This document shows positions 1 through 64,000 of a stretch of DNA of 64,000 nt, piece by piece. This stretch comes from Squalus acanthias (lineage: Eukaryota). How positions within the stretch are numbered: the first letter of the stretch is position 1; each line of letters opens with the position of its first letter. The stretch covers positions 157,544,001 through 157,608,000 of the forward strand of contig CM059431.1 of NCBI GenBank assembly GCA_030390025.1, in the 5' to 3' direction. A model generated the notes under the pieces. That model worked only from the letters and a program-made list of their open reading frames with translations. It was not told where the DNA came from and ran no database searches. The position numbers were made by a program, and so were the translations under genes.

Positions 1-2822
1 TCCTGTGTGAGCAGACAGTGTGTAACCTGGCAAGATGGGCCCAGTGAGATCAGACAGTGTGTAACCGGGGGAGCTTGGGTCCTGTGAGAGCAGACAGTGT
101 GCAACATGGGGAGGATGGGCCCAGTGAGATCAAACAGTGTGTAACCCTTAGAGGATGGGCTAAGTGAGATCAGACAGTGTGTAACCCTTAGAGGATGGGT
201 CCAGTGAGACTAGCAAGTGTGGACACAGTGCTGGATGGGCCCAGTGAGATCAGGCAGTGTACAATCCGGGATGATGGGTCCAGTGAGATCAGACAGTGTG
301 AAACACGAAGAGGATCGGTCCAGTGAGATCAGACAGTGTGCAATGCGGCGAGGATGGGCCCAGTGAGATCAGACAAAGTGTAACCCGGGGTCGATGGGCC
401 CGTTGAGATCAGGCAGTGTGTATCCCGGGTGGATGGTCTCAATGAGATCAGACAGCGTGTTACCCGGGGAGGATGGGCCCAATGATATCAGGCAGTGTGT
501 AACATGGTGAGGATGGGCCCAGTGCAATCAGACAGTGTGTAACCCGGGAAAATGGGCGCAGTGAGATCAGACAGTGTGTAACCCGGGGAGGATGAGCCCA
601 GTGAGATCAGACAGTGTGTAACCCGGGTAGGATGGGCCCGGTGAGATCAGACAGTGTGTAACCCGGGGAGGATGAGCCCAGTGAGATCAGACAGTGTGTA
701 ACCCGGGTAGGATGGGCCCGGTGAGATCAGACAGTGTGTAACCCGGGGAGGATGAGCCCAGTGAGATCAGACAGTGTGTAACCCGCGGAGGATGGGCCCA
801 GTGAGATCAGCCAGTGTTTACGCGGGGAGGATGGGTCCAGTGAGACTAGACAGTGTGTAAACAGGGCAGGTTGGGCCCAGTGAGATCAGACCGTGTGTAA
901 CCCGGGGAGGATGGGCCCAGTGACATCAGACAGTGTGTAACCCGGGGAGGTTGGGCCCAGAGAGATTAGACAATGTGCTACCCGGGGAGGATGGGCCCAG
1001 TGAGATCAGACAGTGTGTAACCGGGGGAGCATGGGCCCGGTGAGATCAGACAGTGTGCTAACCGTGGAGGATTGGCCCAGTGAGATCAGACAGTGTGTAA
1101 CCGGGAAAGATGGGCCCAGTGAGATCAGACAGTGAGTAACCCGGGGAGCATTGGTCCTGTGTGAGCAGACAGTGTGTAACCCAGGGAGGACGGGACCAGT
1201 GAGATCAAAAAGTGTGTAACAAGGAATGGATGGACCAAGTGAGATCAGACATTGTGTAACCCGGGGAGCATGACTCCTGTGAGTGCAGACAGTGTGCAAC
1301 CTGGGACGGATGGGCCCAGTGAGATCAGACAGTGTGTAACCCTTAGAGGATGGGCTAAGTGAGATCATACAGTGTGTAACCCGGGGAGGATGGGCCCAGT
1401 AAGATCAGCCAGTGTTTACCCGGGGAAGAGGGGCCCAGTGAGATCAGACAGTTTGTAACCCGAGGAGGATGGGCCCAGTGAGATCAGGCAGTGTGTAACA
1501 CGAAGAGGATCGGTCCAGTGAGATCAGACAGTGTGTAATGCGGCGAGGATGGGCCCAGTGAGATCAGAGAGAGTGTAACCCGGGGAGAATAGAACAAGTG
1601 ATAACAGACAATGTATAACCCGGGGAGGATGGGCCCAGTGAGATCAGAGAGAGTGTAGCCCGGGGAGGATGTGCCAAGTGAAATCAGACATATCGCAACC
1701 CGGGGAGGACGGGCCCAGTGAGATCAGACAGTGTGTAACACGGGGAGAATGGACCAAGCGATAACAGACAATGTATAACCCGGGGAGGATGGGCCCAGTG
1801 AGATCAGAGAGAGTGTAACCCGGGGAGAATGGACCAAGTGATAACAGACAATGTATAACCCGGGGAGGATGGGCCCAGTGAGATAACACAATTTTTCACC
1901 CTTGGAGGTTGTTCCAGTGAGATAGATAGTGTATATCCCGGGGAGGAAGGGTCCAGTGAGATCAGAAACTGTTTAACCCGTGATGGATGGGCCTAATGAG
2001 ATCAGACAGTGTGTCAACCGGGGAGGATGGGCCCAGTGCGATCACACAGTTTGTAACCAGGGGAGGTTAGTTCCATTGAGATTAGGCAGTGGATAACCCG
2101 GGGAGGATGGGCTCAGTGAGAGCAGACACTCTGTAATCCTGGGAGGATGGGCCCAGTGAGAGGAGACAGTGTGTAATCCTGGGAGGATAAACTCAGTGAA
2201 AGCGAACAGTTTGTAATCCTGGGAGGATTGGCCCAGTGAGACCAGACAGTGTGTAACACGCGGAGAATGGGTCCAGTGAGATCAGACAGTGTGTAAACCG
2301 GGGACGATGGTCGAAGTGGGATAAAACTGTGTGCAACCCGGGGAAGATGTGACCAACGAGATCAGATTATGTGTAACCCGGGGAGGATGGGCCCAGTGAG
2401 ATCAGACAGTGTGTAACCCGGAAGGATCGCCCAGTGAGATCCGACAGTTTGTTACCAGGGGAGGACGGGGCCAGTGACATCAGACAGTGTGTAAACCGCG
2501 GAGGATGGGCCCCCTGAGATCAGGCAGTGCTTAGCTCGAGGAGGATGGGCCCAGTGCGATTAGACAGTGTTTAAACCGGGGAGGATGGACCCAGTGAGAT
2601 CAGACAGTGTTTAAACCGGGGAGGATGGGCCCAGTGAGATCAGACAGTGTGTAACCCGGGAAGATGGGCCCGGTGAGATCAGACAGTGTGCTACCCGTGG
2701 AGGATTGGCCCAGTGAGATCAGACAGTGTGTAACCTGGCAAGATGGGCACAGTGAGATCTGACAGTGTGTTACCCGGGGAGCATTGGTCCTGTGTGAGCA
2801 GACAGTGTGTAACCTGGCAAGA

Positions 2823-3260
2823 TGGGGAGATCTTATGAGGAAAGATTGAGGGAGTTGGGGCTTTTCTCTTTAGAGCGGAGGAGGATGAGAGGCGACTTAA
2901 TAGAGGTTTATAAGATGATGAGGGGGATAGATAGAGTGGATGTTCAGAGACTATTTCCTCGGGTAGAGGCAGCTGTTACAAGGGGGCATAACTATAAGGT
3001 GCATGGGGGGAGATATAGAAGGGATGTCCGAGGTAGATTCTTTACTCAGAGAGTGGTTGGGGTGTGGAATGGACTGCCTGCTGTGATAGTGGAGTCGGAC
3101 ACTTTAGGAACTTTCAAGCGGTTATTGGATAAGCACATGGAGCACACCAGAGTGATAGAGAGTGTGATAGCTTGATCTTGGTCTCGGACAATGCTCGGCA
3201 CAACATCGAGGGCCGAAGGGCCTGTACTGTGCTGTACTGTTCTATGTTCTATGTTCTATG
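2823..3260 (+). mobile_element. 5'-truncated young CR1 LINE 3' end inserted in the satellite
   Basis: ORF 2822-3175 (SYEERLRELGLFSLERRRMRGDLIEVYK...FFTQRVV) is a CR1 ORF2 C-terminus and ends in a (TTCTATG)n tail. The peptide differs by about one residue from the 27537-27944 copy. Confidence 0.95.
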
Positions 3261-6200
3261 GGACCAGTGAGATCAGACAGTGTGCAACAAGGAATGGATG
3301 GCCCAAGTGATATCAGACAGTGTGTAACCTAGGGAGGATGTGCCCAGTGAGATCAAACAGTGTGTAACCCTTAGAGGATGGGTTAAGTGAGATCAGACAG
3401 TGTGTAACCCGGGGTGGATGGGCCCAGTGAGACTAGCAAGTGTGGAAACATGGCAGGATGGGCCCACTGAGATCAGGCAGTGTATAATCCGGGGCTGATG
3501 GGTCCAGTGAGATCAGACAGTGTGAAACACGAAGAGGATCGGTCCAGTGAGATCAGACAGTGTGCAATGCGGCGAGGATGGGCCCAGTGAGATCAGACAA
3601 AGTGTAACCCGGTGTCGATGGGCCCGTTGAGATCAGGCAGTGTGTATCCCGGGTGGATGGTCTCAATGAGATCAGACAGCGTGTTACCCGGGGAGGATTG
3701 GCCCAATGATATCAGACAGTGTGTATCCGGGGAGGATGGGCCCAGAGCAATCAGACAGTGTGTAACCCGGGAAAATGGGCGCAGTGAGATCAGACTGTGT
3801 GTATCCCGGGGAGGATGGTCCCAGTGAGATTAGACAGTGTGTATCCCGGGGAGGAGGGCCCAGTGAGATTAGACAGTGTGTAATCCGCGGAGGATGGGCC
3901 CAGTGAGATCAGCCAGTGTTTACCCGGGGAGGATGGGTCCAGTGAGACTAGACAGTGTGTAAACAGGGCATGTTGCGCCCAGTGAGATCAGGCAGTGTAT
4001 AATCCGGGGAGGATGGGTCCAGTGAGATCAGACCGTGTGTAACCCGGGGAGGATGGGCTCAGTGAGATCAGGCAGTGTGTAACACGAAGAGGATCGGTCC
4101 AGTGAGATCAGACAGTGTGTAAAGCGGCGAGGATGGGTCCAGTGAGATCAGACTGTGTGTTATCCGGCGAGGATGGTCCCAGTGAGATCAGGCAGTGTGT
4201 AACACGAAGAGGATCGGTCCAGTGAGATCAGACAGTGTTTAACCCGGGGAGGATGGGACAAGTGAGATCAGACAGTGTGTAAATCGGGGAGGATCGGTCC
4301 AGTGAAATTAGACAGTGTGTAACCCGGGGAGGATGGGCCCCTTGAGATCAGACTGTGTGCTAACCGGGGAGGATGGGCCCAGTGAGATCAGACAGTGTGT
4401 AACCGGGGAAGGATGGGCCCGGTGAGATCAGACAGTATGTAACCTTGCAAGATGTGCCCAGTGAGATCAGACAGTGAGTAACCCGGGGAGCATTGGTCCT
4501 GTGTGAGAAGACAGTGTGTAACCCAGGGAGGACGGGACCAGTGAGATCAAACAGTGTGTAACAAGCTATGGATGGACCAAGTGATATCAGACAGTGTTTA
4601 ACCCGGGGAGCATGACTCCTGTGAGTGCAGACAGTGTGCAAACTGGGGCGGATGGGCCCAGTGAGATCAGACAGTGTGTAACCCTTAGAGGATGGGCGAA
4701 GAGAGATCATACAGTGTGTAACCCGGGGAGGATGTGCCCAGTAAGATCAGCCAGTGTTTACCCGGGGAGGATGGGCCCAGTGAGATCAGACAGTGTGTAA
4801 ACCGGGGAGGATTGGCCCAGTGAGATTAGAGAGTGAGTAACCGGGGGAGGATGGGCCCGGTGAGATCAGACAGTTTGCTATCCTGGGAGGATGGGCCCAG
4901 TGAGATCAGACAGTGTGTAACCGGGGGAGGATGGGCCCGGTGAGATCAGACAGTGTGCTACCCGGGCAGGATTGGCCCAGTGAGATCAGACAGTGTTTAC
5001 CCGGGGAGGATGGGCCCAGTGAGATCAGAAAGTGTGTAACCCGGGGAGGATGGGCCCAGTGAGATCAGGCAGTGTGGTAACACGAAGAGGATCGGTCCAG
5101 TGAGATCAGACAGTGTGTAATGCGGCGAGGATGGGCCCAGTGAGATCAGACAATGTGTAACCCGGGAAGATGGGCGGAGTGAGATCAGACAGTGTGAAAC
5201 CCAGGGAGGATGGGCCCAGTGAGATCAGACAGTGTGTAACCCGGGGAGGATTGGCCCAGTGAGATTAGAGAGTGATTAACACGGGAAGGTTGGGCCCAGT
5301 GAGATCAGACAGACTGGAGCCCTTGGAGGATGGGCCCAGTAAGTTCTGACAGTATGTAACCCGGGGAGAATACACGCAGTGAGGTCAGACAATGTGTAAC
5401 CCGGGAAGGATGGCCCACTGAGATCAGACAGTGTGTAACACCGGAAGGATGGTTCCAGTGAGATCAGACACTGTGTAACCCGGGGAGGATGAGCCCAGTG
5501 AGTTCAGACAGTGTGTAAATCGGGGTGGATGCGCCCAGTGAGATCAGACAGTGTGCAACCTGGGAGGATGGGCCCAGTCAGATCAGAAAGTGTGTAACCC
5601 GGGGAGGATGGGCCCAGTAAGATCAGACAGTGTTTAACCCGGGGAGGATGGGCGCAGTGATATCAGACAGTGTGTTATCCGGGAAGGATGGGCCCAGTGA
5701 GATCAGACAGTGTGTAACCCGGGGTGGTTGGGCCCAGTGAGATAAGACAGTGTGCTACCCGGGGAGGATGGGCCCAGTGAGATCAGACAGTGTGTAACCC
5801 GGGGAGGATGGGCCCAGTTAGATCAGGCAGTGTGTAACACGAAGAGGATCGGTCCAGTGAGATCAGACAGTGTGTAATGTGGCGAAGATGGGCACAGTGT
5901 GATCAGACAGTGTGTAACCCGGGGAGGATGGGTCAGTGTGATCAGACAGTGTGTAACCCGGGGAGGATGGGTCAGTGAGATCAGAGAGAGTGTAGCCCGG
6001 GGAGGATGTGCCAAGTGAAATCAGACATATCGCAACCCGGGGAGGATGGGCCCAGTGAGATCAGACAGTGTGTAACACGGGAAGAATGGACCAAGTGATA
6101 ACAGACAATGTATAACCCGGGGAGGATGGGCCCAGTGAGATCACACAATTTTTTACCCGGGGAGGTTGTTCCAGTGAGATAGATAGTGTATATCCCGGGG

Positions 6201-7739
6201 AGGAAGGGTCCAGTGAGATCAGTAACTGTTTAACCCGTGATGGATGGGCCTAATGAGATCAGACAGTGTGTAAACCGGGGAGGATGGGCCCAGTGAGGTC
6301 ACACAGTTTGTAACCAGGGGAGGTTAGTTCCATTGAGATTAGGCAGTGGATAACACGGGGAGGATGGGCTCAGTGAGAGCAGACACTCAGTAATCCTGGG
6401 AGGATGGGCCCAGTGAGAGGAGACAGTGTGTAATCCTGGGAGGATAAACTCAGTGAAAGCGAACAGTTTGTAATCCAGGGAGGATTGGCCCAGTGAGACC
6501 AGACAGTGTGTAACCCGCGGAGAATGGGTCCAGTGAGATCAGACAGTGTGTAAACCGGGGACGATGGTCCCAGTGAGATAAAACAGTGTGCAACCCGGCG
6601 AAGATGTGACCAACGAGATCAGATTATGTTTAACCCGGGGAGGATGGGCCAGTGAGATCAGACAGTGTGTAAACCGGGGAGGATGGGCCCACTGAGATCA
6701 GACAGTGTGTAACCCGGAAGGATCGCCAGTGATATCGGACAGTTTGTTACCAGGGGAGGACGGGCCCAGTGAGATCAGACAGTGTGTAAACCGCGGAGGA
6801 TGGGCCCCCTGAGATCAGGCAGTGTTTAGCTCGAGGAGGATGGGCACAGTGCGATCAGACAGTGTGTAAACCGCGGAGGATGGGCCCGGTGTGATCAGAC
6901 AGTGTGTAACAAGGAATGGATGGTCCAAGTGAGATCAGACAGTGTGTAACCCGGGAAGATGGGCCCGGTGTGATCAGACAGTGTGCTACCCGGCGAGGAT
7001 TGGTCCTGTGTGAGCAGACAGTGTGTAACCTGGCAAGATGGGCCCAGTGAGATCAGACAGTGTGTAACAAGGAATGGATGGCCCAAGTGAGATCAGACAG
7101 TGTGGAAACCGGGGGAGCATGGGTCCTGTGAGAGCAGACAGTGTGCAACCTGGGGAGTATGGGCCCAGTGAGATCAAACAGTGTGTAACCCTTAGAGGAT
7201 GGGCTAAGTGAGATCAGACAGTGTGTAATCCGGGGTGGATGGGCCCAGTGAGATCAGCCAGTGTTTACCCGGGGAGGATGGGTCCAGTGACACTTGCAAG
7301 TGTGGAAACAGGGCAGGATGGGCCCACTGAGATCAGGCAGTGTATATTTCGGGGATGATGGGTCCAGTGAGATCAGACAGTGTGAAACACGAAGTGGATC
7401 GGTCCAGTGAGATCAGACAGTGTGCAATGCGGCGAGGATGGGCCCAGTGAGATCAGACAAAGTGTAACCCGGGGTCGATGGGCCCGTTGAGATCAGGCAG
7501 TGTGTATCCCGGGTGGATTGTCTCAATGAGATCAGACAGTGTGTAATCCGGGGAGGATGGGCCCAGTGCAATCAGACAGTGTGTAACCCGGGAAAATGGG
7601 CGCAGTGAGATCAGACAGTGTGTAACACGAAGAGGATCGGTCCAGTGAGATCAGACAGTGTGTTAAGCGGCGAGGATGGGCCCAGTGAGATCAGACAGTG
7701 TGTAATGCGGGGAGGATGGGCCCAGTGAGATAAGATAAT

Positions 7740-8479
7740 GGCCCAAAAATTCGTGAGGAAGCCTTCGTGCGAGGGTAAGGCCTCCCCGCGATCTCTCACT
7801 CCGCGTTGGCTTTTTCAGTTCCAGCTCGCACGAACTTGATGTTCTGGACAGCTGCTGTGCTGGGCTTGCGTATCCCACCGGCGTAGTTAATTCGTGCGAG
7901 CTGTGGGATCACGTGAGTCAGTTAGAGCCAATGGCAGCACACCATCTTCCATTCATAACTTTCACATAAGTGCTGTGAAAGTTATGAATACTATAGCCCT
8001 CCAAATGAACCGCTAAACCTCAATTAAATTTTAAGAAAAAACCATCACATTAATAAAATAAGTATAGTTAAATAAATTAACCATTTTAAATAAAAAATTA
8101 AATTTTTGAAAAAATTTAAAATCTTTTAAAAAGTTATAAAAATAAACTTACCTGTCTTTAAAGTCTCTAAAAAAGATATACCTGTTAAAAAAATTTCAAA
8201 ATAATACTTAATTCACTACCTACCTTGTTATAAGTGGGTCTTACTCTTTTTTTTATGTGTAGAATCTTCCGTACTTACCTGCGCGTTGAAACCACTAAGT
8301 GCATTGCATGTGCGCAGCCTGTAGCGCGCACCGGTTCACCTAGGACCCGCCCCCTTTTCCATTCACCAAGTGCCGGTTTTCAGCGCATGCGCAGTGCATG
8401 CAGAAAACCGGCAATTGGAGACAGAATACGCGAGAGTACGCAGTGCGTACTCTCGCGTAGCGGCACTAATTTTTGGGCC
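7740..8479. mobile_element. 740-bp non-autonomous DNA transposon (MITE), probably PIF/Harbinger-type
   Basis: TIRs GGCCCAAAAATT(C/A)GTG (7740.. and ..8479), 3-bp TSD AAT (7737-7739, 8480-8482), AT-rich centre and subterminal hairpins. The superfamily is inferred from the 3-bp TSD and GG termini. Confidence 0.85.
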
Positions 8480-10577
8480 AATGTGTAACCGGGGTCGATG
8501 GGCCCGTTGAGATCAGGCAGTGTGTATCCCGGGTGGATGGTCTCAATGAGATCAGACAGCGTGTAACCCAGGGCGGATGGGCACAGTGAAATCATACAGT
8601 GTGTAACCGGGGGAGGATGGGCCCGGTGAGATCAGACAGTGAGTAACCCGGGGAGGATTGGCCCAGTGAGATCAGACAGTGAGTAACCCGGGGAGCATTG
8701 GTCCTGTGTGAGCAGACAGTGTGTAACCCAGGGAGGACGGGACCACTGAGATCAAACAGTGTGTAACAAGGAATGGATGGACCAAGTGAGATCAGACAGT
8801 GTGTAACACGGGGAGCATGAATCCTGTGAGTGCAGACAGTGTGCAACCTGGGGCGGATGGGCCCAGTGAGATCAGACAGTGTGTAACCCTTAGAGGATGG
8901 GCTAAGTGAGATCATACAGTGTGTAACCCGGGGAGGATTGGCCCAGTAAGATGAGCCAGTGTTTACCCGGGGAGGATGGGCCCAGTGAGATCAGACAGTG
9001 AGTAACCCGGGGAGGATGGGCCCAGTGAGATCAGGCAGTGTGTAACACGAAGAGGATCGGTCCAGTGAGATCAGACAGTGTGTAATGCGGCGAGGATGGG
9101 CCCAGTGAGATCAGACAATGTGTAACCCGGGGTGGATTGGCCCAGTGATATCAGACAGTGTGTAACCCGGGGAGGATGGGCCCAGTGAGATCAGACAGTG
9201 TGTAACCCGGGGAGGATGGGCCCAGTGCAATCAGACAGTGTGTAACCCGGGAAGATGGGCGCAGTGAGATCAGACAGTGTTTAACCCGGGGAGGATGGGC
9301 CCAGTGAGATCAGACAGTGTGTAACCCGGGGAGGATTGGCCCAGTGAGATCAGACAGTCTGTAAACCGGGGAGGATTGGCCCAGTGAGATTAGAGAGTGA
9401 GTAACCCGGGAAGGTTGGGCCCAGTGAGATCAGACAGAGTGCAACCCTTGGAGGATGGGCCCAGTGAGTTCTGACAGTATGTAACCCGGGGAGAATGCAC
9501 GCAGTGAGGTCAGACAATGTGTAACCCGGGAAGGATGGCCCAGTGAGATCAGACAGTGTGTAACCCGGGAAGGATGGTTCCAGTGAGATCAGACAGTGTG
9601 TAACCCGGGGAGGATGAGCCCAGTGAGTTCAGACAGTGTGTAAATCGGGTTGGATGCGCCCAGTGAGATCACACAGTGTGCAACCTCGGAGGATGGGCCC
9701 AGTCAGATCAGAAAGTGTGTAACCCTGGGAGATGGGCTCAGTAAGATCAGACAGTGCTTAACCCGGGGAGGATGGGCGCAGTGAGATCAGATAGTATTTA
9801 ACCCGGGGAGGATGTGCCAATTGAAATCAGGCAGATTGCAACACGGGGAGGATTGGCCCAGTGTGAACAGGCAGTGTGTAACCTCGGAGGATGGGCCCAG
9901 TGAATTCAAACAGTGTGTAACCCGGGGAGGATGGGCCAAGTGAGATCAGACAGTGTGTAACCCGGGGAGGATGGACCCAGTGAGATCAGAGAGAGTGTAA
10001 TCCGGGGAGGATATGCCAAGTGAAATCAGACAGATTGCAACACGGGGAGGATGGGCCCAGTGTGAACAGACAGTGTGTAAACCGGAGAGGTTGGGCCCAG
10101 TGAAATCAAACAGTGTGTAAACAGGGGAGAATGGACCAAGTGATATCAGACAGTGTATAACCCGGGGAGGATGGGCCCTGTGAGATCACACAATTTTTCA
10201 CCCGGGGAGGTTGTTCCAGTGAGATAGACAGTGTATATCCCGGGGAGGAAGGGCCCAGTGAGATCAGAAAGTGTTTAACCCGTGATGGATGGGCCTAGTG
10301 AGATCAGACAGTGTGTAACCCGGGGAGGTTAGTTCCAGTGATATTAGGCAGTGGATAACATGGGGAGGATGATCTCAGTGCGAGCAGACACTCTGTAATC
10401 CTGGGTGGATGGGCCCAGTGAGAGGAGACAGTGTGTAATCCTTGGAGAATAAGCTCAGTGAAAGCGATCAGTTTGTAATCCTGGGAGGATGGGCCCAGTG
10501 AGATCAGACAGTGTGTAAACCGGGGACGATGGTCCCTGTGAGATCAGACAGTGTGTAACCCGGGGAAGATGGGCCCA

Positions 10578-10856
10578 ACCGGTGGCATAGTGGCTAGCAC
10601 TGGTGCCTCACAGCGCCAGAGACCCGGGTTCGAATCTGGCCTCGGGTGACTGTCTGTGTGGAGTTTGCACATTCTCCCCGTGTCTGCGTGGGTTTCCTCC
10701 GGGTGCTCCGGTTTCCTCCCACAGTCCAAAAATGTGCGGGTTAGGTTGATTTGGCTATGATAAACTGACCCTTAGTGTTAGGGGTGGATTAAATACGTGG
10801 GGTTACGGGGATAGGGTGGGATATGTGTCGGTGCAGGCTCGATGGGGATTCTGTGT
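10578..10856 (+). mobile_element. tRNA-derived HE1/V-SINE-type SINE
   Basis: A box TGGCATAGTGG, B box GGTTCGAATC, V-domain GTGTGGAGTTTGCACATTCTCCCCGTGTCTGCGTGGGTTTCCTCCGGGTGCTCCGGTTTCCTCCCACAGTCCAAA; shortened tail. Confidence 0.92.
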
Positions 10857-10859
10857 GAG

Positions 10860-10964
10860 AGGGTAGGGACAGGGTACTGGATTTGGATGATCAGCCATGA
10901 TCGTATTGAATGGTGGAGCAGGCTCCACGGGCCGAATGGCCTACTCCTGCTCCTAGTTTATATG
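10860..10964 (+). mobile_element. CR1 3' UTR fragment
   Basis: GATCAGCCATGATC...GGGCCGAATGGCCTACTCCTGCTCCTA matches the tails of other CR1 copies in the window (e.g. about 33380-33490). Confidence 0.8.
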
Positions 10965-11009
10965 TAACCCGGGGAGGATGGGCTCAGTGAGATCAGACAT
11001 TGTGTAACA

Positions 11010-11416
11010 ATTTTTGTTTGTCCCTTGTTTTCTTCCCTCCCAGATGGAAACTCTCCTTCTTTCTGCGAGCACAATTCAAACTTCATCTAGATCCATCCTT
11101 TGTTCCGAAAGCTGTCCCATATCCATATCCTCTTGCCTTGAATATCTCTTAATGTCTCTCAATGTCTCTTCATTTCTCCTGCTTTCTATCCTATCACTGA
11201 CCTTCCCTATTGTTCTTTCATCCCCTCCCTCTTTTCCCAGCCTCTAAACTTGCTTTAAAATCTATTCCGTTTTCTGCTTTTTTCAGTTCTGACGAAAGTA
11301 CATCGAACTGAAACGTTACTCTGTTTCTCTCTCCACGGATTCTGCCTGGTCTGCTAAGTTTTTCCAGCGTTTTAGGTTGTTATTTCGGATTTCCAGCATC
11401 CGCAGTATTTTGCCAT
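11010..11416 (+). mobile_element. Penelope-like element 3' terminal fragment
   Basis: Pyrimidine-rich tract followed by TCTGACGAAAG...GAAACGTT...TTTCCAGCATCCGCAGT, homologous to 45200-45320 at the end of the Penelope-like RT/GIY-YIG element. Confidence 0.75.
11284..11323 (+). ncRNA. Minimal hammerhead ribozyme motif (degenerate)
   Basis: CUGACGA (11289-11295), short imperfect stem II, GAAA (11310-11313), CGUU. Confidence 0.55.
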
Positions 11417-13225
11417 TGTGTAACCCGGGGTGGATGGGCCCAGTGAGTTCAGACAGTGTGTAACCCGGGGAGGATAGGCCCAGTGAAATCAGACCGTGTG
11501 TAATCTAGGGAGGTTGGGTCCAGTGAGATCCGACAGTGTATAACCTGGGAAGATGGGTCAAGTGAGATCAGACAGTGTGTAACCCGGGGAGCATGGGTCC
11601 TGTGTGAGCAGACAGTGTGTAACCCGAGGAGGACGGGCCCAGTGAGATCAGACAGTATGTAACACGGGATGGATGGACCCCGTGAGATCAGACAGTGTGC
11701 AACCTGGGGAGGATGGGCCCAGTGAGATCAGACAGTGTGGAACCCGCAGAGGTTGGGCTCAGTGAGATCAGACAGTGTGTAACCCGGGGAGGATTGGTCC
11801 TGTGAGACTAGACAGTGTGTACACAGGGGAGGATAGGCCTAATTAGATCAGGCAGTGTATCACCCGGGGAGGATGGGTCTAGTGAGATTAGACAGTGTGT
11901 AACCCGGGGAGTATTGGCCCAGTGAGATCAGGCAGTGTTTAACCCGAAGAGGATGGGTCAGGTGAAATCAGACAGTGTGTAACCCGGGGAGGATGGGCGC
12001 AGTGAGACAGTATGTAACCCGGGGAGGATGTGTCAAGTGAAATCAGACAGATTGCAACACGGGGAGGATGGGCCCAGTGTGAATAGACAATGTGTAAACC
12101 GGAGAGGATGGTCCCAGTGAGATCAGACAGAGTGTAACCCGGGGAGGATGCGTCCAGTGAGATCAGACAGTGTGTAAACAGGAGAGGATGGGCCCGGTGT
12201 GATCAGACAGTGTGTAACCCGGGGAGGATGGGCACAGTGAGATCAGAGAGTGTGGAACCCTGGGAGGATGTGCCAAGTGAATTCAGACATATTGCAACCC
12301 GGGGAGGATGGGCCCAGTGAGATCAGACTGTTTGTAGCCCGGAGAGGATGGGCTCAGTGAGATCAGGCAGTGTTTAACCCGGGGAGGATGGGTCCAGTGA
12401 GACAGTATGTAACCCGGGGAGGATGTGTCAAGTGAAATCAGACAGATTGCAACACGGGGAGGATGGGCCCAGTGTGAATAGACAATGTGTAAACCGGAGA
12501 GGATGGTCCCAGTGAGATCAGACAGAGTGTAACCCGGGGAGGATGCGTCCAGTGAGATCAGACAGTGTGTAAACAGGGGAGGATGGGCCCGGTGAGATCA
12601 GACAGTGTGTAACCCGGGGAGGATGGGCACAGTGAGATCAGAGAGTGTGGAACCCTGGGAGGATGTGCCAAGTGAATTCAGACATATTGCAACCCGGGGA
12701 GGATGGGCCCAGTGAGATCAGACTGTTTGTAGCCCGCAGAGGATGGGCTCAGTGAGATCAGGCAGTGTTTAACCCGGGGAGGATGGGTCCAGTGAGATCA
12801 GACAGTCTGTATCCCAGGGAGGATGGGCCCAGTGAGATCAGACCGTGTGTAACCCGGGGAGGATGTGCGCAGTGAGATCAGACAGTGTGTAACCAGGAAG
12901 GATGGGCCCAGGGAGTTCAGACAGTGTGTAACCCGGGGAGGATGGGCCCAGAGAGATCAGACAGTGTTTTACCCGGGGATGATGGGTCCAGTGAGATCAG
13001 ACAATGTGTAACCCGGGGAGGATGGGCCCAGTAAGATCAGACAGTTTATAACCCGGGGAGGATGGGCCCAGTGAGATCCGACAGTGTGTAACCCGGGGAG
13101 GATTGATCCAGTGAGATCAGACAGTGTGTAAACAGGGGAGGATGGGCCCAGTCAGATCAGGTAGTGTGAAACCCGGGGAGGATGGGTCCAGTGATATCAG
13201 ACAATGTGTAACCCGGGTAGGATGC

Positions 13226-13645
13226 TCTGGGAGGGAATAACTGTCAGTTAATATAGGGAATGTTGGGAGTTAACTGGGAAATGGATCTGCCCATGACCTG
13301 TACTGATTTAGCGGTACTCAGTGCGGCAATGACGGCACCCCCGCTGCAATTCCGATTGGTTTCTCCAGACCCGCGAGTGTAAATGTCAGCCAGTGTTCCC
13401 GCTTCTGCTCGGGATCCAGTGTCTCCTATGGGAGGGTGTGAGTGCGGCTAGGGATATGGGAAAATGCAGACTAATTCATTCTGCCGAAACATCAGCGCGG
13501 TGGGGGTTGTCTGTTTGACCTGTGAAATCGGATAATCCGTTGCTGAAAATGAAGAAAAATGTAACCGTACATGAAGGGAGCTGATCCGCTAAAGTCCGAA
13601 TAAAGGAGCTGACAGAAGGCGGGCGGTAACTATAATATTTAAAGA
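13226..13645 (+). promoter_or_regulatory. Putative promoter-like region of duplicated module A
   Basis: CpG-containing non-repeat block right after the satellite: reverse CCAAT (ATTGG about 13355), GGGCGG at 13621, TATAATATTTAAA at 13631. Its first ~45 nt are paralogous to 41281-41320. Motif-only evidence. Confidence 0.35.
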
Positions 13646-14104
13646 TTCATTCTCCAGATGGCGTAGATAATCAGATGGGAATTGAGAGGGAATTTGATCT
13701 TAATTGTTAGCTCTTCAGACAAAGTAGAAAACTCTGACGTAGGAGGTGGAATCCCGTTGTCAGTGAAGCTAAAATAGGGCAACGCTCCAGGAAAGTTGCT
13801 GAGTTGTGTGAGCTGAGTATATTGTCTGTCAGCTCTCTCTGCCTGAGATGCCACTGAAAGAAAGCAAAACACGAGCGAAAGAAAGACACGTGGAAGCTGG
13901 GCGGATGTGCCCTGGATGGAATTCAGCCAGGAATGTAAAGGAATGGGCAGTGATTTCAAATAGAGGAGAAAGTCACCAAAATCTGAGCTGCGCCTGGAAA
14001 ACTATGAGAAGTCTGTAACTGCGGACTGGGGACATCATTTTTTTAATTCAATATTTTTCGTTTTTACGAATAACTGCAGGATAAGTTTATATTACATTCC
14101 ACTC

Positions 14105-14775
14105 TACACCGTCAATATTGTTCTCCTTTTCAGCCCTGCCAGAATTAGATTACCCGATGAATGACGTAGTGATTGAGAAAGATGCACAGCTGGACGTAAA
14201 CAGAGAATGTAGACAGCAGGTGAATCAGCACAGGATTGTGAGAGCACCAACTAGAGAGAACTCTTCCGATCCAAAGAGCTTCCATAGATCGATCTGGGCG
14301 AAAGGTAAGAGAAAGTCCAATTGAAAGTACACAATGGTTACAGGGTAAGGCAGGAAATGGTGAGAATGAGACTGGGAGAGTCTGACCATCGAACACAATT
14401 ATCCAGCATGAGGCCATGCACTGGGATGAGAAGTGAGATGAGTTTCTGTCGTTAACACACAGTCACAAGTGAATCTTGTGTGTATTTTAGAGTAAAGGGG
14501 TTTGGTCTAAGTGGTAACTCCAGTCTGGGGCAGAGCCCAGGAGATGGACACGTGTCTGTTTATTAGGTGGGGTTGAACTCACACCGAAACCAAGAGATCT
14601 CAATGTCAAAATGCCGCATCTGGTTACAAATCAAGGTCAAAGATTAAACAGAGAAGCTAATTATACTCAATTTACTGAAGACAATGCAGGTGCAAACTTC
14701 AAAGGTCAGCGCGGCCTGTTACCATTGGTTATGGAGTGTTGTCAGATAGTGAATGTTGAGCACAGCTTCATTACC
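14105..14775 (+). repeat. Segmental-duplication module, copy A
   Basis: Aligns by eye with 41565-42520 and 60311-60882 (e.g. GGTGAGAATGAGACTGGGAGAGTCTGA, CACAATTATCCAGCATGAGGCC, GCAGAGCCCAG). Confidence 0.9.
14134..14304 (+). CDS. Putative 171-nt symmetric phase-1 exon (ALPELDYPMNDVVIEKDAQLDVNRECRQQVNQHRIVRAPTRENSSDPKSFHRSIWAK), unknown product; may be UTR
   Basis: Acceptor TTCTCCTTTTCAG|, donor AAAG|GTAAGA, open frame, length divisible by 3. A disrupted paralog lies at about 41595-41776. Confidence 0.45.
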
Positions 14776-15040
14776 TTTGTACCTGGGGACGGTGAAATAC
14801 ATTAAACGCCGGGTTTTTTTCATTGGTCACAGGCCCACACAATACAGAAGTGGAATAACACCGGTCAAAGCAAGCAGGGAATGTGCTTCCAAAATCAACG
14901 TCAGATACACAGCTAGCATCAGATTCCCAGTGTATTCTGAAATGGTAAGAACCCAAACCAAGTAAAGCACAGAACATAGTCTGAAATGGGAATTAGCAAT
15001 AATATTAGAAATAAAAGCAGGAAAAGTTGAAAACCTCATG

Positions 15041-15625
15041 AATTGCCTCTGCTACCTTTAGACTCGACTATTACAGTGCTCTCCGAGCACGCCTTCCACC
15101 ATGCATCCACCGTAAATTTGAACTGATCCAAAAACTCTGCTGATCTTATCCTAACTCGCACGATGTTCCGTTCACCCATGGCCCCTGTGACTGATTACCT
15201 ACATTGGCTCCCGGTCGGACAATGCCTTAATGTAAAATTGTCATCCTTGTTGTCAAGTCCCTCCATGAACTCGCCTCTGCCTCCCACTCTAATGTCTTGT
15301 AGCCCTGCAATCCCCCCAGATCTCTGCACTGCTCCAATTCTGGCCTCGTGCGTATCTCCAATTTTCATCTGCCCACCATTAGCGGCCGTGCCTCCTGCTG
15401 CCAAGGCCCTAATCCCTGGAATTCAATCCCTAGGTATCTCTGCCTCTCTACCGTTCTCTCATCGTTTAAGGCGCTCCTTAAAGCTATACCATTCATCACG
15501 CTGTTGGTCATCTGTCCTAATATCTCCATTCTGGGCTTCAAACGTTATTGATAACGTACCCGTGAAGCGCGTTGGGACGTTTTGCTACATTAAAGGCGCT
15601 ATATAAATGCAAGTTACTGTTGTCG
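15041..15625 (+). mobile_element. L2-clade LINE 3' fragment (degraded)
   Basis: Encodes remnants (..DYLHWLPV..) and ends TAAAGGCGCTATATAAATGCAAGTT; related to 42680-43186 and 51020-52413. Confidence 0.75.
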
Positions 15626-15674
15626 ATAACTGAAGAAATGTAGAATTGTGAAGTCACGATAGCTACAGCACCGA

Positions 15675-16050
15675 AGGTTAAGATGTGATAGTTGTCTTCA
15701 AAGTCATGAACAGTATTGATAAAGTAACTAAAGAGAAACTGTTTCCAGTGGCAGAAGTGAGGGTAACCAGACGGCACAGGTTTAAGGTGACTGGCAGAAG
15801 AACTAGACATGATATGAGGAAACATGTTTGTACGCAGCGAGGTATTGTGATCTGGAATGTCCTGCCTGAAAGCAGATTCAGCCGTAACATTCAAAAGTGA
15901 ATTGGATAAATGCTTGAAGGGAAAATGTTTACTGGGTTATGGAGAAGGAGCCAGGTAGTGGGAGTAATTGGATAGCTCTATGAAAGAACCTGCATGGGCA
16001 AGATAGGGCGAATGCCCTCATTCTGTGTTGCATCATTCTATGATTCCATG
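15675..16050 (+). mobile_element. CR1 3' fragment (old)
   Basis: FKVMNSIDKVTKEKLFPVAE...TQRGIVIWNVLPE; tail ATTCTATGATTCCATG. Confidence 0.85.
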
Positions 16051-16382
16051 TTAATTATTTTACTTTGCATTAGTGCCGGAGAGCCTATCCACTAGCGACA
16101 CACATCAGTATATCGCGAGTGCGCTGCTCATGGTTAATGAACAGAAAACTGTGGGCAGATAATCCGCCATTCCCCGGTGAGCAGTGTCCGCAGGCGAGGC
16201 TCCTCGCCGGCAGCACCAGCTCGGAAATAAACTAGCTTTATGGTCCCCATAATATCGACATAATACTGCTTTTAACATAGCACCATGTACTTTGTCCAGT
16301 GTTTTGGTGCTCAGTGCAAGTTAGTTTGTAAAAAATACGTACAGCAGTCAAAAAATTAGATATAAATAATTTACAATATGAT

Positions 16383-19300
16383 ATGGCAGAACAGGTTGTA
16401 GGCTTGGACTACAGTATGTGGAAGTTGTGTGGACAGCGAACCTGTCCAGAGGGAATATGTTTGCAGTAGATGTCTCCATCTCGAATCACTCCGGCTCAGG
16501 TTCATGGAGCTGAAGTGCGAGTTGTTGACACTTGGACATATAAGGGTGGGGGAAGAGTAACTGGACAGTTCCTTCAGACTTCGGTCATGCCTCGCAGAGA
16601 GGTGCAGATTCAGAACGGGGTTGATGTCACCGATAGTGTACAGAGTAAGGGAAAACCAGGTGAGATAGAGACCGAGGATCTGCAGAAACTGGTCCTACAC
16701 AACAGATGCAATGTACATGCGAACTGTGATAATTTCTAACTAAGGATAAAGACTGTGGGAAGGAAAGCAAATTGCTGACCAGGGCACCTTTGGAGCAGGA
16801 TGCTTTCCAAAGGAGGGAGGAGCATGAGCAGGAGGGGAAACGTAATATGGCAGTTGTAGGGGATTCAATAATTAGGGAGACAGATAGCTTCCTTTGTAAG
16901 CAGGATCGAGAGACCCACATGGTATGTTCCCTACATGATGCCAGGGTGAGGGACAGCGCGAAACGGTTTGCAAGATATTGAAGAAGGAGGTGGAGGATCC
17001 AGTCGTTGTTGTCGATGTAGGGAACAACACCATAGGAAAGAGTCGGCAGGAGGTCCTGTTTGGGAAGTACCAGGAACAAGGAGCTAAATTAAAATAAACA
17101 CGACCTCAAGCATTGTAATCTCTGGATTATTAACCGAACTACGTGTAACTTGGCGTAGCGATAAGCAGGATAGGGAGGTGAACACGTGACTGAAGAATGG
17201 TGTGGGAAGGAAAGGTTCCATTTCATGCAGTACTGGCGCCTGTACTTGGACAGGAAGGCACTGCACTGTTGGGATGGGCTCCACCTGAACCGTGCGAGGA
17301 TCAATGTCCTAGCGGAAATTATAAATAGGGTTGGTCACAAGGACTTTAAACTAATAGATGCGGTACTGGGGAGGTCTCAGATGGAAAAGGTAGTAAAAAT
17401 AATAATTCTTAAAACAAACGAAAAGGTAGATAGTAGAGGGATCGTCAGGCCTGGTGCTTAAGGCACTGCAGGTAAAGGGAAAACTAAAATATGTAATGTA
17501 TTAAAAGCAGGAGAGAGAAATAAGCAGCGTGTAAGTAAAACATTACAGCAGAAGGACAGATTATGGCCTGTGGCCCAAGAAAGCTTTCTTTATACAAACT
17601 CACGGTTAGTTAGGAACAAATTGAATGAATTGAAGGCGTCAATTTAACTTGGAGAGTATGACATGGTAGCCATTACTGAGACATGTCTATAAGACGGTCA
17701 GGACTGGGAACTTACTGTACCAGGTAATGAGGTCTGAAGGATCGAAAAGAGAAATGGTAGAGGGGAGGAGTAGTCTTAGCGATTAAGGGTGAAATCAATT
17801 CATTGATAAGCGAGGGTATAACAATAGGTAAGCAGGCAGTGGAGACTTTACAGTAAGAAATAATGAATGTAAAAACATTTGGCAGTTGTGTATATGGCCC
17901 CTGGTAGCAGCTGTTAACTTGTAGAATGTACAAATGCAAAACTTAGAGGAGCATATCACAAAGGCAGAGTGAGTTTAATAGGGAATTTTAACTTTCATGT
18001 CGATTATGATAAGCAGTCGAGCTCATGTCAGAGGGGTAGGGAATTTTTTGAACGTGTACGGAATGATTTTCTGCAACTATATGACCTTGAACCAACAAGC
18101 AGGTCATATTAGATTTAGAGATCAGTAATGAGCCAGTTTAGTTAACAGCGTAACTGTGCGTGAACATTTATCTAATAGCGGTCATAATATAATCGCAGTG
18201 TTTGAATGGGAGAAAAATGCAACAGCTGCTACGATTTTAGATTTATGTAAAGCTAACTTCAATGCGATGAGTCAGAGGCTGTCCACAGTAAACTGGGGAA
18301 ATCTGTTCATGGGTCAAACGACAGAAGATCAGTGAGAGGTGTTCAAAAATAATTAAATTTGTTTCAGAACCAGTATATACCGTTAAGGGGCAAGAGCTCT
18401 ATTTTCCAAAAGAAACTTCCATGAATGACAAAAGCAGTAAGGGCAACATAAAAATAAAAGGTAAAGCATAAAAAATGCTAAATCTACCACACATCCTGGC
18501 GAATGGGACAGATACAAAAACCAACAAAAGATGACAAAACAGACAGCAAAAGATACAAAAAAGGAATATGAAAAGAAACTTGCAAGAGATATCAAAATGA
18601 ACATTTTTTCACAATTATATTAGGAAAAAGAAGGTGGTCGGGAGAAATGTGGGTCCACTTCAAAAGTGATAACGATGATTTTGCAAATGGAATTAAGGAA
18701 ATGGCAGACATATGGAACAATTATTGCGCCAGTGCTTACAGTAGAGGAAAAGGATAACATGCCGAACTTTACAAGTCAATTAATATTGAATCAGGAATGG
18801 GGATTCAGCAAAATTAACGTTAGCAAAATAACAGTAGTTAAGACAATAATGGCACGAAGGAGTGACAAATCCACAGGAGCAGAGGTTTTCTATCCCAGGA
18901 TATTCAAGGAAGTCGGTGACAACATTATGGATGGCCTAACTACAATCTTCCAAAGTTCTCTCGATTCGGCAACCGTTCCTTTAGATTGGAAAATTGTGCA
19001 TGCAACTCCTCTATATAAAAAAGGTGAGAGCGGGAAACCAGCAAATTATAGACCAGTTAGATTCACATCTGTTCTAGGGAAATTAATAGAATCTATAACT
19101 AGAGTTACTGAACAACTTGAATTTTTTTAGCTGTTCAGTGAGCCAGCATGGATTTGTAAAGGGTAGTACATGCCTGACGAAACTGATTTAATTTTTTTAA
19201 GAGGTGACTAAAGTAGTGGACAGGGGAATGTCTAGGGATGTTATTGACAGAATCACAGAATCCCCACAGTGCAGATAGAGGCCATTTCGGCCCATCGAGC

Positions 19301-20688
19301 CTGCACCGACACATACCACACCCTATCTCCGTAACCCCACGTATTTAATCCCCCCCCCTAACACTAAGGGTCAATTTATCATAGCCAAATCAACCTAACC
19401 CGCACATCTTTGGACTGTGGGAGGAAACCCACGCAGACACGGGGAGACTGTGCAAAATCCGCACAGACAGTCACCCGGGGCCGGATTCGATCCCTGGTCC
19501 CTGGCGCTGTGAGGGAACAGTGCTAATCACTATGCCACCGTGTTGCCCACTTCCAGAAGCCTTTTGATAAAGTCTCTCTTAAGAGACTGTTAGCCAATGT
19601 TTTAGCGACTGGAATTGAAGGCAAATTATTGAGCTGGTTAGGACTGTGGCTGAATGGCAGGAGACAGAGAGCAGGGATCGTAACCAGGTACTCTAATTGG
19701 AAGGATATGACGTCTGATGTCCCGCAACGACCTGTGTTCAGGCCTCAACTGTTCAACATATTTATTAACGACTTAGATGATGGGATAGAAAGCCACATAT
19801 GCAAGTATGGCGAGGACACCAAGATAAACGGCATTGTACGCAGTGTAAATGGAAGCATAAAATTGGATGGCGATATTAATAGATTAAGTATTTGTGCAAA
19901 ACTGTGGCAAATGGAATTAAATGTAGGCAAATGTGAAGTCATTCGCTTTGGACGTTAAAGCGATAGAACATAATACTTTCTAAATGATGAAAAGCAAGAA
20001 AAAGTAGAGGTCAAAAGAGACTTGGGTGTCCATGTACATAGATCATTAAAATATCATTGACAGGTACAGAAAATAATCAAAAAGACTAATTGAATGCTGG
20101 CCTTTATATCTAGAGGACTACAATACAAGGGGGTAGAAGTTATGTTATAGTTATACAACACCCTTTTTAGACCACACCTGAATTACTGTGAGCAGTTCTG
20201 GGCACCAATCCTTTGGAAGGATATAATGGCCGTGGAGGGAGTGCATTGTAGATTTACCAGAATGGTACCTGCACTCCAAGGTTTAAATTAAGCGGAAAGA
20301 TTACACAAACTATTTCCTGGAATTTAGAAGGTTAAGTGGTGATTTGAATGTTTTTTTCAAGATATTCAGGGGAAATGATAAGGTAGACAGAGAGAAAATA
20401 TTCCCGCTGGTTGCGGAGTCCAGGACTGGAGAGCATGGTCTAAACATTAGAGCCAGGCCTTTCAGGAGTGAAGTTAGAAAAAAAACTTCCACGCGCAAAG
20501 GGTGGTAGAAGTTTGGAATTCTCTTCTGCAATCGCCAATTTGTGATAGCTCAATTGCTAATTTTAAATCTGGGATTAGTTTTCTTCGTTAACCAAAGGTT
20601 TGAAGGCACATGGAGCGAAGGAAGATATATGGAGTTAGGCTCGAAGGGCTAAATGGCCTATTCCTTTCCTGTTTACCTATATTCCTAT
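16383..20688 (+). mobile_element. Near full-length degraded CR1 LINE (ORF1 zinc-finger/SGNH esterase, ORF2 APE+RT)
   Basis: VVGDSIIR, VCSLHDARV and DGLHLN esterase motifs; AITET, YRPV, QLFNIFINDLDDG RT motifs; many stops and frameshifts; interrupted by a SINE. Confidence 0.9.
19248..19548 (-). mobile_element. HE1/V-SINE-type SINE nested in CR1 RT
   Basis: Reverse complement of the 10578 SINE, with head GGGCAACACGGTGGCATAGTG and (ATTCTGTG)n tail; splits the host DVI..DFQK motif. Confidence 0.92.
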
Positions 20689-21707
20689 AATATTACTGAA
20701 TTAAAAGATATTTAATATCCAACTATCAAAATAAATAATCTTGCAATTCTCAACTACAAGCTGGATTATACTTCTCAAAGTTATTTCCCTAATTTCATCT
20801 ATATCTGGATTCAGCAATTGCCGTTCAATTAAATGGTTATTAATGAACTATAAACCTGAGATAAAAATATGATTAAATGATATTTTTTTAAATAAGGGTT
20901 TGTAAAATTAATTCCACTTGATTATTTTGTGTGTTGTGTCAGAATGAAGGTTCTCGGTGGTCACATGATCCAGATCCCTGCCTTTTGCTGAGGGTTCTTT
21001 TTATTAAACTCAGAGCGGTGTCTGCCCCGATACGTTCTAGATTCATGTCCCTCCTCTTTCGACACAATCACATGATTATTATGCGGACCTGATTTTAGCG
21101 GAAAATAAAAACACGATGTTTAAGCCATTCAAACACTGACTGGAGTTCAAGATATTTGTTTATTCATTTATTTAACATTTCAAATGTAAAAAGTTATTGT
21201 GCCGTAGAATTCGGTAAATTGTCGCGTTTAGGTTACAGATGCAGACGGTTTAGGACGATTTGATTTTCAGAGGTGACACGTCGATTTCTATTAATGTGAT
21301 TAGTTTGTCGATGTACTTCTGAAGATGCGCCGCTGTTTAATTCTCTTTACAGCCAGAACTGACGGTGCAATCAGTAATTATGCAATATCAGGACTTGTGG
21401 TGTAAAATCTGTTGTTGAAATCGCAGCTGCAAAGTTATAATGTTCAGGGCTAATTCTCCGAACTAAACTCAGTTGGTTTTGTTATTTCCGTTTCAGTTAT
21501 TCTGCCTGAGCGATTTCCTCTATTGCCAGGGCAACAATCTGTCAGATCTCAGTATAAGAGACGTTGACCCCAATTTATATCCGGAAGACGGCTAGACATT
21601 CAGTGTAACTGCATTCTATGTGTTCGGGAGTCCAGTAGGAGGAACATCTTCTGGATGTTTGGGATATTTTTTATACAATTTCTATACCAGTAAAATTATA
21701 TTATAAT

Positions 21708-22302
21708 AGCAACAGACGAACAGGAGGAGACTATTCAACCTCTCGAGTCTGTTCCTCCATTCAATTAGATCATGGCTGATCTCTATCTTAGCTCAACCAT
21801 CTGCAATGACTCTCTAACCCTAATACCTTAACCTAATAAAAATATGTCAATATTTGTTGTGTTTGTGGCTGATCTGAATCTTAACTCCTTGGACCTGCCT
21901 TGGTTCCGTAACCCTCAATGCCAAACAAACATCTATTAATCTCAGTTTTGACATTTTGAATTGACCGAGACTCATCAGCTTTTTGAGGGAAAGTGTTCCA
22001 GATTTCCACAAGTTTTCTGACATCACCCCTGAACGGCGAAGCTCTAATTTTAAGTTCATGCCACCTTGTGCTGAAGTTACCCACCTGAGGAAGTAGTTTC
22101 TCTCCATTTGACTGTATTAAATGCATCAATTCGATCACACACAATCTCCTATACTAAAGGCAATAAAAGACTAGTGAATCTGCGCTGCATCCCCTGCAAG
22201 GCAAGTATATCCTTCCTGAAGTGAGGCGCACAAAACTGAATACAATACTCCAGACGGGGTCTAACCAGAGCTCTGTGCAGCTGGAGAATACATTCTGCAC
22301 CT
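21708..22302 (-). mobile_element. CR1 3' fragment (old)
   Basis: EKLLPQVG..TRWHELKIR..VEIWNTFPQKA plus a CR1-type 3' UTR. Confidence 0.8.
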
Positions 22303-23383
22303 TTGGAAAAGTATCATAGAATCATAGAATGGTTACAGCCGGAAGAAGTCCATTCGGCCGTCGAGCCCGTGCCGACTCTCAGCTTCCCCACTCAACCGCC
22401 CTTTCCCCGCAGCCCTGCATTTCTTTCCTTCAGATATTTGTCCAACTCCCTTTTGAAAGATAAAATTGAGTCTGCCTCAACCACCCTTTCAGGCAATGCA
22501 TTCCAGATCTTAACCACTCGCTGCGTAAAAACGTTTTTTTCTTATGTCGCCTTTGGTTCTTTTGCCTTTCACCTTAAATCCGTGTCCTCTGGTTCTCGAA
22601 AATTCTGCCAATGGGAACAGTTTCCTTCTATCTACCTTGTCCAGATCCCTCATGATTTTGAACAACTCTATCACGGCTCCTCTCAATCTTCTCTGCTCCA
22701 AGGAGAACAACCCCAGCTTCTCCAGTCTATCAACGTAACTGAAGTCCCTCATTCCTTGAATCATTCTCGTAAATCTTTTTTACACCCTCTCCAAGGCCCT
22801 CCCATCCATCCTAAAGAGTGGTGCCCAGAATTGGAAACAGTACTGCTGTTGGGGCCAAACCAGTGTTTTATACAGATTCATCATAATTTCCACACTTTTG
22901 AACTCTATACCTCCATTTAGGAAGCACAGGATCCATTTTAACTGTTTTCACAAACTGCCTTGCCGCCTTCAATTTATGCACAAATGACCCACGTCTCACT
23001 GTTCGTGCTCCCCTTTAAGATTGTACCATTTCGTGTATATGTCCTCTCTTTTTTTCTACAAAAATGCATCACATCTCACTTTGCTGCGTTAAATTTCATC
23101 TACCACCAGTCCGGCCATTTCACCAGCCTGTCTATGTCTTCCTGAAGTCTATCACTCTCCTCACTGTTCACTATATTTCCAAGTTCTGCGACATCTGCAA
23201 ATTTTTTAATTGTGCCCTGTACACCTATGTCCAAGTCATTAAAATATATCAAGAAATGCAGTGGTCCTAGAACCGACCCCAGGAGAACACAATGTATACC
23301 TTCCGCCAGTCCGAAAAACAACCGTTCACCACTCATCTCTGTTTCCGTTCACTCAGCCAATTTCGTATGCAGGCTGCCACTGT

Positions 23384-24268
23384 TTCAAAACTAGGTGGGA
23401 CAATAAGCTGTGAGGAGAGCACAAAGAGTCTGCAAAGGAATATAGATAGACAAAGTGAGTGGGCAGATGGAGTATAACGTAAGGAAATGTGAGGTTATTC
23501 ACTTTCGTAGGAAGAATAGAAAAACAGAATATTTTTTAAATGGTGAGAAACTTTTAAATGTTGGTGTTGAGAGAGAGTTGGGTGTCCTCGTGCAAAAAAC
23601 ACAGAAAGCTAGCATGCAGGTACAGCAAGCAAAAATTAAGGCAAATGGAATGATCGCTTTTATTGCACAGGGGATGGAGTATAAGAGTAAGTAAGTCTTG
23701 CTGCAAGTGCACAGGGCCATGGTGATACCACACCTGGAGTATTAAGCACAGTTTTGGTCTCCTTATCTAAGGAAGGATATACTTGCCTTGGAGGCGGTGC
23801 AACAAAGGTTCACTAGATTGATTCCTGGGATGAGAAGGCTGTCCTATGATGAGAGATAGTGTAGAATGGGCCTGCACTCTCTGGAGTTAGAAGCATAAGA
23901 GGTGATCGCATTGAAACATATAAGATTCTGAAGTGGATTGACAGGGTAGATGCTGGGACGTTGTTTTCCCTGCCTGGAGTGTCCAGAAATAGGTGGCATA
24001 GTCTCAGGATAAAGCGTAAACCATTTAAGACCGAGATTAGGAGGAATTTCTTCACTCAGAGGGTTGTGAATCTTTGGAATTCTCTGGCCCAGGGGGCTGT
24101 GAATGTTGAGTCTTTGATTATATTCAAGGCTGAGATAGATAGATTTTTGGACTCTAGGGGAATCAAGGGATAGGGAGATAGGGCGGGAAAGTGGAGTTAA
24201 GGTCGATGAACAGCCATGAACTTATTGAGAGGCCGCATGGCTTACTCCTGCTCTTATTTCTTATGTTG
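23384..24268 (+). mobile_element. 5'-truncated CR1 nested in host CR1
   Basis: MEYNVRKCEVIHF..KANGMIAFIA..FFTQRVVNLWNSL; tail TTCTTATGTT. Confidence 0.9.
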
Positions 24269-24699
24269 TTAAGTTTTATTCCATGGGCTTCAATTTTGCT
24301 GGCAAGCCTATTAAGAGGCACTTTGTCGAAAGACTTTTGGAAATCCATGTACACTACGTCAACCGCATGACCCTCATCAACGCTCTCTGTTACCTGATCA
24401 AAAAACTCGATCAAGTTGGTTAAACACGATTTGCCTTTAATACAACCGTGCTAGCTTTCCTTAATTAATGCACCCCTATGCAAGTGACTAACGTATTTTG
24501 TCCCTGATTACTGTTTCTATCAGCTTCCCCAGTACCGAGGTTAAACTGACTGGCATGTAGTTGCTGGGTGTAGCTTTACACCCTTTTTTGAACAACAGTG
24601 TAACATTGCAATTTTCCAGTCCTCTGGCAACACCCCCCTATGTATAGAGGATTGGAATATTATGGCCAGAAACTCTGCGATTGCAGCCCTCAATTGTTT

Positions 24700-25222
24700 T
24701 CTTTTTTTTTTATTTGTTTATGGGATGTGGGCGTCGCTGGCAAGGCCAGCATTTATTGTCCATCACTAATTGCCCTTGAGAAGGTGGTGGTGAGCCGCCT
24801 TCTGGAACCGCTGCAGTCTGTGTGGTAAAGTTACTCCCACAGTCCTGTTAGGGAGGGAGTTCCAGGATTTTGACCCAGTGACGATGAAGGATCGACGATA
24901 TACTTCTAAGTCAGGGTTGTATGTGACTTCATGGGGAACTTGGAGATGGTGGTATTCCCATGCGCCTGCTGCCCTTGTCCTTCGAGGTGGAAGTGGTCGC
25001 GGGTTTGTGAGGTGCTGCCGAAGAAGCCTTGGCGAGTTGCTGCAGTGCATCTTGTAGATAGTACACACTGCAGCCACGGTACGCCGGTGGTGGAGGGAGT
25101 GAATGTTTAAGGTGGTGGATGGGGTGCTAATCAAGCGGGTTGCTTTGTCCTGGATGGTGTCAAGCTTCTTGAGTGCTGTTGGAGCTGCACTCATCCATGC
25201 AAGTGGATTGTATTGCATCACA
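24700..25222 (-). mobile_element. 3' end of a second CR1/L2-group LINE family (A-tailed), nested
   Basis: ORF 24766-25221 (PLAWMSAAPT..LDTIQDKA..HSLHHRRTVAAVCTIYKMHC); AATAAA then A-rich tail; same family as 56700-59877. Confidence 0.85.
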
Positions 25223-26248
25223 ATCCTCTCAGCATCCTATGATGCATCCCATCCGCCCTGGTGATTTATTTACTTTAAGTACAGCCAACCTTTCTCATAC
25301 ATATTTTTACTGAAATGTTATCCTACCAAGTCTCTCTACTACCATCTCCTTCAGTATGTTTATGGCAGCATCCTCTTCCTTGTTGAAGACTGATCCTACG
25401 TACTCACCAAGTACCTCAGCTACACCCTCTGTCTCCATGCATAGATCTCCATTTTGGTTCATAATCGGCCCCACTCCTCCTCTTTCTACCCTTTTACGAT
25501 GTATATGCCTATAGACGACTTTGAATTACCTTTTATGGTGGCTGTCAGTCTATTCTCATATGCGCTCTTTGCCCCTTTTTTTTCATTTCACTTCTCATCT
25601 GACCTTCTATATATAGCCTGATTCGCAGATGTATTTGCAACCTGACCACCCTCGTTCTGCTTCATCATATTCTCTATATCTTTCGCCATCAAGGGAGCTC
25701 TGATTTTAGTTGCTGTACCTTTCTCCCTCGTGGGAATATACATTGAATGTAAATGAACTATTTCCTCTTTAAAGGCAGCCCATTGTTCCACTACAGTTTT
25801 GCCTGCCAATCTTTGATCCTAATTTAACCGGCCAGATCTGTTCTCATTCCACAGAACTTGGCCTTCCCCCAGTAAAACCTTTTTACTCTAGATTGCTCCC
25901 TGTACGTTTCCATAGCTAATATAAAGCTTATGCTATTATGATCACTGTCCCCAAAATGTTCTCCTCCTGACACATGCTCCACTTGACCTACCTCATTCCC
26001 CATTACCAGATCCAGCAATGCCTCCTCCCTCGTCGGGCTGGAAACATACTGATCTGGAAAGTTCTCCTGAACACACTTCAGCAATTCTTCCCCTTCTCTT
26101 CCCTTAACACTATTACAATCCCAGTCTATATTAGGATGTTTGAAGTCCCATATTATTACTACTCTATAGTCCTTGCACAACTCTGTAATTTCTCAGCTAA
26201 TTTTTACCTCCATATTTTTCCAAATATTTGGTGGCCTATAGAATACAC

Positions 26249-27232
26249 CGACAAGGGGATATAGAGAGGCTGGGTGAGTGGGCGGGGATTTGGCAGATGC
26301 AATACAATATTGGAAAATGTGAGGTTATGCACTTTGGCAGTAAAAATCAGAGAGCAAGTTATTATCTTAATGGCGAGAAACTGGAAAGTAGTGCAGTACA
26401 AAGGGATCAGGGGGTCCTAGTGCAAGAAAATCTAAAAGTTAGTATGCAGGTGCAGCAGGTGATCAAGAAGGCCAACGGAATGTTGGCTTTTATTGCTGGG
26501 GGGATAGATTATAAAAACAGGGAGGTATTGCTGCAGTTATATAAGGTATTGGTGAGACCGCACCTGGAATACAGCATACAGTTTTGGTGTCCATACTTAC
26601 GAAAATAAATACTTGCTCTCGATGCAGTACAAAGAAGGTTCACTCGGTTAATCCCGGGGATGAGGGGGTGGACATATGAGGAGAGGTTGAGTAGATTGGG
26701 ACTCTACTCATTGGAGTTCAGAAGAATGAGAGGCGATCTTATTGAAACATATAAGATTGTGAAGGGGCTTGATCGGGAGGATGCGGTAAGGATGTTCCCA
26801 AGGATGGGTGAAAATAGAACTAGGAGGCATAATCTTAGAATAAGGGGCTGCTCATTCAAAACTGAGATGAGGAGAAACTTCTTCACTCAGAGGGTACTAG
26901 GTCTGTGGAATTTGCTGCCCCATAAAGCTGTGGAAGCTACATCATTAAATAAATTTAAAACAGAAATAGACAGTTTCCTAGATGTAAAGGGAATTAGGGG
27001 TTACGGGGACCAGCAGGAAATGGGACATGAGGCTGAATTAGGATCGGTCAAGGCCCTGTGGGTGGCGGAGCGGGCCCAGGGGCCGAATGGCCGGGTCCTG
27101 CTCCTACTTCTTGCGTTCTTTAGATTTGAGGTTAGGTTCAGATCAGCCATGATCTTATTGAATCGCGGAGCAGGCTCGAGGGGCCGATTGGCCTACTCCT
27201 GCTCCTATTTCTTATGTTCTTATGTTCTTATG
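26249..27232 (+). mobile_element. 5'-truncated CR1 with duplicated 3' UTR, nested
   Basis: ORFs 26228-26608 and 26660-27235; two successive GGCC..CCTGCTCCTA tail motifs; ends (TTCTTATG)3. Confidence 0.92.
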
Positions 27233-27464
27233 TAGTAGCTTAATGGCACCTCTATTATTTATTTTCTTTAACCTTCTAGATTTTGTCCTTTACCCCTCCA
27301 GGACATCCTTCCTCTCCAGTGTTGTAACATTCTCCTTAAACAATACTGCCACACCACCTCCTATCTTTCCTTCCCTATCTTTCCTGACACATTATAACCA
27401 GGAATATTTAATAACTAGTCTTGCCCTTTTTGGAGCCAGGTCTCAGTTACCGACACAACATCTT

Positions 27465-30400
27465 ACATAGAACATTACAGCACAGTACAGGCCCTTCGGC
27501 CCTCGATATTGTGCCGAGCATTGTCCGAGACCAAGATCAAGCTATCACACTCCCTATCACTCTGGTGTGCTCCATGTGCTTATCCAATAACCGCTTGAAA
27601 GTTCCTAAAGTGTCCGACTCCACTATCACAGCAGGCAGTCCATTCCACACCCCAACCACTCTCTGAGTAAAGAATCTACCTCGGACATCCCTTCTGTATC
27701 TCCCCCCATGCACCTTATAGTTATGCCCCCTTGTAACAGCTGCCTCTACCCGAGGAAATAGTCTCTGAACATCCACTCTATCTATCCCCCTCATCATCTT
27801 ATAAACCTCTATTAAGTCGCCTCTCATCCTCCTCCGCTCTAAAGAGAAAAGCCCCAACTCCCTCAATCTTTCCTCATAAGACCTCCCCCCCAAACCAGGC
27901 AGCATCCTGGTAAATCTCCTTTGCACTCTTTCCAATGCTTCCACGTCCTTCCTATAGTGAGGTGATCAGAACTGCACACAATATTCCAAATGTGGTCTCA
28001 CCAAGGTCCTGTACAGTTGCAGCATAACCTCACGGTTCTTAAACTCAAACCCTCTGTTAACAAACGCCAACACACCATAGGCCTTCTTTACTGCTCTATC
28101 CACTTGAGTGGCAAACTTCAGAGATCTGTGGATATGAACCCCGAGATCCCTCTGCTCCTCCACGTTCCTCAGAACCCTGCCGTTGACCCTGTAATGCTTA
28201 TTCAAATTTGCCCTACCAAAATGAATCACCTCGCACTTATCAGGGTTAAATTCCATCTGCCATTTTTCGGCCCAGCTCTGCATCCTATCAATGTCTCTTT
28301 GCAGCCTACAACTGCCCTCCACCTCATCCACTACTCCACCAATCTTGGTGTCATCAGCAAATTTACTGATCCACCCTTCAGTCCCCTCCTCCAAGTCATT
28401 GATAAAAATCACAGACAGCAGAGGACCCAGCACCGACCCCTGTGGCACACCGCTGGTAACTGGTCTCCAGTCCGAAAATGTTCCATCCACCACCACCCTC
28501 TGCCTTCTATGAGATAGCCAGTTACTTATCCAATCGGCCAAATTTCCCTCTATCACACAACTCCTTACATTCTTCATGAGACGACCATGGGGAACCTTAT
28601 CAAACGCCTTACTAAAATCCATGTATACGACATCAACTGCTCTACCTTCATCTACACACTTAGTTACCTCCTCAAAGAATTCAATCAAATTTGTTAGGCA
28701 AGACTTACCCTTCACGAATCCGTGTTGACTATCCCTGATTAAGTTGCCCCTTTCCAAATGGTCATAAATCCTATCCCTCAGGACCTTTTCCATTATCTTA
28801 CCAACCACCGAAGTAAGACTAACCGGCCTATAATTACCAGGGTCATTCCTATTTCCTTTCTTGAAGAGAGGAACAACATTCGCCACTCTCCAGTCCTCTG
28901 GCACCATCCCCGTGGACAGTGAGGACCCAAAGATCAAAGCCAGAGGCTCTGCAATCTCCTCCCTTGCCTCCCAAAGAATCCTAGGATATATCCCATCTGG
29001 CCCAGGGGACTTATCGACCCTCAGGTTCTTCAAAATTGCTAAAACATCTTCCCTCAGAACATCTACCACCTCCAGCCTATCCACCTTTATCACACTCTCA
29101 TCCTCAAGAACATGGCCCCTCTCCTCGGTGAACACTGACGAAAAGTATTCATTCATCACCTCTCCTATCTCTTCTGACTCCATGCACAAGTTCCCACTAC
29201 TGTCCTTGACCGGCCCTACCCTCACCCTGGTCATTCTTTTATTTCTCACATAAGAGTAAAAAGCCTTGGGGTTTTTCTTGATCCGACCCGCCAAGGACTT
29301 CTCATGCCCCCTCCTAGCTCTCCTAAGCTCTTTTTTTAGCTCATTCCTTGCTACCTTGTACCCCTCAATCGACCCAACTGAACCTTGTTTTCTCATCCTT
29401 ACATACGCTTCCTTTCTCCTCTTGACTAGACATTCAACCTCTTTGATGAACCATGGTTCTCTCACTCGGCCATTTCCTCCCTGCCTGACAGGGACATACC
29501 TATCAAGGACACGCAGTAATTGCTCCATGAAAAAGCTCCACTTTTCGTTTGTGCCTTTCCCTGATAGTTTCTGTTCCCATCTTATACTCCCTAATTCTTG
29601 CCTAATCGCATCATAATTACCCCTCCCCCAATTATAAACCCTGCCCTGCCGTATGGCCCTATCCCTCTCCATTGCAATAGTGAAAGTTACCGAATTGTGG
29701 TCACTATCTCCAAAGTGCTCTCCCACATACAAATCAAACACTTGGCCCGGTTCATTACCCAGTACCAAATCCAACGTGGCCCCACCTCTTGTCGGCCTAT
29801 CCACATATTGTGTCAGGAAACCCTCCTGCACACACTGTGCAAAAACTATCCCATCCGAACTGTTTGACCTATAAAGGTTCCAATCAATATTTGGAAAGTT
29901 GAAGTCACCCATGACAACTACTCTGTGACCTCCACACCTATTCATAATCTGCTTTGCAATTTCTTCCTCCACATCTTTATTACTATTTGGGGGCCTGTAG
30001 AAAACTCCTAACAACGTGACCGCTCCTTTCCTATTTCTAACTTCAGCCCATATTACCTCAGACGGCAGATCCCCCTCGAACTGCCTTTCTGCCGCTGTTA
30101 AACTATCCTTGATTAACAATGCTACTCCTCCACCTTTGTTACCAACTTCCCTACTCTTACTGAAACATCTATACCCCGGAACTTCCAACAACCATTCCTG
30201 TCCCTGTTCTAACCATGTCTCCGTAATGGCCACCACATCGTAGTCCCAAGTACCAATCCACGCTCCAAGTTCTCCTACCTTATTCCGGATGCTCCTTGCA
30301 TTGAAGTAGACACACTTCAAGCCATCTTCCTGTCTGCCGGTACATTCCTGCGACCTTGATACCCTCCTCAGTACCTCCCTACACTCACCACTGGCTCGTG

Positions 30401-30889
30401 GACTACAGCCCTTTTTCCCATCCCCCTGACAAATTAGTTTAAACCCCCCCCGAAGAGCCGTAGCAAATTTCCCTCCCAGGAAATTGGTGCCCCTCTGGTT
30501 CAGGTGCAAACCGTCCTGTTTGTACAGGTCCCACCTTCCCCAGAATGTGCTCCAATTATCCACATAACTGAAACCCTCCCCCCTACACCATCCCTGCAGC
30601 CACGTGTTTATCTGCACTCTCTCCCTGTTCCTCAACTCGCTAGCACGTGGCACCGGCAACAAACCAGAAATTACAACATGGTTTGTACTGGCTCTCAGCT
30701 TCCAACCTAGCTCCCTAAAATCCTGTTTTAAATCCCCGACCCTTCTCCTACCTATGTCGTTGGTACCGATGTGTACCACGACTTGTGATTGTTCCCCTTC
30801 CCCTTTGAGGATTCTGAAAACACGGTCCTAGACGTCACGGACCCTGGTACCCGGGAGGCAACATACCATCCGTGAGTCTCTTTTGCTGC
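27465..30889 (-). mobile_element. Young, nearly intact CR1 LINE (5'-truncated within ORF1)
   Basis: 937-codon open frame 30779-27966 plus continuation to 27537; near-identical to the 2823-3260 insertion. Confidence 0.97.
27537..30779 (-). pseudogene. CR1 ORF1 (SGNH esterase C-terminal part) fused in frame to ORF2 (APE endonuclease + RT); single TGA at 27966-27968
   Basis: HIGTND and DGLHLN (esterase); YFNARS, AITETW, GDFN, LDLVL, SDH (APE); [18 protein letters not shown] (RT). CVQF*SPHY shows a TGG>TGA change. The track start is GTG, and a further TAG lies upstream at about 30828-30830. Confidence 0.93.
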
Positions 30890-31854
30890 CATGTGGTTTT
30901 CGTGCCTGTAGCTCACTTACCTTGTTTACTACGCTTCGTGCATTCACATACATTCACTGTAAACCCATCTTAGAACATCCTGTATTCCCTCTTTGTTGGA
31001 CCCCACTATACCTTACTATTTCTTACTTTAGTGCTCTCTGCCTCTCCCAATCCTTTGAGCACTTTATTTCACCTTTCTAACGTAACATCCTGGTGCCCAT
31101 CCATTTGCCAAATTAATTTAAACCCTCCCCAACAGCATCAGCAAACCCGGAGCTCGAGCTCCTCCAGCTGACGACACCTCCTGCACCCGTGGTTGTCCAG
31201 AACACGGGAAGCATCCTGGATTTCCCACAAGGCACAGCATGTGCACTCCGTGGGACTGAGTTACACTGCCATGCCTCTAGTTTATAGGCTATTAACTAGC
31301 TTTACAGAAATTAAGATTATTAATATAATAGTATTAACAGTTACTAATTTAGTAAAGTATTAACAGTTACCCATCTATACGTTTCTGTTTTATCTCTAAA
31401 CAGCTTTTTAAAACTTGCACCTTGAGGAGCAAGAAAAAACATTTTTTTAAACTACGTAACCTTTACCAACCAATCAGTTGCCAGGTGTCCTGTGACGTCC
31501 TTGTGGTTTCTCTCTCTCTCCCTTTCTCTGCGCTCAATCTCCACCCAGTACCGCTCTCGCTGCAGCTGCCGCCGGTGAGTCTGGACGGCTTCCTCTCTCC
31601 CCACTCTTTAACTCCTCGGACTCCGCGCTCAGTCTTCACCCAGGGCCGCTCTCGCTGCTGATGCTACCGGTGAGTCCAGCCCACTTGAGATAGAGACCAA
31701 TATTATAATAGCCTTTGTTATTAAATTTCTATCTGTCTACTTTCTTTCAGTGATTTCTGTAATTGCACACCTACATTTCTCTGCTCCTCCACTGTTCCTA
31801 ACTTCTCGCCATTTAGCAATCACTCTGATCTATCTTTCTTATTTATTTCAGTAT

Positions 31855-33490
31855 TTGTAGGGAAATGAAGTTAGGGAAATTGACGGGATTGAAGTCCGAT
31901 AAATCCCCAGTGCCTGATAATCTACATCCGAGGGTACTTAAGGAAGTGGCGCTAGAAATAGTAGATGCATTGCTGGTCATCTTTCAAAATTCTATAGACA
32001 GTGGAACAGTTCCCATGGATTGGAGGGTAGTTAATGTAACACCAATATTTTAAAAAGGTGGTAGAGAAAAAACGGGGAATTATAGACCGGTAAGCCTGAC
32101 ATCGGTAGTGGGCAAAATGCTAGAGTCCATTATAAAAGATGTAATAGCAGAGCACTTGGAAAACAATGACAGGATCGGACAAAGTCAACATGGATTTACA
32201 AAAGGGAAATCATGCCTGACTAATCTACTGGCATTTTTTGAGGATGTAACTGGTAGAATAGATAAGGGAGAAACAGTGGATGTGGTGTATTTGGACTTTC
32301 AGAAGGCTTTCGATAAGGTGTCGCATAAGAGATTAGCGTGCAAAGTTAAAGCACATGGGATTGGGGGTAAGGTACTGACTTGGATTGAGAACTGGTTGAC
32401 AGACAGGAAGCAAAGAGTTGGAATAAACGGGTCTTTTTCCGAGTGGCAGGCAGTGACTAGTTGGGTACAAAGGGATCGGTGCTAGGACCCCAGCTATTCA
32501 CAATATATATTAATGATCTAGACGAGGGAACTAGATGTAATATCTCTAGGTTTGCACACGACACAAAGCTGGGTGGGCGTGTGTACTGTGAGGAGGATGC
32601 AGAGAAATTCCAGTATCACTTGGACAGGTTGGGTGATTGGGCAGATTCATGGCAGATGCAGCATGATGTGGATAAATGCGAGGTTATCCACTTTGGTGGC
32701 AAAAACAGGAAGACAGATTATTATTTGAACGGCAATAGATTGGGAAAAGGGGAAGTGCAACGAGATCTGGGTGTCCTTGTGCACCAGTCGCTGAAGGTAA
32801 GCATGCAGGTACAGCAGGCGGTTAAGAAGGCAAATGGTATGTTGGCCTTCATAGCGAGAGGATTCGAGTACAGGAGCAAGGATGTCTTGCTGCATTGTAA
32901 AGGGCCTTGGTGAGACCACACCTTGAGTATTGTGTGCAGTTTCGGTCGCCTTATATGAGGAAGGATATTCTTGCCATGGAGGGAGTGCAGCGAAGATTTA
33001 CCAGACTGATACCTGGGATGGCAGCAATGACGTATGAAGAGAGATTGGGTCGATTAGGCTTATATTCGCTAGAGCTTCGAAGAATGAGAGGGGATCACAT
33101 TGAAACATATAAAATGCTAACAGGACTAGACAGACTCGATGCAGGATGGATGTTCCCGATGGTGGGGCAGTCCAGAACCAGATGTCACAGTCTAAGGATA
33201 AGGGTTAAGCCATTTAGGACTGAGATGAGGAGGAATTTCTTCACCCAGAGAGTGGGGAACCTGTGAAATTCTCTACCACAGAAGGCAGTTGAGGCCAATT
33301 CATTAAATATATTCAAGAAGGAGATAGATAAATTTCTAAAGGCTAAAGGGATCAAGGGATATCGGGAGAAAGCAGGGACAGGGTACTGAATTTGGATGAT
33401 TTACCATGATCTCAGTAAATGGCGGAACAGGCTCGAGGGACCGAATGGCCTACTCCTGCTCCTATTTCTATGCTTCTATGCTTCTATGCT
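31855..33490 (+). mobile_element. 5'-truncated CR1 (RT to 3' tail), nested in an older minus-strand CR1 fragment (about 31690-33740)
   Basis: ORFs 31865, 32108, 32461, 32907; tail (TTCTATGC)n; same subfamily as 63078-64000. Confidence 0.92.
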
Positions 33491-33789
33491 TAGGTCCATA
33501 GTGGGTGACCACACGCTTCACAACGTCGGATTACATCAGCCACAGCTTTGCCCACTCACTTAATCCACCAATGTCCATTTGCTGCTTTATTTTCCATCTG
33601 CACTGCTTACTGGGCGAACTAACTTAGTGTCGTCATCAAATTTAGTAATACGGCTCTGTACTCCTTCACCCAAGTCATTTATAAAATAGGAAAAAGGTGA
33701 ATGCGCAATACTGATCACTGGGGACACCACTGTTCCCATTATGTTGTTTTTGATCTCTAGGTTAACAGATATATATATATAATTCGTAA

Positions 33790-34170
33790 GACTTCTTATT
33801 GCAACGGTTTAATAACACATTTCTTATATTGATAAGGCTTATTTCAGTTCCTTTTGAACAGAGAATATTATTCCACATGCTATTCCTTAATCCCAGTACT
33901 GGGGGCGGTGCAATGAATATTTGCACATGTCCGTTTGACGATCTGGCTTCTTCCAACAAACGCAGTGAGAAGACTTTCCAGTCCATCTGTCTAAGTATGA
34001 GCCAGGCCTTCCAGAGTCACAAATAACACATGAAAACTCTTATATTCGTACCGCACACATCCTGTGAGCGTCACACTTACTGTTGGTCCAACTCATGTCC
34101 TGTCACACGCATTTCCTATTGCACATAATATGTCAAAGTTCCAGTTTAACCTTTCACTCGCCGTTACTAA
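33790..34170 (+). repeat. Diverged paralogous non-TE block (copy 1)
   Basis: Aligns with about 48090-48470 (shared CAACAAACGCAGTGAGAA, TTCCAGT(C/T)CATCTG, AGAGAATATT). Confidence 0.8.
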
Positions 34171-34325
34171 TAGCGTAGGATTTGGTATTGCTGATTAAAT
34201 AAGACTCATTTTGCAGCTTAGAATATTTGAGAGAGCGTTATGTAAACGATGGTTAATAGAGATTCCAGATAATTAACACATGATAGAAATATCGGAGAAT
34301 AAAACAGCACAGAGAAGTAGAAGAG

Positions 34326-37300
34326 GTGTGCAGCCCAGGGAGGATGGGTCCAGTGAGATCAGACAGTGTGTAGCCCAGGGAGGATGGGTCCAGTGAGATC
34401 AGACAGTGTGTAGCCCAGGGTGGATGGGTCCAGTGAGATTAGACAGTGTGCAACCCGGGGAGGATGGGCCAAGTGAGATCAGACAGTGTGCTAAATGGGA
34501 AGGATGGGCCCAGTGAGATCAGACAGTATGTAACCCGGTGAGGAAGGTCCCAGTGAGATCAGACAGTTTGTAACTTCGGGGGGGATGGGCTCAGTGAGAT
34601 CAGGCAGGGGGTAACCCACGGAGGAGGGGCCAGTGAGATCAGTCAGTGTGTAACTCGGGGAGGATAGTCCCAGTGAGATCAGACAGTGTTTTAAATGGGG
34701 AGGATGGGCCCAGTGAGATCAGACAGTGTGTAACCCGGGGAGGATGGGTCCATGAGATCAGTCAGTGTGTAACTCGGGGAGGATGGGCCCAGTGAGATCA
34801 GACAGTGTGTAACCCGGGGAGGATGGGCCCATGAGATCAGTCAGTGTGTAACTCGGGGAGGTTGGGCCCAGTGAGATCAGAGAGTGCGGAAGTCGGGGAG
34901 GATGGGCCCAGAATGATCAGCCAGTTTGGGACCAGCGGAGGATTGGCCCAGTGAGTTCAGTCAGTGTGTAACTAGGGGAGGATGGGCCCAGTGAGATCAG
35001 ACAGTGTGTAATCCGGGAAGCATGGGCACGGTGAGATCAGCCAGTTTGTAACCCGGGGAGGATGGGCCTTGTGAGATCAGATAGTGTCTATCCCGGAGAG
35101 GATATGCCCAGTGAGGTCAGACAGTGTGTAACCCGGGGAGGATGGGCCCATGTGAGATCAGACAGTGAGTAACTCGGGGAAGGTGCGCTCAGTGACATCA
35201 TAAGAACTTAAGAAATAGGAGCAGGAGTAGGCCATTCGGCCCTTCGAGCCTGCTCCGCCATTCATTGAGATCATGGCTGATCTTCTGCTTCAACTCCATT
35301 CACCGGCCCATCGCCATATCCCTTGATACCATTACTAGTCAGAAATCTATAGTCTTCTGTTTTGAATATATCCAATGACTGAGCCTGCACAGCCCTCTGG
35401 GGTACAGAATTCCAAAGATTCATCACCCGCTGTGTGAAGAAATTTCTTCTCATCTCAGTCCTGAATAGCGTACCCTTTATCTTGAGGCTGTAGCCCCGAT
35501 TCTAGACTCCCCAGCCAAGGGAAACATTCTCCGAGCATCCACCGTATCAAGCCCTGTAATAATTGTGCATGCTTCAAAGAGATCCCCTCTCATCCTTCTG
35601 AATTCAAGAGAACACAGGCCTAGTTTACTCAATCTCTTCTCATACGACAGTCCCGCCATTCCAGGAATCAATCTCGTGAACCTTCGTTGCACTCCCTCTA
35701 TGGCAAGTATAGCCTTCCTTAGGTAAGGAGACCAAAATTGCACACAGTACTCCAGGTGTGGTCTGAACAAGGGCATATATAATTGGAGTATGACTTCTTT
35801 ACTCCTGTACTCAAATCCTCTTGTAATGAAGGCCTGCTTACCATTTGCCATCCTAATGGCTTGCTGCACCTGCACATTCACTTTCAATGACTCATGTTAA
35901 GGACCCCCAGATCTCTTTAATCATCTGCATTCCCCAATCTTTCACCATTTAGGAAATACACTGCCTTCCTGTTTTTTCTACCAAAGTGGATAACTTCACA
36001 TTTATCCACATTATATTCCATCTGCCATGTTCTCGCCCACTCACTGAGCCTGTCGAGATCCGCTTGAAATCTCTTCATATTCTCTTCGAAACTAACACTG
36101 CCACCAAGCTTTTTATCGCCAGCAAATTTGTAAATGTTACATTTAGTCCCCTCATCCAAATCATTGATATAGATTGTGAATAACTGGGGCCCAAGTACGG
36201 ATTCTTGCGGTACCCCACTAGTAACAGCCTGCCATTCTGAAAAAGATCCATTTATCACTACTCTTTGTTTTCTGTCTGTTAACCAATGCTAGTATATTAC
36301 CCCCAATTCACTGTGCCCTAATTTCCTTCACCAACCTCTTGTGTGGGACCTTATCGAAGGCCTTCTGAAAATCCAGATACAGCACATTTACCGGTTCCCC
36401 TTTGTCCACTGCACTAGTTACATCCTCAAAGAACTCCAATAGGCTTGTCAAACAGGATTTCCCTTTCATAAATCCATGTTGACTCTGCCCAAACTTACTA
36501 TTAGTTTCTAAGTGCCCAGTTATTGCATCCTTTATAATAGATTCCAGCATTGTCCCAAATACTGATGTGAGGCTAACAGGTCTGTAGTTCCCCGTTTTCG
36601 CTCTCCCTCCTTTCTTAAATAGCGGGGTTGCATTTGCTATCCTCCAATCTGCAGGAACCGTTCCAGAATCTATAGAATTTTGGAAGATGACAACCAATGC
36701 TTCCACTATTCCAATGACCACCTCTTTCAAAACCCTAGGATGTAGGTCATCCGGTCCTTGGGATTTATCGGCCTTCAGTCCCATTAATTTTGCTACTGCT
36801 TTTTTTTTACTAATAATTTCTTTAAGTTCCTCATTCTCGCCACACCCTTGGTTTTCTCGTATTTCTGGGAGGTTTTCAGTGTCTTCCTCCGTGAAGAAAG
36901 AAACAAAGTATTAATTTAATTTCTCTGCCATTTCGTCATTACCCATTATAAATTCTCCCGTCACTGACTGTAAAGCACCTTCATTTACCTTCGCCAGTCT
37001 TTTCCTCTTCACAAACCTATAGAAGCTTTTACAATCCGTTCATATATTTTTCGCTGGTTTGTGCTCTTATTGAATTTACCTCTTCTTTATCAATTTCGTG
37101 GTCCCCCTTTGCTGTTTTCTAAAAAGATCCCAATCCTCAGGCTGACCGCTTTTTCTGGCAACTTTATAATCCTCCTTTGATTAATGCTAGCTTTAAATTC
37201 TTTTGTAAGCCATGGTTGGATCACTTTTCCTTTTGGGTTTTTATGCCCTGGAGGAATATATATGTTTGTTGCAAATTATGCATCATTTCCTTGAATGTGA

Positions 37301-40300
37301 GCCATTGTATGTCTACCTTCATACCTTTTAGTGTAGTCTCCCAATCTACCATGGCCAATTTGTCCCTCATACCCTTGTAGTTTCCTCAATTTGCATGGAA
37401 GACCTTAGTTTCAGATTGGACTACATCACTCTAAAACTTAATGTAAAATGCAATCGTATTGTGGTCTCTTGTACCTAAAGGCCCCTTTACCAAAAGATTA
37501 TAGATTAGCCCTTTCAAATTACACAGTACACGATCCAGTATAACCTGTTGCCTGGTTGGTTCCTCCACATTATGATCCAGGAAACCATCTCGCTTGCCTT
37601 CCAAGAATTCGTCCTCCACACCATTAGTAGTAATTTGATTTGACCAGTCAATATGCAGATTAAAGTCCCGCATGATTACTGTATTGCCCTTGTTACAGGC
37701 ATTTCAAATCACTTGATTAATACTGTGCCCTACATTACCATTACTGTTTGGGGGCTATACACAAACACCACCAATGTTTTCGGCACTTTGCTGTTTCTTA
37801 GCTCCACCCAAATGGTTCCAGTTCTACATCATAATCTGCCAAGCCAAGATTTTTTATGTCTACTGTACCGATCAGACAGTGTGTAACCCGGTGAGGACGG
37901 ACCCAATTATATTCGGCAGTTGTAACCCGGGGAGGATGGCCCAGTGAGTTCAGACAGTGTGTAGCCCGGGGAAGATGGGCTCAGTGAGATCAGTCAGTGT
38001 TTAACTCGGGGAGCATAGTCCCAGTGAGATCCGACAGTTTGTATCCAGGGGAGGATGGGCCTAGTGAGTTCAGACAGTGCGTAAGTCTGGGAGGCTGGGC
38101 CCCGTGAGATCAGACAGTTTGTAACTCGGGGAGGGTGGGCCCAGTCAGATCAGACACTGTGTAACTCGGCGAGAATGGGCACAGTGAGATCGCACTGTGT
38201 CTAACCCGGGGAGGATGGGTCCAGTGAGAGCAGACAGTGTGTAACACCGTGAGATTGGGCCCAGTGAGATCAGACTGTTTGTAAACTGGAAGGATAGGCC
38301 AAGTGAAATCAGACAGTGTGTAACACCGGGGAGGATGGGCCCAGCGAGACCAGACTGTGTGTAAGCCGGGAGGATGGACCCAGTGAGATCAGACAGTGTG
38401 TAACCCGGAGAGGATGGACCCAGTGAGATCAGACAGTGTGTAACCCGGGGAGGATGGGAAGATGTGAGATCTGTTAGTGAGCAACTCGGGTAGGATGGGC
38501 CAAATGAGATCAGACAGTTGTAACCCGGGAAGGAATTTACCCAGTGAGATCAGACAGTGTGTAAACCGGGGAGGAATGTACCCAGTGAGATCAGACAGTG
38601 TGTAAACCGGGGAGGATGGGTTCAGTGAGATCAGACAATGAGCAAATCAGGAAAATGGGACCAGTGATAACAGGCATGGTGTAACCCGGGAGAATGGGCC
38701 CAGTGACATCAAACAGTGTGTAACCCGGGGAGGATGGGCCCAGAGAGTTCAGTCAGTGAGTAACCTGAGGAGGGGCTGTCCAGTGAGATCAGACAGTGTG
38801 TACCCCGGGGAGGATGGGCCCAGTGAGATCAGACAGTAAGTAACCAGGGCAGGGTGGGGTCCTGTGAGATCAGACAATGTTTAACTGGGAGTGGATGTGC
38901 CCATTGGGATCTGAAATTGTTTAAAACGGGGAGGATGGGCCCAGTGAGATGTAACAATTTGTAATCCGGGGAGGATGGGCCCTGTGAGATCAAAGAATGT
39001 GTAACCCGGGAGGATGGGCCCAGTGAGATCAACGTGTAACCCGGGTAGGTTGGGCCAAGCGAGATGAGACTGTGTGTAACCCGGGGAGGATGCGTCCTTG
39101 GATTTCAGACAATATGTACCCCGGGGAGGATGGGCCCAGTGGGGTCAGACAGTTTGTAACCCGGGAGGAGGGGGGTGCGGTTTGGCGCCAGTGAGTTCAT
39201 TCAGTGTTTAACTCGGGGAGGATGGGCCCAGTGACATCAGACAGGTTGTAACACGGGGAGGATGGGCCCAGTGAGAACAGACAGTGAGTATATCGCGAGG
39301 AGGATGGGACCGGTGAGATCAGATTGGTTGGAACCCGCGGAGAATGGACCAGTGAGATCAGAAAGGATGTTACTCGGGGAGGATTGTTCCAGTGAGATCA
39401 GACAGTGTGTTAACCGGTAAGAAGGGCGGTGTGAGATCAGACAGTGTTTAACCCGGGGATGATGGGCCCAGTGAGAACAGACAATGTGTAACCCGGGGAG
39501 GATGGGCCCAGTGAGATCAGACAATGTAACCCGGGGAGGATGGCTCAAGTGAGATCAGAAAAAGAGCAACCTGGGGAGGATGGGCCCAGTGATATGAGGC
39601 ACGGTGTAACCCAGGGAGAACATGCCCAGTGAGCTTAGACAGTGTGTAACCTTTGGAGGATGGGTCCAGTGACTTCAGACAGTTTGTAACCCGGGGAGGA
39701 TGGACCCAGTGAGATCAGACAGTGTCTAACTGTGGAGGATGGGGACAGAGAGATCAGACAGTGTGTAACCCGGGGAGGATGGACCCAGTGAGTACAGTCA
39801 GTTTGTAACCAGGGGAGGATGGGCCCAGTGAGATTCGTCAGTTTGCAGCTCGGGGAACATGGGCCCAGTGAGATCAGTCAGTTTGCCGCTCGGGGAGGAT
39901 GGGCCCAGTGAGATCAGACAGTGTGTAACCAGTGGAGGATGGACCCAGTGAGATCAGACAATGTGCAGCCAGGGGAGGATGAACCGAGTGAGACCAGACA
40001 GTGTGTAAACCAGAGAGGATGGGCCCAGTGAGATCAGACAGTGTGTAACCCGGGAAGGATGGGCCCAGTGAGATCAGGCAGTGTGTAACCCGGGGAGGAT
40101 GGGCCCAGTGAGATCAGACAGTGTGTAACCCGGGGAGGATGGGCCCATGTGAGATCTGTTAGTGAGTAATTCGGGTAGATGGGCCCAGTGAGAACAAACA
40201 ATGTAACCGGGGAGGATGGGCCCTGTGAGATCAGACAGACTGTAATCCGGGGATGATGGACCCAGGTGTGCACAGACATTGAGTCAACCGGTTTGGATTG

Positions 40301-40946
40301 GCCCCGTGAAATCAGACAGTGTGTAAACCGTGATTGATGGCTCCAGTGAGATCAGAAAATGCCAACCTGGGGACGATGTGCCCAGTGATATCAGGCATGG
40401 TGTAACACAGGAAGGACGTACCCAGTGAGCTCAGACAGTGTGTAACCTGGGAGGATGGGCCCAGTGAGTTCAGACAGTGTTTAAACCGGGAAGCATGGGC
40501 TCAGTGACATCAGACAGTTTGTAACCCGAGGACGATGGGACCAGTGAGATCAGACAGTGTGTAAACCTTGGAGGATGGACCCAGTGAGATCAGGCAGTGA
40601 CTTACCCTTGTAGGATTGGCCCAGAGAGTTCAGCCAGTGAGTAACCTGAGGAGGGTGTGTCCAGTGAGATCAGACAGTGTGTAACCCAGGGAGGATGCGG
40701 CCAGTTAGATCAGCCAATTTGTAACCAGGGGAGGATGGGACTAGTGAGAAGAGTTATTGTGTTACCCGGGGAGGAAGGCCCAATGAGATCTGTCAGTGTT
40801 CTAACACGGGGAGGATTGGCCCTGTTAGATCAGACAGTGTGTACCCCGTGGAGAATGGGCCCAGTGAGATGAGACAGTGTGTGATCCGGGGAAGATGGGC
40901 CCAGTGAGATGAGACAGTATGAAACCCGGGGAGGATGGGCCCAATG
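34326..40946. repeat. 40-bp satellite array 2 (same unit and orientation, more degenerate), split by a CR1
   Basis: Units at 34326-35198 and 37870-40946. Confidence 0.97.
35199..37869 (-). mobile_element. CR1 ORF2 (APE part to 3' tail) inserted in satellite array 2
   Basis: ORFs 37431, 36308, 35917, 35477, 35271; possible ATCA target-site duplication. Confidence 0.93.
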
Positions 40947-41255
40947 AATTCAAACAACGCCGTTTTGTCTAATGCGCAGAGAGAAAATGTTACATTCTGC
41001 CTCGAATTCTGGGTATTTCTAGGCAGTCCGGGCGGGCATGCCGGGTACCTGAGGAACAGGAAGAATCGAACAGAAATACTCGGCACTGAAGCTGAAGATG
41101 CGGAGTATCCGGCAGCGATTGGTCCCACAGTTTTCTCGGCAACGAGGAAGATAGTTTCAGCTACCGCCCTGGATCTCCTGTTGCAAACTGCAGAGAAACG
41201 CAGAATGTCGTAACCGCTGTATTCAACAGGGCAGAAACTGGGCGTTGTTTAAAAT
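40947..41255. mobile_element. Possible ~300-bp MITE-like insert at the satellite/module B boundary
   Basis: Inverted ends AAACAACGCC (40952-40961) and GGCGTTGTTT (41241-41250); CpG-rich; absent at the equivalent junction of module A. Confidence 0.45.
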
Positions 41256-41564
41256 AAGCAGGAATTGTATCTCAGAGCGGCTGGGGCAGGGAATAACTGG
41301 CAGTTAATACAGGAATGCTCTGAGGATATCTGAGTGGTCATTTCAAGCAATTTGATTTCGTTTGTTGGAATTTGCGATGCTGCTGTGGAGGAGAACGAAC
41401 AAAGCACAGATCTTTCACTGCGGTGAATGGAAGAAACGGCAGCGAACAAATTAATAGCAGGGCTGTGGTTGCTCCGTGGGGATTTACTTCACAGTCAATA
41501 TTAGATTATTTTCAGCCCTGCCACAATTAGATAATTATAGCAAACGTGCACATTACGTTTTAGT

Positions 41565-42520
41565 TCACACCGTCAATTTTGTTCTCATTTTCTGTCCTGC
41601 CATAATTAGATCTCCTGGTAAATGATGGAGTGATTGAGGAAGCTGCACAGCTGGAATTAAACAGGCATTGTAGACTGAGGAATGACAGCAGGTGAACCAG
41701 CACATGATTGTGAGAGCACCAACCAGGGAGAAATCTTCCGATTCAAAGAGCATTACTAGATCGACTGGGGAGCAAGTTAACAGGCAGTCCTATTGACTTA
41801 GATATACACTTGTGCTGGAGATGGACTGTGGAGAAAGGTAACAGAATGTCCCATTGACTCAGAGACACACTGGTCCTGGAGATGGACCGGGAAGAAAGGT
41901 CAGAGAGATTCTCAGTGACGCCGATACACTCTGGTCATAGAGACGGACTGGGGAGAAAAGTCAGAGAGAATCCCTTTGACTCAGATAGACACTGTTCCTG
42001 GAGATTGACCGGGGAGAAAGTTCAGAGAGAGATTCCAGTTGACTCAGATACACACTGGTACTGGAGATGGACCGGGGAGAAAGGTCAGAGAGAGTCCAAT
42101 TGTCACAGATATATCCTATTCCTTTAGACGTTACACAAAGGTTACAAGGTAAGGCGTTAAATGGTGAGAATGAGACTGGGAGAGTCTGAGCACCGACCAC
42201 AATTATACAGCATGTGGCCGTGCAATGAAATGTGAAGAGAGATCAGGTTCTGTCTCTGAACACACAGTCACAAGTGAATCTTTTACGTGTTTTCTAGTAA
42301 AGGGATTTGATCTAAATAGTGACTCTGGTCTGAGGCAGAGCCCAGCAGACGGGCACGTGCCTGTTTATTAGGTGGGCTGAACCCAAACCGACACCCTTAG
42401 ATCTCTATTATAAATTAGCTTAGATCTGGTGACAATTCAAATGGAAAGATTGAACCGGAAACACCATAGTCAGTTCACTAAACACGATGCACAGACCAAT
42501 CTCAAAGATCAGCAAGGTCT
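41565..42520 (+). repeat. Segmental-duplication module, copy B (exon paralog disrupted)
   Basis: Paralog of 14105-14720; the acceptor AG is changed to TG, there is an in-frame TAA, and a short insertion. Confidence 0.88.
41762..42112 (+). repeat. ~61-bp minisatellite (~6 units) inside module B
   Basis: Unit GAGAGTCCCATTGACTCAGATACACACTGGTCCTGGAGATGGACCGGGGAGAAAGGTCAGA; also about 1.7 units at 60311-60413. Confidence 0.9.
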
Positions 42521-42679
42521 ATCGCCGACAGAGTAAATTATTCATTCACAAACAAATATAATTATAAGGAAATACATAGCTAATTACAAACATCTAGAAT
42601 TTGTGATTTAATGATCACTAAAGATATGCAGAATTCTAACAACGAAAAACCCAGACATGGAGAATTGCAATTTATAGGT

Positions 42680-43186
42680 TGGAGTCCTATTTGACGCTGA
42701 GCTGAGCTTCCGTCCCTCAATCACCAAGTGCGCCTACTTCCACCATCATAACAACGCCGATCTCTGCCCCTGTCTCAGCTCATCTGCTGCTGAAACTCTC
42801 ATCCATGCCTTTGTTAGTTCTGAATTCGAATATTTCAATGCTCTTGTGGCCGGCTTCCCACCATGCACTCTCCATAAACTGGAACTCATTCAAACCTCGG
42901 CTGCCCGTATCCTAACTGACACCAGTTCCTGTTTACCCATCAACCCTGTGCTCGCTGAACTACATTGGCTCCCGGTACAGCAAAAAATGATTTCAAAATT
43001 CTCCTCCGTGATTTCAAGTCTCTTCATGGTCTCGTCCCTACCTCCATGGCCTCGCCCCTCCCTATCTGTGTAACTTCCTCCAGCCCAACAACCCTCCAAG
43101 ATCTCTGCGCTCCTCCAATTCTCACCTCTTGCTCGGCACCGATTTCCACCGCTCCACCATTGCCGGTCCTGTCTTCTGCAGCCTAG
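42680..43186 (+). mobile_element. L2-clade LINE fragment
   Basis: AAETLIHAFV..LELIQTSAARILT..PVLAELHWLPV. Confidence 0.8.
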
Positions 43187-43239
43187 GTTGGAGGGGCCAC
43201 ATGATCTACTCCTGCTCCTACTTCTTATATTCCTACATT

Positions 43240-45320
43240 CCACTACCTTTCGGAGGCTGAAGGCCATCTCTCTGCCACCTCCTCCTACCTCCCACTGTAC
43301 CATGACCACACTGCCGAAAACCAAGCGATCGTGTCCAAGACTGCAACTGACCTGATCACCTCTGGAGATTTGCCTCCACCGTCGCCAACCTCATCGTTCC
43401 CCAACCCCGCACAGCTCGCTTCTACCTACTTCCCAAGATAAAGATACACGACTGCACTGGTAGAACTATTATTTCAGCCTGTTCTTGCCCCAACGAACTG
43501 ATTTCTTCCTATTACGACTCAATTTTTCCCCTTGTCTAGTCTCTTCCCACCTACATCCACGACTCTAAGCGTTTCAAGCTTCCTGGCGCCAAAAATCTTT
43601 TTTTAACCATGGATGTCCAATCCCTCTAGACCTCCATCCCCCAACAGGACGGGTTGATGACGCTCCACTTCTTCCTTGAACAGAGGCACAACCAATCCCC
43701 ATCCACCACCATCCTCCTCCGCCTGGCAGAACTTGTTCTCACGTTGAACAACTTCTCCTTTGATTCCACTCACTTCCTCCAAATTAAAGGTGTTGCTATG
43801 GGAACCCGCATGGTCCTAGCTATGCCTGCTTTTTCGTCGGATAGGTGGAACATTCTTTCTTCCAGTTCTACTCGTGTCCCCTCCCCCACCTCTTTGTCCA
43901 GTATAATGTTGATTGCATCGGTGCCGTTTCCTGCTGTCACCCTGAACTGGAAAATTACATTCACTTTTTCCAATTTTCATCAATCCCTCATCTTCACATG
44001 GTCCATCTCAAAATCCTTCCTTCCCTTCCTCGACTTCTCTGCCTTCATTTCTGGGGATAGGCTTTCGACAAACATTGAATAACATCCCACTGACTCCCAC
44101 AGCTAGTTGGAATACACATCCTCCCACCCGCTTCCTGTAAAGACTCTGTTCAATTCTCCTAGTTTCTTCATCTCTGTCGCATTTGTTCTGATCATGCCAA
44201 CTTCCATACAATGCTTCCTATATTTCTTCATTTTCACTAAACCGAGGATTCCTCTCCAGTGAGGTTGACATGTCCCTCGACCGTTCAATTCCATTTCCCA
44301 CAATTCTGCTCTCACCACTTCCCCTCCCTCCCAGGACCACGATAGGGTTCCCCTTGTCCTCACCTTTCACCCCACCAGCCTCCACATTCAGCGGATCATC
44401 CTCTGCCATTTCCGCCATCTCCAGTGTAATCACACCATTAAACATATTTTCCCCTCCTCTTTCAGCATTCCGAAGGTACCACTCCCTGCGCGACAGCCTG
44501 GTCCACTCCTCAATCACCCCCTATTTCCGCTCCACTTGCCACGGCACCTTCCCGTGCAAGGGCACGAGGTGCAACACCTGCCATTTTAACTCCTCCCTTC
44601 CACTGTACCGGGCCCCAAACACTCCTTCCAGGTGAAACAGCGATTTACTTGTTGTACTGGCAATTTAAAATACAGTATTCGCTGCTCACGATGCGGTCTC
44701 CTCTACATTGTGTCCATCAATCTCAGATTGGCTGATTGCTTTGCGGAACACCGCTGTTCAGTCTGCAAGCGCGACCCCAAGCTTCCGGTCGCCTGTCACT
44801 TTAATTCTCCGCTCCACTCCCAATCTGACCTCCCTGTCCTTGGACTCTTACACTGCTCAATGAAGCTCAACGTAAACTCGAGGAACAGCACATCATCTTT
44901 CGATTTGGAACTTTACAGCCTTCCGGACTCAATATGGAGTTCAACAATTTCAGACCATAATCTTTGCACCTATTTTTTCAGATGGCAGATGTTGACAATT
45001 CTGCCATTCCCATTTGCATCTCTGCTAAACTCATATTTTGTTTCTTCACTTGTCCCATTACCATCTCCTTTTCCTTTGTACAATCATCCCTTTTGTCATG
45101 TAATCACTCCTGCCTTCCACCGTATCATAGACCTTCTGTTTCGTTCTTTCCTCCCCTCCCCCTTTGCCTTCCCCGGACTTACTTAAAATCTGTTACCTCT
45201 CTAACTTTTACCAGTTCTGACGAAAGATCATCGATTTGAAACGTTAACATTGTTTCTCTCTCCACAGATGCTGCCTGACCTGCTGAGCATTTCCAGCATC
45301 CGCAGTGTTGTACTTTTGTA
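43240..45320 (+). mobile_element. Penelope-like retroelement (degraded RT + GIY-YIG endonuclease + 3' terminus)
   Basis: FYLLPKI, TMDVQSL, LVLTLNNFSFDSTHFLQIKGVAMGTRM (PLE RT); CKGTRCNTC; YSIRCSRCGLLYI..FAEH..PVACHFN..RKLEEQHIIFR (GIY-YIG). Confidence 0.9.
45212..45250 (+). ncRNA. Minimal type-I hammerhead ribozyme motif
   Basis: GUU-CUGACGA(45217-45223)-A-AGAUC-AUC-GAUUU-GAAA(45238-45241)-CG-UU-AAC; stems I and II can pair; palindromic AACGUU stem III. Confidence 0.7.
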
Positions 45321-45704
45321 ATAGTCCACGTTAAATTGAATTACTAAGTTTTGAAATTTTGGAGATTGTAATTCATTGGGAGTAATTTAAAGTAATGGAA
45401 ACTGGGCGGTAGTTTAATATTGGGGATATGGAATTGGCCGCCCAGTATAAAGCACGCCTGATACTCCCTTCCATTTACGTCAATGGGAAGGAAAATCGTC
45501 CGTTGTTCCAAATGAGCCGCTAATTCGATATTGTTCATATTACACTATTGCCCAGAGATAAAAATAAACCCTGATTACCTTTAGAGCAGCACTCTCTGTT
45601 TTTAACTACAAATGATTTACTGCCGTAATAACCGTGTGTTGCTAATAATTTACAGAATAAAGCACGATTGAAGTTAAAAATTATCTCGGCACTGATCCAC
45701 AAGC

Positions 45705-46830
45705 AGGTCCCGCACTCAGCCGAAAGCAACCGCACTTTCCGCACTCAACCTGACCCAACCGCACATCCCGCACTCATCCTGAACCACCCGCACGTCACGC
45801 ACTCACCCTGACCCACCCGCACATCCCGCACTCATCTTCACCCTACCGCACTTCCCGCACTCACACTGAACCACCCGCACGTCCCGCACTCACCCTGACC
45901 CACCCGCACTTCCAGCACTCACCCTGACCCACCCGCAACTCCCATACTCACCCTGAACCACCCGCACTTTCTGCACTCACACTGAACCACCTGCACCTCC
46001 CGCATTCATCTTGACCCACCCGCACTTCCCACACTCACACTGAACCACCCGCACGTCCCGCACTCACCCTGATCCATCCGCACGTCCGCACTCAGCCCCT
46101 GACACACCCGCACGTCCTGCACTCACCCTCACCCAACCGCACGTCCCGCACTCACCCTGTCCCACACGCACGTCCCGTACTCACCCTGATCCATCCGCAC
46201 TTACCACACTCACACTGACCCACCCGCACTTACCACACTCACCCTGACCCACCCGCACGTCCCGCACTCACCCTGTCCCACCCGCACGTCCCGCACTCAC
46301 CCTGATCCATCCGCACTTACCACACTCACACTGACCCACCCGCACGTCCTGCACTCACCCTGATCCATCCGCACTTACCACACTCACCCTGACCCACCCA
46401 CACGTCCCGCACTCACCCTGATCCACCCGCACTTACCACACTCACCCTGATCCATCCGCACTTACCACACTCACACTGACCCACCCGCACTTACCACACT
46501 CACCCTGACCCACCCGCACGTCTCGCACTCAACCTGCCCCACCCGCACTTCCAGCACTCACCCTGCCCCAACCGCTTGTCCCGCCCTCACCCTGACTCAC
46601 CCGCCCGTCCTGCACTCACCCTGACCCTGTCGCACTCACCCTGACGCACCCGCTCTCTCCCTGATCCAGCCGCACTTCCAGCACTCATTTTACCCACCCG
46701 CTCGTTTCGCACTCACCCTGACTCACTATCCCGTCCCGCACTCACCCTGACCCTGTCGCACTCACCCTGACCCACCCGCACGTGCCGCACTCAGCCTGAC
46801 GCACCCGCTTCTCTCCCTGGTCCATCCTCA
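45705..46830. repeat. ~29-bp C-rich minisatellite (ACCCTGACCCACCCGCACGTCCCGCACTC)
   Basis: Direct tandem units; the minus strand has four GGG runs per unit. Confidence 0.93.
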
Positions 46831-47030
46831 GGTCCTGCACTCATCTCCTGATGAACAATCAGCGGAAATATTTTTCACGATTTTAGAATTCACAAATTGA
46901 TGGCCTCGTTTCTCGATTTCGTATCAGCGCTGCAATGGAATTATTTTGAATCCACATGTTTCTGTTCTGTTCTAATATACCCTGCTATAACCTGAAATTA
47001 TTGTTTTTTGCAGGTAACACGTTGCCTGAG

Positions 47031-47526
47031 ATGGGGCACTCATCAAGTAAACAAAGCGGTGCAAGAAAACAACGCCAGATTCAAGGCCCTGCTCCTGGGG
47101 AAGATGCTCAGGCCCCAGGAACCTGTACAAGTGAAGAGAGTCTGATTCAAGGCCCTGCTCCTGGGGAAGATGCTCAGGCCCCAGGAACCTGTACAAGTGA
47201 GCAGAGTCAGATTCAAGGCCCTGCTCCTGGGGAAGATGCTCAGGCCCCAGGAACCTGTACAAGTGAGCAGAATCAGATTCAAGGCCCTGCTCCTGGGGAA
47301 GGTGATCAGTCCCCAGGAACCGGTACAAGTGAGCAGAGTCAGATTCAAGGCCCTGCTCCTGGGGAAGGTGATCAGTCCCCAGGAACCGGTACAAGTGAAC
47401 AGAATCAGATTCAAGGCCCTGCTCCTGGGGAAGGTGATCAGGCCCCTGGAAACGGTACAAGTGAAGTGACTCCTTCCCCCGGAGGTTTATTAAATATGAA
47501 TACTACAAACTTTGACCAAAAAACAG
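47031..47526 (+). CDS. Putative first coding exon (exon 47014-47526): MGHSSSK + six 22-aa repeats; possibly N-terminus of a shark NLR-type protein
   Basis: Acceptor TTGTTTTTTGCAG| at 47013, Kozak GAGATGG at 47031, open frame, donor ACAG|GTTAGT in phase 1, which joins in frame to 55804. Confidence 0.65.
47076..47465 (+). repeat. 66-bp coding tandem repeat x6 (QIQGPAPGE[DA/GD]Q[A/S]PGT[C/G]TSEQ[S/N])
   Basis: ATTCAAGGCC recurs at 47079, 47145, 47211, 47277, 47343 and 47409 with no indels. Confidence 0.97.
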
Positions 47527-47644
47527 GTTAGTAGAATGAAACTCACTTCAAATGAAACATCCCTGAACATTTCAAACACTACAACAAAACTCTGTCCATT
47601 CACTTACTGACCTGCAAAAAAATAAATAATATAGTTTAAAATAT

Positions 47645-47840
47645 GACCCCGCAAGGGCCGCCCAATTTTCGGACACTGAATTCGAGGTTTTGCGGGAAGA
47701 AGTCTCCAGGAATACGGATTTCTTCTATCTATCAGATGGCAGGAAGATATCCAGGCAAGGAGTGAGTGGGGAGAGGTAGCAGAAATATAGCGCCATAACA
47801 GCTGCATTGCAGGAAGAAGTTCAACCACCTCACACGGAAA
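47645..47840 (+). mobile_element. Degraded Myb/SANT-like ORF remnant, probably from a Harbinger transposon
   Basis: Manual translation from 47651: ARAAQFSDTEFEVLREEVSRNTDFFYLSDGRK...WGEVAE...CRKKFNHLTR (with frameshifts). Confidence 0.6.
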
Positions 47841-48089
47841 CCCAAGATAAGCCTACTAACTCATTTATATCATTACCCTCACGTGAGCCTTGCATTACCT
47901 GTTGCCCAGGCACTCTCAAAACTCCCCTCCCCAATTACCAGAATTCTCCTCGATTCACTACAAATTCCTATCTGTGTATTCGTCAGCCCAGTAGCAGCAG
48001 CAACATCTTCTGCACACGGAGAATACATATTAATAATTTCTGCTAAATAACATAATAACACAGCAGGCTGCATAGAAACATATACTTCA

Positions 48090-48470
48090 TAGGGTTTCCC
48101 GTTGCCATGGCTTAATAAAGCATTTTTAACATTGATAACGCCTGTTTCAATTCCTTTTATAAGAGAGAATATTGTTCATTTGTTCAGTCCTCCCAGCACT
48201 GGAGGCGCTGCATAGAACATTCACACTTGTCCGCTTGCCATTCTCGCCAGTTTCAACAAACGCAGTGAGAACGCATTCCAGTTCATCTGCCTAATCATGA
48301 GCGAAACCATGGAGATTCGGCAGTAAAGAATTAAAAGTCTTATTTATAATGCACACTTCCTGTAAGCGTAAAACTTATTGCTGCCCTCGTCCTTGTCACA
48401 TTCACTTCCTGTTACACGTAAAACTTCACAATGCAGACATTAACTTTGAAGTGTAACCTCTCACTCCCCG
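48090..48470 (+). repeat. Diverged paralogous non-TE block (copy 2)
   Basis: Paralog of 33790-34170. Confidence 0.8.
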
Positions 48471-48479
48471 TTACTGGGG

Positions 48480-50712
48480 TCTCGTTCAAGGGCTGGGTCA
48501 GTGGTGTTTCGGTGTTGGGCTGGATCAGTGTGGTTTCGGTGTAAGTCCGAGTCAGTAGTGTGTCGGTCAAGGGCTGTGTCTTTGGTGTGTCGGTGTGGGG
48601 CTGGGTCAGTAGGGTGGCAGTGTAGGGCTGGGTCAGAAGGGTGTCGGTGAGGGTCTGGGTCAGTGGGGTTTCGGTGTTGGGCTGGGTCAGTGGGGTGTCG
48701 GTGTAGTGGTGGGTCAGTGGAGTGTCGGTGAGGGGCTGGGTCAGTAGGGTGTCAGTTTAGGCCTGGATCAGTGGGGTTTAGGTGTAGCGGTAGGTCAGTG
48801 GGGTGCCGGTGTTGGGGTGGGTCAGTGGGGTTTCGGTGTAGGGGTGTGTCAGTGGGGTTTCGGTGTAGGTGTGGGTCAGTGTGGTGCCGGTGTTGTGCTG
48901 TGTCAGTGGGGTGTCAGTGTAGGGGTGGGTCAGTGGGGTGCCGGTGTTGGGGTTGGGTCAGTGGGGTGTCGGTGTAGGGCTGGGTCAGTGTGGTGTCGTT
49001 GTAGGGGTGGGTCAGTGGGGTGCCGGTGTTGGGCTGGGGAAGTGGGGTGTCGGTGTATGGGTCGGTCAGTGGGGTGTCGGTGTTGGGCTGGTTCAGTGGG
49101 GTGTCTTTGTAGGGGTGGGTCAGTATGTTGTTTATGTAGGGCTCGATCAGTTGGGTGTCGTTGTAGGGCTGGGTCTGTAGGGTGTCAGTGTCGTGCTGGG
49201 TCAGTAGGGTGTCAGTGTCGTGCTGGGTCAGTAGGGTGTCAGTGTAGCGCTGGGTCCGTGTGGTGCTGGTGTAGGGCTGGTACCAGTAGGGTGTCAGTGT
49301 CGTGCTGTGTCAGTAGGGTGTCAGTGTCGGGCTGGGTCCGTGTGGTGCTGATGTAGGGCTGGGTCAGTAAGGCGTCACTGTCGTGCTGGTTCAGTAGGGT
49401 GGCAGTGTATGGCTGGGCCAGTAGGGTCTCAGTGTAGGGCTGGGTCAGTAGGGTGTAGGTGTAGCGCTGGATCAGCTGGGTGTCTGTGTAGGGCTGGGTC
49501 AGTAGGGTGTCGATGTGGGGCTGGATCAGTGGTGTGTCGGTGTAGGGCTGGGTCAGTGGTGTTTCGGTGTAGGGCTGGGTCAGTAGGGTGTCGTTTTCGG
49601 GCTTGGTCAGTAGGGTGTCGATGTAGGGCTGGGTCAGTAGGGTGTCGATGTGGGGCTGGGTCAGTAGGGTGTCAGTGTAGCGCTTGGTCGGTGTGGTGCT
49701 GGTGTAGGGCTGGGTCCGTGTGCTGTGGGTTTGGGGCTGGGTCAGTAGGGTGTCGATGTGGGGCTGGGTCAGTAGGGTGTCAGTGCAGCGCTGGATCAGT
49801 CGGGTGTCGATGTAGGGCTGGGTCGGTAGGGTTTCGGTGTAGGGCTAGTTAAGTAGGGTGTCAGTGTAGCGCTGGGTTTGTCGTGTGTCGATGTAGGGCT
49901 GGATCAGTGGCGTGTCGATGTAGGGCTGGGTCAGTATGGTTTTGGTATAGTGCTGGGTCAGTAGAGATTCAGTGTAGCGCTGGATCAGTGTGGTGTTGTT
50001 GTAGGGCTGGGTCCGTGTGGTGTAGTTGTCTGGCTGGGTCCGCGTGGTGTTGGTGTAGGGCTCGGTCAGTAGTCTGTCGTTGTAGGGCTGGATAAGTGGC
50101 GTGTCGATGAGGGCTGTGTTAGTATGGTGTTGGTATAGGACTGGGTCAGTCGGGTGTCAGTGTAGTGTTAGATCAGTGGGATGTCGTTGTAGGGCTGGGT
50201 GGTAGGCTGTCGGTGTGGGACTGGGTCAATAGAGTGTAAGTGTAGCGTTGGGTCAGTGGGGTGTTGGTGTAGGGCTGGGTCCGTGTGGTGCTTGTGTAGG
50301 GCTTGGTCCGTGTGGTGTGGGTGTGGGGCTGGGTCAGTAGGCTGTCAGTGTAGGGCTGGGTCCGTGTGGTACTGGTGTAGGGCTGGGTCAGTGGGGTGTG
50401 GGTGTAGGGCTGGGTCAGTCGGCTGTCAGTTTAGGGCTGCATCAGTGGGGTGTGGGTGTAGGGCTGGGTCAGTAGGCTGTCAGTGTAGGCTGGGTCCGTG
50501 TGGTGCTGGTGTAGGGCTGGGTCAGTGGGGTGTGGGTGTAGGGCTGGGTCAGTAGGCTGTCAGTGTAGGGCTGGGTCAGTGGGGTGTGGGTGTAGGGCTG
50601 GGTCAGTAGGCTGTCAGTGTAGGGCTGGGTCAGTGGAGTGTGGTTGTAGGGCTGGGTCAGTGGGGTGGCGGTGTAGGGCTGGATCAGTAGGGTGTTGTTG
50701 CAGGGCTGGGGT
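48480..50712. repeat. 27-bp G-rich minisatellite (GGGCTGGGTCAGT[A/G]GGGTGTCGGTGTA)
   Basis: About 80 tandem units; gives spurious CRCRAGSVG ORFs. Confidence 0.96.
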
Positions 50713-51019
50713 GGGAGGAGGCTTTGACCAGTTGGGTCAAATGGTCTATTTGTGTGCTGTACATTCTATGTAATTATATATAAAGTGAGAAGCGACAAAG
50801 CCACATTTTCTGAAGCAGTTTTCTAAAACGGAATTATTGGAAGCTTCGTTCTTATTTTGATGCCTGCAACAAGCAAACTCCTCCAGTGGAACTGGGAGAT
50901 TCCAGTCCTAGCTGGAGGATGTACAATGTCTTGTTAACTTGAAATGAGTTTAACCGTTTCTAAAATGTTATACTGCAAATGGGAATTATGTATTTCAGAG
51001 GAGAGAGTTTGATCAAAGA

Positions 51020-52413
51020 GACTCGCCCAGTTTGACACGTGGGCGAAGAGTTAGACATGTTTATCTCCATCTCCCCGTCTCCGCTCAGTGTCATGTTGCC
51101 TCCCGAATCTCTGCCGATCTTTCTCATAACTCTAGGTTTGAATCTCTCCAATCGGGTTTACGCTCCTGCCACAGCACTGAATTGGCTTTAATCAAAGTTA
51201 CAAATGAAACCTTCTATGACTGATCGTGATTAAGTACCCCTCCTCATTCTTCTCGGCTTCTGCAATCTTTGACACGGTCGAGCACAACATCATCCAACGC
51301 CTCTCCTCCGTTGTCCAGCTCAGTGTGGCTGCCCTCGCTTGGTTCCACTTTTAACCAACCAGTCGTACCCAGAGAAACTTCATCATGGGCTTATCTTCCT
51401 GCTCCGAGATTGTTAACACTGGAGTCCCCCACTGGTCGCCCCTCGCCCCCTCCTATTTCTCTTCTACATGGAGACATTGTCCGAAGAAAAGTGATCAGCT
51501 ATCACATGCACGCTGATAACACACTGCTCCACATCTCCACCACCTCTATCCACCCATCCACTCCCTCTGCTGTCTCACGCTGCTTGTCCGAAACCCAGTC
51601 TGAGATGAAATACATATTTCTCAAATTAAACATTTGGAAGACCGAAGACATGATCTTCAGGCCTCGCCACGAATTCTGTTCCCTCGCCAATGATGCCTTC
51701 CCCGTCCCAGACAGTGTTTCGGATTGAATCAGACTGTTTACAACCTCAGAATTTGATTAACGTCAAGCTGAGCTTCCGACCCGATATTCTCTGCATCACA
51801 AAGACCGCCTAAATCCAATCCGTAGTATTATCAATCTTCGCCCCTGCATCAGCCCAGCTGCTGCTGAAATCCTCATCCATGGTTTTTTCACCCGGTGACT
51901 CGATTTTTCCAATGCTCTCTGAGTCACTTTACTCCTTTCACTCTTCGTAAATTTAAACGAATGAAAATCGCTGCTGCGATCACCCCGTCCTTGTGAACCT
52001 ACTTTGGCTCCCGATCCCTCGACACATCCAAATGAAAACTCCCATCGTCGAGTTTATCTCCCTCAATGGGATCATTGCTCGCCTTCTCTGTAACCTCCTC
52101 CTGACCTACAATCCCCAAACTCTCTGTTCCTCCGACTCTGGCCTCTTGTGCATTTCATTCTCCTCCCCCCATCTATGGAGGCTGTGCCTTCGGCTGTCCC
52201 GGCTCAATGCTTATCAATTCCCCACCTAACAATCTCCTCCTCCCTCCTCCTTTAAGACACTCCTAAAACTCTCTTATTTGATTCATCTTTGACCAGCCTT
52301 CCTTCTACCCACTTTATTCAGCGTCCACCTTTTGTCTGATTCAGCTCCTGTGAGGCGCCTTGCGATGTTTTTAGATGTTAAAAGCGCTGCAGAAATGTAA
52401 GATGTTGTTGTTG
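51020..52413 (+). mobile_element. L2-clade LINE (degraded RT to 3' tail)
   Basis: ESLQSGLRSCHSTELALIKVTNE, HMHADNT, LKLNIWKTE; tail AAATGTAAGATGTTGTTGTTG. Confidence 0.85.
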
Positions 52414-52689
52414 TGAGTTTATTGTACTCGTGCCAGCCTGAGTGACACAGCAGATAACTGAATCTTAAAAGGTTTCAAACATGGTTACAACTTAATTCTG
52501 GAGAATAACTTCAACTATATTGTGGATAATTTACTGATCCTAAACTGGATCACTTTTACATTTCCACAGTGGGGAAAGGAAAGGACGCTGACTGATAGTT
52601 TTACTGGACTCACGTGCTTGGGCAAACTCACAGCGAGACACGTGGATAAGTGGAGAATATTCACTGTAAAATAGCATTCAAATCTACCA

Positions 52690-55142
52690 CTTATAGTAGT
52701 GATAATGGGGGACTTAATTATCCTAATATAGACTGGGATAGAAATAGTGAAAATGACAGAGAGGGGGAAGAATGTCTGAAGTGTGTCCAGGAGAACTTTT
52801 TTGATTAGTACGTTTCCGACCCAACGAGGAAGGAGGCATTGCTGGATCTGGTTTTGGGGAATGAGGGGGGTCAAGTGGAGCAAGTGTCAGTAGGGGAACA
52901 TTTAGCGATCAGTGATCACAGTATCATAAGGTTTAGATTAGCTGTGGAAAATGACAAGGTGCAGCCTAGAGTAAAAATTGGAACTGGCCCGGGTAAATTG
53001 GAATCAAATATTGGCAGACAAAATTGTAATCGAACAATGGGCTGCGTTTAAAGAGGAGATGGTTCGGTAACAGTCGAGGTAAATTCCCACGGGTGGGGGG
53101 GGGGGGGGGAGGAAGGTAGGGCAACCAAAAGCAGAGCTCTCTGGATGACGAAAGAGACAGAGTAAGATGAAGCAGAAAAATGATGTCAGGTTGAACCAGG
53201 CTCAATATAGAAAGTTCAGAGGCGAAGCGAAAAAGGAAATAAGAGGGGCAAAGAGAGATTATGAAAATAGACTGGCAGGTAACATAAAAGGAAATCCAAA
53301 AGTATTCTATAGACATATAAATAATAAAAAGGTAGTAAGAGGAGGGGTGGGGCCGATTAGGGACAAAAATGGAGACCTACGGATGGAGACAGAGGGAATT
53401 GCTGAGGTACTAAATCAGTATTTTGCTTGTATCTTTACCAAGGAAGAAGATGCTGCCAAACTCATAGTGAAAGAGTAGGCATTTGAGATACTAGATAGGA
53501 TAAAATTAGATAAGGAAAGTTACTAGAAAGGTTGGCTGTACTTAAAGTAGATAATTCACCAGGACCGGTTGGGATGCATATTAGGATGCTATGGGAGGTA
53601 AGGGTGGAAATTGCGGATGTACATAATCTTCCATATCTTCCAATCGTCCTTGGATACGGGGCTGGTGCCAGAGGACTGGAGAATTGCAAATGTTACACAC
53701 TTGTTCAAAAAAGGGTGTAAGGATAAACCCAGCAACGACAGACCAGTCAGTTTAACCTCGGTAGTGGGGAAGCTTTTAGAAACGATAATCCGGGGCAAAA
53801 TTAACAGTCACTTGGACAAGTAAGATTAATTAAGGAAAGCCAGCACAAATTTGTTAAAGGCAAATAGTGTTTAATCACTTGATTGAGCTTTTTGATGAGG
53901 TAACAGAGAGGGTTGATGAGGGCAATGTGGTTGATGTGGTGTACATGGACTTCCAAAAGGCGTTTGCTAAAGTATCACATAATAGGCTTGGCAGCAAAGT
54001 TGAAGCCCCTGGAATAAAAGGGACAGTGGCAGCATGAATACGAAATTGGCGAAGTGATAGGAAACAGGGAGTAGTGGTGAACGTTTGTTTTCCGGAATGG
54101 AGGAAGGAACACAGTGGTGTTCCCCAGGGGTTGGTAATAGGACCACTGCTTTTCTTGATAAATATTAATGACTTAGACTTAGTTGTACAGGGCACAGTTT
54201 CAAAATTTTGCAGATAACACAAAACTTGTAGGTACAGCGAACAGTGAGAGGAGATTGATAGATTTGCAGAGGACATAGACAGGCTGAGGGAATGAGTGGC
54301 CACGTGGCAGATGAAATTTATTGCAGAAAAGTGCGAAATTATACATTCTGATTGGAAGAACGAGGAGAGGTAATATAAACTAAAGGGTACAGCTCTAAAG
54401 GGTGTGCATGAACAGAGAGACCTGGGGTATACGTGAACAAATCGTTGAATATGGAAGGTCATGTTGAGAAAGCAGTTACATAAGCATGCCGGATCCCGGG
54501 GTTCATAAATAGAGGTATAGAGTTCAAACGCAAGAATGTTATGATGAACATTTATACAAAAACTGGTTCGGCCTCAACTGGAGTATTGAGTCCAATTCTG
54601 GGCATCGCACTTTAGGAAGGATGTGTGGGCGTTAGAGAAGGTGCACAGAAGATTTATGAGAATGGTTCCAGGGATAAGGGACTTCAGGTACATAGATAGA
54701 CTGGAGAAGCTAGGGTTGTTCGCCTTAGAGCAGAGAAGTTTGAGAGGCGATTTCACAGAGGTGTTCGAATTCATGAGGGGTCTTTACAGCGTAGATAGAG
54801 AGAAACTGCTCCCATTGGCGGAAGGGTCGAGAACCAGAGGACAGAGATTTACGAGGATTGGCAGAGGAATCAAAGGCGACATGAGGAAAAACTTTTTTAC
54901 GCAGCGAGTGGTTAGGATCTGGAATACACTGGCTGAAACGGTGGTGGAGGCCGATTCAATCGTGATTTTCAAAATGGAATTGGATTAGTACCCGATGGAA
55001 AAAAAATGCAGGGCTGCGGGAAAAGGGCGGGGGGGTGGGACTAGCTGAAGTGCTCTTGCAGAGAGTCGGCACGGGCTCGACGGGCCGAATGGCCTCCATA
55101 TGTGCTGTAAACATTCTATGATTCTATCTTTCTATGATTCTA
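52690..55142 (+). mobile_element. CR1 ORF2 (APE part to 3' tail), degraded
   Basis: LDLVLGNE..SDH, NPKVFY, RPVSLTSVVGKLLE, FFTQRVVRIWN; (ATTCTATG)n tail. Confidence 0.92.
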
Positions 55143-55803
55143 CATTGCAAGGGCTCATTAGTCAGGTGCTGACACCATGAGAGATATGATCAATATATTC
55201 ATATAGAAACACCAACCAGGACACATCTCCATGAACACACGAACAATGTCACTGCCCATAGAGACTAGAGGGATCACAACCAGCTATATATTGTGTAGGT
55301 GGATAGATAGCATTTTCATAAAATAGCAGAATTTAATATCAAAAATCAACAATCAAAAATATTAAAAACCAACCTGTAAATAAAAATGATCCAACACTGC
55401 CACACTGTAATACCTAGTGAAGGATCATTTAATACATCAATGATCACCCGCTCGTTATTTCCCTGCAGAATATTCTCTACCTCAGTAATAAGGCTGGTTT
55501 TGTCCTGCACTATGTGAGTAAATCTCACGAATGGACACTCCCAGTGCAGAGTCTCGGCCGACGGGAGCCTGTCTGGAACTCGGTTGTGGAGATCAGCGGG
55601 ACTCACTGGATTTCACTGGGCAGCTGTCTGTGTCACACCTGATGTGGAGAGTTAACCGTAACACTCGGGAAATGCTCGATCCCAGAGCTAACGGCTGTTG
55701 TACTGATGGGAGAGGAGGGACCTGATATCATGTTTAACCAAGCATCGTTTCCTTCTCATTTTAATGTTTCCGTCTAACCCTCCTATTAATATATTTATTA
55801 CAG

Positions 55804-55896
55804 ACCATCCGAATCTGGGAACGCCTGCCACCAGCATGGCTGAAGGTCCAAACAGGGGAGAAGATACAACATCTTCAAGAATGAGAATGGACACAG
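55804..55896 (+). CDS. Putative 93-nt symmetric phase-1 exon (DHPNLGTPATSMAEGPNRGEDTTSSRMRMDT); recalled as resembling shark NACHT-LRR protein N-termini
   Basis: Branch point CTAAC at about 55774, acceptor TTTATTACAG|, donor ACAG|GTGGGT, internal strong-Kozak ATG at 55836. The family assignment is from memory and unverified. Confidence 0.6.
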
Positions 55897-55974
55897 GTGG
55901 GTTCACAATATTCTTTAAATATAATTTCTGTCCTTACAAATGGTACAGATCTCGTGCAAGAGCCTGAGGTCACA

Positions 55975-56300
55975 CAGGAAGAGGAAACTTATTATAAGAA
56001 ATAGTAATACGTCATTCGACCCTTCGAGCCAGCTCTCTAATTAGTATCCAATAATCTATCGATCTTTGTCTTGAAAATAGTCAACAACTGGGCATCCACA
56101 TTGTCTGTGGTAGAGAATTCAAAGATTCACGACTATTTGAGTGAAGATATTTCTCCTCGCTTTAGTCCTAAATGTCTGACCCCCTTATTCTTTGACTCTG
56201 ACCCCTAGTACTAGACTCGCCAGGCAGTGGAAACATCCTACCAGCAGCTACGCTGTCAAGCTCCTTAAGAATTTTATGTTTCAATGAAATCACCTCATGG
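55975..56300 (-). mobile_element. CR1 3' fragment (old)
   Basis: KILKELDSVAAGRMFPLPGESSTRGQSQRIRG. Confidence 0.8.
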
Positions 56301-56699
56301 AACTGGGCAGGTGCTGAGTACAAAGCGGGAAGTGAGTGAACATCTAGAGGGGCACTGCAGTCACAGGTGGAGTGAGCCTCTGAGCACTGGAACTGTCCAA
56401 TAGATGCCTGGTATTGGGGACTATAAGGTGGATAGAGACAGTGAATCATAGGAATGTCTTCCTAAACAACAGTGTGACACCAGGGAGCAGGAGGCCACCT
56501 CGAGTGTTGGGGGGCAAGAGGTTCAGAGCAATTTACCAAAAAGAATAGGAGAACGATAAAAGTGTCTGATTCGATAGTTTGGGGAATACACAACTTCTGG
56601 TGCCAGATGGAAATAAATGTTAGAACGGGTGTGACCTTTTCTGGAAAGGCAAGGAGAGCAGAAAATACTTCTGGTCAAAACCAATAACACAACTTGAAA

Positions 56700-57405
56700 T
56701 AGATTTTTTTTTAATGTTCAAGTTGCGAGTGTCACTGGCAAGTTCAGCATTTATTGTCCATTCCTGGTTGCCCTTGAATAGGTGGTGGTAGGCTACCTTC
56801 TTGAATCGCTGCAGTCCACATGGTGAAGGTGCTCCTTCAATGCTTTTAGGTAGGGAGTTCCAAGGTTGAGATTTTCAGCGACAATGAAGAAGCAGTGATG
56901 TCCACTGTCCAACTTAAAATGTTGTGTTATTTTAAGGGGAACCTGGAGGTGATGGTGTTCCCTTGCACCTGCTTCCCTCGTCCTTCTAATGTTAAATGTC
57001 GTGGGTTTGGGTGGTGCTGTCAAATGATGGCTTGGCGAGTTACTTGAGTGCATCTGTAGACAGCACACTGTAGCCACGGTACGCCAGTGGTGAAGGGTGT
57101 GAATATTTAACCCAATGGATGGGGTGCTGATCAGGCAGAATGTTTTATGCTGAATTGTGTCGAGCTTCATGAGTGTCGTTGCAATTGCACTCGTCCAGAC
57201 AAATGGAGAGTATTCCGACCTGACGTGCCTAGTAGGCGGGGTAAAGAATTTGGGATGAGGAGGTGAGCCACTCGAGACAGAATACCCAGCCTCTGGCCTG
57301 CTCCAGTAGATACGCTTTTTATGTGGCTGATCCAGTACAATTATTGGATGATGTGGGGGACTTGGCGATGGTAATGTCGTTGACTCTCATGGGAATGTGG
57401 TTGAG
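56700..57405 (-). mobile_element. 3' part of the second LINE family
   Basis: KLDTIQHKT..HTLHHWRTVATV; A-tail at about 56704-56712; homologous to 24700-25222. Confidence 0.85.
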
Positions 57406-57419
57406 GAGATGGAGATGAC

Positions 57420-59877
57420 AAGGGAAAGGTAACATAATGATTATGTTACTGGACGAGTCATCTGCAACTGGAGAATTTAAATTCAGCTAATTAAATAAAT
57501 CTGAAATAAAAAGCTACGATCAGTAATGGTGACCATGAAACGGCCGGATTGTCGTAAAAAAACATCTGGTTGACGAACGACTTTTAGGGAAGGAACTCTG
57601 CTGTCCATAGCTGCTCTGGCGTATACGTGACTCCCAACTGCCCTCTGAAATGCCCTAACAAGCCACTCAGTTTCAACAAACCGCTACAGAAAACAATAAA
57701 AAGAAGAACAAAAACGGACGGACCACACAGCATCGACCTCGGCACTGGCTTTGGATGCGAAAATTGCACAACGAGCCCAGTCGACCTTGCAAAGTCCGCC
57801 TCATTAACATCTGGGGAAGTGTGTCAAAATTTGGAGAGCTGTCCCACAGAATAGGCAACCAACAGCCTGATATAGTCATACTCACAGAATCATAGCTTTC
57901 AGCCAATAACCCAGAATCCACCATCATCACCAGATGAGGCGGTACATTGGTATACAGTCAGGAAGGAGTGGTCCGAGGAGAATTGGACATTGACTCCAGA
58001 CCCCACGAAATCTCATGGCACAGGTCAAGCATGGGCAAGGAAACCTCCTGGCGATTACCATCTACCGCCCTCCCTCAGCTGATGAATCAGTACTTCTCCA
58101 TGTTGAACACCACTTGCATGAAGCACTGAGATTACCAAGGGCACAGAATGTAATCTGGGTGGGGTCTTCAATGTCCATCATCAAGAGTGGCTCGGTAGCG
58201 CCACTGCTGGCCTTGTACTGAAGGACGTAGATGTCACGCTGGGCCTGTGGCAGATGGTGAAAGAACCAACACGAGCGAAAAACCTAATGGAATTCGGCCT
58301 CACCAATCTACCTGTCGCAGATGCATCTGTCCATGACAGTATTGGTAGCAGTGACTATCGCATAGTCATTGTGGAGACGAAGTCCCATCCTCACACTGAG
58401 GACACCCTCCATCGTGTTGTGTGGCACTACCAATGTGCTAAATGGGATAGATTGAGAACGGATCTAGGAGCTCAAAACTGGGTATCCATGAGGCTCTGTG
58501 GGACATCAGCAGCAGCAGAATTGTACTTCATGACAATCTGTAACCTCATGGCCCGGCATATCCCTCACTTTGCCATTATCATCAAGCCAGGGGACCAAAC
58601 CTGGTTCAATGAAGAGTGCAGAAGAGTTTGCCAGGAGCAATAGCATGAGTACCTAAAAATGAGGTGCCAACCTGGGGATGCTGCAACACAGGACTACTTG
58701 CATGCTAAACAGCAGAAGCAGCATGCTACAGACATAACTAATCGATTCAACAACCAGCGGATCAGAACAAAGCTCTGCAGTCCTGCCACATCCGTCGTGA
58801 ATGGTGGTGGACAATTCAACAATTATCAGAAGGAGGAGGCTCCATAAATATCCCCATCCTCAATGATGGAGTAGCCCAGCGCGGAAGTGCAAAAGACAAG
58901 GCTGAAGTGTTCGCAACCATTTTCAGCCTCCTCCGGAGGTCGCCACCATCACAGAAACCAGTCTTCAGGCAATTTCATTCACTCCACGTGATTTCAAGAA
59001 ACGGCTGAGTGCACTGGATACATCAAAGGCTATGAGCCCCGACAACATCCCGGCTGTCGTGCTGACGACTTGTGCTCCACAACTAGCCGCACCTCTAGCT
59101 AAGCTGTTCCAGTACAGCAACAACATTAGCATCTAACCGAGATGTGAAAACTGGCCAGGTATGTCCTGTCCACAAAAAGCAGGACAAATCCAATTCTGCC
59201 ACTTACCATCCCATCAGTCTACTCGCAATGATCAGCAAAGTGATGGAAGGTGTCGTCGACAGTGCTATTAAGCGCCTCTTACTCGCCAATAACCTGCTCA
59301 GTGATGCCCAGTTTGGGTTCTGCCAAGACCACTCGGCTCCAAACCTGATTACAGCCTTTGTTCAAAGGAGCTGAATTCCAGAGATGAGGTGAGAGTGACT
59401 GCCCTTGACATCAAGGAAGCATTTGACCGAGTGTGGTGTCAAGGAGACCTAGTAAAATAGAAGTGAATGGGAATCGGGGAAATCACTCCACGAGCTGCAG
59501 TCATAGCTAGCACAAAGGAAGATGCTTGAGGTTTTTGGAGGCTAATCATCACAGCCCCAGGAAATCGCTGCAGGAGGTCCTCAGGGCAGTGTCCTGGACT
59601 CAAACATCTACAACTGCTTCATTTAATGATCTTCCCCCCTTCATAATGTCAACAATGGGGATGTTCGCTGATGATTGCACAGTGTTCAGTTCCATTCGCA
59701 ACTACTCAGATAATGAAGCAGCCCATGTCCGCATGCAGCAAGATCTTGACAACATTTAGGCTTGGCCTGATATGTGACAAGTAATATTCGGGTCCCAGAA
59801 GTGACAATCAATGACTATCTCCAACAAGCGAGATTCTAACTACTGCCCTTAACATTTAACGGCATTACCATCGCTGA
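57420..59877 (+). mobile_element. 5' and central part of the second LINE family (SINE-like 5' region, APE, RT), running into the gap
   Basis: PDIVILTES, TIYRPPSADESVL, GSSDYR, PVHKKQDKSN..YHPISLL, AQFGF, MFADDCT. Confidence 0.85.
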
Positions 59878-60077
59878 NNNNNNNNNNNNNNNNNNNNNNN
59901 NNNNNNNNNNNNNNNNNNNNNNNNNNNNNNNNNNNNNNNNNNNNNNNNNNNNNNNNNNNNNNNNNNNNNNNNNNNNNNNNNNNNNNNNNNNNNNNNNNNN
60001 NNNNNNNNNNNNNNNNNNNNNNNNNNNNNNNNNNNNNNNNNNNNNNNNNNNNNNNNNNNNNNNNNNNNNNNNNNNNN
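59878..60077. other. Assembly gap (200 N)
   Basis: Run of exactly 200 N, likely a placeholder size. Confidence 0.99.
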
Positions 60078-60310
60078 CAAATTTCTGCCCACTCACTTGC
60101 CTGTCTATGTCCTTTTACATGTTTTTTATGTCCTCCTCACTCGCTGCTTTCCCTCCCATCTTTGTATCGTCTGCAAACTTGGATACGTTGCACTTGGTCC
60201 CCTCCTCCAAATCGTTAATATAGATTGTAAAGAGTTGGGGTCCCAGCACTGACCCCTGCGGAACACCACTAGTTACTGATTGCCAACCCGAGAATGAACC
60301 ATTTATCCCA
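60078..60310 (-). mobile_element. CR1 RT fragment
   Basis: [33 protein letters not shown]. Confidence 0.9.
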
Positions 60311-60882
60311 AGAGAGAGTCCCATTGACTCAGATACACACTGGTCCTGGAGATGGACCGGGGAGAAAGGTCAGAGAGAATCCCATTGACTCAGATACACA
60401 CTGGTCCTGGAGACAGTACACAAAGGTTACAAAGTGAGGCAGGTATTGGTGAGAATGAGAGTGGTAGTGTCTGACCACCGAGCACAATTATCCAGCATGA
60501 GGCCGTGCAATGGAATGCGAAGTGAGATCAGTTTCTGTCTCTAAACACAGAGTCACAAATAAATCTTGTGTATGTTTTAAAGTAAAGGGGTATGTTTCAG
60601 AGTAAAGGGGTTTAATCTAAGAGGTGACTCTGGGGTAGAGTCTGGAGCAGAGCCCAGCAGATGAACACGTGTCTGTTTGTTAGGTGGGGCTGAACTCACA
60701 CCGACACCATCAGACCTCAGTGTTAAAATAGCTCAGATCTGGTGACAAATCAAGGGGAAAGATTGAACAGGGAAACTAATTAAAATCAATTCATTGAACA
60801 CGATTCAGAGACCAACCTATAGCCTGTGACCAGCAGATATGGAGTATTGTCAGATAGTGAATGCTGAGCACAGCGTTATTAC
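60311..60882 (+). repeat. Segmental-duplication module, copy C (partial, flanked by CR1s)
   Basis: 61-bp units followed by a paralog of 14326-14773, including GTCAGATAGTGAATG(T/C)TGAGCACAGC. Confidence 0.9.
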
Positions 60883-62838
60883 ATAAGAAATAGGAACAGG
60901 AGTAGGCCACACAGCCCCTCGAGCCTGTTCCGCCATTCAATAAGATCATATCTGATCATCGATCTCAACTCCACTCTCCCGCCCGATCCCCATATCCCTG
61001 GATTCCCCATGAGTCCAAATATCTATCTATCTCAGCCTTGAATGTACTCAAAGACTCAGCATTCACAGCCCCCTGGGGCAGAGAATTCCAAAGAGTCACA
61101 ACCCTCTGAGTGAAGAAATTCCTCCTCACCTCAGTCTTAAATGGCCTACCACTTATCCTGAGACTATGCCCCCTAGTTCTAGACACTCCAGCCAGGGGGA
61201 AACAACCTCGCAGCATTTACCCTGTCAATCCCTTCAGAATCTTGTATGTTTCAATGAAATCACCTCTCATTCTTCTGAACTCGAGAGTATAGGCCCATTC
61301 TACACAATCTCTCATGGGACTGCCCTCTCATCCCAGGAATCAATCTAGTGAACCTTCATTGCACCGCCTCCAAGGCAAGTATATCCTTCCTTAGATAAGG
61401 AGACCAAAACTGTGCACAGTACTCCAGGTGTGGTCTGACCAATGCCCTGTACAGTTGTAGCAAGACTTCTTTACTCTTATACTCCAAGCCCTTTGCAATA
61501 AAGGCCAACATACCATTGCCTTCCTTATGCTTGCTGTACCTGCATGCTAGCTTTCTGTGTTTCTTGCACGAGGACACACAAATCTCTCATCACCAACATT
61601 TGAAAGTTTCTCACCATTTAAAAAGTATTCTGTTTTTCTATTCTTCCTCACATTTCCCTACATTATACTGCATCTGCCACCTTACTGCCCACTCACTTAG
61701 TCTGTCTATATCCCTTTGCAACCTCTTTGTGTTCTCCTCACAGCTTACTGTCCCACCTAGATTTGTATCATCAGCAAACTTGGATACATTACACTTGGTC
61801 CCTTCATCTAGGTCATTAATATAGATTGTAAATAGCTGAGGCCCCAACACTGATCCTTGCGGCACCCCACTAGGTACAGCCTGCCAACCTGAAAAAGATC
61901 CGTTTATCCCTACTCTCTGTTTTCTGTCGTTAACCAATCTTCTATCCATGCTACTATATTACCCCAACCCCATGAGCCCTAATCTTGTGTAATAACCTTT
62001 TATGTGGCACCTTATCGATTGCCTTTTGGAAATCCAGATATACTACATCCACTGGTTCCCCTTTATCTACCCTGCTAGTTACATCCTCAAAAACTCTAAT
62101 TTGTCAAACACCATTTCCCTTTCATAAAACCATATTGACTCTGCCTAATCATGTTATGATTTTTAAGTGCCCTGATGCAACTTCCTTAACAATGGATTCC
62201 AGCATTTTCCCGATGACTGATGTCAGGCTAACTGGCCTGTAGTTTCCTGTTTTCTCTCTCCCTCCTTTCTTGAATAGCGGTGTTACATTTGCGACCTTCC
62301 AATCCGCTGGGACTGTTCTAGAATCTAGGGAATTTTGGAAGATCGAAACCAATGTATCCACTATCTCTTCAGCCACCTCTTTTAGAACCCTAGGATGTAT
62401 GTCATTAGGTCCAAGGGATTTGTCGGCTTTTAGTCCCATTAGTTTCTCTAGTACTTTTTCTATTCTTATATTAATTACGTTAAGTTCCTCACCATTTTTG
62501 GTATGCTTTTTGTGTCTTCTACTGTGAAGACAGATACAAAGTATTTGTTTAACGTTTCTGCCATTTCCTTATTCCCCTTAATAATTTCTCCTGTCTCAGC
62601 CTCTAAGAGACCAACGTTTACTTTTACTACTCTTCCTTTTTACGTACTTGTAGAGGCTCTTACAATCTGCTTTTATATTTCTTGCTGGTTTTCTCGCATT
62701 CTATTTTTTCCCTTATCAATTTTTTGGTCAACCTTTGCTGGTTTTTGAATCTCTCCCAATCCTCAGGCTTACTATTATTCTTTGCAACATTATAAGCTTC
62801 TTCTTTCAATCTAATGCTATCCTTAACTTCTTTAGTTA
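60880..62838 (-). mobile_element. 5'-truncated CR1
   Basis: ORFs 62149, 61638, 61356, 60965; 3' UTR at 60880-60965. Confidence 0.92.
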
Positions 62839-63077
62839 GGGCGGGGGCCTGGCCAGTGTGGGTGGGTGCGGAGTGCTGGGCCGGAGGGGGCGGGTATCCG
62901 GGCCAGTTGGCGGGGAGGGGGGGCTGAGCCAGTTTGGGGGAGGGGTGGGGGGGCTGTGCCCGTGGGGGGACGGAGGAACAACATCACTTGAATTATACAG
63001 GATCGGTCAGAAGGTAAGTTCCATGTTGCTGAGCCTCACTGCAAATAAAATATGCATTGAATGAGATGTTTGAAAGA

Positions 63078-64000
63078 AACATAGAAGATAGGAGCAGGAG
63101 TAGGCCATTCGGCCCCTCGAGCCTGCTCCGCCATTCAATGAGATCATGGCTGATCATCCAAATTCAGTACCCTGTCCCTGCTTTCTCCCCATATCCCTTG
63201 ATCCCTTTAGCCTTAAGAAATATATCTAACTCCTTCTTGAATATATTTAATGAATTGGACTGAACTGCCTTCTGTGGTAGAGAATTCCACAGGTTCACCA
63301 CTCTCTGGGTGAAGAAATTCCTCCTCATCTCAGTCCTAAATGGCTTACCCCTTATCCTTAGACTGTGACCCGTGCTTCTGGACTCCCCGACCATCGGGAA
63401 CATCCATCCTGCATCTAGTCTGTCTAGTCCTGTTAGAATTTTATAAGTTTCAATGAGATCCCCTCTCATTCTTCTGAACTCTAGCGAATATAAGCCTAAT
63501 CGACCCAATCTCTCTTCATACGTCATTCCTGCCATCCCAGGTATCAGTCTGGTGAATCTTTGCTGCACTCCCTCCATGGCAAGAACATCCTCGGATAAGG
63601 CGACCAAAACTGCACACAATACTCAAGGTGTGGTCTCAACAAGGCCCTGTGCAACTGCAGCAAGACATCCTTGCTCTTGTACTCGAATCCTCTCGCTATG
63701 AAGGCCAACATACCATTTGCCTTCTTAACCGCCTGCTGCACCTGCATGCTTACCTTCAACGACTGGTGCACAAGGACACCCAGGTCTCGTTGCACTTCCC
63801 CTTTTCCCAATCTATTGCCATTCAGATAATCTGCCTTCCTGTTTTTGCCACCAAAGTGGATAACCTCGCATTTATCCACATTATACTGCATCTGCCATGC
63901 ATCTGCCCAATCACCCAGCCTGTCCAAATCATACTGGAGTTTCTCTGCATCCTCCTCGCAACACACACGCCCACCCAGCCTTGTGTCGTCTGCAAACTTG
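63078..64000 (-). mobile_element. CR1 3' portion (continues beyond window)
   Basis: ORFs 63544-63966 and 63164-63619; very similar to 32560-33480. Confidence 0.93.

Follow-up and report, generated by a model that had tools for sequence, protein, structure and literature searches.

The site at which coronaviruses shift from ORF1a to ORF1b is U_UUA_AAC. In the available sections of PMC5009743, this heptamer is listed among the most shift-prone ones, and two further cases are described there: the PRRSV nsp2 frameshift, which is trans-activated by nsp1-beta and PCBP and which, in place of a structure, has a short linear motif located 11 nt 3' of its site, and a frameshift in the gag gene of HeT-A. 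Other routes to a downstream reading frame are also documented. The same sections describe the initiation of L1 ORF2 as AUG-independent, translational coupling through UAAUG has been described for SART1 (PMC3894237, available portion), and reinitiation at non-AUG codons is covered in the accessible part of PMC3542737. How LINEs translate their ORF2 is still called an open question in the former of these two texts (PMC3894237). CR1, the dominant retrotransposon of most vertebrates according to the part of PMC13343379 at hand, has to our knowledge not been placed among these systems: the term 'frameshift' does not occur in the available portions of PMC4120745, PMC13343379, PMC3905857 and PMC3894237, 'CR1' does not occur in those of PMC5009743, and our literature search found no report of frameshifting in CR1, while an earlier mention in papers from 1997 to 2006 or in Repbase is possible. 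We regard the junction between ORF1 and ORF2 described here as a probable -1 frameshift site; its kind is known, but it resides in a class of elements for which we found no such report.

The window, i.e. the whole 64,000-nt stretch of Squalus acanthias DNA analysed, harbors a young copy of this element together with the junctions of two decayed copies (Table 1). The young copy contains a single ORF of 953 aa (30827-27966, minus strand) that spans the esterase, APE and RT domains and is closed by a premature TGA at 27968-27966. Intact ORF1 of the family comprises 308 aa with a Cys cluster (zinc finger) at the N-terminus, and its closest named homologues are found in sharks and rays, those further off in frogs, an eel, turtles and birds, which points to a cartilaginous fish as the probable host. 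In the near-intact copy L250, ORF2 is open for 966 codons in the -1 frame from the heptamer, and the 3' UTR is followed by (GTTCTAT)n short tandem repeats with no poly(A). A 3' end made up of short tandem repeats and not of poly(A) marks CR1. An SGNH esterase ORF1 with an N-terminal zinc finger and an ORF2 with APE and RT make up the architecture of esterase-type CR1, and, judged by the homology of ORF1 to bird and turtle proteins and by this domain layout, the element is an esterase-type CR1. The 5' UTR of L250 holds five head-to-tail repeats of about 76 nt each (about 780-1160), and a second short 3' fragment of the young family, 99% identical, lies at 2824-3260 of the window (plus strand). 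The junction region of another locus, L019:1450-2050, has a word share of 0.96-1.00 in runs labelled as six organisms (A, B, E, F, G and H), which would fit closely related organisms or else a family that has spread very recently. Elsewhere in the window, long open frames built of tandem repeats (46950-47531 and 48748-49852) are probably minisatellites, and an assembly gap of 200 N is located at 59878-60077.

Table 1. Features of CR1 copies and their ORF1/ORF2 junctions in the window.
Feature	Position	Strand	Remarks
5'-truncated young CR1 LINE copy (esterase end, APE, RT, 3' UTR)	27465..30891	-	99.07% identity over 3427 nt to the near-intact copy L250
ORF1 SGNH/GDSL esterase, C-terminal part	30489..30782	-	PF13472, E 2.8e-10, residues 16-113 of the 953-aa ORF
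G8 run before the heptamer	30444..30451	-	family form G7; the extra G fuses ORF1 and ORF2 here
Slippery heptamer T_TTA_AAC	30437..30443	-	X_XXY_YYZ in ORF1 phase of G7 copies; 11/11 lineages
ORF1 stop TAA, adjoining the heptamer	30434..30436	-	TAA or TAG is the commonest stop in 11/11 lineages
ORF2-frame start: 38-codon linker, CTA to endonuclease, no AUG	30324..30437	-	
G-rich motif GGGGGATGGG	30417..30426	-	10 nt past the heptamer; candidate stimulator
APE endonuclease	29697..30308	-	PF03372, E 1e-21; first ORF2 Met (29945-29943) inside
Reverse transcriptase	28137..28856	-	PF00078, E 3e-35
Heptamer and stop, old RTLN-lineage copy	17345..17354	+	esterase frame broken
Decayed heptamer (TTTAAAT) and stop	31113..31122	-	internally deleted CR1 fragment

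A first-pass annotation of the window had placed the junction motif correctly, both in letters and in position (TTTAAACTAA at 30443-30434 on the minus strand and at 17345-17354 on the plus strand, TTTAAATTAA at 31122-31113 on the minus strand). Its reading of the young copy is confirmed as well: the ORF2 frame runs open across TTT AAA CTA, and its first Met follows 164 codons past CTA (166 past TTT), beyond the YFNARS and ETW motifs. It had also stated that the three window copies end the esterase in ..LN*. The motifs are indeed present, and the family does end in this way, but none of the three copies ends an intact esterase frame in LN*. In the young copy, the esterase is in one frame with FKL and the heptamer is out of phase, because G8 and not G7 precedes TTTAAAC. 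The copy at 17345 reads ..KDFKL in a broken esterase frame, while its relatives end in ..RTLN*, and the copy at 31122 has an internal deletion and lacks the esterase; the AAT state of its heptamer is a minority one, occurring in 3 of 94 copies of the EGLN/GGLN-type lineage which it resembles. The annotation is, thus, right about the family though its individual window copies do not show the LN* ending. In lineages ending in ..GLN*, a second heptamer, G_GGT_TTA, overlaps T_TTA_AAC one codon upstream (L250:2278-2287; window 30446-30437, minus strand), so that tandem slippery sites are present.

Conservation of the site was determined on esterase ends which had been gathered independently of the heptamer with a piece of the window, the Pfam family PF13472 (110 of 150 matches), distant proteins and 29 metagenome loci. 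From 240 ends, 162 were kept; the 78 that were dropped comprise 45 with an early end, 23 short ones, 7 identical ones and 3 located at an edge. Based on esterase DNA, the retained copies fall into 11 lineages, five of them in this genome (22-43% apart) and six bird-like (52-60% from those). DNA from outside this genome is limited to seven bird-like copies, and frogs, fish, turtles and named birds are represented by protein ends only. In each of the 11 lineages, TTTAAAC with TAA or TAG after it is the state seen most often; TTTAAAC is present in 142 of the 162 copies, a count that refers to related lineages and not to independent draws, with a filter that favours LN ends and a profile built from LN-type proteins. 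Among 41 distinct copies collected later, 39 of which belong to a twelfth lineage, the heptamer occurs in 40. The printed branch lengths of the esterase tree total about 4 changes per column. Of all invariant runs in the 396 positions compared across the 11 lineages, the heptamer is the longest.

All 11 lineages share ten invariant residues, namely a Trp, seven that use two to five codons, and, at the end, Leu and Asn, encoded by TTA and AAC in 11 of 11 lineages. Elsewhere, TTA provides 22 of the 126 Leu codons and AAC 25 of the 51 Asn codons. The residue preceding the Leu may be G, A, T, D, C or S, and its codon always ends in T. Hence, in the synonymous-codon comparison which the first-pass annotation had proposed, Leu-Asn is fixed as TTA AAC while the seven other degenerate invariant residues vary synonymously, and together with the lineage comparison this places the conservation of the motif above chance. 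The outcome supports the frameshift reading given in that annotation. Mismatch within lineages is also lower at the heptamer (2-3% versus 5-7%), a figure which we set aside because the filter favours LN ends. At the protein level, an exact LN C-terminus is found in 59 of 71 and 61 of 66 ORF1 homologues that reach the end of the profile (two sets), among them proteins of named sharks, rays, frogs, an eel, turtles and birds, and in 122 of 123 LN-ending proteins the preceding residue can be encoded by NNT. Two database entries, P0007 (labelled Pseudomonas aeruginosa, 74% identical, ending in EGLN) and P0080 (labelled Protopolystoma xenopodis, with a frog-like ORF1), look like contamination by vertebrate CR1 ORF1. 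The slippery site at the CR1 ORF1/ORF2 junction is real, in phase and deeply conserved at the nucleotide level.

Downstream of the ORF1 stop, the linker to the APE domain measures 89-257 nt among open copies. Of 141 copies, 101 have it in the -1 phase, and 90 keep it open in the APE frame, compared to 7 and 9 in the other frames. The -1 phase and the open linker make it likely that translation passes into the ORF2 frame at the junction. The downstream G-run of the RALN and RTLN lineages (L171-L200 and L041-L060) is long and highly variable in length, and the phase of ORF2 is therefore scrambled in many of their genomic copies. Within the region of overlap, a Met is found in none of 84 open copies. 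A Met ahead of APE is absent in all 8 copies of the window's family (none before codon 164, which lies inside APE) and occurs in one of 9 copies of lineage 1. The picture differs in other lineages: an in-frame AUG follows the stop, as UAAUG, in 4 of 6 copies of lineage 2 and 4 of 4 of lineage 4, a Met is located at codon 3 (UAG-nn-AUG) in three of five bird-like copies and at linker codon 18 in the twelfth lineage, and 43 of 52 copies of lineage 5 have a Met in the linker or among the first APE residues. No AUG is present within the first six codons past the stop in lineages 1, 3 and 5, and none is conserved at the stop across lineages. The earlier conclusion that AUG initiation cannot yield an intact endonuclease accordingly holds for the window's family, but not for lineages 2, 4 and 5 and several bird-like copies, in which an in-frame AUG lies upstream of APE, an outcome which the annotation itself had named as speaking against its view; the argument from the missing AUG is family-specific for this reason.

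Based on these sequence comparisons, we consider it probable that esterase-type vertebrate CR1 elements express ORF2 by -1 programmed ribosomal frameshifting, with a predicted ORF1-ORF2 fusion as the product. The tRNA-Leu and tRNA-Asn, paired with UUA AAC, would move back by one base onto UUU AAA, and translation would resume at CUA. Most ribosomes would stop at the end of ORF1, and a minority would give rise to a fusion of about 1270 residues (308 + 966 in L250), consisting of zinc finger, esterase, linker, APE and RT. Tandem slippage of the two tRNAs would yield a predicted transframe tryptic peptide, GGLNLICQGDGK, in a product of about 140 kDa.

The alternative that fares best is termination followed by reinitiation, in which translation restarts in the -1 frame at or just past the ORF1 stop, at UAAUG or at a non-AUG codon, and the heptamer and the G-run form part of the signal. 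It has to be kept as a rival because several lineages possess an AUG before the endonuclease, in some as UAAUG (lineages 2 and 4, besides the UAG-nn-AUG of the bird-like copies). An ORF2 frame that opens right at the stop and an open linker would be expected equally well. There are precedents in the UAAUG coupling of SART1 (PMC3894237), in non-AUG reinitiation (PMC3542737) and in L1 (PMC5009743), as far as the available parts of these texts describe them, and since initiation of L1 ORF2 is AUG-independent in the last of these, a missing AUG does not exclude reinitiation. In addition, UGGGA, which in TURBS-type reinitiation is expected 40-90 nt ahead of the stop, is present in each of the five lineages of this genome at a distance of 41-96 nt (at -96, -81, -55 or -41). 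However, UGGGA has no fixed position and is missing from six of the seven bird-like copies. It is the heptamer and not the AUG that is conserved, the AUG-bearing forms being scattered on the tree among AUG-less ones, and reinitiation does not account for the fact that the invariant 7-mer is a canonical X_XXY_YYZ in the phase of ORF1. We therefore regard reinitiation as an unlikely explanation of the junction, while lineages with UAAUG may use both frameshifting and reinitiation.

It might also be speculated that the conserved letters act in RNA processing or at the DNA level, as a weak poly(A) signal (UUUAAA) that has a G-rich element downstream, as an internal TATA-like promoter, or as a branch point with a 3' splice site (CUAAY..YAG|G). 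TTTAAA is a minor poly(A) hexamer, and CTAAC or CTAAT followed by CAG|G is found in lineages 3, 4 and 5. Yet a pyrimidine tract is absent, only some 8 nt would separate the branch point from the AG, and an AG of this kind is missing from lineage 1. Furthermore, the main contigs of runs X1 and X5, which may be RNA, span the junction without a gap or joint, and neither the flanking C nor the codon phase nor the open linker would be explained. A role of this kind appears very unlikely.

A still lower probability is given to the proposal that ORF2 is made from natively fused copies or after polymerase slippage which adds one base in the G-run. The young window copy is fused in this manner, and the gene models of the database proteins P0039, P0095 and P0201 run from the esterase through GFKL and onward as well. 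Exact genome matches at the junction of the young family, however, number 1078 for G7 and 45 for G8, and a search with a gapped pattern gave 1209 junctions in all. Each of 16 G7 copies read ends ORF1 in ..RGGLN* (T TTA AAC TAA) with ORF2 in the -1 frame, and each of 14 G8 copies fetched is a native ORF1-ORF2 fusion. These 14 share no other variant over about 1.9 kb and, thus, appear to be independent homopolymer slips or assembly errors; a sub-lineage derived from a fused G8 master was ruled out on the same ground. A natively fused ORF had been named beforehand as an outcome that would speak against frameshifting; what was found is a 4% minority of fused copies with no common marker. Moreover, the heptamer is not preceded by a G-run in the RALN, RTLN, EDLN and bird-like lineages, and a search for longer homologues returned only two matches, which is weak evidence against fusion. 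Least credible of all is a constraint on the protein only, i.e. selection of the C-terminal Leu-Asn (or of F-K-L in the ORF2 frame) with codons fixed by overlap or chance, since, although LN is invariant in the protein alignment and overlapping frames do constrain codons, TTA and AAC make up only part of the Leu and Asn codons elsewhere, and FKL can be translated only upon entry into the -1 frame further upstream, in an overlap that has no Met.

Frameshifting is commonly stimulated from downstream, and a G-rich tract at a typical spacer had been pointed out in the window. The G-run itself is conserved: G is the commonest base at +11 to +15 in 11 of 11 lineages, with a G4 in the twelfth. A run of at least four G starts 10 nt past the heptamer in 66 of 82 copies of lineage 5, in 8 of 8 and 4 of 4 copies of two further groups and in 5 of the 7 bird-like copies; the G-run of lineages 1 and 2 mostly begins 7-10 nt past the heptamer. 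The usual spacer between heptamer and stimulator is 5-9 nt, and the spacer of about 10 nt seen here is above that range. Folding of the downstream region, which had likewise been suggested, did not reveal a conserved hairpin: 14 natural representatives, each folded at two lengths, gave a z of -2 or lower only twice in 28 folds. A G-quadruplex is predicted in 4 of the 14 representatives, the window's family not being among them, and the Rfam search returned no frameshift element, only two unrelated matches below threshold. Among 20 longer loci, no long-range partner of the G-motif was found at a position common to them. Some 650 nt ahead of the ORF1 stop, lineages 2-5 (L250-L265) carry a C-rich patch with complementarity to the motif; it was rejected as a partner, since it coincides with a conserved PLSNR-type protein motif. 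GGG accounts for 35-38% of the Gly codons in ORF2, and the G-run may therefore be constrained as RNA, but selection on the peptide may also be at work. In runs X12 and X17, related contigs cease to match at L019:1785, just past the G-motif.

As a more speculative addition to the frameshift model, a pause caused by the adjacent stop codon and a linear G-rich motif, rather than a hairpin or pseudoknot, might promote slippage, the motif acting via a bound protein or a G-quadruplex. A fuller version of this idea, which we put forward as a tentative and rather doubtful one, is a Gag-Pol-like fusion made by -1 frameshifting in CR1, the dominant LINE of non-mammalian vertebrates, and as old as the jawed vertebrates, produced at the invariant U_UUA_AAC-stop and stimulated not by RNA structure but by a protein-bound G-rich motif 11 nt downstream, possibly bound by ORF1p. 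If ORF1p indeed bound the motif, feedback would set the ratio of ORF1 to ORF2, and the reverse transcriptase would be tethered to the ORF1 particle. The frameshift model as such predicts that CR1 reverse transcriptase is made as a fusion to ORF1, as in retroviruses and unlike L1. It would correct annotations of CR1 ORF2 in which an internal Met is taken as the start and the endonuclease is lost, and it may hint at a cellular genome that carries a frameshift stimulator free of structure. Owing to the conserved shift site, translation of CR1 ORF2 can be tested with a 60-nt reporter.

In its overall layout, the element matches subgroup 7 of CR1 with a type IV esterase ORF1, as far as it is described in the available text of PMC4120745, namely in the ORF1 with zinc finger and esterase, the ORF2 with APE and RT, the short tandem repeats at the 3' end and the homologues in birds and turtles. 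The junction resembles the gag-pol sites of retroviruses and LTR retrotransposons, as characterized in the accessible sections of PMC5009743, and that of coronavirus ORF1a/1b, in that an in-phase X_XXY_YYZ ends the upstream (structural) ORF, the polymerase ORF lies in the -1 frame and a fusion is predicted. In contrast to these sites, the one in CR1 belongs to a non-LTR element, the stop codon adjoins the heptamer, and a G-run at a 10-nt spacer is present where no conserved hairpin was found. The G-run begins at +11, similar to the spacing of the PRRSV motif; this is no more than an analogy, and the CR1 motif is G-rich where that of PRRSV is C-rich. With SART1 and L1, CR1 shares a bicistronic non-LTR RNA and, in two of the lineages studied here, the UAAUG. 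SART1 and L1 give rise to a free ORF2 protein, whereas in CR1 the AUG is dispensable across lineages and the heptamer is fixed.

Follow-up and report, generated by a model that had tools for sequence, protein, structure and literature searches.

A repeat-bearing exon of a shark NACHT-LRR receptor family in Squalus acanthias and its possible role as a lipid-anchored N-terminal module

The repeat exon and its setting

The window analyzed here is a stretch of 64,000 nucleotides from Squalus acanthias (assembly GCA_030390025.1, contig CM059431.1, positions 157,544,001 to 157,608,000), in which a putative N-terminal-module exon of 513 nt lies on the plus strand at 47014..47526. It has phase 1 at both ends and is thus symmetric (1-1), it is bounded by the acceptor TTTTTTGCAG and the donor GTTAGT with an open frame between these AG/GT ends, and it stands out in contig depth (see below). 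An ATG at 47031, with G at both -3 and +4 and so in the strong Kozak context ascribed to it in an earlier note on this DNA, opens the segment 47031..47075 (plus strand; ATG + MGHSSSKQSGARKQR), where an N-myristoylation motif is predicted together with a basic patch (net charge +4). The G at +4 by itself makes a glycine at position 2 (Gly2) likelier. The frame is already open from the acceptor through to this ATG (NTLPE/M), and so the exon by itself is no proof that ATG 47031 is the start.

Six repeats of 22 amino acids (QIQGPAPGE...) follow at 47076..47471 on the plus strand; they are acidic (net charge -19) and predicted to be disordered, and by the charge-hydropathy line they count as disordered (0.382 vs 0.465). 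The first 66-nt unit begins at 47076, Tandem Repeats Finder reports 5.9 copies with 95% matches and 0% indels, and a short unique stretch after the array closes the exon. The placing of the exon in the earlier note, with its MGHSSSK start and six gap-free units, is thus confirmed down to the exact exon limits. All six units contain IQGP, and they form the two sub-blocks seen before, EDAQAPGTCT in units 1-3 and EGDQ[S/A]PG[T/N]GT in units 4-6. Over the 60 nt that they share, units differ by 1-2 nt within the first block, by 1-4 within the second and by 4-7 between blocks, and these small within-block and larger between-block differences fit the stepwise expansion that had been proposed. The exon is flanked, at 45692-46843 and 48475-50710, by C-rich 29-bp and G-rich 27-bp satellites of opposite strand skew, which might pair with each other or influence how the exon recombines.

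The next exon after it is the leader exon usual in the family (55804..55896, plus strand; 93 nt, phase 1-1), which has tblastn matches from 54 family proteins and whose ATG at 55836 gives MAEGPNRGEDTTSSRMRMDT. Evidence on splicing comes from contigs of four runs from two studies, presumed to be RNA, none of the runs found being on record as such, and derived from related sharks or paralogs (0.09-0.22 of words). Contig depth is zero at 46900-47007 in all four runs and high on the exon, with loose ends at both exon borders. The loose ends behind 47523-47526 resemble the 55804 exon in all four runs; one has 26 bases identical to it, but is one base off register and has a depth of 2.8. Two contigs run for 81 and 82 nt across ATG 47031 without a difference, X3 and X5 leave the ATG uncovered, and low-depth contigs extend into the intron. 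Exons of this type are spliced to the family leader exon in what is probably RNA of related sharks. Since most of the contigs are paralogs, they are evidence for splicing of the exon type and not for expression of the window copy.

Upstream, a loose end before 47015 (X1, X2) matches 41758-41776 with 1 mismatch in 19, and it points to a candidate exon at 41610..41898 (plus strand) that is probably untranslated and whose donor is uncertain: position 41776 reads G/TT, and AAG/GT occurs at 41837, 41898 and 42083. Two of the four loose-end motifs have no match anywhere in the window. Among five upstream joins to 47014 (30 upstream RNA bases seen), three give a stop and no ATG, and two add an ATG. 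The two nearest AAG/GT donors give an in-frame stop and no ATG upstream of 47031; an in-frame upstream ATG arises from joins to donor 42083 or to an exon at 14149-14304, and would bury the Gly2 motif.

The exon candidate at 14149-14304 has a strong donor (AAG/GTAAGA) and 51 open codons, and its ATG is in frame continuing into 47014. Three copies, 77-78% alike, of a module of upstream exon plus intron lie at 14106-14774, 41567-42513 and 60311-60882, an arrangement suggestive of alternative first exons or of 5' gene segments in tandem. Each of the first two is no more than about 1 kb behind a long array of 40-bp satellite; the third has no exon and lies behind an N gap (59878-60077). A segment at 33769-34128 is 72% similar to 48072-48421 in the intron behind the repeat exon; it has a LINE-like element in front and no repeat exon, and is possibly a copy that lost the module. 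Satellites and LINE-like reverse transcriptase frames make up most of what remains of the window. One such frame (27966-30827, minus strand), which we take to be CR1-like, is open for 953 aa with endonuclease and reverse transcriptase, and the 98% identity between 27457-27888 and 2824-3255 is a sign of recent LINE-like activity. No CARD, NACHT or LRR exon was found within the 64-kb window, and so the window copy could be dead or without a receptor body.

The receptor family that carries the exon

A search among longer proteins gave 9 matches from 8000 candidates, all of them from sharks (Pristiophorus, Heterodontus and Scyliorhinus), with E-values from 2.7e-108 to 2e-7. In seven of the nine, NACHT is accompanied by matches to winged helix, HD2 and LRR; the other two are partial. 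The earlier note had guessed at an immune receptor and had proposed a protein search for NACHT and LRR; homology in this search bears the guess out for the gene family. Proteins of similar length yielded no match among 8000 candidates. Representatives at 50% identity gave 24 matches, three of which are family members (P0006, P0010, P0136); the other 21 were rejected as relatives, seeming on inspection to be unrelated low-complexity repeats, and none of the 24 is a convincing non-shark relative of the repeat.

The protein P0002 has the same order as here, namely an MG start, repeats, leader peptide and CARD region. Depending on the gene model, the exon type joins the leader exon, the CARD region or the NACHT region directly, as is possible for a symmetric exon. 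In P0004 and P0136 the tail runs directly into the NACHT region without a CARD, and these models are possible decoy or sensor forms, or model artefacts. Full-length homologues stop right after the LRRs and have no C-terminal CARD. Neither a FIIND nor a B30.2 match was found in the nine shark homologues scanned, which are relatives of the window copy.

In the model of P0006 the domain behind the tail folds confidently. Compared with CARDs it reaches a best Z of 11.5 (rmsd 1.4 A over 80 residues), and CARDs make up most of the 30 rows at Z >= 8; helical bundles can also reach such scores, and the CARD ranking is consistent. Foldseek likewise puts CARDs in its top rows, but none at E <= 0.001. 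An Atlas match to a CARD (0.89) is a lead only. The effector domain in these relatives is predicted from the model to be a CARD rather than a PYD. By family profile the nearest structures are 9ln6 (an NLRP14 complex) and NLRP3, and NLRP1 is matched only over NACHT-LRR. Most or all residues of the homologous tails have a pLDDT <50; the full-length AlphaFold model, with a mean pLDDT of 57, was used for the tail and the C-terminal end only.

With the CARD region as query, 704 proteins were found. Among the 120 of these that were listed, 61 start at a MAEG-type leader ATG; 7 carry the repeat and 113 are without the module. The number of units found per protein runs from 1 to 24. In a quick tree of 51 NACHT regions, which has weak support and in which rows appear grouped by species, 11 changes are required to place the 12 carriers. 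A count as low arose in 333 of 500 label shuffles and is thus no smaller than with shuffled labels; the well-supported branches force just 2. This scatter of carriers fits a mobile module. The reading frame is kept in all carriers across the three genera. The repeat exon is an optional module of a known shark NLR family.

Most of the ray models among P0011-P0040 and P0059 have two or three copies of the CARD region, and several repeat the leader peptide. Three ray proteins (P0015, P0025 and P0029) begin MGxxxS; their close relatives begin MD, MS, MH or MV.

The N-terminal motif and the role of the repeats

Starts were compared in 14 repeat-bearing proteins, the start being set at the closest Met ahead of the first unit, with the window included and P0010 omitted as partial. 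Seven of the 14 have Gly2, and all seven also have Ser or Cys at position 6 and Lys at position 7, while positions 3-5 vary (MGHSSSK, MGQSSSK, MGNPSSK twice, MGQFLCK, MGQLLCK and MGKLLSK). This combination is found again in three named genera of sharks as well as in one further record; MGNPSSKQ is common to Heterodontus and Pristiophorus, and one of the seven motifs, that of P0004, is internal to the gene model. Five Heterodontus copies (MENSS) have neither G2 nor K7, and two near-identical S. torazame entries begin MSLLSSK. Positions 7-16 of every G2 start hold 2-4 basic residues, and in four of them a Cys as well. Lys7 is favorable for N-myristoylation; His3, as in the window, is a weak point, being barred by the PROSITE pattern, and Utsumi is said to have found in 2001 that it is tolerated when Ser6 is present. 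The window start agrees with the Gly2 plus Ser/Thr6 consensus MGxxxS/T, in which Ser6 is neither sufficient nor critical (PMC4736023, in part), and the basic residues or Cys after G2 fit the rule of a second membrane signal (PMC13279330, in part). From this pattern of residues, acylation of Gly2 by N-myristoyltransferase is likely. The N-myristoylation proposed in the earlier note thus gains from the recurrence of the motif; it does not extend to the seven proteins without Gly2, and the start codon is unproven.

The explanation that we favor, at about even confidence, is that the exon is an optional N-terminal module whose likely myristoylated Gly2 holds a CARD-NACHT-LRR receptor at the membrane on a disordered spacer. 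Translation would start at ATG 47031, N-myristoyltransferase would acylate Gly2, and the second membrane signal would be the basic patch or, in the catshark copies, Cys palmitoylation. The repeats would form an acidic, predicted-disordered spacer of 1-24 units whose length sets its reach and which unequal crossover would homogenize within each lineage; they would act as a tether and not as a selected cut site, and anchor and spacer together would keep the predicted CARD-NACHT-LRR body at the membrane. Because half of the repeat-bearing proteins have no Gly2, the anchor seems dispensable for the repeats. Other findings that speak against this arrangement of anchor and spacer are His3, the G at +4, the internal motif of P0004, the two joins that would bury Gly2 and the lack of receptor-body exons in the window; in addition, the I, P, A, E and G positions of the repeat are 91-99% constant over 99 units, beyond what a pure spacer needs, and the MAEG-type leader ATG is where 61 of the 120 listed models begin. 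If the anchor is confirmed, sharks fit some copies of a large sensor family with an exchangeable exon that gives a membrane address, and if it is true, location would bear on the function of the expanded NLR repertoire.

The MAEG-type starts also favor a near-neutral extension, in which the exon is a coding minisatellite in a dispensable tail, or in which ATG 47031 is internal or bypassed and the leader ATG at 55836 is the working start. The 113 of 120 listed models without the module, the half of the carriers without G2, the two of five upstream joins that allow an upstream in-frame ATG, and the six of eight variant codons among the window units that alter the residue point the same way. We nevertheless consider it unlikely, if still a serious contender, as the frame is intact in all carriers of three genera, G2, S/C6 and K7 are fixed while positions 3-5 vary, and the first ATG stands in a strong context where the two nearest AAG/GT donors give a stop and no upstream ATG.

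Constancy of the repeat could also mean that it serves as a multivalent array (E-[QH]-S-Q-I-Q-x-P-A, E-x-D, T-G-T) at which a host partner docks or a kinase, an O-GlcNAc transferase or a caspase acts, with copy number tuning avidity; we think this distinctly unlikely. The 99 homologous units keep I in 90, P in 98 and the later E, G and E in 95, 96 and 92, but they are homogenized within lineages, so that the counts amount to about four independent samples. Codons 2-9 of the unit are invariant among the six window units and the listed RNA variants, but in the window this invariance takes in silent sites. The Asp of E-x-D is Ala in three of the six window units, and the residue after it is Q or K, which is poor for caspases. 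Pfam has no match in the tail, and the repeat has no convincing non-shark relative among the 24 matches described above.

The earlier note had read the repeats as a viral-protease tripwire cut at Q/GP. In the form considered here, a pathogen 3C or 3C-like protease would cut I-Q/x-P, free the CARD-NACHT-LRR body from the lipid anchor and activate the receptor. Q-G-P is present in all six window units, and the ESLIQ/GP of unit 2 is, we presume, like the rhinovirus site. Among the 40 of 56 rows listed, the exon has 20 variant places, none of which touches QGP. In 99 units from 13 homologues, Gln is at P1 in 85 and Pro at P2' in 98. Q and P are, however, kept no better than their neighbors, with the Ile, Ala, Glu and Gly positions also kept, and the units are homogenized within lineages. 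The pairs at P1/P1' are Q/H in 46 units, Q/A in 25, H/G in 14, Q/G in only 12 and Q/T in 2 (P0136 has 8 further Q/T units beyond this count), and to our knowledge Q/H and H/G are not 3C junctions. Within the IQxPA core the residue that follows Gln varies most, being G, H, A or T by lineage, and the lineage-specific G, A and T could mirror an arms race. With S, N or R at P4 in the window, the enterovirus 3C motif [A/hydrophobic]xxQG (PMC7857732, in part) fits none of the six window sites and none of the 12 homologous Q/G units, though fish proteases may prefer otherwise. Picornaviruses and caliciviruses are common in fish, with no mention specific to sharks (PMC11237817, in part). Activation of NLRP1 requires FIIND processing, and one site suffices there (PMC7857732; also 10.1101/2024.06.24.600508; both in part).

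As the relatives have neither a FIIND nor a C-terminal CARD, NLRP1-type activation cannot apply to them, and since their CARD lies behind the repeats, N-degron degradation would take the effector CARD with it rather than free it. The Q/GP tripwire is therefore not upheld; QGP is unchanged in the variants listed for the closest RNA paralogs but is not conserved across genera (12 of 99). Release by a 3C-type cut is in our view very improbable, and we give little credence to a FIIND-independent tripwire in the N-myristoylated subset of shark NLRs, in which any I-Q/x-P cut would activate, P1' would track viral proteases and copy number would set sensitivity. A viral tripwire would matter more than an anchor, but the findings lend it little support. 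We also rejected an amyloid or RHIM interpretation, since the core here is QIQG and not the IQIG of RHIMs, in a repeat protein of 12% Pro; TRAF6 and tankyrase motifs do not fit the repeats by eye.

Comparison with known systems

The same repeat (56-64% identity) and the same leader exon are present in the elasmobranch NACHT-LRR (NLRP3-like) proteins XP_067916099.1, XP_038656754.1 and UniRef100_UPI00398EAE92, and a subset of this NLRP3-like family has the same N-terminal motif. The NLRP3-like names are automatic, and the modeled effector of the shark family differs from them in being a predicted CARD and not a PYD. This CARD-NACHT-LRR family is probably the NLRP-related expansion described in the whale shark (Tan et al. 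2021, PMC8455134), and the accessible part of that paper makes no mention of the repeat tail. Callorhinchus is reported to be without CARD-containing NLR and without ASC, and the bamboo shark to have ASC (preprint 10.64898/2026.07.03.736391, in part). Automatic gene models, then, already include this family with its repeat, and fish NLRs with repeat tails have been described. Apparently new is a conserved N-myristoylation motif, as predicted from sequence, on a vertebrate NLR. The listings of the literature searched, with its few subscription papers, showed no N-myristoylated vertebrate NLR and no description of the shark tail, though alignments that show it could be among the supplements to Howe et al. 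and Tan et al. In a review of plant NLRs the word 'myristoyl' does not occur.

Zebrafish NLR-B30.2 proteins of groups 2-4 share with the shark proteins variable-number N-terminal repeats, an expanded NLR family and shuffling between bodies. Their repeats are of about 30 aa, with N-terminal peptides on single exons (Howe et al. 2016, PMC4852459, in part), whereas the shark repeats are of 22 aa, all six in one exon, and the shark homologues gave no B30.2 match; 'myristoyl' has 0 occurrences in the zebrafish paper. The human NLRP1 and CARD8 tripwires likewise have a disordered N-terminal region with Q-G in an NLR. NLRP1 depends on FIIND autoproteolysis and a C-terminal CARD and carries a motif-conforming site (Tsu et al. 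2021, PMC7857732, in part). In the shark proteins the predicted CARD is N-terminal, a FIIND is lacking and no site fits the motif. For the sharks, a disordered, accessible N-terminal region such as that of NLRP1 and CARD8 is a prediction from composition and the low pLDDT of homologues.

Closer to the favored role of the exon as anchor and spacer are acylated innate immune proteins. The plant proteins RPS5 and PBS1 are N-myristoylated, and plants have acylated NLRs, to which the shark receptors would be alike if their anchor is confirmed. According to reviews, in which N-myristoylated NLRs go unmentioned, TICAM2/TRAM is myristoylated (PMC12246121, in part) and NLRP3 is S-palmitoylated (PMC12125403, in part). 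These systems differ in their makeup, RPS5 being a plant NB-ARC receptor, TICAM2 not an NLR, and NLRP3 a user of internal Cys palmitoylation and a polybasic linker; in each of them a lipid anchor puts an innate sensor or adaptor at the membrane, as we propose for the shark module.
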